This document shows positions 1-64,000 of a stretch of 64,000 nt of DNA, piece by piece; position 1 is the stretch's first letter; each line of letters starts with the position of its first letter. The DNA is from Candidatus Latescibacterota bacterium (GTDB lineage Bacteria; Latescibacterota; UBA2968; UBA8231). The stretch is from assembly GCA_965242865.1 (NCBI GenBank), contig CBDETK010000013.1:1024001-1088000 (forward strand), read 5' to 3'. The notes below the pieces were generated by a model, which made no database searches, was not told where the DNA came from, and worked only from the letters and a program-made list of their open reading frames with translations. The position numbers were made by a program, and so were the translations under genes.

Positions 1-980
1 TCATGGTAATCCACCTGCTTTCCTTCCCGCGCCGAGCGGTAGATGTTTTCCAACAGCGCTACGGTGCGGCGGCCCTCGCGGCCATCGACCCGCAGCGCGG
101 TTCCGTTTTCTAGGGCCGAGACCACGTCCTCGACGACATTAGTCAGCCGATTGGGCATGGCCAGCAGCTTCTCTTCCAGCCCATCGCCAAACACGCGCAT
201 CTCGCCCGACAGCACCGCGTCTAGCAGCACCCCTCCTTCGCTGCCGTGGACCTCGGCACTAAAGTACGGGCTGGCCGGAAAGGTTGTCGTGCCCAAGATG
301 CCGCCTTTGGCGCCGCTGGCGAAATTCAAGATGGCTTGGCCAATATCCTCGGTCTCAATGTCGTGGTTCATAATCGCGGTTTCGCCATAGACGGTCTTGG
401 GCACACCCATGAACCACAGCAGGAGATCGATCAGGTGCGAGCCTTGGTTGGCCAGCGACCCGCCGCCGTCCATCGCCCAAGTGCCGCGCCAGCCGCCGCC
501 GTGTTCAAAGTATTCCTGCGAGCGAAACCACTTAAAGCGCACTTCCCCGAGAATGGGCTGGCCCAACAGGCCCTGCTTGAGGGCCTCGGCCACTCGGTAG
601 TTGTTGGCCACGTAGCGGCTTTGGTAATCAACGCCGAGCAAGAGGCCGCCGGCGTCGGCCGCGGCGATCAATTCGTCGCAGGCTTTGGTGCTGACGTCCA
701 TGGGCTTAGTGGTGATTACGTGCTTGCCAGCATTGAGTGCTTGGACGCCGATTTGGGCGTGCAACCCGCTAGGCGTCATCACCAGCACGACATCGACATC
801 GCCCCGCCCCAGCGCGTCTTCCAAACGGACGCACCACGAGCACCCCATTTCCGCGCCGACTTGGCGGGCCAACTCCTCGTTGAGATCGACGACCACGCGC
901 AGCTCGGCCCCTTTGGTCTCGACCACTTGCCGGGCGCGGTTGCGCCCCATGCCCAGCCCTACAACAGCAAATCCGATCAT
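1..980 (-). CDS. Gfo/Idh/MocA family oxidoreductase (3' end runs off the window edge)
   Basis: Manual translation from ATG 980 gives MIGFAVVGLGMG...TPSGLH...GKHVITTKPMD...GGGSLANQGSHLIDL. GAGG SD upstream; the frame is open to position 1. Confidence 0.9.
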   Translation of the reverse strand, partial: MIGFAVVGLGMGRNRARQVVETKGAELRVVVDLNEELARQVGAEMGCSWCVRLEDALGRGDVDVVLVMTPSGLHAQIGVQALNAGKHVITTKPMDVSTKACDELIAAADAGGLLLGVDYQSRYVANNYRVAEALKQGLLGQPILGEVRFKWFRSQEYFEHGGGWRGTWAMDGGGSLANQGSHLIDLLLWFMGVPKTVYGETAIMNHDIETEDIGQAILNFASGAKGGILGTTTFPASPYFSAEVHGSEGGVLLDAVLSGEMRVFGDGLEEKLLAMPNRLTNVVEDVVSALENGTALRVDGREGRRTVALLENIYRSAREGKQVDYH

Positions 981-1055
981 GGAAAACCTCCTTTTATGAA
1001 TAAATGACTTGAAAGCATAGAATGTTCATCGACGCCGTCTTTTTTGCTACGAGGC

Positions 1056-1093
1056 GTCATTCCCGCAAACGCGGGAATCCAGTCTTGAATGAC
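1056..1093. repeat. REP-like palindrome GTCATTCCCGC-AAAC-GCGGGAATCCAG
   Basis: ATTCCCGC/GCGGGAAT inverted repeat; a related copy lies at 20993-21052 in the opposite orientation. Confidence 0.75.
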
Positions 1094-1223
1094 GTAAGAT
1101 TGCTGCTATATATCCAATTCATAAAAAACCTCCGTGAAACGGCTCGCTTTAGCGGGCAGAGGGATAGGAGTTGCTTTTTGTGACGGGCGCGAAAGCGTCC
1201 CTGAACAAAAGCAAATATAGCCC

Positions 1224-1252
1224 TTACGTAATGGATTATCGATCACTATACT
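1224..1252 (+). promoter_or_regulatory. Candidate tnpB promoter (possibly leaderless transcript)
   Basis: TTACGT-17 nt-TATACT, ending 7 nt before the tnpB ATG at 1260; identical in copy 2. Confidence 0.35.
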
Positions 1253-1259
1253 TAAGGGT

Positions 1260-2405
1260 ATGGAAACGATACGCACCCTTTCTTGTAAGCTCGCCGTTCC
1301 CCATCCAATCAAAGATCGGATTGAGGCTACGCTTGAAGCGTTTTCCCAAGCCTGCGACTTCGTTGCGGATTGGGGCAACGAGCACAAGAAGCATCGTCAA
1401 TACGACCTGCATAAAGGCTGCTATAAAGCGATACGCGCTGAGTTTGGGTTGTCGGCTAATCTTGCGGTTCGGGCCATTGCCCGGGTCGCGCCTCGACTGG
1501 CCAACACCAAGACGCGCCCCAGCCGCTTTAAGCCGACTTCGATTGACTACGATGCTCGGATTTTCAAGCTCGATGTGGAAAGCGAGACTGTGAGTATCCG
1601 CTTGCTTGATGGCCGGGTAACGCTGGCGATGCAACTCGGCGACTTCCAACGGCAGGCACTGGCGGGTCAAACCCCAACCAGTGCCACACTCAAGAAGGGG
1701 CGCAAGAACCGCTACTACTTGGATGTACAGGTGAAAGAGGATGCGCCCGCACCGCCTTCGGATGCGGATGTCAAGGCTACCCTCGGCGTTGATTTGGGCA
1801 TCCGTCACCTCGCCACTGATTCCGCAGGACACTAGTTTCAGGGAACAGACCTTGCTGACTATCGTTCGCACCGAGCCGATGTTCGGGCTTGGTTGCAAGC
1901 GAAGGCACATCGGGGCACCAAGGCAACGCGCAAAGCCTGCCGCCGTGCCCTTAAACGGCTTTCGGGTCGGGAGCGTCGTCACCAGAAACAGATCAACCAC
2001 GAGATTAGCAAACACTTGGTTTCCTTCGCATTGAAGCGAGGATTGGCCATTGTCTTTGAACAGCTCAAGGGCATCCGCGACCGCTGCCGGGTTCGCAAAG
2101 CGCACCGGCGGAGGTTGAACTCGTGGGCGTTTTACCAGTTGCAGCAGTTTGTTGAATACAAAGCCAAGCAGGCCGGGGTCCGCATGGTCTATATCGACCC
2201 GCGCTATACCTCTCAAACCTGCTCGAACTGTCTGCATATCGGGATACGACGCCAAGATGATTTCGCCTGCAAAGACTGTGGGCACCGTTCCCACGCCGAT
2301 CTCAATGCGGCACGGAACATTGCCCGCTGGGGCCTCGCTGTAATCCGAGGCGAATACTCCCTGCTCTCCTGCCCGCTCCCAAGCGGCGGAAGGGTGGGAG
2401 GGTAA
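1260..2405 (+). pseudogene. tnpB: TnpB RNA-guided nuclease interrupted by an in-frame TAG (1833-1835)
   Basis: Motifs LGVDLG, IVFEQL, YTSQTCSNC, CKDCG and HADLNAARNI. Copy 2 has CAG at the TAG position. Confidence 0.92.
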
Positions 2406-2456
2406 AGCGGACAGCGTTAGCTGTCAGTGCGATTACCAAGGCGTCTATCTGCTAGC
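2290..2456 (+). ncRNA. Predicted TnpB omega/reRNA (tnpB 3' end plus right end; guide from flank CAAGGCGTCTATCTGC...)
   Basis: Established TnpB architecture and the right-end hairpin; the 5' boundary is a guess. Confidence 0.4.
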
Positions 2457-3076
2457 CGCTCAAGGCGTTTCGCCTGAGTCAGAAGGGTTTGGCGCAACCC
2501 CAGCGAGACGTTCCTCTCGCTTATGAGCCGGGCCAAGCTGGCGATCGTACTGGCCCTTCTTGCTATTCTAACATCTGGATGTCGCTCCCTAGCGTAGATG
2601 TGCGCTGGTATTATCCTCGCTCGGTGCGATTTGGGTAACTCAACTAGTTCGGTCGGCGGTATATCTTCCTCGTTGAGAATCGCACCAATCGCAGATTCTT
2701 GCAGGAGCTTCTCAAATACGGTGTATTCCGCTTTGTCCATGAGAAGTTTGGCCTCTTTTTTCTCGTCAGTCGTCCGTGGCGAAATGTCAAAGAAGGGCCA
2801 AACTTCCACTTCTGCTACTTCTACCGGGTCAAGGACGAATTTACCCACCGCATCACTCCTTCTTCCCGTGAGATGGCGACCAATCCGCCCCCGGACCTTC
2901 TCAATGGTCTGCCCGACATAGATGGGCTCCCCCTCATAGTCGTAGAATGCGTAGATACCGCAAAAGGCATTGCCAATTTTGCGTCCTTGCTCGTCTTCCG
3001 TGTCGTAAAATTTCTTTATCTCTTCTTGAATGTCCCTGACATCTTGTGGGGACGATTGCTTGGTTCTTTGAGCCAT
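2417..3076 (-). CDS. GIY-YIG nuclease, putative restriction endonuclease; last codons and stop come from the IS right end
   Basis: GIYAFYDYEGEPIYVGQT...RIGRHL motif; start overlaps the methyltransferase stop. Confidence 0.85.
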   Translation of the reverse strand: MAQRTKQSSPQDVRDIQEEIKKFYDTEDEQGRKIGNAFCGIYAFYDYEGEPIYVGQTIEKVRGRIGRHLTGRRSDAVGKFVLDPVEVAEVEVWPFFDISPRTTDEKKEAKLLMDKAEYTVFEKLLQESAIGAILNEEDIPPTELVELPKSHRARIIPAHIYARERHPDVRIARRASTIASLARLISERNVSLGLRQTLLTQAKRLERLADRRLGNRTDS

Positions 3077-4197
3077 TATGCTTTTACCTCACTCAACTCA
3101 TCAACCACCGGATTGAGATAATGTCGGGCTATCCACTCGACAGCCGATACGCATACGGCGTCGCCAAAACCAAATAGAGCTCTGTTCAATGGTAAGTCTG
3201 GACGGAGCGTGAATTCATCGGCCCCCATTAGGCGGGCGCATTCCCGCGGCGTAAGCAGACGGACGGCATACGCCCCGTGGCCGCCGCGAAAAAGAATTTG
3301 TCGGCCGCTGCCACCCCGCGGCGTTCGCAAACATCCGGCGATACCATCGGTGCGTAGTTCGGCCATGGATCGCTTGTTCCGCACCCGGCGAAAGACCGTG
3401 CCATAAGAATACTTTTTGCCAGCGATCATTTTTTCGGCTATCGCCCGGTGCCGTTGGCTCATCTGGTTCAGCAGGTACTCGGCTCGTTCCTTGCTCCACC
3501 ATTCCTCAACCTCATCCGGCAAGTCTTCGAGCACATCTTCAAGCGTCTGGTCGTTGCCAGTAATTTCTGGCAGCTCCCGAATATGCCATGCCAGTTCGGG
3601 GTGGGTGGCCATAAAATGGGCGAGAGCCTTAGGCCGAGTTTGGCTCGCGATGAGTGCCGGTTCAAGCAGTGCAGGGCCTTTTCGTTTTCCTTGAACGCCC
3701 ACCACAAAGATCCTTGGCCGGCTTTGCGGAACAAACCACGCCGCATTGAGGATAAAGGCATCCACTTGGTAGCCTAGATCGTTCAGGGCCTGTAAGGCAC
3801 AGCGCAAGTCCTCGCCTTTGTGGGAGGTCAAAAAGCCGAGGACATTTTCCAAAAGCACTATCGCCGGCCGGCGCTCGTCCATTTTTTTCAAGACCTTCAC
3901 AAACCCCCAAAAGGCAGAAGACGCTTTGCCGTTTAGCCCCTGTCTGGCCCCGGCAAGCGAGAGATCATTGCAGGGAAAAGAGGCCGTAGCAAGAGTGACC
4001 GACGGCAGCCAAGCCCCTTCCACGTCGTGAATGTCTCCGACGACAAAATGCTCGTCGGCATCCGCGAAGTGGGCCTTGTACATCGCATGCTTTTCCTCGT
4101 CGATATCATTGGCCCAAGCTATATTCCATCCCGCGCGTTCAAGGCCCATTCTCATCAGACCGATACCGGCAAAAAACTCGGCAACCGTTTTTTCCAT
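3076..4197 (-). CDS. DNA (cytosine-5)-methyltransferase
   Basis: EFFAGIG (motif I), SFPCNDLS (IV), LENV (VI), QSRPRIF (VIII), RLLTPRECARLMG, FGDAV (X). Confidence 0.95.
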   Translation of the reverse strand: MEKTVAEFFAGIGLMRMGLERAGWNIAWANDIDEEKHAMYKAHFADADEHFVVGDIHDVEGAWLPSVTLATASFPCNDLSLAGARQGLNGKASSAFWGFVKVLKKMDERRPAIVLLENVLGFLTSHKGEDLRCALQALNDLGYQVDAFILNAAWFVPQSRPRIFVVGVQGKRKGPALLEPALIASQTRPKALAHFMATHPELAWHIRELPEITGNDQTLEDVLEDLPDEVEEWWSKERAEYLLNQMSQRHRAIAEKMIAGKKYSYGTVFRRVRNKRSMAELRTDGIAGCLRTPRGGSGRQILFRGGHGAYAVRLLTPRECARLMGADEFTLRPDLPLNRALFGFGDAVCVSAVEWIARHYLNPVVDELSEVKA

Positions 4198-4247
4198 GGC
4201 GATTTCGCTAGCTCCTCTCCAATGGTCGCTTTCGCCTGAGTCGCCCG

Positions 4248-5876
4248 TCAATCCTCCACCACGTGCAATCGCTGGTTGGCGGCCACATCTTCGAGCACTT
4301 GCACGCCCCCGGCCGGCCAGTGAATTTCCAGCCGCTCAACGCGCTCTGCCGTGCCCAAGCCAAACACCGGGTCGCGCTGGCTGGTCGAGAGAAAGCCCGA
4401 CCCCGCCTTTACTTCCCGGACCTGCCCCTGTCCACCGGCCCATAAATACAGGCGAGCACCGATGCCGTCGCGGTTGCTGTGGCGGCCCTTTAGCGCGACC
4501 GCGAGATAGTGGCCCCCAGTGCCGTCGTTGCGCAGCAGGGCGAAGCGGCGGCCGTTGTTGACGAGGGCAATGTCCAAGTCGCCGTCTTGGTCGATGTCGC
4601 CAAAGGAGGAACCGCGCACCACGTACCAAGCGGCAAAACCCGGGCCGCTCTCAGCGGTCACTTCGCGGAAGACGCCCGCGCCCCGATTGCGAAAGAGCTG
4701 GGCCTGTTGGGCGTAGGTCACCAATTGGTCGTATTCCTCAATGTTGTCGTGGACATGGCCGTTGCCCACAAACAGGTCGAGCTGTCCGTCGTGGTCCGCG
4801 TCGAAAAACCCCGTGCCAAAACCGAGGTAGCTCAGGCTGAGATCGCCGAGGCCGGCCTTGAAGCTGATCTCGGAGTAAAACGAGCCGTCGTTGCGATACA
4901 GCCCGTTGTTTTCCAACTGGTAGTTGGTGACGAAGAGGTCGAGGTCGCTGTCTTGGTCTATGTCGCCGGCATCGACGCCCATGCCCGCTTGGCTGGCCCC
5001 GTCGGCGCTCAGCGCGGTCCCGGCCAGCAAGCCGGTCTCGGCAAAGGAGCCGTCGCCTTGGTTGACGTAGTGGAAATTGGGCGTCAGATCGTTGGCCACG
5101 TATAGGTCGGGGTCGCCGTCTCCGTCAAAGTCGCCCGCCACCGCGCCCAACCCATTGCCGGCGTGCTCAATACCCGCTTGGCGGCTCACCTCGGAAAAGA
5201 CGCCGTGGCCCTCATTGCGGTAGAGGATGTCCTCGGTAGGCGCAAAGACCCTCGGGTCGCAGTAGAAGCGCAAGCCCAAATCCTCGCGGCCGCACCAAGG
5301 CTGTTCGCCCAAGGCAAAGCGGACGTATTGCGCGGCAAAGAGGTCGAGATCGCCGTCGAGATCGTAGTCGAATGCAACCGCGCTGGTGGTCCATCCCGGG
5401 TGGCCGAGCCCGGCCGCGACCGTCGCATCCACATAGCCTCCCTCAACGCGCCGGTAGAGCTGATCCGGCCCCCACGCCGTCAGGTAGAGGTCGGGGCCGC
5501 CGTCGCCATCGTAGTCGGCCGCCGTAACCCCCATGCCGTAGGACGTGCCGGGCGCGCCGGCGGCACTGTCCAGCCGCGCAAAGGCGCGTCCATCGTTGCG
5601 AAAGAGCTGGTTGGAGGCCGTGCCCCGCCCCCGCTCCAAGTCCCCGCTGTTGACCAAGTACAAATCCCAATCGCTGTCCGCGTCGTAGTCGAGAAAGGCA
5701 CTGCCGGCGCCATTGGTCTCGGGCAGGTTCTTGGCGGGCGAGGCCCCGTTGTCGTGGACGAAGTCAATGCCCAATTCGCGGGCGACCTCCACGAAGTGGG
5801 GCTGCCCATAGCTGGTGGCCGCCAGCAGGAGCACGAGGAGCAGGCCCCCCCTGCTATCCCCTGAGCAGCGGCTCAA
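4248..5876 (-). CDS. CRTAC1 / ASPIC-UnbV family FG-GAP repeat secreted protein
   Basis: Repeated DYDxDGDxDL motifs and a C-terminal ASPIC/UnbV domain (NRDGIGARL...FGLG...EIHWP). Start moved to TTG 5876, ahead of the signal peptide. Confidence 0.9.
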   Translation of the reverse strand: MSRCSGDSRGGLLLVLLLAATSYGQPHFVEVARELGIDFVHDNGASPAKNLPETNGAGSAFLDYDADSDWDLYLVNSGDLERGRGTASNQLFRNDGRAFARLDSAAGAPGTSYGMGVTAADYDGDGGPDLYLTAWGPDQLYRRVEGGYVDATVAAGLGHPGWTTSAVAFDYDLDGDLDLFAAQYVRFALGEQPWCGREDLGLRFYCDPRVFAPTEDILYRNEGHGVFSEVSRQAGIEHAGNGLGAVAGDFDGDGDPDLYVANDLTPNFHYVNQGDGSFAETGLLAGTALSADGASQAGMGVDAGDIDQDSDLDLFVTNYQLENNGLYRNDGSFYSEISFKAGLGDLSLSYLGFGTGFFDADHDGQLDLFVGNGHVHDNIEEYDQLVTYAQQAQLFRNRGAGVFREVTAESGPGFAAWYVVRGSSFGDIDQDGDLDIALVNNGRRFALLRNDGTGGHYLAVALKGRHSNRDGIGARLYLWAGGQGQVREVKAGSGFLSTSQRDPVFGLGTAERVERLEIHWPAGGVQVLEDVAANQRLHVVED

Positions 5877-6714
5877 TATGGTCTTTGGCGCGCAGCAAGC
5901 CTTCCTGTTGCAGCTCGGGCGTCTGCCAGAAGTAGTGGTCTTCGAGTTCCACCGAGAGCACGCCGTCGTACCCCACGTCCTCGAGCCGGCGCAGTACAAA
6001 GTTCCAATCCACTTCGCCCTCCCCGGGAATGGTATAGCGCCACCAACCCTCGCCACATACGTACGTCGAGCTATACGCCTCGCCCAAGTTGCCGGATTCG
6101 TAGAGCTTTTCCGGCATGATCTCGGTATCCTTGAGATGGACGTGTCGCACGCGGTCGCCAAACTCGTGCAAGAGCCGCTGATAGTCTATCTGCAAGCGCA
6201 CGAAGTGGGAGGGGTCGTAACAAAGACCCAGCCGCGGCGATGGGCAGGCCGCAAAAATCAAGCGCAGGCTCTCGGGCGAGCAGCCCAGATTGGGATAGTG
6301 GGGCCGACCGCCCGGCCACGGTTCAATGGCGATGTTGACGCCCACCTTCTCGGCGTGGGCCACGACTCGGGGATAGACCTTGGCAAAAATTGCAAAGGTC
6401 TCGGCCTTGGACATGCTGGGGTCGTCCGGGGCGAGCACCGTAAAGAGCGTGTGGCCGCCGTACCGGGCGATCGCGCTCAAGCTCTTCTTAATTTCGCTCA
6501 AGCCCTTGCGGCGCTGGGCCGCGTCGCGGGTGAGGACTTGGCCGCTGCCGTCGGCCGTGCCGAGGGCCAAGCCGAGCTGCTCGCAGGTGCGGGCGATCGG
6601 GCGAGTCAACGGCGGGGTATCGACCGCGCCAAAACCGTGCTCGGCCAACCACGCGGCATAGGCGTCAAAGCCGATTTGACGGGAGAATGGGGGCATGCGA
6701 GTGCCAATTTTCAT
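5854..6714 (-). CDS. Sugar phosphate isomerase/epimerase (xylose isomerase-like TIM barrel)
   Basis: IAIEP, YDPSH, HVHLKD, PGEGEVDW and SVELED motifs. Confidence 0.9.
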   Translation of the reverse strand: MKIGTRMPPFSRQIGFDAYAAWLAEHGFGAVDTPPLTRPIARTCEQLGLALGTADGSGQVLTRDAAQRRKGLSEIKKSLSAIARYGGHTLFTVLAPDDPSMSKAETFAIFAKVYPRVVAHAEKVGVNIAIEPWPGGRPHYPNLGCSPESLRLIFAACPSPRLGLCYDPSHFVRLQIDYQRLLHEFGDRVRHVHLKDTEIMPEKLYESGNLGEAYSSTYVCGEGWWRYTIPGEGEVDWNFVLRRLEDVGYDGVLSVELEDHYFWQTPELQQEGLLRAKDHIEPLLRG

Positions 6715-6830
6715 GGAGTTCCCTTCTTTATGGGGTTGGAAATGACGGCCATCCACCAATGGGCGCGGACCGGCGCGTAGGTTGACGGCTCGTGGGCGCG
6801 TAGTAGCTCGCCCGGCGGGTGCTGCAAAAA

Positions 6831-7046
6831 TTAGTTCAGCACCTTTAGGAGAATGGTTATTTGCAAGCCGACAATGCCAAACAGGATGCCAATAATCCAC
6901 CGGTGGCTTGCGCGAAGTTCAGCGCGCAACTCGGCTACGGCTCGCTCAAGGGTGTCCAAGCGGCGGTCTAACTGCTCGGCAATCCCTTCTAACCGTCCAA
7001 TGCGGCGGTCGTGGTCTTGTGCTTGGGTTAGAGGGTGTTCGGTCAT
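6831..7046 (-). CDS. Small coiled-coil protein with C-terminal TM helix (DUF1640/XhlA-like architecture)
   Basis: GGAGG SD; heptad pattern followed by WIIGILFGIVGLQITILL. Confidence 0.75.
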   Translation of the reverse strand: MTEHPLTQAQDHDRRIGRLEGIAEQLDRRLDTLERAVAELRAELRASHRWIIGILFGIVGLQITILLKVLN

Positions 7047-7134
7047 CTGTTCCTCCGTTGGCTGTGGCTGGGATTTTCAAGGACCGGCTGAAATGTCGGG
7101 CTTTAGCGCGGCGGTTGCAATGATGCGCGCCGGA

Positions 7135-8247
7135 TTAAGCCGGGGCGCGGCCTTGCTTGGCTGGATCGACCCACTGGGTCACGATCAGCGAGACAAAAGC
7201 GAGGAGGGCGCCGCTGATAAAAATGACCTCGTAGCCAAAGAAAAGCCACGCGTACCCCCCGACTAGGGGCGCGGCCACGGCCGCCACGTGGTTCATGGTC
7301 ACCCCCATGGACAGGGTGGGTTTGAGTTCGTCGGGGGGCGCGATTTTGTGGGCGTAGGTCGTGAGCGCGATCCCGCCGAAGAAGATGAGGTTGTCGAGGC
7401 AATAGAGCGCGTACAGACTCGGCCGGTGCTCCACGAACGCATAGCCCAAAAAGACCAAGACCAACACGCTGTAACTGAGCGTGAGCATCCGCCGCTCGCC
7501 AAAGCGATCGACCAATCGGCCCATCCACGCAGCCGTCAAGGTAATGAGCGTTTGGTTGATCAACACCAAGACCATAGTCGTCTCCACCGGCATCCCGTGT
7601 ACTTTCACCAAGGCAAAAATGGCAAAGGTGATGAACATCTGCTTGCGCAGGCCCTGGAGGAAATTCAGGGCGTAGTAGAGTGCATAACGCCGCTTGAGCA
7701 CCCAGCGCTTCTCGCCGGCCGGCGCGTCTTGGTTGTCGGCCCAAAACAGGGCCAAGCCCCCGGCGGCCGTACACGCCCCGGCCAAGACGAAAACCCCTTC
7801 GTAGCGCAAAAACTCCAGCCCCAGCATGCACCCGCCAATGGCCGCTAGCCATGCCAAGCTGCTGATGCTGCGCAATTGCCCCAGCCAGCGGCCCTTGTCT
7901 GCGGTCGGGCCGTAGGTCAGGCCCATGCTCTGCTCGAGCGGGAGCCAGCAGTGAAAGCCCAAGCTCCACACCAGCGAGAACGAGGCCAGCATAAAGACCG
8001 AGGACACCTCCGCGTACGCGGCCAGCCCGACGCCCATCACCACCAGCGCAATGGCCGCGACTTTTGGCGGGGTGCAGCGGATAATCAGCACTAAGAAGAA
8101 CGCGTTGAGAAAACCAGGGACTTCGCGCAGGGCCTCGACGTAGCCCAATTCGTGCGGCTCAATGCCTAGCCGCTCCACGACGAAGTTGTTGAACAGGGTC
8201 AGTTGCACCCCGAAGAACACCCCCGTCCCGGCCACGGCCACGGCCAA
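7135..8247 (-). CDS. MFS transporter (start may lie further upstream)
   Basis: Many TM helices and MFS motif A (GRLVDRFGERR). Confidence 0.88.
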   Translation of the reverse strand: MAVAVAGTGVFFGVQLTLFNNFVVERLGIEPHELGYVEALREVPGFLNAFFLVLIIRCTPPKVAAIALVVMGVGLAAYAEVSSVFMLASFSLVWSLGFHCWLPLEQSMGLTYGPTADKGRWLGQLRSISSLAWLAAIGGCMLGLEFLRYEGVFVLAGACTAAGGLALFWADNQDAPAGEKRWVLKRRYALYYALNFLQGLRKQMFITFAIFALVKVHGMPVETTMVLVLINQTLITLTAAWMGRLVDRFGERRMLTLSYSVLVLVFLGYAFVEHRPSLYALYCLDNLIFFGGIALTTYAHKIAPPDELKPTLSMGVTMNHVAAVAAPLVGGYAWLFFGYEVIFISGALLAFVSLIVTQWVDPAKQGRAPA

Positions 8248-8404
8248 GAGCGCGAAGTTTTTATTCCATTCGGCAAAAGGATTGGTGATGATCGCCCCCT
8301 TGTTGAGGTGAATTCAAGTGTGCTTGTGCCTTCCCTTGACGCATCGCCAGGCAGCCGTTAAGCTACCGGCCCCAACCCACGCAACGGAGAAGGAGATTGG
8401 TACC

Positions 8405-9148
8405 ATGGCCGACGAGCGCGTCTTTATTGGCGACCTGACCCGCCGGGAATTCCGCGAGCGCATTCAAGCCGGCACGATCCAAGCCGCGATTGTGCCCACC
8501 GCCGCCACTGAACAGCACAACGAACACCTGCAGATGATCCACGACACCTTCCACGCCAGCTACATGGCCGAGCACGCGGCCAAAAAGCTCCGGCCCCACG
8601 TGGTGGTCGCTACGCCGGTGGGCATCGGCGTTTCCGAGCACTGGATGGAGCACATCGGCACCTTGACCGTGCGGCCGGAAATTTTCTGCGAATACGTCTT
8701 CGATGTCTGCCATTCGCTGGCGCGGGCCGGCATTGACAACATCTTGGTGCTCAACGGCCACGGCGGCAACGTCAAACCCATGATGCGCCGCCTCGACGAA
8801 TACCGAGAAAAACTCGGCGTCAACCTCCGCTTCCAGTCCTATTGGGACGTGTATGACCCCGACTTGGTGCAGCAATACATGGAGCGGGGCCGCCTGCCCG
8901 GGCACGCCGACGAGTTCGAGACCTCGACCATGCTTTACCTCGCGCCCGAGCGCGTGCAGCCCGAGGCTATTGACAACCCGGCCGCGGCCTTGGGCACCCG
9001 CGCCAAGGGCGAGGCCCTCGTGGGACCGGCCGTGGACGGGGTCGCCGCGCTGTTGCAGCAAATGATCGCCGGCCAAGCAATCGACCTGCCGCCGGTGACC
9101 TTCTATCCCGAGGGCAAGCGCAACCTCGTCACCGGCGAGCCGGTTTGA
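8405..9148 (+). CDS. Creatininase family amidohydrolase
   Basis: ATEQHNEHL, NGHGGN and GHADEFETS motifs; AGGAG SD before ATG 8405. Confidence 0.92.
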   Translation: MADERVFIGDLTRREFRERIQAGTIQAAIVPTAATEQHNEHLQMIHDTFHASYMAEHAAKKLRPHVVVATPVGIGVSEHWMEHIGTLTVRPEIFCEYVFDVCHSLARAGIDNILVLNGHGGNVKPMMRRLDEYREKLGVNLRFQSYWDVYDPDLVQQYMERGRLPGHADEFETSTMLYLAPERVQPEAIDNPAAALGTRAKGEALVGPAVDGVAALLQQMIAGQAIDLPPVTFYPEGKRNLVTGEPV

Positions 9149-10178
9149 GCACGACGCCGAGGGCCTCGGCCGGCGACTCCACGAGCACATCGACAGCCGC
9201 GGCAATGTCCTCCAGCGCAAACTCGTGGGTATAAAGCGGCTCGACGCAGAGCTTTCCGGCCGCCATGGCGCGCAGGCACTCGGCTAGGTTGCGCTGAGTC
9301 GGCCACTCGACCAAGACCTCGGGATACGCGGGGCCGCGCTCGTATTCGGGGTCGTGATAGCCGGGGCCGGTGCGCGCTGCACTCCGCACATCCACGTTGC
9401 CCAGCGCGGCCCCAAAGCCGTGCGCGACCCGCGCTCCGCCCACGAGGACGATGCGCCCCAAGCGATGCGTATCCGGCGCTTGCTTTAGGCTCTGGTACAT
9501 GGCGGCAAACGCAGCGCTGGCCTCGCCGCCAAAGGCCACGACGCCGAAATCCATGCCGTAGCCTCGGGTGAACGCCCCGGCCCGCTCGACCACGTCCTGC
9601 GCGGCCGGATCGACGACGTCCTCTACGCCCACCTGCCGGGCGATGCTGCGCCGACGCGCCCAGCGATCGACCCCCAAGACGTGGCAGCCGCTCAACTGGG
9701 CAAACTGGGCCGTGAACTGACCGACCAACCCCAAGCCTACGACGATCCCGTTTTCACCGTACAACGGGGCGGTGCGCCGCACCGCGTGCAATCCGGTGGC
9801 TGCCAAATGCACGGACGCGGCCTCGGCAAAGCCAACGCCGGCGGGAATGGCCGCGCACAAATTCTGCGGCACACAGGCCCAATCGGCGTGCAGGGCGTAT
9901 CCGCCCCCCATGCAGGCGATGCCCTGCCCCACCGCGAATTGCTCTACGCCCGCGCCGACCTCCTCGACGACGCCGGCGTTGCTGTAGCCAAAAGGACGCG
10001 GGGGCCGGTCGGGTTGGGGGTTTTCCCGCATGGCCCCCACCCGCCCTAGCTCGCTCCCCGGGCTGATCAACGACGCTTCCACCCGAACCTTTACCTCGCC
10101 GGGGCCGAGGGCGGGCATGGCTTCCTCTAGACAGACCCCTCGGCCTCGGCCGTCAATAGCGGCGACCTTCCGCTGCAT
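9129..10178 (-). CDS. Zinc-binding (MDR) dehydrogenase family protein
   Basis: SLISPGSE, FGYSNAG and GLGLVG motifs; GGAGG SD. Confidence 0.88.
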   Translation of the reverse strand: MQRKVAAIDGRGRGVCLEEAMPALGPGEVKVRVEASLISPGSELGRVGAMRENPQPDRPPRPFGYSNAGVVEEVGAGVEQFAVGQGIACMGGGYALHADWACVPQNLCAAIPAGVGFAEAASVHLAATGLHAVRRTAPLYGENGIVVGLGLVGQFTAQFAQLSGCHVLGVDRWARRRSIARQVGVEDVVDPAAQDVVERAGAFTRGYGMDFGVVAFGGEASAAFAAMYQSLKQAPDTHRLGRIVLVGGARVAHGFGAALGNVDVRSAARTGPGYHDPEYERGPAYPEVLVEWPTQRNLAECLRAMAAGKLCVEPLYTHEFALEDIAAAVDVLVESPAEALGVVLKPARR

Positions 10179-10273
10179 AAGCACCTCCCTGTTGTGCTGG
10201 TTGCGCCCCTACGGGCTGCTATATTACTTATATAATATACTTTAGGTCTATTGCACTATCGGGTCGAGGTCCT

Positions 10274-11041
10274 GTGAACGTCATCATCGCGGCACTGTTG
10301 GGAAGCATCCTCTTGGTTTGGGGCGGGTTTTGGATCCTGCTCCGCATTGCGGACCCCTTTGAGCGCAAGCACGTGTTGATCCTCGCCGCGTACACCACCG
10401 TCGTCGTCGGCTGTGTCACGGGCTTGGTGCTGTTTATCAATCACGAGCGGCAAAAGGAGCACCGCTCTCAGCTAGAGGGCCAAATGGAGGACTTCTCCGC
10501 TCGCCTCTCCGAGCTGAGCACCCGGCTGATTGGCCAGCTAGAAGAAAAAGCCAATCTGACCGCCTCTGAATTTGAGATCCGCACCCTGCTGCAAAACGAA
10601 AAGGACCACCACAAGCGCACCCGCAACCAACTCGCCAACCAAATCGATCGCAACAACGCGCTGCAAAACAGAATGGACGCCGAGCGCAAGGAGCGGCTGC
10701 GCTACCAAGCCGACACCGACCGCCAGCTCAAAGAACGCTTCGAGCAAGAGGACGCGCGCTACCAAACCCTCGCCGACACCCAAGCGCGTTCCTCGGCTAA
10801 CGTGCAGGCGCAGCTTGGTCAGTTCGACCGGGAGTTGACCCGCCTGCAAGAGCAAACCGCGGCCTTGCAGCGCAATCAGCAAGCGATTTTAGACAAAATC
10901 GCCGCGGCCCGCGAGACCCAAACGCTTTCGGCCCAAACCCTCGATGCCCTCGCCCGCAGCCTGAGCGCGCTGTCCAACGACTTCCACCAGACCATGGCGC
11001 AAGTCGATAGCCTATACCGTAGAACATCCCCAACGCCTTAA
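10274..11041 (+). CDS. Hypothetical protein: two N-terminal TM helices plus long coiled coil
   Basis: Two hydrophobic segments followed by about 190 aa of Q/E/R heptads; GAGG SD. Confidence 0.8.
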   Translation: MNVIIAALLGSILLVWGGFWILLRIADPFERKHVLILAAYTTVVVGCVTGLVLFINHERQKEHRSQLEGQMEDFSARLSELSTRLIGQLEEKANLTASEFEIRTLLQNEKDHHKRTRNQLANQIDRNNALQNRMDAERKERLRYQADTDRQLKERFEQEDARYQTLADTQARSSANVQAQLGQFDRELTRLQEQTAALQRNQQAILDKIAAARETQTLSAQTLDALARSLSALSNDFHQTMAQVDSLYRRTSPTP

Positions 11042-11050
11042 GGAGCCGAT

Positions 11051-11875
11051 ATGAAACGCACCCTCATCCCTTGCATCGCCCTAGTGCTCGCCGCCTGCAC
11101 CGATAAGGAGCAAGAGAGGCTCCTGCTCCAATTGCAAAGCGACATGGGCCGGGCCAACGCCGCCATTGACTCGCTGACGTACTCGCTCGACGACTCCAAC
11201 CGCTTGCTCGACGACATGCGGGCGCAGGTTGACAGCACCCAACAGGTGAACGACAAGCTCCTCGAAAACGTGCAAAAGCTCAACAAGGAACTGCGGCACT
11301 GGAGTAAACTGGCCACCGAATACAAGCAGAGCAATGCGCGGTTGAAGGTCGAAATTGAGCAGCTAAGGGAGGAAAAGCAAGGGGACCGCTACACCATTTC
11401 CCAACTGCGCTCCGAGACCGACCGCCTCAACGGCGAGCTACTGGAAACCCACAGCAGCATCCGCCGCCAGAGCGATCACATTCGGCGCTTAGAGCAGGAG
11501 TTGGCCCAGACTAAGGCCAAGCTAGACGCGGCTGAAGCCCAAATGGCCGTGCAAAACGCAGTGTTCCTCTACGCGGCCAACGAGCCCCAGCTCATAGAGC
11601 AGGGCTATCTCAGAACGCACCGCCCCTTTGGCAACGGGTTCCGCAAGCAATACGAATTGGTTAAAAAGATCCGCCGCGACAGCCCGGGCGCTCAAGTCGC
11701 GCCCATCGGCCAAACGATCGCCCTCGCTGGCGAGGTCGAGGCCCTCGTCGATTACTACGGCAAGCTCAGAAAAGGGGATGACTACGAAATGACGCGCGGC
11801 GACGCCGGGGTGCAGGTCACGTTCCTCAACGAGTTGGCCAGTGGCACGGGCGTCTTGGCGATCCTCAAGGAATGA
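11051..11875 (+). CDS. Coiled-coil lipoprotein with C-terminal globular domain
   Basis: Lipobox LAAC, AGGAG SD and a long heptad region. Confidence 0.82.
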   Translation: MKRTLIPCIALVLAACTDKEQERLLLQLQSDMGRANAAIDSLTYSLDDSNRLLDDMRAQVDSTQQVNDKLLENVQKLNKELRHWSKLATEYKQSNARLKVEIEQLREEKQGDRYTISQLRSETDRLNGELLETHSSIRRQSDHIRRLEQELAQTKAKLDAAEAQMAVQNAVFLYAANEPQLIEQGYLRTHRPFGNGFRKQYELVKKIRRDSPGAQVAPIGQTIALAGEVEALVDYYGKLRKGDDYEMTRGDAGVQVTFLNELASGTGVLAILKE

Positions 11876-11884
11876 GCTCGGCCC

Positions 11885-12304
11885 TCACCACGTGTGGACA
11901 TAGACGGCCGAGCGCACCTTTTCCCCGGCTTGGTTGGTCGACAGCAGGGAGTCGGCAAACGTCGCGTGTTTGGCCAGCCTCTCGCGGCTCCCCCCTTTGA
12001 GAAATAAATGCAAATTGGCTTCGGGTTCGGCGGCGAGGCGGCGCACCATCCGGCGAAACTCCCACTCGCTCAAGGGGCTGTCGATGGTGTAGCCATCGCT
12101 CGATAGCCCCACGGCCGCGCTCGTGTACAGCACGACCCGATCGCCCGGTTGGGGGTCGTGGCGATGCACCCGCCAGACCGGTTGCGTGGCATTGAGAATC
12201 ATAATGCCCAAGCTCAACATCAGCATCATAATCCCCAAAAAGAGTTCCTTGCTAATATCGTGCTCTTCGAGCTCGGCGTCTTGGCGCTTGAGATAGCGGC
12301 TCAC
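11885..12304 (-). CDS. Single-TM protein, divergent ExbD/TolR-like partner
   Basis: N-terminal TM helix preceded by acidic DISKE and a small periplasmic domain; lies directly downstream of the MotA/TolQ gene. Confidence 0.6.
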   Translation of the reverse strand: MSRYLKRQDAELEEHDISKELFLGIMMLMLSLGIMILNATQPVWRVHRHDPQPGDRVVLYTSAAVGLSSDGYTIDSPLSEWEFRRMVRRLAAEPEANLHLFLKGGSRERLAKHATFADSLLSTNQAGEKVRSAVYVHTW

Positions 12305-12318
12305 AACCCTCTATTCCT

Positions 12319-13104
12319 CTATTCCTCGCTCGTCCTCGCTCGGACCCAAGCGTCCTCCTGCCGGGCGAGCCGCTGGACCAGGTAGTCGGCGTGCTTGCGC
12401 AGCGGCAAGTACGCCAAGAGGCCGACGAGCGTGGTCTTAAAGGCCAAAACCAAGCCCTCGGCCATGGCGCTGAGGGCCTTAAAGGTCTGGGTCGCCTCGT
12501 CGATCTGGCTCAATTCCTGCGCGGTCAGCAGGATGCCGCAGACCGTGCCCAAGTAGCCGTACAGGGGGATTCTCGCTAGATCGCGGCGGACGTGGGTTAG
12601 CGGGGTGCCGAGAATGCCCACGAGTTCGTCCACCAGCTCCTCGTCCCGGCTCTTGCGGTCGCTGTAGCTGGCAAGCTGACGCTGCCACTCTGACAACTGC
12701 TCCATTCGCTTGCGGCCCAAGGTATTAGGGCTGGTGTCGCCGTGATTCCCCCAAGCCCTTTCCTCGCGGCGAAGGTGCAAACTAATGTGGGCCAAGCTCA
12801 ACAGATGGCCGCCCGCCGCCCACGCGATCAGCGCGTATGAGAGGCGGCCAATCCAAGCAAAAACACTCGCTGGCTGCGGGTTGAAGAACAGGTAATAAGC
12901 GGCCAACGCCCCGACGATACCCCCGGTCAGCAAACCGATGCCGCTGGCGAGGAACCGCAGGCGGGGCACGGTCAGGGAGTACTTTTCGTCGTGCTGGCGC
13001 ATGCGCCGGGCCCGGCGCATCTGCAACCAACTCGCGCTGACGCCGCTGGCCAGCACCAACAGAACGCTGCTGCCTAGGATTAACTCGTCGTTCAAGCGGT
13101 CCAT
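12319..13104 (-). CDS. MotA/TolQ/ExbB proton-channel family protein with extra N-terminal TM helices
   Basis: Core motif IPLYGYLGTVCGI...AMAEGLVLAFKTTLVGL. Confidence 0.85.
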   Translation of the reverse strand: MDRLNDELILGSSVLLVLASGVSASWLQMRRARRMRQHDEKYSLTVPRLRFLASGIGLLTGGIVGALAAYYLFFNPQPASVFAWIGRLSYALIAWAAGGHLLSLAHISLHLRREERAWGNHGDTSPNTLGRKRMEQLSEWQRQLASYSDRKSRDEELVDELVGILGTPLTHVRRDLARIPLYGYLGTVCGILLTAQELSQIDEATQTFKALSAMAEGLVLAFKTTLVGLLAYLPLRKHADYLVQRLARQEDAWVRARTSEE

Positions 13105-14294
13105 CCCTTCGCCCGGAAGAGCTTCCACCACTGCCGACTGACCACCCCTAAGTAGCACAGCAGGCCGGTCGCAATCCCCCACAGTTCCCACGGCACGCTG
13201 CTACCCCTGAGGACGCTCCGAGCAGCCGAGCGAGCCGCCCCCGCCCCGGTCGCACGCCCCTCGCCTTGGGTCGCGCCGCGGCCGGCCGGGGGCGCGTAAT
13301 CTCGCCGGCGGTCTGCGCCCCCGCGCACGGTGCGGCCTACGGCGCGCTGCGGCACCACGTGGGTCGCGCCCTTGAGGGCCTGCTTTTTGGGGAAAACCAA
13401 TTCGCGTTGCGCGGCCGGCAGGGATTCGGTCCAAGCGAGCAGTTTTTTGGCTGCGTCAATGCTTTCGACTTCGGCCAGTTTGTCCGCTTTGCCCAAAGAA
13501 AAAGCCAATCGCCCGCGAATGAACCCCCGATAGAGCACGTCCGAGGTCGGGCTGCGGCGGGCTTGGAGCTTGCGCGCCAATTCGTCGCGTTGCTTTTGCA
13601 GGCGCACCAACCGGCTGACGACCAGATGGGTTTCCATATTCTGCTGCTGCGCGGCCCCGCCCACGCCGGTGAGCGGCCGCCGGCGCGCCGCACGCGCCAA
13701 GTGCCCGGCGTCAAAGCGCGCCTCTAATTCGACCTCGCCAAACAGGGTCGTTCCCCAGATGACTTCGGCCCCGGGAATGTCGGGCAAGCTGTGGTTGTAA
13801 AAACGCGGCTCGGCCGGCCGGCCGGCCACCCGCCAGCGGCCATCGCCGGTGGCCAGCACCCGGCGCAAGCGGCCGCGGCCGTCTTGTAGGTACAGACCGG
13901 CCATAAAGCCGCTTTCGACTCGGTCCGTGTCCCAGCAATGGGCGCGTAGGACATTGGACTTGTGTAGGTACACCGCGGGAATTTCGACTCGGGTCGGGGT
14001 CAGGCGCGTTTCCCCGATCCGCTGCCCATTGAGGAACAGCTCGGCTTCGTCGTCGGCCCAAAACATCAGCACCAGCTTGGAGTTGGCCGGCAAGATGCGG
14101 GGGGTTCCCCGCCGCTTTGCCAATTCGCGCAGCTCGTCCCCCCCGTAGAGGCGAACCAGGGTGTCGATGCTGGCGGATACTTGGTTGTACTGGCGTCTGA
14201 GTGCCACCGCGTCATCGGCCGCCGCGGCCGCCGCCCAGCCGACCCCGCACACCGCCCACGCCAACCAACGCCCCCATCGCGCATAGCCGCTCAT
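13092..14294 (-). CDS. Exported protein with beta-sandwich (ADDxAELFLNG) domain and C-terminal TM anchor
   Basis: Signal peptide (AxA cleavage), a galactose-binding-like motif and C-terminal WGIATGLLCYLGVV. Its ATG abuts IS copy 2. Confidence 0.75.
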   Translation of the reverse strand: MSGYARWGRWLAWAVCGVGWAAAAAADDAVALRRQYNQVSASIDTLVRLYGGDELRELAKRRGTPRILPANSKLVLMFWADDEAELFLNGQRIGETRLTPTRVEIPAVYLHKSNVLRAHCWDTDRVESGFMAGLYLQDGRGRLRRVLATGDGRWRVAGRPAEPRFYNHSLPDIPGAEVIWGTTLFGEVELEARFDAGHLARAARRRPLTGVGGAAQQQNMETHLVVSRLVRLQKQRDELARKLQARRSPTSDVLYRGFIRGRLAFSLGKADKLAEVESIDAAKKLLAWTESLPAAQRELVFPKKQALKGATHVVPQRAVGRTVRGGADRRRDYAPPAGRGATQGEGRATGAGAARSAARSVLRGSSVPWELWGIATGLLCYLGVVSRQWWKLFRAKGWTA

Positions 14295-15277
14295 AAAAAA
14301 CCTTCCGTGAAACTGCTCGCTTTAGCGGGCAGAGGGATAGGAGTTGCTTTTTGTGACGGGCGCGAAAGCGTCCCTGAACAAAAGCAAATATAGCCCTTAC
14401 GTAATGGATTATCGATCACTATACTTAAGGGTATGGAAACGATACGCACCCTTTCTTGTAAGCTCGCCGTTCCCCATCCAATCAAAGATCGGATTGAGGC
14501 TACGCTTGAAGCGTTTTCCCAAGCCTGCGACTTCGTTGCGGATTGGGGCAACGAGCACAAGAAGCATCGTCGCTGCTGAGGATGCGCCCGCACCGCCTTC
14601 GGATGCGGATGTCAAGGCCACCCTCGGCGTTGATTTGGGTCTCCGTCACCTCGCTACTGATTCCGCAGGACACCAGTTTCAGGGAACAGACCTTGCTGAC
14701 TATCGTTCGCACCGAGCCGATGTTCGGGCTTGGTTGCAAGCGAAGGCACATCGGGGCACCAAGGCAACGCGCAAAGCCTGCCGCCGTGCCCTTAAACGGC
14801 TTTCGGGTCGGGAGCGTCGTCACCAGAAACAGATCAACCACGAGATTAGCAAACACTTGGTTTCCTTCGCATTGAAGCAAGGGGTGGCCATTGTCTTTGA
14901 ACAGCTCAAGGGCATCCGCGACCGCTGCCGGGTTCGCAAAGCGCACCGGCGGAGGTTGAACTCGTGGGCGTTTTACCAGTTGCAGCAGTTTGTTGAATAC
15001 AAAGCCAAGCAGGCCGGGGTCCGCATGGTCTATATCGACCCGCGCTATACCTCTCAAACCTGCTCGAACTGTCTGCATATCGGGATACGACGCCAAGATG
15101 ATTTCGCCTGCAAAGACTGTGGGCACCGTTCCCACGCCGATCTCAATGCGGCACGGAACATTGCCCGCTGGGGCCTCGCTGTAATCCGAGGCGAATACTC
15201 CCTGCTCTCCTGCCCGCTCCCAAGCGGCGGAAGGGTGGGAGGGTAAAGCGGACGGCGTTAGCTGTCAGTGCGATTAC
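14295..15277 (+). mobile_element. IS1341-type tnpB element, copy 2 (internal deletion)
   Basis: About a dozen differences from copy 1 outside the deletion; same TCAT target and TTAC right end. Confidence 0.93.
14433..15246 (+). pseudogene. tnpB: TnpB with a 338-bp deletion replaced by GCTGCT (frameshift)
   Basis: Copy-1 bases 1399-1736 are missing at 14572-14577; the RuvC/zinc-finger half is intact. Confidence 0.9.
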
Positions 15278-16044
15278 ATATTGGACTTGGATTGCCCCCC
15301 ATCGACATTGATGCAGGCGCCCGTCACCCATTGCGCTCGGTCGGACGCCAAGAAGGCCACCACATCCGCGACCTCCTCTGGGGAGCCAAAGCGGCCAAAG
15401 GGCAGGTTGGCGTCGATAAAGGCTTGGATTTGCGCTGGATTTTCCTTCATCCGCCGCTCCCAGCTCCCTCCGGGAAAGAGAATGGAACCCGGGGCCACGG
15501 TGTTGACGCGGATGTTCTTTTGCGCTGCTTCAATCGCCAAATTGGCCCCCAAGCTGATCAGCGCGGCCTTGGCGGCATTGTACGCGATAGGCCCTCCGGT
15601 TTCGCGGCCAAAAATCGAGGCGATGTGGACGATGCTGCCGCCCCCGCGCGCTTCGAGCAAGGGCATGGCCGCCCGGCTCACCCGCACGGCCGAGAGAAAG
15701 CTCAAGTTGATGCTGTCGTTCCACTCGGCATCGTCGATCTCGACAAAGGGGGTCCACTTGGCTCCGCCGACGTTGTTTACGACAATGTCGAGGCCGCCAA
15801 AGCGCTGGTTGGCCGCGGCCACCACGGCGATCGCGCCCTCCGGCGTGGTCACATCGTGCGCGGTGGCCTCCACTTCGGCACCGCGGGCAGTTAAGTCGGC
15901 GGCCGCTTCGGCCAGCGCATCCGCGCCGCGGGCACAGATGCAAAGCCGCGCTCCCTCGGCGGCCAAGGCCGCGGCAATGCGCTTGCCAATGCCGCGGCTA
16001 GCCCCGGTAACTAGGGCAATTTTGTCTTTGAGTCCCAGATCCAA
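15274..16044 (-). CDS. SDR family oxidoreductase (stop codon supplied by the IS right end)
   Basis: TGASRGIG, NNVG, YNAAK and VDGG motifs; AAGGAG SD before TTG 16044. Confidence 0.93.
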   Translation of the reverse strand: MDLGLKDKIALVTGASRGIGKRIAAALAAEGARLCICARGADALAEAAADLTARGAEVEATAHDVTTPEGAIAVVAAANQRFGGLDIVVNNVGGAKWTPFVEIDDAEWNDSINLSFLSAVRVSRAAMPLLEARGGGSIVHIASIFGRETGGPIAYNAAKAALISLGANLAIEAAQKNIRVNTVAPGSILFPGGSWERRMKENPAQIQAFIDANLPFGRFGSPEEVADVVAFLASDRAQWVTGACINVDGGQSKSNM

Positions 16045-16045
16045 A

Positions 16046-17032
16046 CTACACTCCTTTCTCAAGGCCCGGCGTCAGCGCGCCGGGATTGGTCGCGAACAGT
16101 GCGATCAAGTAAGCCATGCACAACGCCAACAACACCAAGCCCTTCCAGCGGCTCAACGAATAGCCGTAGCGCATCAACCCGAGCATCGCCACGACGATTG
16201 CCAGCATCCACGGGAACATGAACTGGACCACGTCGGCCGGGACCACCAGCGGGTTGGCCAAGGCCGACGCGCCGGCGATCCAGCAGATGTTGAGGATGTC
16301 GGCCCCGAGGATATTGCCCACGGCCAAAGCCCCTTGGCCTTTGCCAGCCGCGACAATGCAGGTCGCGATCTCGGGGATCGAAGTGCCCAAGGCCACGACC
16401 ACCAAGCCGATGACCACGTCCGGCAGCCCCAACGCCTTGGCCACCACCGGGGTCGCCTCGACGATAAAGTGGCTGCTGACGACCACGCCGGCCAAGCCGC
16501 CGCCAAACAGCAACGCTACCCGCCCGAGGCTGCGCCGGGCGGCCTCCTCCTCGTCCAGCGCGGGGCGCGGCCGCTGCTTCTGCTCCCAGAACGAATATAT
16601 AAGGTATAGGACAAAAAGCCCGACCAACGCGCCGCCCTCCACCCGAGCCAGCGTCCCGTCGGCGGCCATGTACCAAGCCACTAGATCGACGGTGATGAGA
16701 AAAATCGCGGCCGAGCGCAGCACGACGCGGTCGATGGCAATGGCGGCGGGGGCAAAAAGCGCGGCCATGGGCAGGGCCAAGCCGTCGTCGTAAATGACCG
16801 ATCCCACGGCATTGCCCAGCGCCACTTCGGGCGAGTCGCTGAGGGCCGCAGTCACCGAGACCGCCAACTCGGGCGCGGTGGTGCCAATGCCGACGATGAC
16901 GATGCCGATCAAGATCGGGGGGGCGCGGAGATAGCGCGCAATATCAATGGCACCTTCGACCAGATAGTCGGCGCATTTGGCCAGCAGCGCGAAGGATAGG
17001 ACCATCAGGCCCGCGGCCTCCCAGATCCCCAT
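16046..17032 (-). CDS. Calcium/sodium antiporter (YrbG-like, CaCA family)
   Basis: Alpha repeats GTTAPE...GNAVGS and GTSIPE...GNILGA. Confidence 0.92.
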   Translation of the reverse strand: MGIWEAAGLMVLSFALLAKCADYLVEGAIDIARYLRAPPILIGIVIVGIGTTAPELAVSVTAALSDSPEVALGNAVGSVIYDDGLALPMAALFAPAAIAIDRVVLRSAAIFLITVDLVAWYMAADGTLARVEGGALVGLFVLYLIYSFWEQKQRPRPALDEEEAARRSLGRVALLFGGGLAGVVVSSHFIVEATPVVAKALGLPDVVIGLVVVALGTSIPEIATCIVAAGKGQGALAVGNILGADILNICWIAGASALANPLVVPADVVQFMFPWMLAIVVAMLGLMRYGYSLSRWKGLVLLALCMAYLIALFATNPGALTPGLEKGV

Positions 17033-17050
17033 ATTAGCTCGCGGTCGTCT

Positions 17051-17923
17051 TCACGGCGCATCTAGGTAGGAGGACAAGAGGCGCTCGGCGTTTTGGTAGG
17101 CGATCTTGTCAAAGGCGGCCGCCGGCAGCGCCAAGGTGCGCAGAAAATCCATGAGCTGGGCGTTGAAGCAGTCGCGGCCAAAGAGCAATTTGTCCTGAAA
17201 TTCGAGGAGGAAATCGCGGCCAAAGCTCCGGTCCCTTTGCAGGGCGCGCAAACCCGACCCGGCCGACAGATCGGCGTATAGGTTGCGGTACTGGCGCATC
17301 ATCGGGGCCAAGCGCCCATTCGGCAGCACCGGGCCGCTCGGGTAGCTCTCCTCGGCGTGGCGACCGTCCCCGGAAATATGCGCCCAAAACCCCGGCGCAT
17401 GGCCGATAAAGACCGTGTGTGGACAGGCTGCGACCGCGCGTTCAAGCGCGTCGAGGCTACCGCCGTACCACCAGTTTGGGCGCGGGTACTGGCCGCGGCC
17501 GTGGTCAATTGGATAGTCGAGATGGATCGTAATGGGCAAGCGCAACGCGCCGCACGCCTCGTATAGGCGCAGCGCGTCTGGATCGTCAAACGGCAGGCGC
17601 ACCTTCAGCTCGGAGGCGACTTGGATGCCGTGGATTTCGACCGCGGCCTTGAGCCGATCGGCCGCGTCGGGCCGCTTGGGATGCGGCATGTAGCCGAGGA
17701 CAAAGCGGTCGGGCGCTTCCCGGCCGACTGCGAGCACATCTTCAAAGGGAATGCCGACGCCGGTGGGCGGCAACACCGGGTGATACGAAGGCGGGTATTC
17801 ATCGGCCGGGACCTCCCACGAGAACAGCCACATCTGGTCGATGCCCTGCTCGTCCATGTTACGCAGGATTTTGGCGGCGTTAAACCCGTGCCAGTTGGGG
17901 TGATTATGCGCGTCAATGAGCAT
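17051..17923 (-). CDS. Amidohydrolase family 2 protein
   Basis: IDAHNH, FIGHAPG and LLFGRD motifs. Confidence 0.88.
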   Translation of the reverse strand: MLIDAHNHPNWHGFNAAKILRNMDEQGIDQMWLFSWEVPADEYPPSYHPVLPPTGVGIPFEDVLAVGREAPDRFVLGYMPHPKRPDAADRLKAAVEIHGIQVASELKVRLPFDDPDALRLYEACGALRLPITIHLDYPIDHGRGQYPRPNWWYGGSLDALERAVAACPHTVFIGHAPGFWAHISGDGRHAEESYPSGPVLPNGRLAPMMRQYRNLYADLSAGSGLRALQRDRSFGRDFLLEFQDKLLFGRDCFNAQLMDFLRTLALPAAAFDKIAYQNAERLLSSYLDAP

Positions 17924-17976
17924 TCGTTAATGATATTCGCATGGGTGAAAACTGTCAAGATAAGGCCAAGGGCCTT

Positions 17977-18015
17977 TTGTAATAATTATTCTTGATTAAG
18001 AATTATTATTTATTA
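17977..18015. promoter_or_regulatory. AT-rich tandem ARG-box-like operator upstream of argG
   Basis: AATAATTATTCTT-GATT-AAGAATTATTATT imperfect palindrome in an otherwise GC-rich context. Confidence 0.55.
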
Positions 18016-18071
18016 TATTTTTACGCGCCCATACTGTGCGTCCGCACTTTCTCCAAGGAGCAACCGCAACC

Positions 18072-19346
18072 ATGAATAGCACCGATCTAAAAAGCCAAAC
18101 CGTGATGCTGGCCGCGTCCGGGGGCCTCGATAGCTGCACCATCACCCATTGGCTCCAGTCCCAAGGGGTAGAAGTCGTCTCCTATACCGCCGATCTGGGC
18201 CAGCCCGACGAGGAGCGCGTCGAAGACATCGGGCGGCGGATGCGGGCCTGTGGGGCGGCTGACGTGATCCTCGACGACCGCCGCGAGGCCATTTGCCGCG
18301 CTGGCATCCAACTGGTCCAAGCGCAAGCCCGCTACGAGGGGGGCTATTGGAACACCACCGGCATCGCCCGGCACGTGACCGTGGCCGGCATGTTGCCCCA
18401 CTTACAGGAGCGCGGCATCCAAGTGTTGGCGCACGGGGCCACCGGGCGCGGCAACGACCAAGTCCGCTTCCAACTGGCCGCGCAAATGCTCGCCCCGTCC
18501 ATTGCGGTGTACGCTCCTTGGCGCGACCCGGCCTTCTTGCAACACTTTGGCGGACGCCGCGAAATGATCGCGTATTGCCAAAAGCACGGCCTGCCCATAA
18601 CCGCCACCCCGGACAAGCCCTACTCCACGGACGCCAACATGCTCGGGCTGACCCACGAAGCCGGCCAACTCGAAGCCTTAGACACCGCGGCCAGCCTGAT
18701 CGCGCCCGGCATGGGCTGCTTCCCGCCGCAGGCCCCAGACCAAGCCGAGGTTTTTACCGTGCGCTTTGAACGCGGCGTCCCGGTCGCCATCAACGGCCGC
18801 GCTGTCGGCTTAGTCGCAGCCATTGAGCAGAGCAACGCCGTGGCCGGGCGGCACGGGGTCGGCATTGGCTTACACGCGGTGGAAAACCGCTTCGTGGGCA
18901 TCAAGTCGCGCGGCGTCTATGAAGCGCCGGCCCTCGCCCTGCTCGGCCAGTGCTACGAGTACTTGCTCCAGCTCGTGCTCGATCGCCGGGCGCGGCGGAT
19001 TTTTGCCGTTGTCTCGGAGTTTATCGCCGAGCAGATCTACCAAGGCTATTGGTTTGACACCGCGACCCAAGCGAGTTGGAAGCTCATCGAGCACTTTAAT
19101 CAACTCGCCACCGGAACCATTGCCGTCTCGCTCTACAAGGGCCAAGCCTCCTTTGACGCCGCCCGCGAGGTCCCGCACTCGCTTTACAGCGAGGACACCG
19201 CTTCCATGGAGGCCATCGGCGACTTTGACCACCGCGATTCCGAAGGATTCCTCGGCGTCTTGGGCGTCAGCGCCCGCGCCCTTCATCAGGCCGGGCAGAT
19301 TCCGCCGATCACCCCGGCAAAAGCGGCGCGACCTCAGACCAGATGA
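18072..19346 (+). CDS. argG: Argininosuccinate synthase
   Basis: SGGLDS, HGATGRGNDQVRF, YSTDANMLG and ENRFVGIKSRGVYEAP motifs. Confidence 0.96.
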   Translation: MNSTDLKSQTVMLAASGGLDSCTITHWLQSQGVEVVSYTADLGQPDEERVEDIGRRMRACGAADVILDDRREAICRAGIQLVQAQARYEGGYWNTTGIARHVTVAGMLPHLQERGIQVLAHGATGRGNDQVRFQLAAQMLAPSIAVYAPWRDPAFLQHFGGRREMIAYCQKHGLPITATPDKPYSTDANMLGLTHEAGQLEALDTAASLIAPGMGCFPPQAPDQAEVFTVRFERGVPVAINGRAVGLVAAIEQSNAVAGRHGVGIGLHAVENRFVGIKSRGVYEAPALALLGQCYEYLLQLVLDRRARRIFAVVSEFIAEQIYQGYWFDTATQASWKLIEHFNQLATGTIAVSLYKGQASFDAAREVPHSLYSEDTASMEAIGDFDHRDSEGFLGVLGVSARALHQAGQIPPITPAKAARPQTR

Positions 19347-20208
19347 TCTCCAGCTCGGTCAGGGCGTCGCGGTCGAGGACAGGCACTGGGGCGCGGCAAA
19401 CCCCCGAGCGGATCAACCCGCGCTTTTGTAGAATCCACTTGTAGATCGCCAGCCCGTAGAGCCGCTCGTAGTTCATCAGCGGCAGGATCCGATAAAAGCG
19501 CGCCCGCGCGGTCGCGTCGTCGCCCGCTTCGAGGGCAGCCCAGATCGCGGCCATGGCGTCGGTCACGTGACAGCCGGGCATATTGCCGCAGGCGCCGCGC
19601 CGGTATTCGTCGAGCAGATAGACCCCCCCTTTGCCCCCCAACACGCCCTTGCAGGCCGCGCCGGCCAGCGCCAGCGTGCGGCTGACCTGCCAAGGCTCGG
19701 GGACGGTCTCTTCCTTGATGTAAGCAACGCCCTCCAGCTCGCGGCACATCCGCCCCAACAGCTCGCCGCTCATGGGCGTCCCGACCGGCGCGTCAAAATT
19801 CTGTACGCAGATCGGAATCGCAACCGCGGCCGCCAACTGCTGGTAAAAGGCATAGCAGCCTGCTTGATCTACGCGCAGGACATGCGGCGGCATGGACATG
19901 ATCCCGTCGGCTCCGGCGGATTGGGCAAACTGGGCGAGGGCCACGGCCGGCACGGCATGGCCAGACGTGACCGAAGCCACGACCGGCACTCGCCCAGCGG
20001 CCGCGGCCACGACGATCTCGATCCAGCGGCGGCGTTCCTCGTCGGACAGGGTGGAAAACTCGCTGGCATTGGCCGGTCCCACCAAGCCGGTGGCTCCCGC
20101 TTCAATGCTGAAGGCGACCAAGTCCCGCAAGGCCGGTTCGTCTAGCGAGTACCCATCGGTAAAGGGGGTGACCACAATCGGCATAATTCCGCGCCACGTT
20201 TCAGTCAT
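19309..20208 (-). CDS. Dihydrodipicolinate synthase (DapA)-family aldolase/dehydratase
   Basis: GIMPIVVTPF, ANASEFSTLS and YIKEE motifs. Confidence 0.9.
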   Translation of the reverse strand: MTETWRGIMPIVVTPFTDGYSLDEPALRDLVAFSIEAGATGLVGPANASEFSTLSDEERRRWIEIVVAAAAGRVPVVASVTSGHAVPAVALAQFAQSAGADGIMSMPPHVLRVDQAGCYAFYQQLAAAVAIPICVQNFDAPVGTPMSGELLGRMCRELEGVAYIKEETVPEPWQVSRTLALAGAACKGVLGGKGGVYLLDEYRRGACGNMPGCHVTDAMAAIWAALEAGDDATARARFYRILPLMNYERLYGLAIYKWILQKRGLIRSGVCRAPVPVLDRDALTELEIIWSEVAPLLPG

Positions 20209-20233
20209 AGAAAATCTCCTTTTAGGCAGAGAG

Positions 20234-20977
20234 TTACTCTCGGTAGGCGACTAGGCGCAGCCGCCAGTAGTCGGCGCACCAGCCCCCAGCGCCGTACAAT
20301 GCCGGGCGGACGGCGTCCTCCACCGCTGCCAACAATTCTTCGCGCTGCGGCGGAGGGACGCCTGCAATAAGCGGCGCGGCAAACATCTCCAGCCAATCGC
20401 GCAACCCGCTCTCGCCGGCGAGGGGCGTTGGACGGGGAAAGTGGCTGGCGGACGCAACGCGCAGCCCGGCCTGCTCCACGAGCTGGGCGTACTCCCCCAA
20501 GCGGGGAAAATACCAAGGCCATGGCGGATAAAAGCCCCGAGCGGCCAACTGGTCCGTCAGCCCTCGGCTGATGGTGGCCACGTTCCGCGCCCCGCCCAAC
20601 TCGGCGACCAAACGACCGCCCGGCTCCAGCCCGGCGGCAATCCGCGCAAGCGCAGCCTCCGGCGGCTGGACCCAGTGCAGCACTGCGTTGGAAAAGACCG
20701 CATGGAACGGCTCGGCAAAGGAAAAATCCCTTGCATCGCCGACGGCGAAAGACAGGTTCGGGAACTGTGCGCGGGCCGCGGCGACCATCTCGGCCGATCG
20801 GTCGAGGCCAACGACCTCAGCCCCGGCCGCGGCAATTTGGGCGCTCAGTTGACCCGTGCCGCAGCCCAAGTCGAGGACGCGCTCGCCAGCTTGGGGGTTC
20901 AAGACCTCCACTAAGTCGGCACCGGCCGCGGTGACATAGTGGTGGTTGGCTTGGTAGCGTTCGGGGTGCTGGAACAT
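20234..20977 (-). CDS. SAM-dependent methyltransferase (Tam-like)
   Basis: VLDLGCGTG and VFSNAVLHW motifs. Confidence 0.92.
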   Translation of the reverse strand: MFQHPERYQANHHYVTAAGADLVEVLNPQAGERVLDLGCGTGQLSAQIAAAGAEVVGLDRSAEMVAAARAQFPNLSFAVGDARDFSFAEPFHAVFSNAVLHWVQPPEAALARIAAGLEPGGRLVAELGGARNVATISRGLTDQLAARGFYPPWPWYFPRLGEYAQLVEQAGLRVASASHFPRPTPLAGESGLRDWLEMFAAPLIAGVPPPQREELLAAVEDAVRPALYGAGGWCADYWRLRLVAYRE

Positions 20978-20992
20978 AGCAGTTCTACATCG

Positions 20993-21052
20993 TTCAAGAC
21001 TGGATTCCCGCCCCGTGTCGGAGCACGGGGTGACGTTCTTTTGCGGGAATAC
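20993..21052. repeat. REP-like palindrome, longer variant of 1056-1093
   Basis: TTCAAGACTGGATTCCCGC and TTTGCGGGAAT match the reverse complement of 1056-1093, with an inserted CCCCGTG/CACGGGG hairpin. Confidence 0.7.
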
Positions 21053-21203
21053 GGGGTGACGTCCGTTTGCGAGAATGATGCCTCCTAGGCAAAACATTGT
21101 GGTTGCAGCGTGGAGGCTCGCCTGCAAGCAAACGCACCGGCATCCGGCCCGCCCAACGCCAACCAAGGCACCGACCGCAAGGGAGCCTATCTTGCGGCTC
21201 GGT

Positions 21204-22448
21204 TCAAAACCGCAAGGTAACTCTGGCCGACCAGTTCCCTCGGGCGTCTGGCACCAGACCTACCGAGAAGCGGTCAGACTCCGGGGGCCTGCGAAACAAC
21301 TCGGACGCCAACGTGGCCGTGACAGGCAAAGTGATCATAACGAGCCCAATGGCACTGTATGGGTCCAAAATTCGATAGCTGTGGACTAGTGCAGCACTGA
21401 TCCCAATCCCTAAGAAGCTGCCGCCTATTGAAAAGACCAAGGATCGATAATAATCGTGTCTATCAAATAAGCTGGTCCCGAGCCCCACTCCAATCGGATA
21501 GCCAACCCAAGCGACAGTAGCGACCCGGTCAGAAGTCAATGTTCTCACCCCCACAAAGACAGCACTACCCATAAGAGTACCAACGAATAACTTACCCGCA
21601 ACTCGACCGACCAACTTGGAGCGTTGACTGGCCAAGTGTATATAGGGTACGTTCCCATAATCTCCGGCAATGGCGGCCCTATCCGAACCCGGCGGAAACG
21701 TCAGCCGAAACTGATACCCATAAAAAGGGGACATTCTACCCCTGCGATATATCCCAATCAGGCCGTAGGTGGCCGCCAGAGAATCCAACTCGGCGATCCC
21801 TGTAACCGGCGTCTCCTCGTCAGCCGCCGCCAACAGAGCCGAAATCACCGCCTCGTGCTCTCCACTGATATGAATCGCAATCTCTTGTCTCTCAAATGGT
21901 TGGTTCATCGGGGATGCGATTTTTGTTTCGCGTTGATGGGTCGGCTTCCCGCAGTTGGCAAAGGCAAGAGCGTCCATCCTGACGAACCCACCTCGTTTAG
22001 CATACACGCACCGCAAGCCATCTCGTATCGCGGCGTGAGATACATCGGCTCGCCCGCCCCGCTCAACGACAACGCCATACCAATCCGCCCCCCACGAACC
22101 TGCATCCGCCGAACGAAAGACGATGCCCCCGGCATGCGCCGCCAGCCGCCCTTCGACGGTCAGTTCCGCACGGGTCGAGTCCAAGCCGCCTCGGGCATCA
22201 TCGCGGTAGGGCAGAAAGAGAACCTGCGTATTGGGAGCCAGCGTCAAGGTCGCCGTGGCTGCAATCGTCACGTCGCCGCCGACATACACCGTGTCGCGCC
22301 ACGTGGTGTCCTGTTCGATCCGACCCGTCCAGTAGGCCGGCTCGGTGGCGTCGCTGGCCACAGCACCAACTCCCAACAGGAGCAGGACGAACCACAGCAC
22401 TTGATGCCGCCGATATTGGATAGGGAGGAAATTTGTATGCTGGCTCAT
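21204..22448 (-). CDS. Mosaic exported/membrane protein (beta-helix-like N module, subtilase-prodomain-like middle, hydrophobic C module)
   Basis: Signal peptide; DTTWRDTVYVGGDVTI...WYGVVV; TGIAELDSLAATYG; Gly-rich hydrophobic helices; C-terminal F. Confidence 0.7.
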   Translation of the reverse strand: MSQHTNFLPIQYRRHQVLWFVLLLLGVGAVASDATEPAYWTGRIEQDTTWRDTVYVGGDVTIAATATLTLAPNTQVLFLPYRDDARGGLDSTRAELTVEGRLAAHAGGIVFRSADAGSWGADWYGVVVERGGRADVSHAAIRDGLRCVYAKRGGFVRMDALAFANCGKPTHQRETKIASPMNQPFERQEIAIHISGEHEAVISALLAAADEETPVTGIAELDSLAATYGLIGIYRRGRMSPFYGYQFRLTFPPGSDRAAIAGDYGNVPYIHLASQRSKLVGRVAGKLFVGTLMGSAVFVGVRTLTSDRVATVAWVGYPIGVGLGTSLFDRHDYYRSLVFSIGGSFLGIGISAALVHSYRILDPYSAIGLVMITLPVTATLASELFRRPPESDRFSVGLVPDARGNWSARVTLRF

Positions 22449-22455
22449 AATGCCG

Positions 22456-22692
22456 TTAGCTCCACCGGGTAATACCGCCCCACTCCGCTGGGCATACAGA
22501 CAACGCAGCCCCTCTCGAATATGATGCGGCGGGCGTTGCCTTCTTGTCGAAGTAGTGAACATTCTCGACGACCTCCCCGCCGGTGCGGCTACGCAACTCA
22601 AGGCGTGTGCCGGGCGGGATGTCCGCGTCCCACTCGACCGACGTCAGGGCCTTGGCCGCGCCCCACGCTATACCAGCCAGTCGCTGCCGCAA
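22456..22692 (-). pseudogene. Fragments of secreted-protein genes
   Basis: VEWDADIPPGTRLELRSRTG-like piece, plus an IREGLRCLYAQRSG piece in another frame that mirrors IRDGLRCVYAKRGG in the adjacent gene. Confidence 0.45.
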
Positions 22693-22956
22693 TTTGCTAT
22701 CTGTTAATGCCTCCCACTAAAGAAAGTTCTGAGAAGAAGGAAGAACCAACAGATAGCAAATTGCCAAACCACGCCGATATTGACGTGCTGGCCGAACTTC
22801 GCAGACACTGGGAACGCCAAGATTCGCAAAAAAGCCACAATTCGCACAATTCGTCCCCAGCTAAACCCACGCCAGAGACCAAAATCGTTTATGCGCTTGA
22901 CCCGTAAGCGATTTTGACGCCTCAAGCTGTACCAGCCAGCCGCAGAAACAAACAGA

Positions 22957-22984
22957 TTGACAAAAGCGGCTGCGTGAATAGTCT
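22957..22984 (+). promoter_or_regulatory. Sigma70-type promoter for the LRR gene
   Basis: TTGACA-16 nt-TAGTCT. Confidence 0.45.
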
Positions 22985-23049
22985 CTATGGACAAGGCCCG
23001 CTCAAAGCGAGTGTCGCGCCATTAACCCCTTCATAAAGGAGAAACGACC

Positions 23050-23997
23050 ATGTCAAAATCCCTCAAAACCCTGCTCGGGTTCGCCCTCTTGGGCTTCGTC
23101 GGTGTTTGGATGGGCTGCTCGTCCGACACCTCGCCCGTAGCCCCCCAAGCTGCCGGCAAAACCCACCTGACCGCGCAAGACCCAGTTGTTGACCTATCAG
23201 AGCCAGACGATCCAACAACGACCCCCGTTGCGTTTGCCGACTCCAATCTAAAAGCTGCGGTGGGAGAGGCACTCATGGCGGCGTTGAATATCCCGTCTGT
23301 GCCTATCCCGATCACCGTGGCGCAAATGGATTCCCTGACCACGCTCAACGCGCGTGATAGAGGCATTCAGAGCTTGACCGGCCTCGATTACGCTACGAAT
23401 TTGGACACGCTGGATCTGGGCGGCAACCAGATTACGGATGTGAGTCTGCTGGGCTACCTGACCAAATTGGAATGGCTGTCTCTGAGCGGCAACAGCATTA
23501 CGGATCTGAGTCCGCTGACCAGTCTGACCAAGTTGGAAGTCCTGAATCTGAACTTCAACACGATTTCGGATCTGAGTCCGCTGACCAGTCTGACCAAGTT
23601 GGAATCCCTGCATCTGTACGCCAACTCGATTTCGGATGTGAGTCCATTGGCCAATCTGACCAACTTGAAACGCCTGACTGTAACTGGTAACCCTCTTGAG
23701 GGGAAGGTTACTCCGTTGGCCAGTCTGACCAAATTGACATGGCTGAAGTTGAACGACACCGGGATTAGGGATAGTGGTCTGAGTACGTTGGCGGCCAGTC
23801 TGACCAAATTGACATTCCTAGACCTGAGCTCCAACACGATTTCAGATCTGAGTCCGTTGACTTGTCTGCCCAACTTGGAACGGCTGGGGATGAGAAAGGT
23901 CAACGACGGCTCTGGTCCTGGTAATAAGTATGTGGCTACTACTAGTAACATACATATCAGATACTTGATAGACAGAGGCGTCACAATAAATTGGTAA
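23050..23997 (+). CDS. Internalin-like leucine-rich repeat lipoprotein
   Basis: Lipobox WMGC, N-cap FADSNLKAAV and 22-aa LxxLxLxxNxIxDLSPL repeats. Confidence 0.92.
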   Translation: MSKSLKTLLGFALLGFVGVWMGCSSDTSPVAPQAAGKTHLTAQDPVVDLSEPDDPTTTPVAFADSNLKAAVGEALMAALNIPSVPIPITVAQMDSLTTLNARDRGIQSLTGLDYATNLDTLDLGGNQITDVSLLGYLTKLEWLSLSGNSITDLSPLTSLTKLEVLNLNFNTISDLSPLTSLTKLESLHLYANSISDVSPLANLTNLKRLTVTGNPLEGKVTPLASLTKLTWLKLNDTGIRDSGLSTLAASLTKLTFLDLSSNTISDLSPLTCLPNLERLGMRKVNDGSGPGNKYVATTSNIHIRYLIDRGVTINW

Positions 23998-24093
23998 CTG
24001 ACGCATAAGGCGCATTCGGCGCCCACCGTCGTCATATTTGGGAATTATATACTTGACTTTGCTTGATCAAGTACAAGTATATAATTCCCTTAC

Positions 24094-24227
24094 TTACTCC
24101 TCGCGTACCAACGCCTTAATCGCGCCCCAAGAGGATGGCCGAACCGCCGCCGCTTTGCCCGCGCCCCCGGTGCTATCCTGTAAGCCCGTAGAAGCCCCCA
24201 CGCAAGCAGTAAAGCAGTAAAGCGCAT
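24094..24227 (-). pseudogene. Collapsed secreted-protein gene: signal-peptide start joined out of frame to a SWGAIK C-terminus
   Basis: GAGGAG SD and ATG 24227 (MRFTALLLAWG...); a different frame ends GKAAAVRPSSWGAIKALVREE*. Confidence 0.5.
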
Positions 24228-24482
24228 CGTTCAATCTCCTCGTTTGGGATGGTAGGAAACCTTGCAAGGGGCCTTTTGTAGGGTGGCCCGCTGTGCTTGC
24301 GGAACCGCCCAACCCCAAACAAGGGTGCGCCGAAGATGACGCACACACAGATAAGGGCTTGCCGGTCAGGAAGTCAAGGCGTTTGGAGCACCAACGCCGC
24401 GGTCACCGTCGGCAACGCCCCAACGCCCCCAACGACCGCCATAATAAATTTGCCTTAAATCGCCGCCCTAATGAGCGGCCCG

Positions 24483-24923
24483 TTACCCGCCCACAGACTC
24501 CAAATACCGCGCCGCCGCCCTATGACCTTTCTTTGCCGCCCAGTTCCGCGCCATCCCGCCGAATCGGTCCGTAGCGTTCACGTCCGCACCCTGCTTAACC
24601 AGATATTTCACTACCTCCAAACGACCGTTCCGCGCCGCGAAGAACAGAGCCGTCCAGAGCCAGCGGTCGGATCTGGTATGAACCGACATACCCGCATCCA
24701 CGAACCGCTTGACAACCGTAAGGTCGCCATCCCCCGCCGCTGCAAAAAAAGCCTCCTTTGTGTAGGCGACACCCTCCTCCTCCAACTCTGTACGGGCGTT
24801 TTGGGCGTCTAGCTCCCTATGTATCGGCGCAGTGATTATCGACCCAGTGATTTCGCGCAATATCGACCTTGTTGACCCGCAGCCCAACACCAACCCAACC
24901 AACCCAACCAGTAACCAACGCAT
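24483..24923 (-). CDS. Ankyrin-repeat lipoprotein
   Basis: Lipobox VLGC, ankyrin repeats (TALFFAARNGRLEVVKYLVKQGADVN) and AAGGAG SD. Confidence 0.9.
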   Translation of the reverse strand: MRWLLVGLVGLVLGCGSTRSILREITGSIITAPIHRELDAQNARTELEEEGVAYTKEAFFAAAGDGDLTVVKRFVDAGMSVHTRSDRWLWTALFFAARNGRLEVVKYLVKQGADVNATDRFGGMARNWAAKKGHRAAARYLESVGG

Positions 24924-24954
24924 AATAGACTCCTTTCAAATTGCCGCCGGGGGT

Positions 24955-25131
24955 GGTCGCCGCGGCTGCAATCGTCACATCGCCGCCGACATACACCGTG
25001 TCGCGCCACGTGGTATCCTGTTCGCTCCGACCCGTCCAGTAGGCAGGCTCGGTGGCGTCGCTGGCCGCGGTGCCAACTCCCAGCAGGACGAAAAACAGCC
25101 CTTGATGCCGTTTAGCGAATCCTCTGTTCAA
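24955..25131 (-). pseudogene. Truncated second copy of the N-terminal module of 21204-22448
   Basis: 24955-25110 is near-identical to 22248-22409. Confidence 0.75.
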
Positions 25132-25161
25132 AGTGGATTCTCAACCCCAGTAGGTGCTATA

Positions 25162-26151
25162 TCAGCCCAAGAGATCGGCGATGACGGCGCGTTCCTCTTT
25201 GAGCTCGTCTTCGGTGGCCTTGATTTTTGCGCGGGCGAAGTCGCTCAACTCCAAGCCCTGCACGATCTCCAAGTGGCCTTGGCTGTCGCTGTGCATGGGA
25301 AAGGAGAACATCAACCCCTCGTCAATCCCGTAGCTGCCATCCGAATAGACGCCCGCCGAGAAAAAGTCGCCGGCCGGCGTGGCGTTCTCAACGCTGGCGA
25401 TGTGGTCGAGCGCGGCATTGGCGGCCGACGCGGCCGACGACAAGCCGCGAGCCGCGATGACGGCCGCGCCCCGCTGCTGGACGATTTGGATAAATTCCTC
25501 GCGCAACCAAGCGCGGTGGCCTATGACGTCGTGCGCCGGGCGTCCCTCAATCCGCGCGTTCTCGGCATCCGGGTACTGGGTGGCGCTGTGGTTGCCCCAT
25601 ATGGCCATGTTGGTCACCGCCGCGACCTTGACCCCGGCCTTGTTGGCGAGCTGGGCTTGGGCGCGGTTTTGATCCAATCGGGTCATGGCGTGGAAGCGGT
25701 CGCGGGGGATGCCGGCCTCGTGACCGTGGGTCATGGCGATCAAGCCATTCGTATTGGCCGGATTGCCCACCACCAAGACCCGCACATCGGCCGCGGCCCG
25801 GGCGAGCGCCTGACCTTGGCCGACGAATATCGGCCCGTTTTCCCGGATTAAGTCGCCCCGCTCCATGCCGGGACCGCGCGGCTTGGAGCCAATCAGCAGC
25901 CCCCAGTTGACTCCGTCAAAGGCGACTTCGGCTCGATCGGTGATCTCGATGCGGTCGAGGAGCGGAAAGGCGCAGTCGTCGAGCTCCATGACCACGCCTT
26001 CTAGGGCTTTGAGCGCCGGAGTAATCTCCAGCAAGTGCAGCGAAATTCGGACATCGCGGCCGAAGACCTCGCCCGAGGCCAGCCGCGGCAATAGGGCGTA
26101 GCCGATTTGGCCAGCGGCCCCGGTGACGGCTACTTTCACAGTGCGTACCAT
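25162..26151 (-). CDS. mdh: Malate dehydrogenase
   Basis: [30 protein letters not shown] and [11 protein letters not shown] motifs. Confidence 0.96.
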
Positions 26152-26312
26152 GTATTCCTCCTGAAAGTTAAAGGCAGTTGTTAGACCGAGAAAATCTGCC
26201 AAAAAAACCCGCTCTGTGCAATGCGAGACCCGCCCTTGATCCCACCTTGCCCCGCTGATTATTCTACGAGCCTGCTTCCAATCCACGGCCCACCCACGAA
26301 AGGACGGCCATT

Positions 26313-27473
26313 ATGAGCAGCACCTTTGATCTCATCCTCCAAGGGGGGCACCTGATCGACCCTAAAAACGACCTCAACGGCCCAGCCGATATTGCCATCA
26401 AAGACGGGCTAGTCGCGGCGGTTGCCGACCGCATCGAGGGCCGTTCCGCCAAGGTCATCGACGTGTCCAACCTCTATGTCACCCCGGGCCTGATCGACAT
26501 TCACGTCCACGTCTATGGGGGGTATCAAGGCTGGCTCTTTCCCGATCCGCACGCCTTACCCTGCGGGGTGACCACCGTAGTAGATACCGGCGGGGCTGGC
26601 TGGAAGGATTTTGCCGACTTCAAGCACTCCATCATTGACCCCGCTCAGACCCGCGTCTTGGCCTTTGTCAATATCGTCGGCGCGGGCATGACCGGCCCGC
26701 CCGAACAAGACGTCCGCGAAATGGACCCCACGCGCTGCGCCGCGGCCATTGAGCAATACCGCGATTGCGTCGTCGGCGCCAAGTCCGCCCATTTTGGCGG
26801 CCCGGGTTGGGAGTCGGCTGGCGGCGCGATCGCCGCGGCCCGCCAAAGCGATTCCATCGCCATGATCGACTTCGCCCCGCAACCCACTCGTTCGTACGAA
26901 GAATTGCTCGACCGCATGAGTCCCGGGGACATCCACACCCACCTCTACGCCGCCCACATTCCCCTGCTCGACGCGGACAACCGGGTCGCCGACTATGTGC
27001 GCCACTCCCGCCAGCGCGGCATCGTCTTCGACACCGGGCACGGCAACGGCTCCTTCTGGTTTCGCATTGCCGTGCCCGCCATGGCCCAAAACTTTCCCCC
27101 AGACACCATCAGCACGGACTTACACAAGGCCAGCCGCATGCTGCCCAACGCCACCATGCCCATAACTATGTCCAAGTTCCTAAACCTCGGCATGCCGCTC
27201 CAAGAGGTCGTCTATCGCTCAACCCACAAACCGGCCGAGGTCATCGGACGCCCCCAGCTGGGCCACCTCAGTATTGGGGCCGAAGCCGACCTAGCGGCTT
27301 TTGCCCTGCACGAGGGGGATTTTGCTTTTGTCGATTCCGGGCGGGCGCGCCTGGCCGGCCGGCAAAAACTCGAATGCGAACTAACGCTGCGCGCTGGCCA
27401 AGTCGTCTGGGACCTAAACGGCCGCAGCCTAGTGGATTGGGACGAGGCCGGCGAGTACCGCCGCCTCGCTTGA
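26313..27473 (+). CDS. Amidohydrolase/deacetylase (dihydroorotase-like)
   Basis: PGLIDIHVH, GDIHTH, FDTGHGNGSF and DTISTD motifs. Confidence 0.9.
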   Translation: MSSTFDLILQGGHLIDPKNDLNGPADIAIKDGLVAAVADRIEGRSAKVIDVSNLYVTPGLIDIHVHVYGGYQGWLFPDPHALPCGVTTVVDTGGAGWKDFADFKHSIIDPAQTRVLAFVNIVGAGMTGPPEQDVREMDPTRCAAAIEQYRDCVVGAKSAHFGGPGWESAGGAIAAARQSDSIAMIDFAPQPTRSYEELLDRMSPGDIHTHLYAAHIPLLDADNRVADYVRHSRQRGIVFDTGHGNGSFWFRIAVPAMAQNFPPDTISTDLHKASRMLPNATMPITMSKFLNLGMPLQEVVYRSTHKPAEVIGRPQLGHLSIGAEADLAAFALHEGDFAFVDSGRARLAGRQKLECELTLRAGQVVWDLNGRSLVDWDEAGEYRRLA

Positions 27474-27499
27474 GACCTGCACGGCCCCTTGCAAACGAC

Positions 27500-27528
27500 T
27501 TGACGCAGTATTGTTCCTTATGTACAAT
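27500..27528 (+). promoter_or_regulatory. Sigma70-type promoter
   Basis: TTGACG-17 nt-TACAAT upstream of the sigma factor gene. Confidence 0.7.
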
Positions 27529-27603
27529 TAGGAAGTTTCGCCTACACCTGCATACGATCTGCCGCGCTGGCAGCTCCTTTGGACGTCAAAGATGAGAGGC
27601 TCT

Positions 27604-28452
27604 ATGCACAATCTGCACGACGAGGAAAACACGCTGCGACTCTATTTCGACGACATTGCTGAGTCCACGCCCCTTTCGAGAGAGCGCGAAGTGGAACTGG
27701 CCGATCGCATCAAGAACGGCGATATGCATGCCCGCGAAGAAATGATCAGCGCCAATTTGCGGTTTGTCGTCGATGTGGCCAAGAAATACCAAAACCGCGG
27801 GTTGTCCCTTTCCGACCTGATTAGCGCCGGCAATCTCGGCCTCATCACGGCGGCCGACCGCTTCGACGGCACCAAGGGCTACAAGTTCATTTCTTATGCG
27901 GTTTGGTGGATTCGCCAGTCCATTCTCCAAACCCTCGCCGAGCACGTGCGCACCGTGCGCCTTCCTCTCAACAAAGTCAGCTTACTCAAGGATATTTCCA
28001 AAGCCTCGCGCAAATTGGGCCAACATCGCGCCAGCGAGCCTGCCATAGAGGAAATCGCCGCTGAGCTCGAAGTCCCGGCCGAAGAGGTTCTAGAGACCAT
28101 CCTCAGCGCACGCGCCGTGTGTTCGCTCGACGAATCCTTTACCGACGACGACGAGCGCAGCCTGCTCAACACCTTGGCCGACAACACGGCCGCCGCCCCA
28201 GACGCCGATGTCTTGAGCGAATCGGCCCGGGAGCAACTCGAAACGGCATTGGAAACCCTCGAGGAGCGCGAATTGCGCATCATCAGGCTCTACTTTGGCC
28301 TCGACGGCAACGAGGCTCTGACTCTCGAGGAAATCGGCAACATGATGAATCTCACGCGCGAGCGCATCCGCCAGCTCAAAGAGCGAGCACTCAGCAAGCT
28401 GCGCCATCCTTCGCGGCACCAAGTGCTTAAAACGCTGGCCAGCGGCACCTGA
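27604..28452 (+). CDS. RNA polymerase sigma factor, RpoD/SigA family (no region 1.1)
   Basis: ANLRFVV, GYKFISYAVWWIRQ and TLEEIG...TRERIRQ motifs. Confidence 0.95.
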   Translation: MHNLHDEENTLRLYFDDIAESTPLSREREVELADRIKNGDMHAREEMISANLRFVVDVAKKYQNRGLSLSDLISAGNLGLITAADRFDGTKGYKFISYAVWWIRQSILQTLAEHVRTVRLPLNKVSLLKDISKASRKLGQHRASEPAIEEIAAELEVPAEEVLETILSARAVCSLDESFTDDDERSLLNTLADNTAAAPDADVLSESAREQLETALETLEERELRIIRLYFGLDGNEALTLEEIGNMMNLTRERIRQLKERALSKLRHPSRHQVLKTLASGT

Positions 28453-28464
28453 GCATGGGCCGAC

Positions 28465-28550
28465 GGGGGGATACCGAAGTGGTCAAACGGGGCAGACTGT
28501 AAATCTGTTGGCTTATGCCTTCGCAGGTTCAAATCCTGCTCCCCCCACCA
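28465..28550 (+). tRNA. tRNA-Tyr (GTA)
   Basis: GGGGGGA/TCCCCCC acceptor stem, anticodon GTA at 28499-28501, long variable arm, TTC loop and CCA. Confidence 0.97.
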
Positions 28551-28552
28551 CT

Positions 28553-28586
28553 AAAAAGGCCGTTTCCTTTGGGAAACGGCCTTTTC
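28553..28586. terminator. Bidirectional intrinsic terminator
   Basis: AAAAGGCCGTTTCC-TTTG-GGAAACGGCCTTTT between the convergent tRNA and hemW. Confidence 0.85.
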
Positions 28587-28595
28587 TTTTGCGTC

Positions 28596-29726
28596 CTATT
28601 GCCCCTCTTCCACGATCCGGTCCAACTCCAAACTCAGGGCGTCAGCCAGCAAAAACCCCGCCCGCGTCAAACGCAATCTACGGCCCTCGAGCGCAACGTA
28701 TCCCGCTTGCGCCAAATCGGCAAGGCGCGTACTGCCTTCTACGCGACCGACCTCTTCTGCGGTCAATTCAATCCCCTCGATGGTGCGCAACCCCAGCCAT
28801 AGACGTTCCCGACGGGCCGTGTCCGGGGCTATGGTCTCTTCCCCGGCCCGCGGCGACCGGCCTTGGTGCATTGCGTCGAGATAGGCATTGAGATCGCGGG
28901 TATTCCAAAATCGCTTCCCCGCGAGGAAGCTATGGCTCCCCAGCCCAACCCCTAAATAAGGAACGCCCGTCCAATAGCCCCAGTTGTGGCGCGAGCGGAA
29001 GCCAAGACGAGCGTAGTTTGAAATCTCGTAGTGTTCATAGCCAGCCTCTACTAACCGAGCGTCGGTCCATGCCAAGGTGCGAGCCTGCCGGTCGTCCGCA
29101 ACGGGTTTCAGCAGGCCCTGCCGTTGTCGTTGGGCAAAGACCGCGCCTTCTTCAATGGTGAGGCTATAGATAGAAAGGTGCTCTGGGGCCAAGGCGATAG
29201 CCCGCTCAACGCTAAAGTGCCAACTGGACTCTGAGACTCCGGGTACATTGGCCACCAAGTCCAAGCTCACATTGGCAAAACCGGACGCTCTAGCCGCTAT
29301 ATATGCCCTTTCGACATCGGCCGCACTATGCTGCCGGCCTAAAGACCGCAGAGCCGCAGCGCGAAAAGCCTGCGCGCCAATGCTGATGCGATTGCACCCC
29401 AACTCCTTGAGCATGGCAAATTTCTCGCGGTCCACAGTCCCGGGGTTGACTTCAACCGCAACTTCCGCGTCGGGATGAGTCCCCAAATGACGCTGAACCG
29501 CCTCCAGCATCTGCCCAATTAGCACCGCCTCAATTTGGCTGGGGGTGCCGCCGCCCAAGAACAGAGTATCCACCGGCCCGGACAAATGCGCCCAAGACTC
29601 AATCTCGCGGCAGATCGCCTCGGTATATGGGCCGTGCCGCTCCCCTTGACCAACGACCGTAGCAAAGGCGCAGTACGGACACCGTTGGGGGCAAAACGGC
29701 ACGTGGATATAGAGACCCAACGCCAT
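28596..29726 (-). CDS. hemW: Radical SAM heme chaperone HemW
   Basis: LYIHVPFCPQRCPYCAF, GGGTPS, HYEISNY and HNWGYW motifs; downstream of lepA. Confidence 0.92.
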   Translation of the reverse strand: MALGLYIHVPFCPQRCPYCAFATVVGQGERHGPYTEAICREIESWAHLSGPVDTLFLGGGTPSQIEAVLIGQMLEAVQRHLGTHPDAEVAVEVNPGTVDREKFAMLKELGCNRISIGAQAFRAAALRSLGRQHSAADVERAYIAARASGFANVSLDLVANVPGVSESSWHFSVERAIALAPEHLSIYSLTIEEGAVFAQRQRQGLLKPVADDRQARTLAWTDARLVEAGYEHYEISNYARLGFRSRHNWGYWTGVPYLGVGLGSHSFLAGKRFWNTRDLNAYLDAMHQGRSPRAGEETIAPDTARRERLWLGLRTIEGIELTAEEVGRVEGSTRLADLAQAGYVALEGRRLRLTRAGFLLADALSLELDRIVEEGQ

Positions 29727-29785
29727 TATTATTTTGCGGGATTATTAGGGTGACAGGGACGGCCAGTACGCTTCTTGCTCGTCAA

Positions 29786-31582
29786 TCAGGCTTCCATCTT
29801 GAGGGCGGCCAAAAACGCTTCCTGGGGAATTTCCACCTTCCCAAACTGCTTCATGCGTTTTTTGCCTTCCTTCTGCCTTTCAAGCAATTTGCGTTTGCGG
29901 GTCACATCGCCGCCATAGCACTTGGCCGTCACATTTTTGCGGAATGGCTTGACGACCTCGCGGGCGATCACCTTGCTCCCCACGGCCCCTTGGATGACCA
30001 CCTCAAACATCTGCCGTGGAATCAGCTCTTTGAGCTTAGTGCACAGCTGCCGGCCCCACTCATAGGCTTTGTCGCGATGGATGATCACGGAGAGCGCGTC
30101 CAGCGGCTCGCCATTGATCATTATGTCGAGCCGAGACAGGAGGCCAGCCCGCATCGCCAGATGCTCGTAATCGAACGACGCATAGCCCCGCGACACCGAC
30201 TTGAGGCGATCGTAGAAGTCGATCACTACTTCGGCCAAAGGCATCTCAAAGCTCAAGATAGCGCGGCTGCCATCGAGATACTCGGTATTGCGGTAGGCCC
30301 CGCGCCGGTCCGTGCAAATTTTCATCACTGCGCCGATATAATCCCTCGGCACTAAAATCTGGACGGCAAGAATCGGCTCGCGCACCTCGTCGATCTCAGC
30401 GGCCGGTGGCAACAAGGAGGGGTTGTCCACATCGATTAGTTGCCCGTCCTTGGTCAAAATCTCGTAGAGCACATTGGGGAGGGTCGTGATGATTTCGACC
30501 TGGTACTCGCGGTCGAGGCGCTCCTGTACGATCTCCATGTGCAGCAGCCCTAGGAAGCCGCAGCGAAAACCAAATCCCAACGCTGGAGAGGTTTCCGGCT
30601 CGTAAGAGAACGCAGCGTCGTTGAGCTTGAGCCGCTCTAAGGCGTCGCGCAGCACCTCGTATTCCTCTGGGATTACCGGATACAGTCCGCTAAAAACCAT
30701 CGGTTTGAGCGGTTGATAGCCGGGCAACGGCTCTACTTCCACCGCTGCATCGACGACCGTGTCGCCGACGTGGGCCTCGGCCAGATCCTTGATTCCGGCG
30801 ATAAAATAGCCGACTTCCCCGGTCTCAAGTGCTTGGGCCGGCACGCGGTTTAAGACTAAGTGGCCGACTTCTTCGACTTCGTAGGTCCGTCCGGTCGAGT
30901 AGAAGCGAATTTTCTGCCCCTTGTGGATGCACCCATCAACGACTCGTATAAAGCAAATTACGCCTCGGTACTGGTCGTAGAGCGAGTCAAAAACCAGCAC
31001 CCGCAACGGCCCCTGCTGACGCCCCGTCGGCGGGGGGATGCGATCGACAATCGCTTCCATCACCTCCTCAACCCCAATCCCCTCTTTGGCACTGATTTGC
31101 AAAATATCTTCGGCGTCCCCTCCCAACAGATCGAGCACCTGCTGCTGCACCGCTGCGACCTGAGCAGCGGGCATGTCGATTTTATTGAGCACGGGGATGA
31201 CGACTAAGTCGCTGTTTAGTGCCAACAGCAAGTTGCTTACGGTCTGGGCTTCCACACCCTGTGTGGCATCAACGACCAGTATCGCCCCTTCGCAGGCGGC
31301 CAAACTACGCGATACCTCATAGGTAAAATCCACGTGTCCTGGCGTATCGATCAGATTGAATTGGCAGATTCTACCATCGGCGGCCTCATAGTGCATTCGC
31401 ACGGCATGGGCCTTGATTGTAATGCCCCGCTCGCGCTCTAAATCCATGTTGTCGAGTACCTGCTCCTGCATCTGCTTGGCGGTCAGGGTTGCGGTTTTCT
31501 CAAGCAGGCGGTCGGCTAGCGTTGATTTGCCGTGATCAATGTGGGCAATGATGGAAAAATTGCGAATCTGCACGATACTCAT
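29786..31582 (-). CDS. lepA: Elongation factor 4
   Basis: [20 protein letters not shown]...[14 protein letters not shown]. Confidence 0.98.
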
Positions 31583-31625
31583 ACAGTTGGTCAGTTGGTT
31601 GATAAAATTAGCACCAAGGACTCGG

Positions 31626-32303
31626 CTAGCAGTTAGGACTGCGCTGGCGATATAGGCTCTCATCCACCACGTTAGCCATTTGCCGCACATCTAAGGAAAG
31701 GGCGAGAAAGGTCTTAATCTCGTGGCTTATGGCAAGTGGGTCGCGCAAGACAGCGGCGTAGTTGACGTAGAGCACCTCCATTTGCGGGTGCTCCGCCAAC
31801 CACTGTTGCACTGAACGCAAGTGCCGACCAAAGGCGGCGGCGATCTCTACGTCGGCATCCCGATCGCAGGGCTGGCCTCGCCGTTCTAACATCGCCCGCT
31901 GCGAAGCCAAAATCTCGTCCATTTTTCGGAGAGCAAATACGATTTTGTACGGCTCGTGGAGCGGCAATTGGTCGAGCAATTGGGATATGATCTTGACGGC
32001 TTTACCCCTCGCCGATTCGAGCCATGCAGGGTCTTTTTTGAGCTGCTTGACCTTCTCAAATTCGTAATATCCCCCTGGATTGTCGGCGTCGGCCGCGCGA
32101 ATGCCGTCTGTTAGGGGTGGCAATCCGCCCGCAGCCAACATCTTCATCAGCATTGAGGTTCCAGAACGGGGGAGACCAGACACAATGGTTATGTACTCGT
32201 CCGGCCTAGGTGAAAGGAAAGCAGGATAGGAATGCAAAGCAGAGAAAACTGACACACGCTCCCAAAGCCTAGCTTCGGAAGCGTGTGTCGTCTTGTGCTG
32301 CAT
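31626..32303 (-). CDS. Sulfotransferase family protein
   Basis: PAPS-binding motif [14 protein letters not shown] and DNPGGYYE; start uncertain. Confidence 0.85.
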
Positions 32304-32315
32304 GTATGAACGAAC

Positions 32316-35300
32316 TTAAAAGACTAGACGCCCACGCAACAGGAGGCCATGCTCGGCAGCACCGGCCACGCGCTGCCAGCGCGTACTCTCAAGGCTCACC
32401 GACATCGACGAATCCACCTCAAAGCGCGTACCTAGGCGCAATTGCATTCGCTCTGGTGCTTGGGTCATGCCGCTGTACACAGTGTACAATCCGCGACCAC
32501 CGGGCGCAGCTAGACCATAGCCGACCTCGGCTCGGAGCTGGCCTTGCGTGTTCACAGTACCCCGCTCCGTCAACTCGGCTACGCTGCGCTCCCACAGCGT
32601 CAGGCTATTGGCCTGCGTGCCGTAGGTCGGCATCAGCCGCATCGACAGCCCTCGGCCATCAGTGCCTGATGCGCGTTGGATTAGCAGATGCGCCCCCCAC
32701 TCGTTGTAGTCCCCTGGAGGAGCAACCAGACTCCGCGCCATAGCTTCGAGTGTGAAGCCGCTTCCCTCAAAACGCAGGCCACCGCCAACTTCCACGCCGG
32801 CCCCAGTCTCTCCATCGCCGCCATCTTGGCGCAGAGCGACCTCTAGCTGGGGTGTCACCTGCCCATCCATGCCCATCTCGTACGCATGCGAGCCTTTAAG
32901 CGCCAGCCTCAAGCGGTTGGCATTCACTGTCTGCTCGGCAATCCGGCCATCGCCCTTGACGTCGACTTGTGCGACTGTAGCCGCGCCTTTGACCCGCAAC
33001 CGAGTCGGCCCGCTGTCGAGCAAATCACCGCTAGCCCCTACACTTGCGGTCCTCAGCGCCGTGTCGCTCGACTGCTGGCCTATGGTCCCTTGCTCGTCGT
33101 CAATCTCGAGGTCGCCTCGTCCCAAGCCCGCTGTCAACCATACCCCCAACCGCCCGGGCGAGAACCCGATGTAAGGATGTAGGCTCAACATGCGGGTCGT
33201 ATAAGTACCATCGACTCGCTCTTCACCGAGCAAGGGAGCGGTATAATCAAACGATCCTTGCGCCCACGATAGAGCCAAGCCGGTTAGCATCTCGGCACCA
33301 GGCCGGGCGTCCAAACCAATCTGAGCACGGGTTAGATTGCCGTCCCAATCCAGCGAACCGTCGTCGCTAGATAATTTGCCGTAGTCTCCTCGGCCCCAAA
33401 ATGCAGGGCTACCGGGACAGACAATGCAGCCTCTACCGAAACCAAACGGCACTGCAAAGGACGAGCCATTCATAACCTGTGATAGACTGACCGGGCTGTT
33501 TTCAAAGATCCGGCCGGATTGAATCATGTCGTGGAGGGTGGACTCGGCGGCAAAGCGAAAAGAACCGCTCCCATCGCCAACTCTACCTATCTGCTCAAGG
33601 CGATTTTCGATGGCGCGATTCGTTCCATCGGCAATGGCCAATGCGTACTTGGACAGGATCTGGTCGTTGAGCTCGGCAAAACGGTCCGTAGCCGATTCTT
33701 CCACTCGGACCTCGAAGCTGAGGATGGCTGCGTCCTCAGCGGTCGTATTGTCGTCGGCGTCGTGGGCCGTATAAGTCAACGTGTACGTTCCGACTTCCGT
33801 CGGTGTGCCCGAAAGCATCGGCGACATGGGGTTGGGGTCAAACGTCAGACCCGGCGGCACATTATCTAGGGTATAGGTCAACTCGCCGGACTCGCCGTTG
33901 CCGTCTGGACTTAGCGAGAGCAAGTTGCCGCCTGAAGCCAAGGGCAACACCAAGCCTTCAATCGCCTCGCCTTCTATGTACGTCTGGTTGGCCACGGTCC
34001 CGCTAAAGCTGGGCGCGCCATCTATCGTTAGGTGAAAGGTCAATTCAGCCGAATCGCCATCCACATCCGCCACCCGGTAAACCAAGCGGTACACCCCTGT
34101 GTCCGTCGGCGTACCCGAAAGCGTCCGCGACGCAGCGTCGAAGCTCAGACCCGGCACGTTTAGAGCTAAACTATATGTCAACTCGCCGTTGCCGCCCAAA
34201 GCCGCCGGCAATTCCCACGGATCCATCGCCTCATTTTGACGCAAGATTCGATCCTCGATGGTCGTATCAAAGGCCGGTGTACCGTCAACTTTCAGGGAGA
34301 AGGTCACCTCGACCGAATCGCCGTCGCTATCCTCCGCCCGGTAGGTCAACTCATAGGTCTCGGCTTTGGTCGGCGTACCCGAAAGCGTCCGCGACGAGGC
34401 ATCAAATGTCAGCCCCGGCACCTCCGGCGACAGGCTATACGTCAACTCGCCGTTGCCGCCCAAAGCCGCCGGCAACTCCAACGGGGCCATCTCCTCCCCT
34501 TCGGCAATGGTCTGATTCGTAATAGTCCCCGCAAAGCTGGGCATACCGTTCACCGCAATGGTAAAGCTCAACTCCGCTGAATCGCTATCGACATCCGCCA
34601 CCCGATATGTCAACGCATAGCCCTCGGCAGAATACAACACATTAGGCGGCGGCGTACCCGCAATCGTCTGAGCCGTGGGATCAAACACCAAGCCCGGAGG
34701 TAATTCCCCTGCCAAGCTATACGTCAACGCCACATTCCCACCCAAAGCCGCCGGCAGAGCTAAACTCACCTCGTCGCCAGCCGTGTACATCTGATCCTCC
34801 ACGACCTGAGCATCGAAGCTGGGCATACCTTTCACCGCAATGGTGAAGCTCAACTCCGTCGAATCGCCATCCACATCCACCACCCGATACGTCAACACAC
34901 ATCCTTCGACATACAACGCATCCTTCGGCAGCGTACCCGCAATCGTCTGAGCCGTGGGATCAAACGCCAAGCCCGGAGGTAATTCCCCTGCCAAGCTATA
35001 CGTCAACGCCACATTCCCACCCGAAGCCATCGGCAGGGCTAAGCTGACCTCGTCTCCAGCCGTGTACATCTGGTCTTCTACGACCTGAGCACCGAAGCTG
35101 GGCATGCCAGCCACCACAATGGTAAAACTCAACTCGGCTGAATCGCCATCCACATCCGCCACTCCATACGTCAACCCATACCCCTCGGCATACAAAAGAT
35201 CCGCCGACAGATCGCCCGAAAGCGTCCGAGACGAGGCATCAAACGCCAGCCCCGGAGGCAACTCCCCCGTCAAACTATACGTCAACGACCCGTTACCGCC

Positions 35301-38300
35301 CGAAGCCGAGGGCAGCACCCAATCCCCTATCGACGACCCGGCAGCGAAGGTAATTTGATCCGCCACAGTTTCGTCGAAGCTGGGCATGCCAGCGACTGCA
35401 ATGGTAAAGCTCAACTCGGCCGAATCGCCATCCACATCCGCCACCCCATACGTCAACCCATACCCCTCGGCATACAACGCATCCAACGGCAGCGCACCCG
35501 AAAGCATCTGAGACGAGGCATCAAACGTCAGACCCGGAGGTAACTCCCCTGCCAAGCTATACGTCAACGCCACATTCCCACCCGAAGCCACCGGCAGAGC
35601 TAAACTCACCTCGTCGCCAGCCGTGTACATCTGATCGTCCACGACTTGGTCGCCGAAGCTGGGCATGCCAGCGACCACAATGGTGAAGCTCAACTCGGCT
35701 GAATCGCCATCCACATCCGCCACCCCATACATCAAATCATACCCCTCGGCATACAAAAGATCCGACGGCAGCGCACCCGAAAGCATCTGAGCCGTGGGAT
35801 CAAACGTCAGACCCGCAGGCAACTCACCCGTCAAACTATACGCCAACGACCCGTTACCGCCGGCCGCCATCGGCAGGGCTAAACTCACCTCGTCGCCAGC
35901 CGTGTACATCTGATCCTCCACGACCTGAGCACCGAAGCTGGGCATGCCAGCGACCACAATGGTGAAGCTCAACTCGGCTGAATCGCCATCCACATCCGCC
36001 ACTCCATACGTCAACCCATACCCCTCGGCATACAAAAGATCCGCCGACAGATCGCCCGAAAGCGTCCGAGACGAGGCATCAAACGCCAGCCCCGGAGGCA
36101 ACTCCCCCGTCAAACTATACGTCAACGACCCGTTACCGCCCGAAGCCGAGGGCAGCACCCAATCCCCTATCGACGACCCGGCAGCGAAGGTAATTTGATC
36201 CGCCACAGTTTCGTCGAAGCTGGGCATGCCAGCGACTGCAATGGTAAAGCTCAACTCGGCCGAATCGCCATCCACATCCGCCACCCCATACGTCAACCCA
36301 TACCCCTCGGCATACAACGCATCCAACGGCAGCGCACCCGAAAGCATCTGAGACGAGGCATCAAACGTCAGACCCGGAGGTAACTCCCCTGCCAAGCTAT
36401 ACGTCAACGCCACATTCCCACCCGAAGCCGCCGGCAGAGCTAAGCTGACCTCGTCGCCAGCCATGTACATCTGATCGTCCACGACTTGAGCACCGAAGCT
36501 GGGCATGCCGTTCACCGCAATGGTGAAGCTCAACTCGGCTGAATCGCCATCCACATCCGCCACCCGATACGTCAACGCATACCCCTCGGCAGCATACAAC
36601 ACATCCGTCGGCAGACCGCCCGAAAGCGTCTGAGACTCCGCATCAAACGCCAGACCCGGAGGCAATGCCCCCGCCAAGCTATACGACAACGCCACATTCC
36701 CACCCAAAGCCGCCGGCAGAGCTAAGTCCACTCCATCACCCGCGGTGTACATCTGGTCTTCTACGACTTGATCGCCGAAGCTAGGCATACCATTCACTAC
36801 TATCGTGAAGTCCAAAGTAGCTTCATCCCCGTCCGCATCGTTCACCATCAACGTCAATGAATATTCGGCTTGGTATAACCTATAAAGTGACGGCGTACCC
36901 GATAGTGTTCGAGTCGCGGCATCAAACTTTAGAAAACTCAGCTCCGACATCTGGTTACCGCGCAAGCTATACGTCAACTCGACATTGCCGCCATCCGCAT
37001 CCGGCAAAGTCAAGCTCATCTCCGCGCCTGCCGGATACGATGGCTTAGCGTCCACGGTCTTGTCGTCGCCGAAGCTGGGCATGCCATCCACCACTATCGT
37101 GAAGGGTAACTCAGCCGAATCGCCATCACCATCCCACACCTCCAACGTCAACTCATATTTATCGTCGTACACCACATCAGCAGGCGGCGTACCCGAAATC
37201 GTCCGCTTAGCGGGATCGTCATCAAACTCCAGACCCGGCGGCAGTTCCCCTTTCAGGCGATACTCCCATATCACATTCCCACCTGTCGGCTCCGGCAAAG
37301 TCAAGCTCATTGCCACGTCCGTCTGATACGGATCCTGCAGTCCATCCACGGTCTTGCCATCGAAGCTGGGCATGCCATCCACCACTATCGCAAAGCTCAA
37401 CACCGCATCATCGCCATCGGAATCCACCACCCGATAGGTGAACGCATATGACTCAGCATACACCACATCAGCAGGCGGCGTACCCGAAATCGTCCGAGAC
37501 CCAGCATCAAATACCAGACCCTCAGGCAACTCCCCGTCCAAGCTATACGTCAACGCTACATTCCCACCGACCGCCGCCGGCAGATCCAATTTTATCTCAT
37601 TGCCCGCTGTATATAGCTGGTCTTCCACAACCTGATCGCCGAAGCTGGGCATAGCAACCACCACAATCGTGAAGGTCAACTCAGCCGAATCGCCATCGGA
37701 ATCCACCACCCGATAGGTAAACGCATATGACTCAGCATACACCACATCAGCAGGCGGCGTACCCGAAATCGTCCGAGACCCAGCATCAAACACCAGACCC
37801 TCAGGCAACTCCCCATCCAAGCTATACGTCAGAGCGTCGATAGACCGACCCTCAGGCAACTCCCAAGGCTGTTTTATCTCTTCGCCTGCAGTAAAGGTTG
37901 TTTGACGCGCAGCGACCGCCGCAAAGGTAAGCTCCACCGAGATCGTAAAAGTCAATTCCTCCGCGTCGCTCTCCTCCATATTGGTATCGGAATCTTCTAC
38001 CCGGTAGGTCATTTCATACGTCCCAGCTACGGTCGGCGTACCCGAAAGCGTCCGCGACCCAGCATCAAACGTCAGCCCTGGCACTTCCGGTGACAAGCTA
38101 TATCTCGGAGGTGCCTCATGCTCGCCCACCAAAGCCTGAGGTAACTCCAGAACTCCTATCTCCTCGCCTGTCCGGTACGACTGAGCAGCAACCGTTGCCC
38201 CCTCAAAGCTCGGCATCGTATCGACTTCTATCTCGAATGTCAACGTGGCCGTATCGCCATCGGCATCCGTCGCCTCGTAAGTCATCAGGGAAATAGCCAC

Positions 38301-38891
38301 TTCCGAAGGCGTACCTGAAAGCGTCCGCGACGCCGCGTCAAACGTCAGACCCGGCGGCACAGGCCTTAAATTATATGTCAAATCGCCGTTACCACTTGAA
38401 GCCGCAGGCAACGCCAGAGCCTCTATTGCTACCCCGGCCGAGAACATCTGATCGGCAACCGTCGTACCGTCAAAGCTCGGAGCTACATCCTCCTCCTCTA
38501 CTGAAACATTGAATGTCAACATGACCGTAGCACCGTCGGCATCCGTCACTTCGTAGGTCATCAAGTAAAAGACCTTTTCCGGGAAGACGACAACATCCGA
38601 AGGCGTACCCAAAAGCGTCCGAGACCCGGCATCAAATGTCAAACCCGGCACCTCTGGCGACAGGCTATACGTAAGCTCGCCATTGCCTCCCGAAGCCGCA
38701 GGTAACTCCAGAGCCTCTATCGCCACCCCAGCCTCGTACACCTGATTGGCAACCGTCGCACCGTCAAAGCTCGGCGTATCCTGGGCCTCAGCCACCGGGA
38801 CCAACACCAAGGTGGCCGCCAGAAAGAAGATACTCAGGCAGAACAGCGATCTATTCCAAACAAGTCTGTTACTAACTGCACACCCGCTCAT
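32316..38891 (-). CDS. Giant autotransporter adhesin with tandem putative-Ig (He_PIG-like) repeats
   Basis: Signal peptide; about 18 repeats of ~93 aa (PSF...LPxAxGGN..LTYSL...PPGLxFD...TLSGTP...DxDGD); C-terminal beta-barrel ending in F. Confidence 0.93.
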   Translation of the reverse strand: MSGCAVSNRLVWNRSLFCLSIFFLAATLVLVPVAEAQDTPSFDGATVANQVYEAGVAIEALELPAASGGNGELTYSLSPEVPGLTFDAGSRTLLGTPSDVVVFPEKVFYLMTYEVTDADGATVMLTFNVSVEEEDVAPSFDGTTVADQMFSAGVAIEALALPAASSGNGDLTYNLRPVPPGLTFDAASRTLSGTPSEVAISLMTYEATDADGDTATLTFEIEVDTMPSFEGATVAAQSYRTGEEIGVLELPQALVGEHEAPPRYSLSPEVPGLTFDAGSRTLSGTPTVAGTYEMTYRVEDSDTNMEESDAEELTFTISVELTFAAVAARQTTFTAGEEIKQPWELPEGRSIDALTYSLDGELPEGLVFDAGSRTISGTPPADVVYAESYAFTYRVVDSDGDSAELTFTIVVVAMPSFGDQVVEDQLYTAGNEIKLDLPAAVGGNVALTYSLDGELPEGLVFDAGSRTISGTPPADVVYAESYAFTYRVVDSDGDDAVLSFAIVVDGMPSFDGKTVDGLQDPYQTDVAMSLTLPEPTGGNVIWEYRLKGELPPGLEFDDDPAKRTISGTPPADVVYDDKYELTLEVWDGDGDSAELPFTIVVDGMPSFGDDKTVDAKPSYPAGAEMSLTLPDADGGNVELTYSLRGNQMSELSFLKFDAATRTLSGTPSLYRLYQAEYSLTLMVNDADGDEATLDFTIVVNGMPSFGDQVVEDQMYTAGDGVDLALPAALGGNVALSYSLAGALPPGLAFDAESQTLSGGLPTDVLYAAEGYALTYRVADVDGDSAELSFTIAVNGMPSFGAQVVDDQMYMAGDEVSLALPAASGGNVALTYSLAGELPPGLTFDASSQMLSGALPLDALYAEGYGLTYGVADVDGDSAELSFTIAVAGMPSFDETVADQITFAAGSSIGDWVLPSASGGNGSLTYSLTGELPPGLAFDASSRTLSGDLSADLLYAEGYGLTYGVADVDGDSAELSFTIVVAGMPSFGAQVVEDQMYTAGDEVSLALPMAAGGNGSLAYSLTGELPAGLTFDPTAQMLSGALPSDLLYAEGYDLMYGVADVDGDSAELSFTIVVAGMPSFGDQVVDDQMYTAGDEVSLALPVASGGNVALTYSLAGELPPGLTFDASSQMLSGALPLDALYAEGYGLTYGVADVDGDSAELSFTIAVAGMPSFDETVADQITFAAGSSIGDWVLPSASGGNGSLTYSLTGELPPGLAFDASSRTLSGDLSADLLYAEGYGLTYGVADVDGDSAELSFTIVVAGMPSFGAQVVEDQMYTAGDEVSLALPMASGGNVALTYSLAGELPPGLAFDPTAQTIAGTLPKDALYVEGCVLTYRVVDVDGDSTELSFTIAVKGMPSFDAQVVEDQMYTAGDEVSLALPAALGGNVALTYSLAGELPPGLVFDPTAQTIAGTPPPNVLYSAEGYALTYRVADVDSDSAELSFTIAVNGMPSFAGTITNQTIAEGEEMAPLELPAALGGNGELTYSLSPEVPGLTFDASSRTLSGTPTKAETYELTYRAEDSDGDSVEVTFSLKVDGTPAFDTTIEDRILRQNEAMDPWELPAALGGNGELTYSLALNVPGLSFDAASRTLSGTPTDTGVYRLVYRVADVDGDSAELTFHLTIDGAPSFSGTVANQTYIEGEAIEGLVLPLASGGNLLSLSPDGNGESGELTYTLDNVPPGLTFDPNPMSPMLSGTPTEVGTYTLTYTAHDADDNTTAEDAAILSFEVRVEESATDRFAELNDQILSKYALAIADGTNRAIENRLEQIGRVGDGSGSFRFAAESTLHDMIQSGRIFENSPVSLSQVMNGSSFAVPFGFGRGCIVCPGSPAFWGRGDYGKLSSDDGSLDWDGNLTRAQIGLDARPGAEMLTGLALSWAQGSFDYTAPLLGEERVDGTYTTRMLSLHPYIGFSPGRLGVWLTAGLGRGDLEIDDEQGTIGQQSSDTALRTASVGASGDLLDSGPTRLRVKGAATVAQVDVKGDGRIAEQTVNANRLRLALKGSHAYEMGMDGQVTPQLEVALRQDGGDGETGAGVEVGGGLRFEGSGFTLEAMARSLVAPPGDYNEWGAHLLIQRASGTDGRGLSMRLMPTYGTQANSLTLWERSVAELTERGTVNTQGQLRAEVGYGLAAPGGRGLYTVYSGMTQAPERMQLRLGTRFEVDSSMSVSLESTRWQRVAGAAEHGLLLRGRLVF
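35128..36429. repeat. Internal duplication with 840-bp period in the autotransporter
   Basis: About 35128-35589 is identical to about 35968-36429. Confidence 0.85.
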
Positions 38892-39261
38892 AATTGACCC
38901 TCCATATAGAGATTTAAGATTTAAGTTTAGGCTAAAACCACTGTGCTAGACCACTGTGCTAGACCGCTGCCTCACCGAAATCTAGAGGAAAGGGAAAGGA
39001 CGCAAATCACCGCATTCTCGTCAACGCGGATAAATTCGTCCCTTAATACCATCACCCACCACCGCACTCGTGATATCCTTACTTCCCTAGCACCCCTTAA
39101 CAATAATAGCTTAATTGAAAAGCGTGTAAAGAAGCCTGAAATCATTTCGCGGTTCCATCCTACCATCCTAAAGTATTCAATACAAAATACGCATCTAATA
39201 CTCAGGATGCAAGAGATAGTTTCTAAACGCTATGGCCCATCAGCGCCTAGCCAGAGAACGG

Positions 39262-39735
39262 TTAAGACCTTGCGAAAAGAGGAAGACCATGACGTAACTC
39301 GGCTTCCAGCTTGGAGTGACAAGAGGGGCAAACCGAAATCAGATGTTCCAGCTTATTGGCCTCTACATTGGAAAAGAAACTGCGATAGGGGATCTTGTGA
39401 TGTACGTCGAGTTGACGCCCTAATTCCTCTTCGCTGACCCCGCATACCTGGCAGATAAAGCCATCGCGCGTCCGCGCCTTTAGCGCTTGGAGTGCCCAAT
39501 TGGCCCCTCGCTGTTTGGAGGGCTCCCCCAAGCAAACCTCGAGCGAAGGCATCTCCTCTGTCCAAGCCCGGCGACAGGACGCATTGCAAAAATGCAACTG
39601 CGCTTGGTCCGCATACCAAGCCGGGATCTCAAGCTCTAGCCGACAGTATGCACAGTGCGTGGCAATCTGCTCGTTGCCGCTAGCAGAGCATTGATCGCCA
39701 AAATCAAACCCCATCTGATCACTAGACGGAGACAT
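39262..39735 (-). CDS. HNH endonuclease with N-terminal zinc finger
   Basis: CAYC...FCNASC; RDGFICQVCG...DVHHKIP...N...CPSCH. Confidence 0.88.
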   Translation of the reverse strand: MSPSSDQMGFDFGDQCSASGNEQIATHCAYCRLELEIPAWYADQAQLHFCNASCRRAWTEEMPSLEVCLGEPSKQRGANWALQALKARTRDGFICQVCGVSEEELGRQLDVHHKIPYRSFFSNVEANKLEHLISVCPSCHSKLEAELRHGLPLFARS

Positions 39736-39905
39736 GATAGACCGCAGGGCTAATTTTATAGGTGATTCCGGTCTGTTCTGGCCTCATCGCTCGCCTCTTC
39801 GCAATATGCACAAATGGAGTCTGGTTAAGGAGACCCCATCTTGCCCCCTCTCCTCGTTTCATATATATTCAATAACTTTGATTTTATTAAAAAGGAGCGC
39901 AAAAA

Positions 39906-40160
39906 TTGCCCAAACTCAAATCAGCCAAAAAGCACCAAGCCACTAGCCTCAAAGCCTACGAGCGCAACCGTGCGCTTCGCTCGCGGATGCGGACAGCTCT
40001 TAAAAAAGTCCGTCAGGCTCCAGACAAAGCCTCGGCCGAAACCGCTCTACAGGCGGCGATCTCGACTGTTGACAGGACTACCAGCAAAGGTATTATCCAC
40101 AAAAATGCCGCCGCACGCTGCAAGTCGCGGTTGAGCCGCCTCGTGCAGACGATGGCCTAG
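39906..40160 (+). CDS. rpsT: 30S ribosomal protein S20
   Basis: KSAKK...RSRMRTALKK...KGIIHKNAAAR; AAGGAG SD, TTG start. Confidence 0.96.
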   Translation: MPKLKSAKKHQATSLKAYERNRALRSRMRTALKKVRQAPDKASAETALQAAISTVDRTTSKGIIHKNAAARCKSRLSRLVQTMA

Positions 40161-40169
40161 TATTTCTAC

Positions 40170-41087
40170 TCATTCAAAAGCACGAGTACTCAAGTAGCGC
40201 AACCCACTGTCGCAGAGGATCGTCGCGACTCGAGCCGTTGATCCAAGCTCGCGAGCGACTTGGGCGGCGATATAGGCGTTGGCTCCGGCTGAAATTCCCA
40301 CCAAAAGCCCCTCCTCTCGCGCCAAGCGGCGGGCCATTTCATAAGCGTCGTCGTCGGTAATGACCCGCACCTCGTCGACCACCTCGCGGTTGAGGACCGG
40401 CGGCACAAAACCCGCGCCGATGCCTTCTATATAACTGAAGCCAGCCTCTCCGCCTGAAAGCACCGGCGACCCAGCAGGCTCGACAGCTATGACTCGCACA
40501 GAGGCCAGAGCCTCCTTGAGCACCTCACCGACTCCAGTCAACGACCCCCCAGTACCCACACCCGCCACAAAGGCATCAATTCGGCCATCTAACTGTTCCA
40601 AAATCTCGCGGCCAGTCGTCCGACGGTGTATTTCAGGGTTCGCTGCGTTCATAAACTGCTGTGGCAAAAAGTAATCTGGATTCTCGCGCTTGAGTTCGAG
40701 TGCTTTGTCGATAGCCCCGCGCATGCCTTCGGCCGCTGGCGTCAACACAATCTCGGCGCCGTAAGCCTGCATCTGTAAGCGGCGCTCGCGGCTAGCCGTA
40801 TCGAACATGGTGACGATGAGCTTGTAGCCTTTGTAGGCAGCCACCATGGCCAAGCCAATGCCGGTATTGCCGCTGGTTGGCTCAATGATCGTGCCGCCCT
40901 CGGCCAACAGACCTTGCTCTTCAGCGGCTTCGATCATGGCCAGAGCAATGCGGTCCTTGACACTGCCCCCGGGATTGGTCGCCTCTAACTTGCCCCACAC
41001 CTCGGAGGCATCCTCCCCGACGACTCGGCTGAGGCGTACCATAGGCGTAGCCCCGATTAACTCCAGCACATTGTGGGCGCGTTTCAT
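40170..41087 (-). CDS. cysK: Cysteine synthase A
   Basis: NPGGSVKDRIA, EPTSGNTGIG and GVGTGG motifs. Confidence 0.93.
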   Translation of the reverse strand: MKRAHNVLELIGATPMVRLSRVVGEDASEVWGKLEATNPGGSVKDRIALAMIEAAEEQGLLAEGGTIIEPTSGNTGIGLAMVAAYKGYKLIVTMFDTASRERRLQMQAYGAEIVLTPAAEGMRGAIDKALELKRENPDYFLPQQFMNAANPEIHRRTTGREILEQLDGRIDAFVAGVGTGGSLTGVGEVLKEALASVRVIAVEPAGSPVLSGGEAGFSYIEGIGAGFVPPVLNREVVDEVRVITDDDAYEMARRLAREEGLLVGISAGANAYIAAQVARELGSTARVATILCDSGLRYLSTRAFE

Positions 41088-41133
41088 CCTGTACCACCCC
41101 TAACGCTAACGCCAGCCGCCTATAAGGTAAGTT

Positions 41134-41412
41134 TCAACTCCCGCCGGCAATAGCCGGGACGATCGAGACGCTGTCGCCATCGTTGAGCAGTGTGTCCTTA
41201 CCGTCGAGGAAACGGATGTCTTCGTCGTTGACGAAGATATTGACGTATCGGCGGATCTCGCCCCCTTCGTCGAGCAATTTCTCGGCCAAACCCTCGTAAG
41301 TACCTTCGAGCTCATCTACCAACTGGCTAATAGTCGCCGCCGCCAGCGCGACCTCGGCCTGATTGTGGGTCAATTTTCGCAACGGCGTAGGAATGTGAAC
41401 GGTAACCGGCAT
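41134..41412 (-). CDS. Ubiquitin-like sulfur carrier (CysO/MoaD family), ends in GG-S
   Basis: VHIPTPLR...YVNIFVNDEDIRFL...IVPAIAGGS. Confidence 0.92.
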   Translation of the reverse strand: MPVTVHIPTPLRKLTHNQAEVALAAATISQLVDELEGTYEGLAEKLLDEGGEIRRYVNIFVNDEDIRFLDGKDTLLNDGDSVSIVPAIAGGS

Positions 41413-41479
41413 CTCATCCTCCATTTGGTTAATTTTAGAATGCGGCTCTGCCGCCGCATCCTATGTTTAGGAGCGTTTA

Positions 41480-41974
41480 CTAAACTATTTTGACGCCCAC
41501 TTCGGCGTAGCGGCTACCGTACCAAGCAAAGCATTTGTAGCCTTGCACTTGCCGCTGGCTACCCGCCTCCTCGCCGCATACTGAGAGCACCAGATAAATC
41601 GCGTCCGGATCGTCCGGATCGTCGCCGGCCTCTCGGCTGTTGAATATCCAAGTGCGCCTTTCGTCTTCGCCCGAGAAGTAAGCTGCACAATCAATATGGG
41701 AGTGGTAGTAACCCGAGACCCGGCCACCGGCCTTTTCAGCCGCCTGCTCGATGCGTAACCGCTCACCAGCGTCGATCAGATAGGCCGAGCTCGCATCGCG
41801 AGGGTAGAGCTTGGGGTCTTCTTCGTGCCGCTGCTGCTGTACATTAGTACAAGCATGGGCAGCGGTCACCCCATCCGGCACTTTCTCGACCAATAGACCA
41901 CAACACTCGTGTGGGTACTCAGCCAAGGCTTGGGCGTAAATCCGTTCAACGTCTCTGCGGGCGATGCGCAGCAT
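41480..41974 (-). CDS. JAMM/M67 metallopeptidase (Mec-like)
   Basis: YPHECCGLL and YYHSH...YFSGED motifs. Confidence 0.92.
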   Translation of the reverse strand: MLRIARRDVERIYAQALAEYPHECCGLLVEKVPDGVTAAHACTNVQQQRHEEDPKLYPRDASSAYLIDAGERLRIEQAAEKAGGRVSGYYHSHIDCAAYFSGEDERRTWIFNSREAGDDPDDPDAIYLVLSVCGEEAGSQRQVQGYKCFAWYGSRYAEVGVKIV

Positions 41975-42907
41975 TCAGCCATCCTTCTGCGTAGTGATGC
42001 CATCGAGGGCCAGCCGCCACATAGGCGTACTCATGTACTTGTCTCCGCCATCGCAAAATATAGTCACCACCACCCCCATATCTAGCTGACGAGCCACTTC
42101 CAGCGCGGCCCAATAAGCCCCCCCCGCAGACTGCCCGACGAGAATCCCCTGCTCAACCGGTAGGCGCAGAGCAGTATCGTACGCATCGTCGGTATCTATC
42201 GGTATTTCGTAGTCGAGGAGGGCCTCGTCGTAGATACCGGGGACAATTGAACTCTCCATGTGCTTAAGCCCCTCAATGCCGTGAAACGGCTCGGCCGGCT
42301 GAGCGGCAATGATCTGGACCGCCGGGTTGAATTCCCTAAGACCTCGGCCTGCGCCCATCAGCGTACCGCTAGTGCCGATGGTGGCGACAAAATGCGTGAC
42401 GCGCCCTTGGGTCTGCTCCCAGATTTCGGGTGCAGTGGTGTCGCGATGGGCGTACCAATTCGCGGGATTATTGTATTGGTCGGGCTTGAAGTACCGGTCG
42501 GGATCGGCTTCGTAGATCCGCCGCGCTTCCCGTATGGCCCCGTCGGAAAGTTCCCCCGGGTCCGTGTACACCACTTCAGCACCATAGGCGGCGAGAATGG
42601 CCTTGCGCTCGCGGCTGACATTGGCCGGCATCGCCAATTTTACCCGATAGCCCTTAGCCGCACCGATCATCGCGTAGGCAATGCCGGTATTTCCAGAAGT
42701 GGAATCCAAAATGACCTTGCCCGGCCCCAGCGACCCGTCCTGCTCGCCATCCTCAATCATCCGCCGCGCTGGTCGGTCTTTGACCGACCCCCCGGGATTG
42801 AAAAACTCCAGCTTGGCATAAACTTCCACCCGCGGTGGAATCGCCGGATCCCTCAGCCGCAAAAGCGGCGTATTGCCAATCTGCTCAACGACCGATAGGC
42901 CTTTCAC
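41975..42907 (-). CDS. cysM: Cysteine synthase B (CysM-type)
   Basis: NPGGSVKDRPA, DSTSGNTG, GTSGTLMG and EGLKHM motifs. Confidence 0.9.
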   Translation of the reverse strand: MKGLSVVEQIGNTPLLRLRDPAIPPRVEVYAKLEFFNPGGSVKDRPARRMIEDGEQDGSLGPGKVILDSTSGNTGIAYAMIGAAKGYRVKLAMPANVSRERKAILAAYGAEVVYTDPGELSDGAIREARRIYEADPDRYFKPDQYNNPANWYAHRDTTAPEIWEQTQGRVTHFVATIGTSGTLMGAGRGLREFNPAVQIIAAQPAEPFHGIEGLKHMESSIVPGIYDEALLDYEIPIDTDDAYDTALRLPVEQGILVGQSAGGAYWAALEVARQLDMGVVVTIFCDGGDKYMSTPMWRLALDGITTQKDG

Positions 42908-42924
42908 AAAAATCTCCCCTCACG

Positions 42925-42998
42925 ATTAAAAGAACCAAAATCCACCATGTCAACCAACCCGGTCTTTTCTTGACACCCTCCAAGCCACCTTCTACCTT
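42925..42998. promoter_or_regulatory. Back-to-back divergent sigma70 promoters (cys operon and aspS)
   Basis: Minus strand TTGACA(42953)-17-TTTAAT; plus strand TTGACA(42970)-17-TACCTT. Confidence 0.6.
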
Positions 42999-43035
42999 AC
43001 TTTTTCTACCTAAAATCCAATTTTATCACTGATAG

Positions 43036-44829
43036 GTGCAACTTATGGAAGAGCCGAGCGAAGGCTTGGGCGACTGGGAGCGCACACACGACTGCGGCAC
43101 TCTTACAGATAAAGACATCGGTCAGCGCGTCCTACTAATGGGCTGGGTCTGGCACCGCCGCGACCACGGCGGCGTTATTTTTATAGACCTCCGCGACCGC
43201 TATGGCATTACCCAAATCGTCTTCAACCCACAGCGCGACCCCACTGCCTACCAGCAGGCCGACCGCTTGCGCAGCGAGTACGTCATCGCCGTACAAGGCG
43301 AAGTCGAAGCCCGTCCCGAAGGCATGGTCAACCCTCAGTTGCCCACCGGGACCATCGAGGTCAACTGCGATCAGCTGCGCCTCCTCAACCTCTGTCGGAC
43401 CCCGCCTTTTCTCATCGAAGACCAAACCGACGCTGGAGAGGAAATTCGGCTCAAGTATCGCTACTTGGACCTTCGGCGGCCTCGGATACAAGGGAATTTG
43501 CTGCTCAGGCACCGCGGCTACCAGACCGTGCGGCGTCTGCTCGACGAGCGCGGCTTTATCGAAGTGGAAACGCCGTTTCTGACCAAGAGCACACCCGAAG
43601 GCGCCCGCGACTATCTCGTTCCCAGCCGAGTCCATCCTAGGCAGTTTTTCGCTCTGCCCCAATCGCCTCAGACCTACAAGCAGCTCTTGATGATCGCGGG
43701 CTGCGACCGCTACTTCCAGATCGTTAAGTGCTTCCGCGACGAGGATTTGCGCGCCGATCGCCAGCCCGAATTTACCCAAATCGACATCGAAATGGCCTTC
43801 GTGCGCGAAAATCACGTCCTAGCCGTGGCCGAGGAGCTGACCCGCGCCCTCTTTGCTCAGTTGCGCCAAATCGATTTACCCAATCCCTTTCCGCGACTCA
43901 CGTATCGCGAAGCCATGCAGCGCTTTGGCTCCGACAAACCCGACCTGCGCTTCGGCCTAGAACTCAAAGATGCCGCGGCCACGGCGCTCATTTCCCAATT
44001 CCAAGTCTTTCGCTCTGCTCTCGACGCGGGCGGCCAGGTCAAAGGCATAAACGCCAAGGGCTGTAGCGGATTCTCACGCGGACAAATCGACGATTTAATC
44101 GCCTTTGCCCAAGGGCTGGGGGCCAAGGGTCTCAGCTGGATCAAACACACCGACGCGGGCCTTGAATCCTCCATCGTCAAATTCTTCCCCCAAGCGGCTC
44201 AAACCCTATTGATCGAGGCCCTCGAATCCGCCCCTGGCGACCTGCTGCTTTTGGTCGCCGACCAGCCTAAGCAGGTTGCCCGAGTTCTCGGTGGCCTGCG
44301 CTTGGAACTAGCCCAGCGTCTCTCGCTAGTGCCCGATGATTCTTGGCAGCCCCTTTGGGTCTGCCAATTCCCCCTGCTAGAACGCGACGAAGAAGCCGGC
44401 CGCTTTACAGCCATGCACCATCCCTTCACCGCTCCCTTAGAAGAGGACCTCCCCCTGCTAGAGACCAATCCGGCCGCTGTGAGGGCACGGGCCTATGATT
44501 TGGTCCTCAACGGCAATGAAATCGCCGGAGGCAGTATGCGGATTTTCCAGCGTTCAGTACAAGCTCACCTCTTTCGGCTTTTAGAGATCAGTGCTGAAGA
44601 AGCCGCGGTCAAATTCGGTTTCCTGCTCGAAGCTCTCGACTACGGTGCCCCGCCACACGGTGGGATTGCCTTTGGCTTTGACCGGCTGATCGCCCTACTC
44701 GCCGGCGAAGATTCAATCCGCGACGTCATCGCCTTCCCCAAGACCAACAAGGCCGTGGGGCTGATGGAAAACGCCCCTTCTTCCGTCGATTTAGGCCAGT
44801 TGCGCGAATTGGGCATTCGGTCGGCCTGA
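43036..44829 (+). CDS. aspS: Aspartate--tRNA ligase
   Basis: RRDHGG, LPQSPQ, CFRDEDLRADRQPEFTQ and GAPPHGG motifs. Confidence 0.98.
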   Translation: MQLMEEPSEGLGDWERTHDCGTLTDKDIGQRVLLMGWVWHRRDHGGVIFIDLRDRYGITQIVFNPQRDPTAYQQADRLRSEYVIAVQGEVEARPEGMVNPQLPTGTIEVNCDQLRLLNLCRTPPFLIEDQTDAGEEIRLKYRYLDLRRPRIQGNLLLRHRGYQTVRRLLDERGFIEVETPFLTKSTPEGARDYLVPSRVHPRQFFALPQSPQTYKQLLMIAGCDRYFQIVKCFRDEDLRADRQPEFTQIDIEMAFVRENHVLAVAEELTRALFAQLRQIDLPNPFPRLTYREAMQRFGSDKPDLRFGLELKDAAATALISQFQVFRSALDAGGQVKGINAKGCSGFSRGQIDDLIAFAQGLGAKGLSWIKHTDAGLESSIVKFFPQAAQTLLIEALESAPGDLLLLVADQPKQVARVLGGLRLELAQRLSLVPDDSWQPLWVCQFPLLERDEEAGRFTAMHHPFTAPLEEDLPLLETNPAAVRARAYDLVLNGNEIAGGSMRIFQRSVQAHLFRLLEISAEEAAVKFGFLLEALDYGAPPHGGIAFGFDRLIALLAGEDSIRDVIAFPKTNKAVGLMENAPSSVDLGQLRELGIRSA

Positions 44830-44867
44830 AAACGCAGCCGGCAAGGGTAGATTTTCACTTGTTCTGC

Positions 44868-44895
44868 TTGACATCCACTCTAGGTCGCCTATATT
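44868..44895 (+). promoter_or_regulatory. Sigma70-type promoter
   Basis: TTGACA-16 nt-TATATT. Confidence 0.6.
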
Positions 44896-44961
44896 TGTCC
44901 CAATATCCGCATTATTTAGATCACCGTTTTTTGACCCTTAATTTTAGGTGGAGGAACTACT

Positions 44962-45231
44962 TTGAGCCGTCTTTCCACTTTGTCTAGTTTGAGCTTGTCA
45001 GTAGTGGCTCTTTCTTTTGTCGCTGGCTGTTCACGTGCTCCGTCGCAGGAGGACATGGAATACTTGGAACAACGGCGTCAAGCCACTCTGGCCGCCGAAG
45101 TGAAAGTAACCGAGCTACAGGCCGAAAAAGCACAGCTCGAGCGCGAACTCGCCGAGCGGCAAGCCACCAAAAAAGCATTAGAAGCTAAACTAGCCGCTAC
45201 CAAGAACAACCTCGCCAACCAAGTTGATTAA
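44962..45231 (+). CDS. Small coiled-coil lipoprotein
   Basis: Lipobox VAGC, GGAGG SD and a heptad helix. Confidence 0.82.
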   Translation: MSRLSTLSSLSLSVVALSFVAGCSRAPSQEDMEYLEQRRQATLAAEVKVTELQAEKAQLERELAERQATKKALEAKLAATKNNLANQVD

Positions 45232-45249
45232 ATGAGAAAGGGTTCGACC

Positions 45250-46077
45250 ATGAAGAAGTTGTCCGTTGGTGGGTTGGCTTTAGCATTGCTAGTCCTAGTT
45301 AAAAACACCTCTGCTCAAGAGCAGCAGATGACCTGCGAGGAATACATCGCTCTGGGGCACGAGATCGTCAACCGCGAAGCCGTGGCCAACACCGAAATCG
45401 AAGCACTTAATGCCCAGCTCGAAGTGCTTAAAATGCAGATCGCCCAGCTCGACCGGGCCAACGCCGAGCTCAATGCCCAGATTCTCGCCGCCGTGGGCCA
45501 ATCCGAATCCGAAATCGCGGCCTTTGGGCGCGAGCTCGACGCCATTATCGCCCAACTCGAAGGTCTGATGGCACTGGCTCCAGAAGTACTCATCATGCAG
45601 CGCGGTGAAGTCATGGCCATCGACTCCCGAGTCGCCGAGCTCAAGCAGAGCAACATGGCCGCCTTGCCCGAAATGCGGGACAAGCTATCTACCATCGACC
45701 AGCTACTCACCGAGCTCAAAGCGCGCATAGCTCAGCCCGTGGTCATCGACTACAAAGTCGTGCGGGGCGACAATCTGTGGAACATCTCCAAAAAAGAACA
45801 AATCTACGCCGATCCTTATATGTGGCCCCGCATATACCGGAACAACAAGGATCAAATCGAAGACCCGGATTTAATCTACCCCAAACAAGTCTTGGCCGTG
45901 CCGTTTGGAGTAGCCGAAAATCAGTATTTGGTCTCCCGAGGCGACTTCCTCTTCAAAATCGCCGCCGAGCTGTACAACAATGCCGGCAAATGGCATAAAA
46001 TCTACGAGGCCAACAAGCAGCAAATCATCGCGCCAGACTTGATTTTTCCTGCTCAAGTCCTCGACATCCCCCAGTAA
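45250..46077 (+). CDS. Coiled-coil protein with two LysM domains
   Basis: YKVVRGDNLWNIS...PDLIYP and YLVSRGDFLFKIA...PDLIFP. Confidence 0.92.
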   Translation: MKKLSVGGLALALLVLVKNTSAQEQQMTCEEYIALGHEIVNREAVANTEIEALNAQLEVLKMQIAQLDRANAELNAQILAAVGQSESEIAAFGRELDAIIAQLEGLMALAPEVLIMQRGEVMAIDSRVAELKQSNMAALPEMRDKLSTIDQLLTELKARIAQPVVIDYKVVRGDNLWNISKKEQIYADPYMWPRIYRNNKDQIEDPDLIYPKQVLAVPFGVAENQYLVSRGDFLFKIAAELYNNAGKWHKIYEANKQQIIAPDLIFPAQVLDIPQ

Positions 46078-46112
46078 TCAAAACTACTTGATTTAAACAA
46101 ATTTCAAGACTT

Positions 46113-46167
46113 AAAGGGGTTTGATCCTTCCGCTAGCTAGGCCCGGCAGGATTTCAAACCCCTTTTT
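46113..46167. terminator. Stem-loop (terminator or phoH leader structure)
   Basis: AAAGGGGTTTGA...TCAAACCCCTTT followed by a T-rich run. Confidence 0.45.
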
Positions 46168-46190
46168 GTATTTTTGTATAGGTACAGGGC

Positions 46191-47141
46191 ATGAGGGACA
46201 TTTCCATCGCCGGCATAGATCGCCGCTCTCTCTTCGGGCGCAACGATCAGCACTTAGCACATATCGAAAAGAGATACGGCATCCGCCTAGTGGCCCGCGG
46301 CGACACGCTCACGCTTAAAGGGTCCGACGCCTCCGTGCGCGAGGCCGATGGCTTCCTCAGTCAGCTCATAAAACGCATGCGCCACGGCCCGCCTCTCGAA
46401 GTAGCCGAGTTAGAGGACTTGATCCACGCCAGTCCGTCCTCCTCCCCACCCAAAGGTACTCACAGCCCCGTAGCGCATACCTATAAGACAGCCATCTACG
46501 CCCGCACCGAGGGCCAAGCGAAATATCTCGCCGCGATCGACAACAACGACGTGGTCTTCAGCATCGGCCCAGCGGGCACCGGCAAGACGTACTTAGCGGT
46601 GGCCATGGCTGTTGCCGCGCTGCGGCAGAAGCAAATCTCGCGCATCCTGCTCGCCCGGCCCGCGGTAGAAGCCGGGGAGAAGCTCGGTTTTTTGCCCGGC
46701 TCTTTTGAGGACAAGGTCGACCCCTATTTGCGCCCGCTCTACGACGCGCTGCAAGATCTCATGGAACCTGAGCGGCTGCGGCGGATGCAGGATATGAAAA
46801 TCGTCGAAGTCGTGCCGCTGGCTTACATGCGTGGCCGCACCCTCAACGATTCGTTTATTATTCTCGACGAGGCCCAAAACACTACGCCCCAGCAGATGAA
46901 AATGTTTCTCACCCGGCTGGGCAGTCACTCAAAGGCCGTAGTTACTGGCGATATTACCCAGACCGACCTCAGCGAAGACCAGCCCTCGGGCTTAGTCGTC
47001 GCGCCCAAAATTCTGACCGGGATCGCCGGCTTGGCCTTTGTTCAGCTCAACGAGCGGGATGTGGTGCGCAACCCGCTCGTGCAGAAGATCATCAAAGCCT
47101 ACGACAGCTATGAGGAAAGCCACGCCTCGGCCGATCCATGA
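46191..47141 (+). CDS. phoH: PhoH family ATPase
   Basis: GPAGTGKTYLA, RPAVEAGEKLGFLPG and YMRGRTL motifs. Confidence 0.95.
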   Translation: MRDISIAGIDRRSLFGRNDQHLAHIEKRYGIRLVARGDTLTLKGSDASVREADGFLSQLIKRMRHGPPLEVAELEDLIHASPSSSPPKGTHSPVAHTYKTAIYARTEGQAKYLAAIDNNDVVFSIGPAGTGKTYLAVAMAVAALRQKQISRILLARPAVEAGEKLGFLPGSFEDKVDPYLRPLYDALQDLMEPERLRRMQDMKIVEVVPLAYMRGRTLNDSFIILDEAQNTTPQQMKMFLTRLGSHSKAVVTGDITQTDLSEDQPSGLVVAPKILTGIAGLAFVQLNERDVVRNPLVQKIIKAYDSYEESHASADP

Positions 47142-49378
47142 ACGCGCTTAAATTCAAGTGGTTTGGCTCCAGACGCCGCAGCAATCAGCCCCCATCGCGT
47201 CCGCATAGCTTGCTCGTGTTCCGCATCGCTTTGGCAGGCCTAGTCATCGGCCTGCTCACGTACCTATCGCCCTACCAGCGTCCCTACAACGTCGCCCAGC
47301 TGCGAGTCGGCAGCGTCGCTCAAGAGCGCATCGAAGCCCCCTTTCTCTTTCACGTGCCCAAGAGCGACGCCGAGTTGGAACGCGAACGACGCGCAGCAAC
47401 CGCCGAGATACCCACTATTTTGCACCGCGATCCCCTCGTTCAAGCGCAGCAACTCGCTCAGCTCGACTCGGTCTTTGCAGTGATGATCCCAAACATCCGG
47501 GTTCAGATGGCCGATTCGCTCAAGCAACGCGCCCTCCAACGCACCCTCCCTCGCGTCGTTGGGTCGCTCTCGCTCGATGCCCTTTCGACCCTCATCGACG
47601 TTCTATCCACGGCCAGCGAACCTTATGTACAGGATTTCCGCGCCATCTGTCGGCAGATTCTGGCCAATTACTATACCGCGGGCATCATTGCCTCCAAACA
47701 ACCGATCCTCCTAAGTCCTTCGGCCCAAGTCCGCCTCGGCGAGCGGGAACAGCACATAGAAACCCTGTACAGCGAAGAAAAGCTCAAACAAGGCGAATTA
47801 ATCTCGCGCATCCAAACGTATCACACGATCGCCGACCGCGACGCGGTCCAAGCGGTACACGAGCTCCTAAGCCTGTTTGTGGTGCCTAATCTGGCCATTG
47901 ACGAGCCGCAGACGGCTCGCCTCAGAGACGCGGCCCGGCGCGGCGTGGCCAGCATCAAGCGGATCTATGCCCAAGACGACCTCATCGTCGATAAGGAGAC
48001 GACCGTCACTGAAGAGCACGTCAATGCCCTCGACGCACTGGCCGCACGCATCGCCCAAGAGCAATCCCAACACCCGATCCAGCGCCTGATCCAAGTGGCT
48101 GCGGCCGCGACTATATCCGGCTTCCTGATCCTCGGCTTCGGCTACTTCCTCGCTGCGCACGAACGCGCCGTTTTTGCCCGGCCCGGCCAGCTCGTCCTCT
48201 TGGCCATTCTGACCGTTGCCACGGCCGCGGCGGCCTCCTACATCAAAACGCACGACCTCTCTCCCTACTGGGTGCCGATCCCCTTGGCCGCTATGTTGAC
48301 GGCGATCCTATTGACGCCGCAAATTGGCTTGGTGCTCTCGTTTGTGCTCGCGCTCTTTGTCGGCAACCTCTTCGCCGACTTCTACGCGGCCATAACCGGC
48401 GCTCTAACAGCGGCCATAGCCATCTATTCGGTGCGGCACGTGCGCCATCGCAATCAATTCTTCCGCCCCATGCTCCTCCTGCCGCTCTCGTACGCATTGC
48501 TCATCGCGGCGACGGACCTGTTGCGCTTCTTCCCGCTCGAACAGATATACGAGCATATCGTACCCGGCATCGTCGTTGGCGTGACCGCCCCCATCCTCAC
48601 TATGGGCTTACTGCATATTTTTGAAAGCCGCCCCTTTCACATTACCACCGACATCACCCTGCTGGAGTTGTCGGATCCGAACCGGACCTTGCTCCGCCAA
48701 TTAGCCATCCGGGCGCCGGGGACCTACACCCACAGCCTGATTATGGCCAACCTCTCCGAGAGCGCGGCCGAGGCCATTGCCGCCAATCCGCTCTTGGCCC
48801 GCGTTGGCTGTTATTACCACGATATTGGCAAGATGAACTTACCAGAGTACTTCAGCGAAAATCAGGGCTTGCAAGGCGGGCGTAACCCCCACGATCAGCT
48901 CAAGCCCTCTCTGAGCGGGAGCATCATCGCCTCGCACATCCGCGATGGGCTTGAGCTGGCCGAGGACCACGGCCTCCCCCAATCCATCTGCGACTTGATT
49001 GCCCAGCACCACGGCACTACCGTCATCGAGTACTTTTACGAGCGCGCGGTAGAGTTGGGCGACCAGAGCGTGCGCGAGGAAGATTTCAAGTACGAGGGCC
49101 CTAAGCCCCAGACCAAAGAAGCCGGCATCTTGATGTTGGCCGACTCGGTCGAAGCGGCGACCCGCACCCTCGTTGAGCGCACCCCCAGCCGGACGCACCA
49201 ATTAGTGCATAAAATTATCCAGCAGAAATTCACCGCCGGCGAACTCGACGAATGCCCACTGACCATGCGGGATTTGAACAAAATAGAGGACAGCTTCATC
49301 CGCGTACTGACGGGCGTTCTACACAGCCGGACGGAATACCCTTGGCAGAAGGCCAATCGCAAATGGAGCGCTGTCTAG
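47138..49378 (+). CDS. 7TM-HD (HDIG) phosphohydrolase, PgpH-like
   Basis: Extracytoplasmic domain, 7 TM helices, APGTYTHS, YYHDIGK and MLADSVEAA. Confidence 0.93.
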   Translation: MNALKFKWFGSRRRSNQPPSRPHSLLVFRIALAGLVIGLLTYLSPYQRPYNVAQLRVGSVAQERIEAPFLFHVPKSDAELERERRAATAEIPTILHRDPLVQAQQLAQLDSVFAVMIPNIRVQMADSLKQRALQRTLPRVVGSLSLDALSTLIDVLSTASEPYVQDFRAICRQILANYYTAGIIASKQPILLSPSAQVRLGEREQHIETLYSEEKLKQGELISRIQTYHTIADRDAVQAVHELLSLFVVPNLAIDEPQTARLRDAARRGVASIKRIYAQDDLIVDKETTVTEEHVNALDALAARIAQEQSQHPIQRLIQVAAAATISGFLILGFGYFLAAHERAVFARPGQLVLLAILTVATAAAASYIKTHDLSPYWVPIPLAAMLTAILLTPQIGLVLSFVLALFVGNLFADFYAAITGALTAAIAIYSVRHVRHRNQFFRPMLLLPLSYALLIAATDLLRFFPLEQIYEHIVPGIVVGVTAPILTMGLLHIFESRPFHITTDITLLELSDPNRTLLRQLAIRAPGTYTHSLIMANLSESAAEAIAANPLLARVGCYYHDIGKMNLPEYFSENQGLQGGRNPHDQLKPSLSGSIIASHIRDGLELAEDHGLPQSICDLIAQHHGTTVIEYFYERAVELGDQSVREEDFKYEGPKPQTKEAGILMLADSVEAATRTLVERTPSRTHQLVHKIIQQKFTAGELDECPLTMRDLNKIEDSFIRVLTGVLHSRTEYPWQKANRKWSAV

Positions 49379-49821
49379 CGAAGCCCCTTCGCATCCTCCA
49401 CGCCGCGGGCCTCGCTCCCCTGCCGGCCGACGAGCTCGCAGCCCTGCACCGGGTCGCCGCGCAGGTCGCCGGCGTCCACGCGCTGCCGGCCGCCGTCCAG
49501 CTAGTCCTCATTGACGACTGCTACATGAACGAGCTCAACGCGACCTATCGCAGCAAGCAGGGCACGACCGACGTCTTGTCTTTCGACTTGGGCACCATCC
49601 CCGGTCAGGCCAGCCGGGGCGAAGTGTACATTTCCCTGCCCCAAGCCCAGCGGCAGGCCGCGGCCCTCAGCGTCGCGCCCTTAGCGGAACTAGCCCGCCT
49701 GTTGGTTCACGGCCTGCTGCACCTAGCCGGCTGGCTGCACGACACGCCCGAGCAACTAGCCGCTATGGAGCGCGAAACCGATCGCTTTCTCGCCACCGCT
49801 TCCCTCTCCCTCTCCCTCTAA
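49363..49821 (+). CDS. ybeY: rRNA maturation RNase YbeY
   Basis: TDVLSF and HGLLHLAGWLH motifs. Confidence 0.93.
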   Translation: MERCLAKPLRILHAAGLAPLPADELAALHRVAAQVAGVHALPAAVQLVLIDDCYMNELNATYRSKQGTTDVLSFDLGTIPGQASRGEVYISLPQAQRQAAALSVAPLAELARLLVHGLLHLAGWLHDTPEQLAAMERETDRFLATASLSLSL

Positions 49822-49859
49822 GCAGCCTTGGCCGGCCGCTTTACCCGAAAGGAGCCTTT

Positions 49860-51203
49860 TTGGAACCCCCACAAGTTGACGTATCCTCGGTCGCGTACGC
49901 CGCGCTGGTCGGCGCGACCAGCCTCGTCTGGCTGTTCTTAGTAGCCAGCTATGAGGCGACCTTTGCCATTCTCTCCAAATCCGGGCTGGAAAAAATGGCC
50001 GAAAACGGCGTATCGCATGCGCGCACCATGCTTCGCATCTACGAGCCGCGCCTGCGCCTGCGCCTGATGACCCGCCTCGGCGAGACCATTGGCGTCACCG
50101 TCCTCGCCCTCGCCTTGTTCTTTCTCGTGAAGGCCCTCCTACAGCCATACGCCCCATCCGCCCTTTCGAGCTATCTCCCGGCGGCAGTGGCCTTAGTGGG
50201 AGCACTAGGGCTTTTCATGATCGTGGCGACGCCCCGCCGCATTCGCTTTGACGAAGAGGGCGACGAAGGGCGCATACCCGTCCTCGCCTTGGCCTACGCG
50301 CCGGTCCACCCCCTGCTCCTCCCCTTGACCAACCTCCTCGAACTCCTCAACAACCTCGATTACAGCGACGAGGACTTTCGCGCTGAAAAGGAGGAGGAGC
50401 TGCGGAGCATCGTCGAGTCAGAAGGCGAGTCTGGCGTTTTGGAAGAAGGCGAGCGCGAGATGATTGAGAGCGTCTTTGGCTTCCACGACCGCATCGTCCG
50501 CGAGGTCATGGTCCCGCGCGTCGACATGGTCGCCATCGAACAATCGGCCTCCCTGCAAAATTTGCTCGATCTCATTCGGGATAAGGGGCACTCGCGCCTG
50601 CCCATCTACCGGGAAAGCCTCGACCACATCCAAGGGCTGATTTACGCCAAAGACCTGCTGCATATCTTGGTGTCCCGGCCCGAAGTCGATCGGGCGACGC
50701 CCATAAACCAACTGCTGACCAGCCGGCAAGAGGGCGACCTGCGCTTTACCCACGAGCCTTATTACATCCCCGAGACCAAGAAAATCGACGTCCTGCTCAA
50801 CGACCTGCGAGCCAACAAAATTCGCCTCGCCATCGTCCTCGACGAATACGGCGGCACGGCGGGCTTGGTGACCACCGAGGACCTCGTCGAGGAAATCGTC
50901 GGGGAGCTGCAAGACGAGTACGACGAGGAAGAGGAGTTGCACCATTGGCAGGTCCCCGACGAGGTGCTCATCGCCAATGCCCGCATCGACATCGACGATC
51001 TCAACCAGTTGCTTTCCACGGACCTGCCCCGGGCCGGCTTTGAAACTCTCGGCGGATTTATCTATGACCACTTGGGGAGCATCCCCGCGGAGGGCTTAGT
51101 CTTTACGGTCGATCACCTCGATCTAGAGCTCGGCATCCTCAAGATCGAGGGCCAGCGCATCGCCCAAGTCAAACTCCGGCGCTTGGTCCCGGTCACCCAC
51201 TAA
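49860..51203 (+). CDS. HlyC/CorC (CNNM-CBS-CorC) family protein
   Basis: VREVMVPR, GHSRLP and DEYGGTAGLVTTEDLVEEIVGE motifs. Confidence 0.93.
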   Translation: MEPPQVDVSSVAYAALVGATSLVWLFLVASYEATFAILSKSGLEKMAENGVSHARTMLRIYEPRLRLRLMTRLGETIGVTVLALALFFLVKALLQPYAPSALSSYLPAAVALVGALGLFMIVATPRRIRFDEEGDEGRIPVLALAYAPVHPLLLPLTNLLELLNNLDYSDEDFRAEKEEELRSIVESEGESGVLEEGEREMIESVFGFHDRIVREVMVPRVDMVAIEQSASLQNLLDLIRDKGHSRLPIYRESLDHIQGLIYAKDLLHILVSRPEVDRATPINQLLTSRQEGDLRFTHEPYYIPETKKIDVLLNDLRANKIRLAIVLDEYGGTAGLVTTEDLVEEIVGELQDEYDEEEELHHWQVPDEVLIANARIDIDDLNQLLSTDLPRAGFETLGGFIYDHLGSIPAEGLVFTVDHLDLELGILKIEGQRIAQVKLRRLVPVTH

Positions 51204-51260
51204 GAGGGTTGCGCCCATCTGCCCCATCCTTTAGATTAGTAGTTATAATACATAGCTTGT

Positions 51261-51337
<77 letters not shown>

Positions 51338-51376
51338 CCTTTCAGGGAGCCGCCCGCGGCTCCCTGATTTCTTTCT

Positions 51377-51703
51377 ATGCCTATCTACAACAAGGTTCCC
51401 GACCATCCCACCGACGCCCCGGCCGAGCGCATCCGCCTCGACGAGCGCTTCGTATCCTTGCTCGTCGCCGAAGACGCCCAAGCCCGCCTCGAAGCCCAAG
51501 AGCTGCGCCAGCTCGTCCATCGCGCCCTCCAATCCCTTTCCGACGACGAGATGCGCGTCATTCAGCTCCGCTATCAGCACAAGAAATCGCTCGGCCAAGT
51601 CGCGGCACGCCTCGGCCTTGGCCGCGATGCAATCGCCGCGCTCGAACAGAGCGGGTTAGAAAAATTGCGCCAAGGGCTCGAGGATTGGCACCGAGGCGTC
51701 TGA
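51377..51703 (+). CDS. Stand-alone sigma-70 region 4 (HTH) protein
   Basis: ALQSLSDDEMRVIQLRY...SLGQVAARLGL...LEQSGLEKLR. Confidence 0.75.
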   Translation: MPIYNKVPDHPTDAPAERIRLDERFVSLLVAEDAQARLEAQELRQLVHRALQSLSDDEMRVIQLRYQHKKSLGQVAARLGLGRDAIAALEQSGLEKLRQGLEDWHRGV

Positions 51704-51704
51704 A

Positions 51705-53276
51705 TTGCAGCAGCGGCTTTTTCCCCTGCTGGCCTCGGCCCTCCTGTCGGGCCTGCTCTTCGTAGTTAGCATCCCCAAATTCGATCAGTACTACCTCGCT
51801 TGGATTTGCCTGCTGCCGCTCTTTTTGGCTCGGCACTGGCTGCCCGCCCCAAGCCACTTTGCCCTCGGGCTGGTCGCGGGCCTCGTCTGGGCGACCGGGC
51901 GCACGTACTGGATCACCGAGACCCTGCAATTGTACGGCTCGCTGTCCTCGGCGGCCGCCGGGGCGACTAATGCGCTGCTCATCTCGTACATGGCCTTGTA
52001 TCTGGCCTGCTTTGTCGCGGTGTGCCGCCGCCTAAACTTTTCCTCCCCGCTCTTTGCGTGGTCGGCCGCCGGCGTCTGGGTCCTTTTAGAGTGGGTGCAA
52101 AACTGGATGTTGAGCGGCTTTCCTTGGCAGCTTTTGGGCTACTCCCAGTACCTCAACCTGCCCCTCCTCCAATGGGCGGCCATAACCGGGGTCTATGGCC
52201 TCAGTTTCCTCATCGTCCTATTCAACGCCGCACTGGCCCAAGCCCTCTCGCACCGCGCCTTCCTCCCCTATCTGGGCCTGCCCCTCGTCCTGCTGGTCGC
52301 CGTTTATCTATGGGGCCTTTATCGGCTGCACGACGAGCCGGACCGGCCGCCAGCGACCCTGAAGGTCGGCGTCGTCCAAGGCAATATCCCCCAAGGCCGC
52401 AAGTGGCAGGAGGATCGGCTGGCTTGGACCACTCGGCACTACGCCGCGCTCACCCGGGACTTGGCCGCGGCCGAAAAACCAGCGCTGATCATCTATCCCG
52501 AGACGGCCCTGCCGCTCTATTTTGGCGACCCTTTGTACGCGGCCTATGTCGATTCGATAACCGCCCTAGCGCCCGCACTAGATACGCCCATGTTGGTCGG
52601 CAGCCTCAAGGGGGATTCGCAAAACCGCACGGCGCCGATCTACAACCGGGCCTTCCTGCTCAATGCTCAAGGGGAAGTCGTGGATTACGCCGACAAGGTC
52701 CACTTGGTGCCTTTTGGCGAGTTTCTACCCTTTCCATCCATCTTTCACTATTTGGGCGGGCTTACGGCAGAAAGCGGCATCTTCGCCCCCGGAGCAAGGC
52801 ACAAAGCCCTGCGGCTTCCGCGCAGCGACACTTCATTCGGGGTCTTTATTTGCTACGAGTCCATCTTCCCGGAAATCACCCGCGCCCTGATGGCCCAAGA
52901 GCCTGACTTTCTGGTCAACACCACCAACGACGCTTGGTTTGGCACCACCGCGGCCCCGCATCAGCACTTTGCCCAAGCGGTCCTGCGGGCCGTAGAAAGC
53001 GGGCGGGCCGTAGTCCGCGCCGCCAATACCGGCATTTCCGGCTTAATCGAACCGAGCGGGCGCATTGCCCATCGCACGCCGCTTTTTGCCACTGTGGGCT
53101 TTGCCCTAGACGTGCCCCTGCACCAAGGCCAGACGATCTACACGCGCTGCGGGGACTGGCCGCTCATGCTCTGCGCCCTCGCGCTAACGCTGGCCGTGGC
53201 CCTTAGATCTGGGTACGTTCGACATTGGCGCCGTGTCCTCGCATGGTGGGGACTAGGTTATGTGACGTTTGGCTGA
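51705..53276 (+). CDS. lnt: Apolipoprotein N-acyltransferase
   Basis: GFPW, VQGNI, YPETA, KVHLVPFGE, ICYE, TNDAWFG and RAANTGIS motifs. Confidence 0.95.
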   Translation: MQQRLFPLLASALLSGLLFVVSIPKFDQYYLAWICLLPLFLARHWLPAPSHFALGLVAGLVWATGRTYWITETLQLYGSLSSAAAGATNALLISYMALYLACFVAVCRRLNFSSPLFAWSAAGVWVLLEWVQNWMLSGFPWQLLGYSQYLNLPLLQWAAITGVYGLSFLIVLFNAALAQALSHRAFLPYLGLPLVLLVAVYLWGLYRLHDEPDRPPATLKVGVVQGNIPQGRKWQEDRLAWTTRHYAALTRDLAAAEKPALIIYPETALPLYFGDPLYAAYVDSITALAPALDTPMLVGSLKGDSQNRTAPIYNRAFLLNAQGEVVDYADKVHLVPFGEFLPFPSIFHYLGGLTAESGIFAPGARHKALRLPRSDTSFGVFICYESIFPEITRALMAQEPDFLVNTTNDAWFGTTAAPHQHFAQAVLRAVESGRAVVRAANTGISGLIEPSGRIAHRTPLFATVGFALDVPLHQGQTIYTRCGDWPLMLCALALTLAVALRSGYVRHWRRVLAWWGLGYVTFG

Positions 53277-54795
53277 GGGGATTGAATGTCAGATCTATCG
53301 ATACGAGCGCGCCTTGAGCCTGAGCTATGGGGAGCAACGGACTTATATCCACAATCCGGTTGGTGGTTAGCGACAGATTAGTCAAGCTGGTTAGGCTGCC
53401 CAACGCACTCACATTCACAATCCGGTTGGTGTGTAGATTCAGGGTTGTCAGATTGGTTAGGTTGCCCAACGCACTCACATTCACAATCCGGTTGTTGCGT
53501 AGGCTCAGGTATGTCAGATTAGTTAGGCTGCCCAACGCACTCACATTCACAATCTGGTTGTCGCGTAGGCTCAGGTATGTCAGATTAGTTAGGCTGCCCA
53601 ACGCACTCACATTCACAATCTGGTTGTCGCGTAGGCTCAGGTATGTCAGATTAGTTAGGTTGCCCAACGCACTCACACTCGTAATCGAGTTGCCCCTCAG
53701 CTCCAGCCTTGTCAGACTGGTTAGGTTAGCCAGCGGCCTCAAGTCCGTAATCGAGTTGTTCCACCCTAGCTCCAGCGTCTCCAGTGCTGTCGCGTGTTCG
53801 AGGCCGGTCAAGTCCGCAATGCTTCGACTGTTCGCTCGGAGTAAGGTCAGAGAAGCCAGATCCGCCGGGGTAATATCCCTAGGCGGGCAACCATCCGTGG
53901 GGCAAACTGTCCACCGCACCGCAAGCTCCAGATTGGCGTCGGGGATGAGTTTTTGTTCCGGTTCTTCTGGATAGACTTGGGCGGTTTCGACGCGGGGGTA
54001 TTTTTCTAGTACCGCTACGACGCGGAGGCCGCTTGTTATCGCGGCGGCGAGTTGTTGGTTGGCCGCGTGCTGGCTAAGGGCGTTTTCCATCACGCCCAGC
54101 CATTGCAGGTTCGTCAGGCTGGCCAAGGGACTGACATCCGCAATGTCGTTGTCTCCTAGCTGGATCCATTGCAGGTTCGTTAGGCGAGCTAACGGACTCA
54201 CGTCGGTAATCGCGTTGCCCCACATATCCAGCGTGCGCAAGCGGATCAGGCTGGCCAGCGGACTCGCATCCGCCACCTTGTTCCCCCACAGCGACAACGT
54301 TTGAAGGTTGGTCAAGCGGGCCAACGGCTGCACATCGGTAATCGCGTTGCCCCGCAGATACAGCGTGTGCAGGGCCGTTGCGTGTTCAAGGCCGGCCACG
54401 CTCTCAATGTTTTTATAGCTCGCGTCGAGTTCGGTTAGGGCCGCCAAATCTGCCGGGGTCAGCGGCCCTGACGGGCGGTCCAACGCCTCCCGCACCGCTC
54501 GCTCCAAATTGGCGTCGGCGAACTCCACGGTCGCCGATTGAGTGCTATCGGCGTCAGCGTCGGTCTGGGTGCTATCGGCTTCGGCGTCGGTCTGGGTGGT
54601 GTCGGGGCTTTCGGGGGCGGGCAGCCCGTCGGTAGCGGTGTAGGTATCGTCGCCCAAGAATTCGCACAAGGAACAGGTGGCTTTGCCCGCCGGCCGAGAG
54701 GCGACCGGCGCGGAGTCTGAGCAGCCGATCCAAGTGCTGACGATGCCCAAAAGGACGAACCCAAGCAGGGTTTTTATCGATTTCAACGAAAGCAT
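53203..54795 (-). CDS. Internalin-like LRR lipoprotein with two LRR blocks
   Basis: Lipobox WIGC, two N-caps (FADANLERAV and IPDANLELAV), 22-aa repeats; AAGGAG SD. Confidence 0.92.
   Translation of the reverse strand: MLSLKSIKTLLGFVLLGIVSTWIGCSDSAPVASRPAGKATCSLCEFLGDDTYTATDGLPAPESPDTTQTDAEADSTQTDADADSTQSATVEFADANLERAVREALDRPSGPLTPADLAALTELDASYKNIESVAGLEHATALHTLYLRGNAITDVQPLARLTNLQTLSLWGNKVADASPLASLIRLRTLDMWGNAITDVSPLARLTNLQWIQLGDNDIADVSPLASLTNLQWLGVMENALSQHAANQQLAAAITSGLRVVAVLEKYPRVETAQVYPEEPEQKLIPDANLELAVRWTVCPTDGCPPRDITPADLASLTLLRANSRSIADLTGLEHATALETLELGWNNSITDLRPLANLTSLTRLELRGNSITSVSALGNLTNLTYLSLRDNQIVNVSALGSLTNLTYLSLRDNQIVNVSALGSLTNLTYLSLRNNRIVNVSALGNLTNLTTLNLHTNRIVNVSALGSLTSLTNLSLTTNRIVDISPLLPIAQAQGALVSIDLTFNPLSQTSHNLVPTMRGHGANVERTQI
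53390..53678. repeat. 66-bp tandem repeats encoding LRR units
   Basis: TGCCCAACGCACTCACA recurs at 53397, 53463, 53529, 53595 and 53661. Confidence 0.9.
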
Positions 54796-55326
54796 TTTTT
54801 GCTCCTTTGTATGGATATGGTGTGGAAACAGGAAGAGAGGCATGACGCACCCAAAGAGGCAGAGCTAGCCCTAGGGCTGTGCTTGGAGCACTCAGAACGC
54901 GCCTCTTGCTGTGGGTGCGCCTTTGCTGGTGTTCTGGCGGCGTCCGGGGCGAGGAGATTCCGCCCTCGGTTTTTGGCAGACAGCTTGCGGGGGTGGTGCC
55001 GTAAACGGGGACCAGCATAAAGGCCGCACGGCAGCGTGCGCTTGGGGCCACGCGGCCAGATCGACGCGCCGCCCAATGGCCGCGCACGAGCCGTCGGCCG
55101 ATGCTGAGAAGTAGAGAGTGTAGTGCTTGGTGCTAGCGGAGAATTTTCGGGGGGGTGGGGGTGGGGGTTAAGTCGTTGTTTTTCAAGTACTTACGACACA
55201 TTAAATTTGACGATGAATCCAAGCACTCAACAGGGTTTTGCCCCATAGCAAGGCCCCTGCCTGATGTGAAATGCTTAACCATCGTCTCGTTCATTACGTC
55301 AACCGATCGTGCCAAATTTGCCGCTG

Positions 55327-55431
55327 TAACGGGCAGGCACGGGGGCCTGCCCCAACGCCTATAATTCTAACGGGCAGGCACGGGGGCCTGCCCCAACGAA
55401 ATTCTAACGGGCAGGCACGGGGGGCCGCCCC
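55327..55431. repeat. Three tandem REP-like palindromes
   Basis: TAACGGGCAGGCACGGGGGCCTGCCCCAACG twice plus a degenerate third copy; GGGCAGGC/GCCTGCCC stem. Confidence 0.85.
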
Positions 55432-55534
55432 TGATTTAGGTTCTTTGCCGTCGTTAAATAAAAGCCTAAACACAGAAGCCGCAACCTTGCTTACTTCTAA
55501 GGCCCCAAGGTGGGTTTGCGGAGTAGACCGCTTC

Positions 55535-56320
55535 TTAGGCATTGCGACTGAACACCACCGGGCAATGCGTCGGGTCGTCGATAAAGGCCGTTAGGCCCTC
55601 CCGCTTGTCACCCACCGGGCGCGACCGCTCGGTGCGCAGGTGAACGGCCAAGCTGCGCCGCGGTCTCGTCGAGGAATTGGGGCCGCTGCCGTGTAGCGTC
55701 AGGCAGTGGTGAAAGCTCACGCCCCCTTTGGGCAGGGTCGCGGCTACTTCCACCCATTCGCCGTTAGCCTGCGCGACCAACTCGCGCTTCTGTTGGGCTA
55801 GGTCTTGGCCGAAGAAATCGCTGCCCGGCAGCAATCCCCACTGATGCGAGCCGCGCACAAAGCGCATCGGCCCGTCCGCAGAGCCGACCTCGCTCAAGGC
55901 GATCCACGCCGTAAACAACTCGCTGCCCTCTTCCCAAGCTCCCCAGTAGTTGCGGTCCTGATGCCATCCCACGTTGGCGTCTCCGCTCCCCGGCGGCTTG
56001 TACAGCAACTGCACCCACCAGACTTGGACCCACTCGGCCCCACAGACTTGAGCGGCCAACGCCCCAAGGGCCGGATGCTTGATCAGGTCCATAATCGCCC
56101 GATTGGCGATTTGGGGCTTTTCAATTTTGCACAATCGCGTCGGGTCGTCGCCCGGCTGCCACGCCGAGGGACGGGGCGGCACCCCGGTATCGTACTCGCC
56201 CCGCCGCACCGCATCCATGCCGGCCACCGCACGATCGACCGCGTCTAAGGGCCACAAGGCGGCCGCGTGGATGTAAAACCCATCCCGCCGATACGCTGCT
56301 TCGGAAGTTGCGCTCATCAT
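55535..56320 (-). CDS. Phytanoyl-CoA dioxygenase (PhyH) family protein
   Basis: WHQD...FTAWIAL...GSH...HGSGPN motifs. Confidence 0.92.
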   Translation of the reverse strand: MMSATSEAAYRRDGFYIHAAALWPLDAVDRAVAGMDAVRRGEYDTGVPPRPSAWQPGDDPTRLCKIEKPQIANRAIMDLIKHPALGALAAQVCGAEWVQVWWVQLLYKPPGSGDANVGWHQDRNYWGAWEEGSELFTAWIALSEVGSADGPMRFVRGSHQWGLLPGSDFFGQDLAQQKRELVAQANGEWVEVAATLPKGGVSFHHCLTLHGSGPNSSTRPRRSLAVHLRTERSRPVGDKREGLTAFIDDPTHCPVVFSRNA

Positions 56321-56331
56321 GGCCGGCCCTC

Positions 56332-57438
56332 CTAAGCCGGACAAGCGGGAATATCGACCCACCGCCGCTCGGCCGCGGCTTGGAGAATGGCGTCGGCCAC
56401 GGCCTGCGCCCGCATCCCGTGATAAAACGAGGGCACGCAATCGCGCCCTTCGCGGATGGCACTGACAAATTCCCACGCTTGGTCGTAGCGAAAGGTCTGC
56501 ACAGGATCGCCGACCGCGGGATCGCGCGGCGCATTGGGCCGCTTGAGAAATTCTGCCGGCACGGGTCGGTGCTGATAGGGTTCGTCGCGGGGCGCGAACA
56601 GCACCTCGTGCGGCGCGTGCAAGCGATAGACGACCGAGGCGTCTTCCCCGTTGAGTTCGGCCAAGTCGTGGTCGCCCGTTGGGCCGTAGCCCTTGCTCAG
56701 CTTGCCCATCTCAAAGACGCCCGTGGCCCCGCTTTTGAACTCGGCGATCCACGCGATCCAATCCTCCACATCCTGCGGTGGGCACGGCTGGCCAGCGCGG
56801 GTCTGATCCCGCGGCACCACCTGCTTGGCCGCGCTGCACACCGCCGCTATCGGCCCCAGCAAATCCTCGGCAAAATCAATGCGGTGAATGCCCATATCGC
56901 CCAGCTCGCCCGACCCGGCGTAGCGCTGGTATTGCCGCCAGCCAATGGCCCGCTCTCCCCAGTCTTGCAGGCGCTGGAAACGGGCGTGGCGGATCGGCCC
57001 GAGCACCCCGGTCTGCACCAAGTGGCGGATGTAGTTCATGGCGGGCACAAAGCGATAGGTAAAAGCCGTCATGTGGCGTCGCCCCGACGCCTTGCCCCGC
57101 TCGTAGATCGCCCGAGTTTGGGCCAAATCCATGCCTAGCGGCTTCTCGCATAGCACGTGGCAGCCCGCGTCTAAGGCTTGGACGATCAGCTCGCAGTGAT
57201 AGACGTTGGGCACGGCGATGCAGACCGCATCCGGGGCGACCGCCTCTAAGAGCGCGTCCAGCCGGTCAAAGGCAGCGGCAATGCCCCACTCCGCTTGCCG
57301 CTTGTGCCGCAACGTCTCGTTAGGCTCGCAGATGCCAGCCATTTCGACCCCGGGGATCAGCCGCAGCCCGGGGTAGTGGACCCCCGCACAGACGCCGCCA
57401 GTGCCCACCAACCCCACGCGCAGTGCCTCTTGGTTCAT
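56332..57438 (-). CDS. Gfo/Idh/MocA family oxidoreductase
   Basis: GLVGTG, HVLCEKP and GDMGIHRID motifs. Confidence 0.92.
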   Translation of the reverse strand: MNQEALRVGLVGTGGVCAGVHYPGLRLIPGVEMAGICEPNETLRHKRQAEWGIAAAFDRLDALLEAVAPDAVCIAVPNVYHCELIVQALDAGCHVLCEKPLGMDLAQTRAIYERGKASGRRHMTAFTYRFVPAMNYIRHLVQTGVLGPIRHARFQRLQDWGERAIGWRQYQRYAGSGELGDMGIHRIDFAEDLLGPIAAVCSAAKQVVPRDQTRAGQPCPPQDVEDWIAWIAEFKSGATGVFEMGKLSKGYGPTGDHDLAELNGEDASVVYRLHAPHEVLFAPRDEPYQHRPVPAEFLKRPNAPRDPAVGDPVQTFRYDQAWEFVSAIREGRDCVPSFYHGMRAQAVADAILQAAAERRWVDIPACPA

Positions 57439-58361
57439 ACGACGCCCTCTCTCCCCTGCACTTGCCGCTCGGCCTCGGCCAGCGCATCGACGAGCACGTG
57501 CAACCGCGGCAAGTCCTCGTCCGCCACCTCCTCGGCAAAAGGGATCACCGGCCCGCCCGCCAGCCCGACCCGATCCATCGCTGCGTGCAGCGCCGAGCCG
57601 CTATACCGCGCCAGCCGCTCCCCGCGCAGATCCTCAAAGGGCACCATCTGCCGCTGAATCTCCTCCGCGCCCGCACGGTCGCCCGCCGCAAAATGCGCTA
57701 GCAGCGCCCGGCTCATACCGGGGACGAAGTTGGCCATCCCCGAGCTAAACCCCACCGCGCCAGCCGCCATATAGTCGATACAAGGCTCTTCGGCCATGCC
57801 GCAGACCATGGCTGCGTCCGCCCCAGCGCCCGCGACGATCTGCCGGAATGCCGCTAGGTCATCTACGGCGTATTTAAGCCCCACCACTTCGTCGAGCCGA
57901 CACAGGGCCACGGTTTGCTCGACCGGCATAATGTCCAGCCGGCGCTGGTACAGTATCGTGGGCAACTGAGTTTTCTCGGCCAACTCGCGCAGGCCCACGG
58001 CCACACCGCCGGCCGAGGCTGGCCCGACGATGGGCATGATCATCACCCCGGCCACGCCTACGGAGCGGGCGATCCGCCCCATTTCCAGCGCCCGGCCATA
58101 GCCCGGGCCGATCCCCGGCACCACCAACGCCTCCCCGGCCGCCGCTTCCACAAAGGCCCCAACAACGGCCTCGTACTCGTCTAAGGCCATGTCGTACACC
58201 AGCCCCGTGCCGCACGCCGGCATGATAAAGTCAACGCCCCGTTCACAGAGAAAGCGCACATTGCGGCCAATCCCCGCCCGGTCGATGCCCCGTTGGCGGT
58301 CGCGGGGCGTGATCGCGACGACCAACACATTGTGGCAATGTTCTTTTTTTAATGTTCTCAT
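57435..58361 (-). CDS. DapA-family dehydratase (5-dehydro-4-deoxyglucarate dehydratase-like)
   Basis: CGTG, ILYQR, VVGLKYA and GFSSGMANF motifs. Confidence 0.85.
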   Translation of the reverse strand: MRTLKKEHCHNVLVVAITPRDRQRGIDRAGIGRNVRFLCERGVDFIMPACGTGLVYDMALDEYEAVVGAFVEAAAGEALVVPGIGPGYGRALEMGRIARSVGVAGVMIMPIVGPASAGGVAVGLRELAEKTQLPTILYQRRLDIMPVEQTVALCRLDEVVGLKYAVDDLAAFRQIVAGAGADAAMVCGMAEEPCIDYMAAGAVGFSSGMANFVPGMSRALLAHFAAGDRAGAEEIQRQMVPFEDLRGERLARYSGSALHAAMDRVGLAGGPVIPFAEEVADEDLPRLHVLVDALAEAERQVQGREGVV

Positions 58362-58370
58362 ATCGCGCTC

Positions 58371-58742
58371 CTAAGCCCAGACGGTTTTGGTCGAGGTGGT
58401 GGCGTGTTGGTTGTAGTGTTCCCGATAGTCCTCGCGCGGCGGGCTGAAGATGTCGAGGATTTTGGCCGGCCCTTGTTCAACTTTTCCCCAGTGGACCACG
58501 TTGGGCGGAATCAAAAAGGCGTCGCCCGGGCCGGTGACCCGCTCCTCGGCCCCAATGCGAAAGCGGAACCGCCCGGCCAGCACCAAGCCCGCTTGCTCGT
58601 GCGGGTGGCTGTGTTCGGGCACTTCGCAGCCTTCGGCCATATCCAAAAACGAGAGCATCAGCCGCTCGCCCGCCACCAAGCCGCTCTTGATTTGGGGAAA
58701 AAGCTCCACAACCGCAAGTTCTGCGGGATCGATAAAGGGCAT
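58371..58742 (-). CDS. Cupin domain protein
   Basis: PEHSHPHEQ...IPPNVVH...DIFSPPREDY. Confidence 0.92.
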   Translation of the reverse strand: MPFIDPAELAVVELFPQIKSGLVAGERLMLSFLDMAEGCEVPEHSHPHEQAGLVLAGRFRFRIGAEERVTGPGDAFLIPPNVVHWGKVEQGPAKILDIFSPPREDYREHYNQHATTSTKTVWA

Positions 58743-58759
58743 CGTCTCCTCCTATTCTC

Positions 58760-60091
58760 TTATTCGACAAAGCTCCGCAACCAAGCATCGCCGCGATAGC
58801 GCGGCCACAGCGTGATAAAGCGACCGACCATGAGGCCGCTGTAGGCCATCCAAGCACCGGCCAATTCCCAATCCAACCAGTATATAAAAACCAACGCCGC
58901 CGGCACAAACACCCCCAAGGTCGCCAGCGCCATCGCCTTGAACAGATACCCCATATCGCTCGCGCCGATAAAAATTCCGTCAAACACAAAGACTACCGCG
59001 TTCAACGGCTGGATCAGCCCGATGAGCACGTAGAGCGCGCCGACCTGTTCGACCACGTCCCGATGCGGGGTAAACAGCGCGGCAATCGGCTCCAATGCCG
59101 CCAAGTAAGCCAAGCCAAACCCCGCCCCGAGCCCCAAGCCCCAGCCTAGGATCCGCCGCGCAAACTCCCGGGCCTCGGCAAAAAGGCGGCCCCCGACACA
59201 GCGGCCAACCAGCGTCTCGGCCGCGTGGGCAAACCCGTCCACGGCAAAACTGGTCAGCCCCCAGATCTGCAAAATCACCGCGTTGGCGGCCAGCGGCGCT
59301 TCGCCCATCCGCGAGACCATGCCGAGCGTAACAAAACCGGCAAATTGCAGGCAGAGGGTGCGGCCAAAGAGGAAAGCATTGGTCTGCAACAAGCGCTTCA
59401 TCGCAGCCAAGTCCCAAAGCCTCGTCGGCCACGCCCGCAGATAGACTCGGTAGCGGCGGACCAACAAAAACCCCCCGGTGGCCAGCGCGGCCCCATTGCC
59501 CAGCACCGAAGCCCAAGCCGCCCCTTCGACGCCCAGCTCGGGCGCACCCCACTTGCCGTAGATAAGCGCGTAGTCCGCGCCGATATTGACCGCGTTGGCC
59601 ACGGTCGTAACCCACAGGGGCGCGATGGCGTTGGCGGTGCCGAGGAAAAAGCCGTTGAGCGTCATAACGCTCAGCGCGAGGGGGGCTTCCCACACCCGGA
59701 TGGCAAAGTAGCGCATTCCCCAGTGCTGGACTTGGGGCGACCCACCGGCCAACTCAAACCCAATCCGGCTGATCCAGCCGCCCGCCGCGGCGATTGCGAG
59801 GCCGAGGCCGACGGCCACGATGAGCGAGCGGTAGAGCACCTCCGCGCCCCGGCGTCGATCGCCGGCCCCGCTGTATTGGGCCACCAAGGCCGTGGTCCCC
59901 ATCCGCAGAAAGGCCAAGCACCAGAATAGGGCGTTGAAGATCAAGCTCGCCGTAGAGACCGCGCCCATAAAGGCCACTTCCGGCAAATGGCCGATCAGCG
60001 CGGTGTCGGCAATGCCGATCAGGGGCGTGGATAGGGCCGCGAGGATATTGGGGATGGCGAGGCGGAGGATCCGGCGGTCGAGAGCCTTCAA
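58760..60091 (-). CDS. MATE efflux transporter (DinF-like)
   Basis: LAIPNI...PLIGIADTA, FLRMGTT and DGFAHAAE motifs. Confidence 0.93.
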   Translation of the reverse strand: MKALDRRILRLAIPNILAALSTPLIGIADTALIGHLPEVAFMGAVSTASLIFNALFWCLAFLRMGTTALVAQYSGAGDRRRGAEVLYRSLIVAVGLGLAIAAAGGWISRIGFELAGGSPQVQHWGMRYFAIRVWEAPLALSVMTLNGFFLGTANAIAPLWVTTVANAVNIGADYALIYGKWGAPELGVEGAAWASVLGNGAALATGGFLLVRRYRVYLRAWPTRLWDLAAMKRLLQTNAFLFGRTLCLQFAGFVTLGMVSRMGEAPLAANAVILQIWGLTSFAVDGFAHAAETLVGRCVGGRLFAEAREFARRILGWGLGLGAGFGLAYLAALEPIAALFTPHRDVVEQVGALYVLIGLIQPLNAVVFVFDGIFIGASDMGYLFKAMALATLGVFVPAALVFIYWLDWELAGAWMAYSGLMVGRFITLWPRYRGDAWLRSFVE

Positions 60092-60426
60092 TCCTCGGCC
60101 TCGGGACGCCAGCCAAATCGGTTCAGGTCAATGCGGTGCGCCGTAAAGACCACGCCCTCGCCGGCCAAGAGCGCGTATTGCAGCAGATGATTGTGGCCGC
60201 TGCGCGGCGAGACCTTGCCTTGGGCGTTGATGATGCGGTGCCAAGGCAGGTCCCAGTCCTCGGGCATCCCGGAGAGCGCGAAACCGACTTGCCGCGCCCG
60301 CCCCGGATAACCGGCTAGAGCCGCGACCTGCCCGTAGGTGGCCACCTTGCCGTAGGGTACGCAGGCAATGGTCTCGTAAAACGCCCGGCGCATCAGGCTC
60401 TCAGCCGTTGGACGCTGCGGCCTCAT
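60088..60426 (-). CDS. Alkyltransferase-like (ATL/MGMT family) protein
   Basis: PYGKVATYGQVA...ARQVG...LPWHRII (W in place of the catalytic C). Confidence 0.92.
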   Translation of the reverse strand: MRPQRPTAESLMRRAFYETIACVPYGKVATYGQVAALAGYPGRARQVGFALSGMPEDWDLPWHRIINAQGKVSPRSGHNHLLQYALLAGEGVVFTAHRIDLNRFGWRPEAED

Positions 60427-60625
60427 CGCGCCCTTCCAAAAAGTCGAGGGCCTTCACGTAGCTGCGCTTGGCCAAGAAGTGGCGCACCTCCGCCGGGATT
60501 TCTTGGCCCAGTGCTTGGCCGAGCTCGTCGAGCCGCTGCAGGTGCGCGGCAATCGCTGCGCCCTCGCGGTTGTCAATGGCCGCGAGCAGCGCGTGCAGGG
60601 TGGCGTGCAACTGGTCCAGTGCCAT
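60401..60625 (-). CDS. Small helical hypothetical protein
   Basis: In operon with the ATL gene; HFLAKRSYVKALDFL motif. Confidence 0.7.
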   Translation of the reverse strand: MALDQLHATLHALLAAIDNREGAAIAAHLQRLDELGQALGQEIPAEVRHFLAKRSYVKALDFLEGRDEAAASNG

Positions 60626-60961
60626 AGCTCAAGCCGCCATGATTAGGGTTGTCAGGGGCAAATTGCCCTCGTAGAAATTGAGTTGTTCGGAGGTGAGACC
60701 GCGCATGAGAATCCTTTTGCTAGGGATGATTGGGACTTGCCTAATGTACGATTTTGTAGATGGGGGCAACAAGTTCGGGCCTGCCTTGATAGACTTCGAT
60801 GATTCTACCTATTTTTGCGTTTACATTACCGAGACGAGGCTCAGGCGAGTTGATAGATTGCCTGTTGGCCGCTAAACTAAGCACCGCTGGAGTAAGCTAG
60901 CGACGCTGCATCTCTCTAATCACAAGGAAACGTAACACCGCCCAACGCAAAAGGGACAACC

Positions 60962-63646
60962 GTGAAATTCACTGACGAGCAACGCGATCACATTGCAAAG
61001 ATCGGAGCCTTTCTTCTTAAAGCCTTACACGAGATCGCCCAATGGGCCGATGGCCAGTTAAAACGCGAACAACGAGTGGACAGATCGTCGAACGAAACTA
61101 CCCAGTTATCTATCTGGGCAACCTCGGCCGAGGTCCGCCGAGGAGAAGAATTGCTTCGTCGAGAACCAGCAATCGCGCGGGTCGTGGTTCAGTGGGATCA
61201 ACCAAACCAGAACAAAGAAACGTTTCTCTTTTGCCGAGGAGTATCCGCGGGAGCACCAAAGGTCGATGGGGTCTTTTTAGTATCCGCCAGAGCACCCTTC
61301 GGGCGGCTCGCCGCACACGAGCCCGGCGATATGGTCACAGTACAAATTCACGGCAAGGAACGTACGGGCAAGATCATAGATCGGCAAAAATGGTTTCCGA
61401 TCCACCTCGATGACTGGGATGCAAAGGACTGCGAGTATGAGGTAGAAGCATGGCAAGAGATAGTCACCTCGGTCCGGGACTTTGTCGAGGTCAAGAATGT
61501 GCAGCAACCTACTAGAGAGAGACCGCTGGACACCATCTATGTTTTAGCAGAGGAACAAGAGAAAGTACATAGAGAGAGACTCCGAAGGGCGATTAGCCGG
61601 ATCGAGCTACGGGACCAGCCTATTCTAGACAAGCATCAGGACGAGATATTCCGAATGCCCTTGAATCACCGTATCCTGCTGCTCGGGCCTCCCGGGACCG
61701 GCAAGACCACCACACTCATCAAGCGTATAGCACAGAAGCAAACCCTATCAGAGCTCCCCGAAGACGAGGCCCACCTTGTGCAATCAGCAAATCTCGACGA
61801 GAAGTGGGCCATGTGGGCCATGTATTCGCCTACCGAACTGCTCACGCTTTATCTAAGGGAGGCCTTCAACCGAGAAGACGTACCAGTCACGGGTCAGCTC
61901 AAAACATGGCAACGTGAGCGTCGAGATCTTGCCAGAAACGTAATACCGATACTGAAGAAGGAATCGGGGAGCCGGGGGGGTCGTTTCCGCGAGGACGAAG
62001 ACGCCACAAGACCGATACTTCAAAGCCTGACGAGTCCATCAATTTCGACTCTGCACGACAAATTCGCAGAGTTCCACTTAGCACGGGAAATCAATCGTTG
62101 CAGAGACGCCATTCGCATCATCAGGCTATCGGAGGAGACGGAGAGTCAGAAGCTATCAGATTTCCTACAAAATCACCTACGCATCGAAGAAATCCCCTTG
62201 TATGTCGTCTTCCAACGACTGTGTCCGTCGCCAGATCTACTGAGGACAGTTGAACAGCGAATCCGAGCAGAAGTAAAGGAGTGGACCGATCGAGAGGTGA
62301 ACCGAATCCTACAGGTCAATCAAGAGGAGCTGTTGGAGCAACTGCGTCGTTTTATCGTTATCGCCGAGGGCGACCCATTAGAGGAAGACTCTGACGACGA
62401 TGACGATACCGATGACGAATTGCAGGTGTCCCCATCTTCTCCAGCCGAACCGCCGGCTATACTCAACATGCGTGCTGTCAATCTCCTTATTAGTACGCTG
62501 AGGACTTACGCCGTAAGTGTAGCCCGCAGTGAGCCACTACGAAAACGTGCCCGAGAGATCACGGCAATCATAGAGGAACTGTTACCCCCATCGGACACTG
62601 CATCCAAGATAGGTCGGCGGATTCTGCTACAGCGTGCGCTCAGGGTACTCATTAATGCCCCCCAGCGCTGGGTGCGCGACGTGGCTGCATCCTACTCGCA
62701 ATTTCGCAGGAAGCACCCAGAGCTGTACTTAACTGATACTGCGGATCGTGGCGATTCGATCTCGGGCGATGAGTTGGACATGCTGATTCTCCTCTCCCTG
62801 CGCAACGCGAGGATAATCCAGATGGGCCTAAGAGGTAGTCAACAACTTGGTTGGTTGTCGAGAATCACGGAGTCCTATGTCCCTCAAGTCTATGTAGATG
62901 AGGCGACAGACTTCTCGGCAGTGCAGTTGGCAGTCCTAATGGAACTCTCTCACCCTAGCCTACGATCTTGGTTCGCATGTGGAGACTTCCGGCAGCGCAT
63001 TACACTCACTGGTATCCAGTCGGAGTCCGAGCTTCGCTGGATCGAGAAGACCTGTGGACTCGAATCCAAAATAGAACTCAAGCATATAGAAATTCCTTAT
63101 CGGCAAAGCAAGCGCATGCAAGAATTCTCAGAGGCGATCAATCCAGATCTCCCCATCCTACAGGATGGGACGCAATCGGCCCATCAAGATGATCCCCCAC
63201 CACTTCTCTTGGAAAGCACCGATCGAGCTATGACGGCCTCTTGGCTTGCACAGCGAGTTGCCGAGATTGAAAAGGCACTTAGAAGCCTGCCTTCTATCGC
63301 CGTGTTAGTCAACGGAGACGATAAGATCAAACCTACGGTTGAAGCAGCAACAGAGCCGTTCCGAGACTATAATATAAAGATCGTTGGATGCCCTGAAGGA
63401 CGGATCGTCGGTTCCGGTCAGGAGATCCGGGTGTTTGACGTAAAGTACATCAAGGGGCTAGAGTTTGAGGCTGTATTTTTTATTGACCTAGACGAATTCG
63501 CCAATGTTGAGCCCGCCTTGTTCCACAGGTTCTTCTACGTCGGTGCCACAAGGGCCGCGACATATTTAGGTATCACCTGCCAAAACAAGCTACCGGACCG
63601 GCTCGCACCCGCGAGGTCCCTATTCTCTGAAGGTGGCTGGTCTTAG
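60962..63646 (+). CDS. HelD-like/UvrD superfamily 1 helicase-ATPase
   Basis: GPPGTGKTT, VDEATD, GDFRQ, YRQS, KGLEFEAV and YVGATRA motifs; GreA/B-C-like segment SARAPFGR...PGDMV near the N-terminus. Confidence 0.88.
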   Translation: MKFTDEQRDHIAKIGAFLLKALHEIAQWADGQLKREQRVDRSSNETTQLSIWATSAEVRRGEELLRREPAIARVVVQWDQPNQNKETFLFCRGVSAGAPKVDGVFLVSARAPFGRLAAHEPGDMVTVQIHGKERTGKIIDRQKWFPIHLDDWDAKDCEYEVEAWQEIVTSVRDFVEVKNVQQPTRERPLDTIYVLAEEQEKVHRERLRRAISRIELRDQPILDKHQDEIFRMPLNHRILLLGPPGTGKTTTLIKRIAQKQTLSELPEDEAHLVQSANLDEKWAMWAMYSPTELLTLYLREAFNREDVPVTGQLKTWQRERRDLARNVIPILKKESGSRGGRFREDEDATRPILQSLTSPSISTLHDKFAEFHLAREINRCRDAIRIIRLSEETESQKLSDFLQNHLRIEEIPLYVVFQRLCPSPDLLRTVEQRIRAEVKEWTDREVNRILQVNQEELLEQLRRFIVIAEGDPLEEDSDDDDDTDDELQVSPSSPAEPPAILNMRAVNLLISTLRTYAVSVARSEPLRKRAREITAIIEELLPPSDTASKIGRRILLQRALRVLINAPQRWVRDVAASYSQFRRKHPELYLTDTADRGDSISGDELDMLILLSLRNARIIQMGLRGSQQLGWLSRITESYVPQVYVDEATDFSAVQLAVLMELSHPSLRSWFACGDFRQRITLTGIQSESELRWIEKTCGLESKIELKHIEIPYRQSKRMQEFSEAINPDLPILQDGTQSAHQDDPPPLLLESTDRAMTASWLAQRVAEIEKALRSLPSIAVLVNGDDKIKPTVEAATEPFRDYNIKIVGCPEGRIVGSGQEIRVFDVKYIKGLEFEAVFFIDLDEFANVEPALFHRFFYVGATRAATYLGITCQNKLPDRLAPARSLFSEGGWS

Positions 63647-64000
63647 CGGTGCATCATGTCGATGGAACTTGCAAGCGCGGCCCGTGCTTGACGGAGCCGG
63701 GCACTAAAAAGAGCCGCTGAACTATTGAGAAGTATCTTCCGTTCGCCGCTCTCAGCAGGGGCGCGGTGCATCCCCCGTGAACATATCTGGGTTCTGCCAA
63801 AGCTCGCTTGACGAGCGCGGAGGCCCCCGTGGTTAGATCGGGGAATGTGGATTCAATCAGCACCGCCCCACACCCGCCGGGCCGATGCCCCGCCCCTGCC
63901 TCTCATGGCGATATGCGAGGGCCATCCCCTAACCCACCTCTCTCTACTGATTAAGCCGCCATGATCAGGTAGGAAAGCCACTCGGCGTGTGGGTTGCGAA

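Follow-up and report, generated by a model that had tools for sequence, protein, structure and literature searches.

The analysed window, a stretch of 64,000 nucleotides from a Candidatus Latescibacterota bacterium, carries two copies of an insertion sequence (IS), one near the end of a GIY-YIG domain gene and the other between a short-chain dehydrogenase (SDR) gene and its downstream neighbour (Table 1). No Pfam family was matched by the product of this neighbour, and its N-terminus is conserved across 11 orthologues.

Table 1. Coordinates of the IS copies, their sequence features and the adjoining host genes (positions within the window)
Feature	Position	Strand	Remarks
IS copy 1	1123-2436	+	1314 bp, full length; target TCAT at 1119-1122
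GIY-YIG domain gene	2417-3076	-	Copy 1 supplies, from its right end, 6 codons in place of the final 5
Downstream host gene	13092-14294	-	400 aa; hydrophobic signal-like N-terminus; the IS now lies between it and the SDR gene
Target TCAT of copy 2	14291-14294	+	Reads ATGA on the host (minus) strand
IS copy 2	14295-15277	+	983 bp; TnpB-only IS200/IS605-type; 331-bp internal deletion relative to copy 1
Left-end SD-like block	14301-14306	-	Host-strand GGAAGG, 6 U ahead of AUG 14294-14292
Left-end subterminal hairpin	14314-14331	+	Compensatory changes in 10 of 12 pairs, 13 elements
Outward sigma-70-like site TCGATA-17-TATATT	14387-14415	-	Weak; also at 1214-1242 in copy 1
Right-end subterminal hairpin	15251-15266	+	Presumed omega-RNA scaffold region; compensatory changes in 5 of 14 pairs, 13 elements
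Right-end terminal TTAC	15274-15277	-	Host-strand GTAA; TAA (15276-15274) now ends the SDR gene
SDR gene	15274-16062	-	adh_short_C2, 194 bits

The boundaries of copy 2 were fixed by alignment to copy 1. The two copies are 98.7-99.3% identical, and TCAT on the left and GATTAC on the right are the outermost letters that they share, so that sequence and alignment agree with an earlier note on this DNA, which had placed copy 2 directly 3' of its TCAT. Both copies in the window are dead, the first by a nonsense codon and the second by its deletion: the tnpB gene of copy 1 (1260-2405) bears a TAG at 1833-1835 where copy 2 reads CAG, and that of copy 2 starts at 14433, meets a frameshift at about 14572-14578 and stops after ~49 codons, its C-terminal part extending to a stop at 15244-15246. 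Scored on copy 1 read through its TAG, the TnpB domains match PF07282 with 87.5 bits (cut-off 26.3) and PF01385 with 32.8 bits (cut-off 30.5), and the closest solved relatives are TnpB/Cas12f-type chains (102 bits). Subterminal hairpins are present at both ends and terminal inverted repeats are absent, as is characteristic of IS200/IS605. The element is thus a decayed, TnpB-only member of that family, non-autonomous because no tnpA (Y1 HUH transposase) lies inside it, only 137 nt separating the left end from tnpB. Elsewhere in genome G000 Y1_Tnp has one partial match (30.5 bits); of five relatives, G010, G025 and G003 have no match, G001 has a single weak and partial one (25.6 bits), and G029 possesses two intact autonomous elements that carry both tnpA and tnpB and whose left end is related. 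An Rfam E-value search of window positions 1000-2600 gave no match at E<=1, and no group I intron ribozyme among its results.

The site of copy 2 can be reconstructed with precision. On the host strand the start of the downstream gene overlaps the native SDR stop in the ATGA that served as target, and excision of 14295-15277 in silico yields ...AAT ATA TGA GC..., from which the earlier note had deduced an SDR ending in SNI* and overlapping the next ATG. Exactly this empty site occurs naturally in seven of 11 congeneric loci, with an identical junction, an SDR ending in ...QSKSNI* and its TGA overlapping the ATG of the next gene; the single ATGA means that the target was not duplicated. The remaining four loci have variant junctions, and the IS is absent from every one. 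In the IS-bearing allele the SDR ORF ends in ...QSKSNM*, ATG (M) having replaced ATA (I) as the last codon and a TAA supplied by the right end having replaced the TGA stop, again as proposed. Insertion 3' of a fixed motif without duplication, which the earlier note cited as established for IS200/IS605 elements, applies to the present element as well; in the TCAT-targeting lineage (group A), TCAT stands directly 5' of the left end in all 17 junctions.

Both ends resemble translation signals. The right-end GTAA is invariant in the 15 group A elements, in line with the conservation predicted earlier; it turns xxA-TGA into xxG-TAA, and in each of the 15 a stop follows in that frame after at most one codon. 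Toward the host gene the left end presents (G)GAG(G)-U5-6-AUG, and the median of its anti-SD duplex energies lies near -7 kcal/mol. The SD-like left ends described before are indeed there: the host strand reads CACGGAAGGTTTTTT-ATG in copy 2, whose block is predicted to form a duplex of -7.1 kcal/mol with the 16S tail of the same genome, and CACGGAGGTTTTTT-ATG in copy 1. Their conservation is partial, in that a GAG-containing SD-like block lies 5-7 nt from the ATG in all 15 measured group A left ends, whereas the predicted duplex reaches -5.9 kcal/mol or below in 12 and is weak (-3.0) in three; for comparison, the medians are -5.8 kcal/mol at predicted starts and -3.45 kcal/mol at random ATGA sites. 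In 5 of 22 start-codon insertions the SD-like block is weak or missing (above -4 kcal/mol).

Further features of the copies were considered. The antisense ORF 14291-14593, said in the earlier note to end at the TGA of the target, is present as a mechanical ORF and was rejected as a family feature, the corresponding open stretch measuring anything between 0 and 415 codons among 15 elements; in copy 1 a 1-nt indel shifts the antisense ORF into a different frame. An outward promoter was likewise rejected, such a site occurring in only 3 of 14 elements. No terminator-like site was predicted on the host strand of either window copy.

The association with start codons extends across the family. Of 17 independent group A insertions, drawn like all counted copies from one phylum, 12 (~70%, curated, hisG included) have a target whose complement is a genuine host start codon. 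In the comparison with random TCAT sites that the earlier note had proposed, this share is far higher, as judged from one genome annotated by a crude home-made gene caller (4,297 genes, 83% coding): starts account for 4.1% of 29,157 TCAT sites in G000 (binomial 1e-13) and for 14.7% of its non-coding or boundary TCAT sites (p=3e-7). ATGA stop/start overlaps make up four of the 17 insertions versus 0.62% of TCAT sites (p=3e-6), and the upstream protein is unaltered in three of these four. An automatic classifier places 8 of 15 group A insertions at starts versus a null of 9.1% (p=1.7e-5). In the sister lineage, group B, with target YCAT, the curated figure is 10 of 21, dapL and hisD included, and the automatic one 10 of 24 versus 8.4% (p=1.2e-5). 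Intact (8/12) and decayed (4/5) copies are enriched alike. The host ORFs are real genes, some of them biosynthetic and present in a single copy, whose domains begin at the N-terminus: the HisG equivalog covers residues 4-190 on profile positions 1-183, and the other spans are STAS 7-108, DapL 3-407 (profile 2-400), McsA 1-167 and HisD 22-428. In the complete genome G010 DapL is single-copy, the runner-up match being 31% identical (73.6 bits).

The preference for coupled gene junctions suggested in the earlier note is borne out by the four ATGA overlaps and goes no further, as copy 1 sits five codons before the end of the GIY-YIG gene, where there is no gene junction, and 8 of the 12 start insertions are not ATGA overlaps. 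The insertions therefore centre on the start codon, not on coupled junctions in themselves. The pattern is real and apparently undescribed, and its mechanism is what we infer below; a literature search returned no paper on such a start-codon bias, although supplementary TAM tables of TnpB surveys could list TCAT-type elements.

The preferred account, to which we assign a rough probability of 0.55, combines insertion at TCAT, initiation driven by the left end, and survival of low-cost insertions at starts and ATGA overlaps. A Y1 TnpA supplied in trans would insert the element at TCAT sites, and at the present locus it would have entered single-stranded DNA 3' of TCAT, inside the overlap of the SDR gene with the next gene. 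Host transcription would then pass antisense through the IS, and ribosomes would start at the original AUG by means of the left-end leader. Insertions at start codons or ATGA overlaps would therefore be cheap and kept, those in coding sequences being purged, and after fixation the host gene would come to rely on the left end, which would favour retention of the IS. The target motif of IS200/IS605 TnpB systems is expected to equal the TAM, as described by Meers et al.; by analogy, the TAM of the present TnpB would be the same TCAT.

A more far-reaching version, possible but held tentatively, sees here a TnpB-only clade specialised on start codons, equipped with a portable RBS leader and, in one lineage, a portable G-TAA, and leading a cheap life in operons and before essential genes. 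The start codon would serve as landing pad because the target (T)CAT and ATG(A) are complementary, and hisG, hisD and dapL would exemplify essential genes directly behind the element. Such an element could be lost by precise excision only, and its flanks would be conserved coding DNA, a setting that would favour TnpB-guided homing into empty alleles, a niche like that of homing endonucleases but without splicing.

Alternatively, any TCAT may be used, with selection leaving insertions at gene boundaries, the ends serving transposition chemistry and the host genes being expressed poorly or otherwise. Several properties of the ends fit such a filter combined with coincidence. Of the four SD-core positions, two are base-paired to, and covary with, a block 3' of the hairpin (for one pair GC 6, CG 4, UA 1, AU 1), so that the SD block lies partly inside a covarying helix and its conservation may be structural. 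GTAA, 5' of the right-end hairpin, takes part in a conserved GTAA/TTAC pair around it; by analogy the same letters would be demanded by guide/cleavage-site pairing of the IS608 type, and adaptation need not be invoked to explain them. Start and non-start insertions are alike in SD strength (medians -6.2 and -5.7, p=0.80). These three properties, like the rarity of the outward promoter, also count against the preferred account. The overall interpretation of the earlier note is borne out in part: the element type, target bias and GTAA stand, whereas SD strength is unrelated to start status, part of the SD block may be structural, the antisense ORF is not conserved and copy 1 is not at a coupled junction, and co-evolution of targets and ends toward silent insertion is at most something that the sequences may suggest. 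The distribution of the other insertions fits the filter as well. In these lineages copy 1, L074, L094 and L100 lie within the last 4-11 codons of genes and L041, L034, L116 and L075 in 5' UTRs, and a control lineage with target TCAC, judged by eye only at 9 unique sites, is found mostly at gene ends and UTRs. However, an insertion that splits the RBS from its AUG is normally among the most damaging of non-coding ones, and yet it is the commonest class here; the occupied sites include that of dapL, which is single-copy, and those of hisG and hisD, with all ORFs intact; and the share of starts among non-coding or boundary TCAT sites is far too small. Uniform use of TCAT followed by selection predicts ~15-22% at starts, not ~70%, so more than simple tolerance is needed, a point that weighs against the preferred account too. 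We regard the filter alternative as rather unlikely.

The same excess over the start share among tolerable sites, together with its occurrence in intact, presumably young copies (8/12), might point to active targeting, in which the machinery or the DNA state at initiation regions steers integration ahead of any selection. The steering could come from an extended target, made up of TCAT, an A/T-rich stretch and the SD complement as in the left end, or from local single-strandedness; native DNA 3' of the target is often left-end-like (A/T-rich, then CTCC-like). IS608-type TnpA, however, is known to read only a 4-5 nt motif, and the flank positions outside TCAT show no conservation. The predicted energy of opening TCAT to ssDNA is also similar at starts (0.91 kcal/mol), intergenic sites (1.06; p=0.15) and coding sites (1.06; p=0.23), and active targeting appears distinctly improbable. 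Domestication as a regulator, with TnpB and guide RNA acting on the adjoining gene in the manner of nuclease-dead TldR repressors, would suit an element that adjoins start codons divergently from the host gene but is disfavoured to the point of being very improbable, given that tnpB is broken in both window copies, that the element is multi-copy, has intact transposon ends and adjoins unrelated genes, which sets it apart from TldR, that the C-terminal region aligning to RuvC/Zn-ribbon is kept (at the level of alignment), and that in the occupied state the TAM on the left and the guide-matching DNA on the right are 1-1.3 kb apart, leaving its own guide without a contiguous target.

With left-end-driven initiation as the preferred reading, the element can be compared with known systems. 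It shares with TnpB-only (IS1341-type) elements of the IS200/IS605 family such as ISDra2 and IS608 an OrfB_IS605 and Zn-ribbon TnpB, subterminal hairpins, the lack of inverted repeats, insertion 3' of a tetranucleotide without duplication and a right end with a presumed guide-RNA scaffold. Unlike these elements, the present family targets TCAT, the complement of ATGA, with ~70% of insertions exactly on starts; its left end reads as SD plus U-run and its right end as G-TAA, and tnpA is absent. Integrating islands of tRNA genes rebuild the tRNA 3' end, and some IS elements carry outward promoters; there, too, a sequence at the element's end replaces the host signal lost on insertion. Those islands and IS elements employ site-specific integrases or promoters, whereas here a Y1-type single-strand transposon would replace an RBS and a stop. 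IStrons are described as an IS605/IS607-type element joined to a group I intron (PMC4227781; 10.1101/2023.11.20.567912). The resemblance to these TnpB-bearing transposons lies in a reduced insertion cost to the host gene, putative in the present case; unlike IStrons the element has no ribozyme as judged by the Rfam search of 1000-2600, and any rescue would proceed via DNA and translation signals, not splicing. ISGst5 of G. stearothermophilus has the TAM TTCAT according to Meers et al., and thus a target/TAM that ends in TCAT like the present one, but its nuclease is IscB, and start codons go unmentioned in the passages that describe it.

If the ends truly restore translation signals, they would constitute a third self-neutralising route beside splicing, as in IStrons, and safe-harbour targeting, and would account for the persistence, in operons and beside essential genes, of TnpB elements that lack TnpA. 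An annotation rule would follow, namely that a gene parted from its RBS by an IS is not necessarily dead. The element would also provide a natural compact cassette of stop, cargo and RBS for ATGA junctions. More generally, it becomes a testable question whether host gene structure shapes the target choice of IS605 elements before or after selection.

The counts given here depend on the following selection of copies. A pattern scan of genome contigs gave 12 stretches, corresponding to 9 known loci (de-duplicated) and 3 unrelated chance matches (L035, L040, L043), and a scan of metagenome contigs gave 2, of which 1 (L044) was usable. Dropped before counting were L048/L007 with a truncated left end; L025/L038, L009-L011 and the G000 remnant C13:4545083-4545264, which have no left end; L101, whose site is identical to that of L098; and L102, L104, L105 and L112-L114, whose ends were unresolved. 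L094 and L107 do not stand at CAT and were left out of the curated 21 of group B, as were L117 from the counts (unclassified) and L072 and L115, whose target TTCAC marks a separate lineage. None of the assembled contigs of four DNA runs joins across the IS, and therefore no empty-site allele was seen in them. Loose contig ends comprise the flanks of copy 1 and one extra flank pair (run X5, left out of the counts), which resembles another SD/start site.

Insertions of the IS200/IS605-type element carried by the window show a strong excess at host start codons, several of them within ATGA stop/start overlaps. This pattern is solid; the mechanism set out for it below is a proposal. The family that includes both window copies (group A, defined by a right end in ...TTAC and TnpB at least 54% identical) comprises, after de-duplication, 17 insertions whose left junction could be defined, all at different sites, in 10 genomes and one metagenome contig. 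TCAT lies directly 5' of the left end in every one of them, and in 12 a genuine host gene begins at the complementary ATG, bearing out the proposal of the earlier note that TCAT targets coincide with start codons. Domain placements back these gene assignments (Table); Pfam gave no match for the host ORF of L071 (82 aa, ending at a contig edge) or for the gene downstream of copy 2. Four of the 12 are ATGA overlaps: copy 2 (L020), the case described in the earlier note, and L039, L045 and L071. In another a TAA directly adjoins the ATG, and in a further one 24 nt separate the ATG from the upstream gene. Two different species carry independent insertions, L034 (G013) and L024 (G003), beside the start of an enolase-superfamily gene that is orthologous between them. 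One insertion falls precisely on the ATG, its tnpB facing away from the gene; the other lies 20 nt upstream, its tnpB co-directed with the gene.

The survey combined a search at DNA level of 101 relatives (matches in 19 genomes) with one at protein level of 168 genomes from the phylum (relatives in 32); right-end pattern scans gained little, with hits in 8 of 71 genomes, 12 genome-contig stretches and 2 metagenome stretches. The null background consisted of the 29,157 TCAT sites on both strands of the source genome alone, with 4,297 genes (83% coding) from a home-made codon-usage gene caller. Predicted starts make up 4.1% of these sites, or 14.7% of those outside coding-sequence interiors, and start/stop overlaps 0.62%. 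The insertion sites are independent events, but the features of the element are inherited, and the null stems from one genome. The binomial tail for 12/17 starts is 1e-13 against 4.1%, 3e-7 against 14.7% and 7e-4 even against 30%, and that for 4/17 overlaps is 3e-6 against all TCAT sites and 5e-4 against non-coding ones. An automatic classifier (ORF of at least 80 aa, positive coding score, no coding extension upstream) places 8/15 group A insertions at starts, compared with a rate of 9.1% for random TCAT sites (p=1.7e-5), passing over L036, L024 and L070, whose genes Pfam shows to be real.

Everything that the earlier note stated as seen in the sequence holds on re-reading. The occupied SDR gene ends in ...SNM* at unchanged length, and the reconstructed empty site exists in nature: of 11 loci examined after a search of 30 congeners with the 5' part of the downstream gene, seven had the exact junction, with the SDR ending in ...QSKSNI* and its TGA overlapping the next ATG, four had variant junctions, and none of the 11 carried an IS there. 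The copy 2 insertion is therefore lineage-specific and lies within an ATGA overlap. Copy 1 differs: as its empty site shows, the GIY-YIG gene once extended 5 codons beyond the insertion point, and the 5 lost residues are replaced by 6 encoded by the right end. A C-5 cytosine DNA methyltransferase gene abuts the GIY-YIG gene, and the two resemble a restriction-modification or Vsr-like pair. In a related population (run X5), contigs that end at window 14291 and 15278 carry the IS with different flanks; one flank pair, outside the insertion counts, resembles another SD/start-codon site.

Within the source genome (60.6% G+C; public relatives of its genus are labelled Latescibacterota MAGs), whole-genome BLASTN with copy 2 finds three places: the query, copy 1 and the remnant L046, whose right flank, on the opposite strand, again has the look of a 5' UTR and includes an SD-like GAGGA. 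In the pairwise alignment of copies 1 and 2, similarity starts directly after TCAT and stops directly after GATTAC in both. Copy 2 lacks 331 bp within tnpB, shifting the frame, and copy 1 tnpB contains a single TAG, so that both copies are dead. Read through the TAG, copy 1 TnpB hits Cas12f1-like_TNB at 87.5 bits and OrfB_IS605 at 32.8 bits, and its closest solved structures are TnpB/Cas12f-type chains. The element belongs to the TnpB-only form of the IS200/IS605 family, as shown by its TnpB, the hairpins at its ends and its insertion at a set motif with no target duplication, and has no TnpA of its own: no tnpA lies inside it, and a single partial Y1_Tnp match (30.5 bits) was found elsewhere in the genome. 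A conserved TATA(C/T)T box ends about 7 nt 5' of the tnpB ATG, and no SD separates the two; tnpB may be translated from leaderless mRNA.

Both ends carry signal-like sequences. The host-strand right end opens with GTAA in 15/15 elements, in line with the earlier note, so that a gene formerly stopping at the TGA of ATGA now ends xxG-TAA; the A-to-G change at the overlap is synonymous in 3/4 cases and I to M in copy 2. The remaining two right-end frames stop after 6 codons (12/15) or after 23 to 74 codons. The host-strand left end reads as a GAG-containing purine block, 5-6 U and AUG, and the 16S tail of the source genome has the canonical CCUCC core. In 12/15 group A left ends measured, the last 20 nt form a duplex with this tail of -5.9 kcal/mol or stronger, and in the other three one of -3.0 (medians: -5.8 for predicted starts, -3.45 for random ATGA sites). 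Subterminal hairpins at both ends are backed by compensatory changes. Each has a tetranucleotide on its 5' side, GTGA at the left end and GTAA at the right, and these are complementary to the motifs at which cleavage occurs, TCAT and TTAC; such guide/cleavage-motif complementarity is that of the IS608 model. The sequence 5' of L048, which has lost its left terminus, resembles another right-end terminus (...GGGATTAC), possibly marking a remnant of nested or tandem elements.

Element copies, related genes and insertion sites (bare coordinates are window positions; C13 is the source contig, of which the window spans 1024001-1088000)
Feature	Position	Details
Copy 1	1123-2436	full length; two BLASTN pieces against copy 2, 99.3% and 98.7% identity
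Copy 1 tnpB	1260-2405	381 codons; TAG at 1833-1835, CAG in copy 2
TATA(C/T)T box to tnpB ATG	1214-1262; 14387-14435	
Copy 2	14295-15277	target TCAT 14291-14294
Gene downstream of copy 2	13092-14294 (-)	400 aa
SDR gene	15274-16062 (-)	
GIY-YIG domain gene	2417-3076	
C-5 cytosine DNA methyltransferase gene	3076-4251	PF00145, 167 bits
L046	C13:4545083-4545264 (region C13:4545000-4545264)	short remnant, heavily deleted; right end kept, no recognisable left end
L048	G011:C1, 3295114-3296295	tnpB intact; left end without first ~12 nt (linker and SD-like block)
L118	G029:C1:4686728-4690081	autonomous tnpA+tnpB; 3' of CAT, group-B-like left end
L120	G029:C1:329268-332618	autonomous tnpA+tnpB; 3' of CAT, group-B-like left end
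Group A host: HisG	residues 4-190	equivalog, profile 1-183
Group A host: STAS	residues 7-108	
Group A hosts: two enolase-superfamily	from residues 28 and 34	MR_MLE_N, profile positions 25 and 28
Group A host: PhyH	residues 22-208	profile 3-212
Group A host: periplasmic binding protein		domain match
Group A hosts: repeat proteins		PD40, LRR, Reg_prop
Group A host: HTH_3 protein		domain match
Group A non-start: copy 1	last codons of a gene	
Group A non-start: two insertions	2 nt and 20 nt from ATG	5' UTR of gene co-oriented with tnpB
Group A non-start: one insertion	43 nt upstream of host-strand start	
Group A non-start: one insertion	185 nt upstream of host-strand start	
Group B host: LL-diaminopimelate aminotransferase (dapL)	residues 3-407	TIGR03542, 583 bits, profile 2-400
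Group B host: histidinol dehydrogenase (hisD)	residues 22-428	profile 3-410
Group B host: McsA	residues 1-167	profile 1-172

A sister lineage, group B (TnpB 37-42% identical, right end ...GTTGAC, insertion 3' of YCAT), is also enriched at starts, with 10/24 by the automatic classifier versus 8.4% (p=1.2e-5) and 10/21 after curation. Five of its elements (L093, L095, L098, L101 and L103, in G029, G010, G020 and G025) combine a left end near-identical to that of group A with a tnpB just ~40% identical and a right end of the ...GTTGAC type; ends and cargo therefore seem to have been exchanged between lineages. A TCAC-target lineage of another genus, judged by eye, occupies 9 unique sites: gene 3' ends, UTRs, the inside of one gene and, once, the vicinity of a start. 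L120 and the TnpB-only L107 (G006) sit at the same position in an orthologous gene.

A possible course of events begins with TnpA supplied in trans, which would insert the element at (T)CAT. The autonomous elements L118 and L120 (TnpA of 134 aa, 126-128 bits) demonstrate that the genus does contain a Y1 transposase that fits, and are candidate sources. Host transcription would then run antisense across the IS, and neither window copy has a terminator-like site on the strand so read; ribosomes would initiate at the original AUG via the left-end leader. The best, if indirect, sign that initiation may be re-established is the location directly behind a left end of intact hisG, hisD and dapL, the last of these single-copy in the complete genome G010 (runner-up match 31% identical, 73.6 bits).

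Tolerance of such insertions alone predicts only ~15-22% of survivors at starts, which calls for a further cause. Homing into conserved flanks is one candidate. Retention, in which the host gene comes to depend on the left end, is another, but similar enrichment among intact (8/12) and decayed (4/5) copies argues against slow retention as the sole cause. A targeting bias is a third candidate, for which a route via ssDNA accessibility lacks support since predicted accessibility of TCAT is alike at starts and elsewhere.

Several observations weaken the adaptive reading of the earlier note, that ends and ATGA targeting co-evolved towards near-silent insertion at coupled gene junctions. Across 37 group A and B insertions, left-end SD strength is similar at start and non-start sites (medians -6.2 vs -5.7, p=0.80), and the SD-like block is weak or absent in 5/22 start-site elements. 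Two of the four SD-core positions lie within a covarying 4-bp helix formed with a block 3' of the hairpin, so structure alone could conserve them. An outward promoter-like site occurs in only 3/14 elements, and other elements do not conserve the antisense ORF that, in copy 2, had been seen to stop at the TGA.

In full-text searches of the literature, no report of start-codon association or of RBS/stop restoration was found for IS605-type elements. The likeness to IStrons, whose hallmark is a ribozyme, is one of outcome only; the element contains no ribozyme, an Rfam search of window 1000-2600 having given no match. A related motif is known, TTCAT being given as the TAM of ISGst5 IscB by Meers et al.
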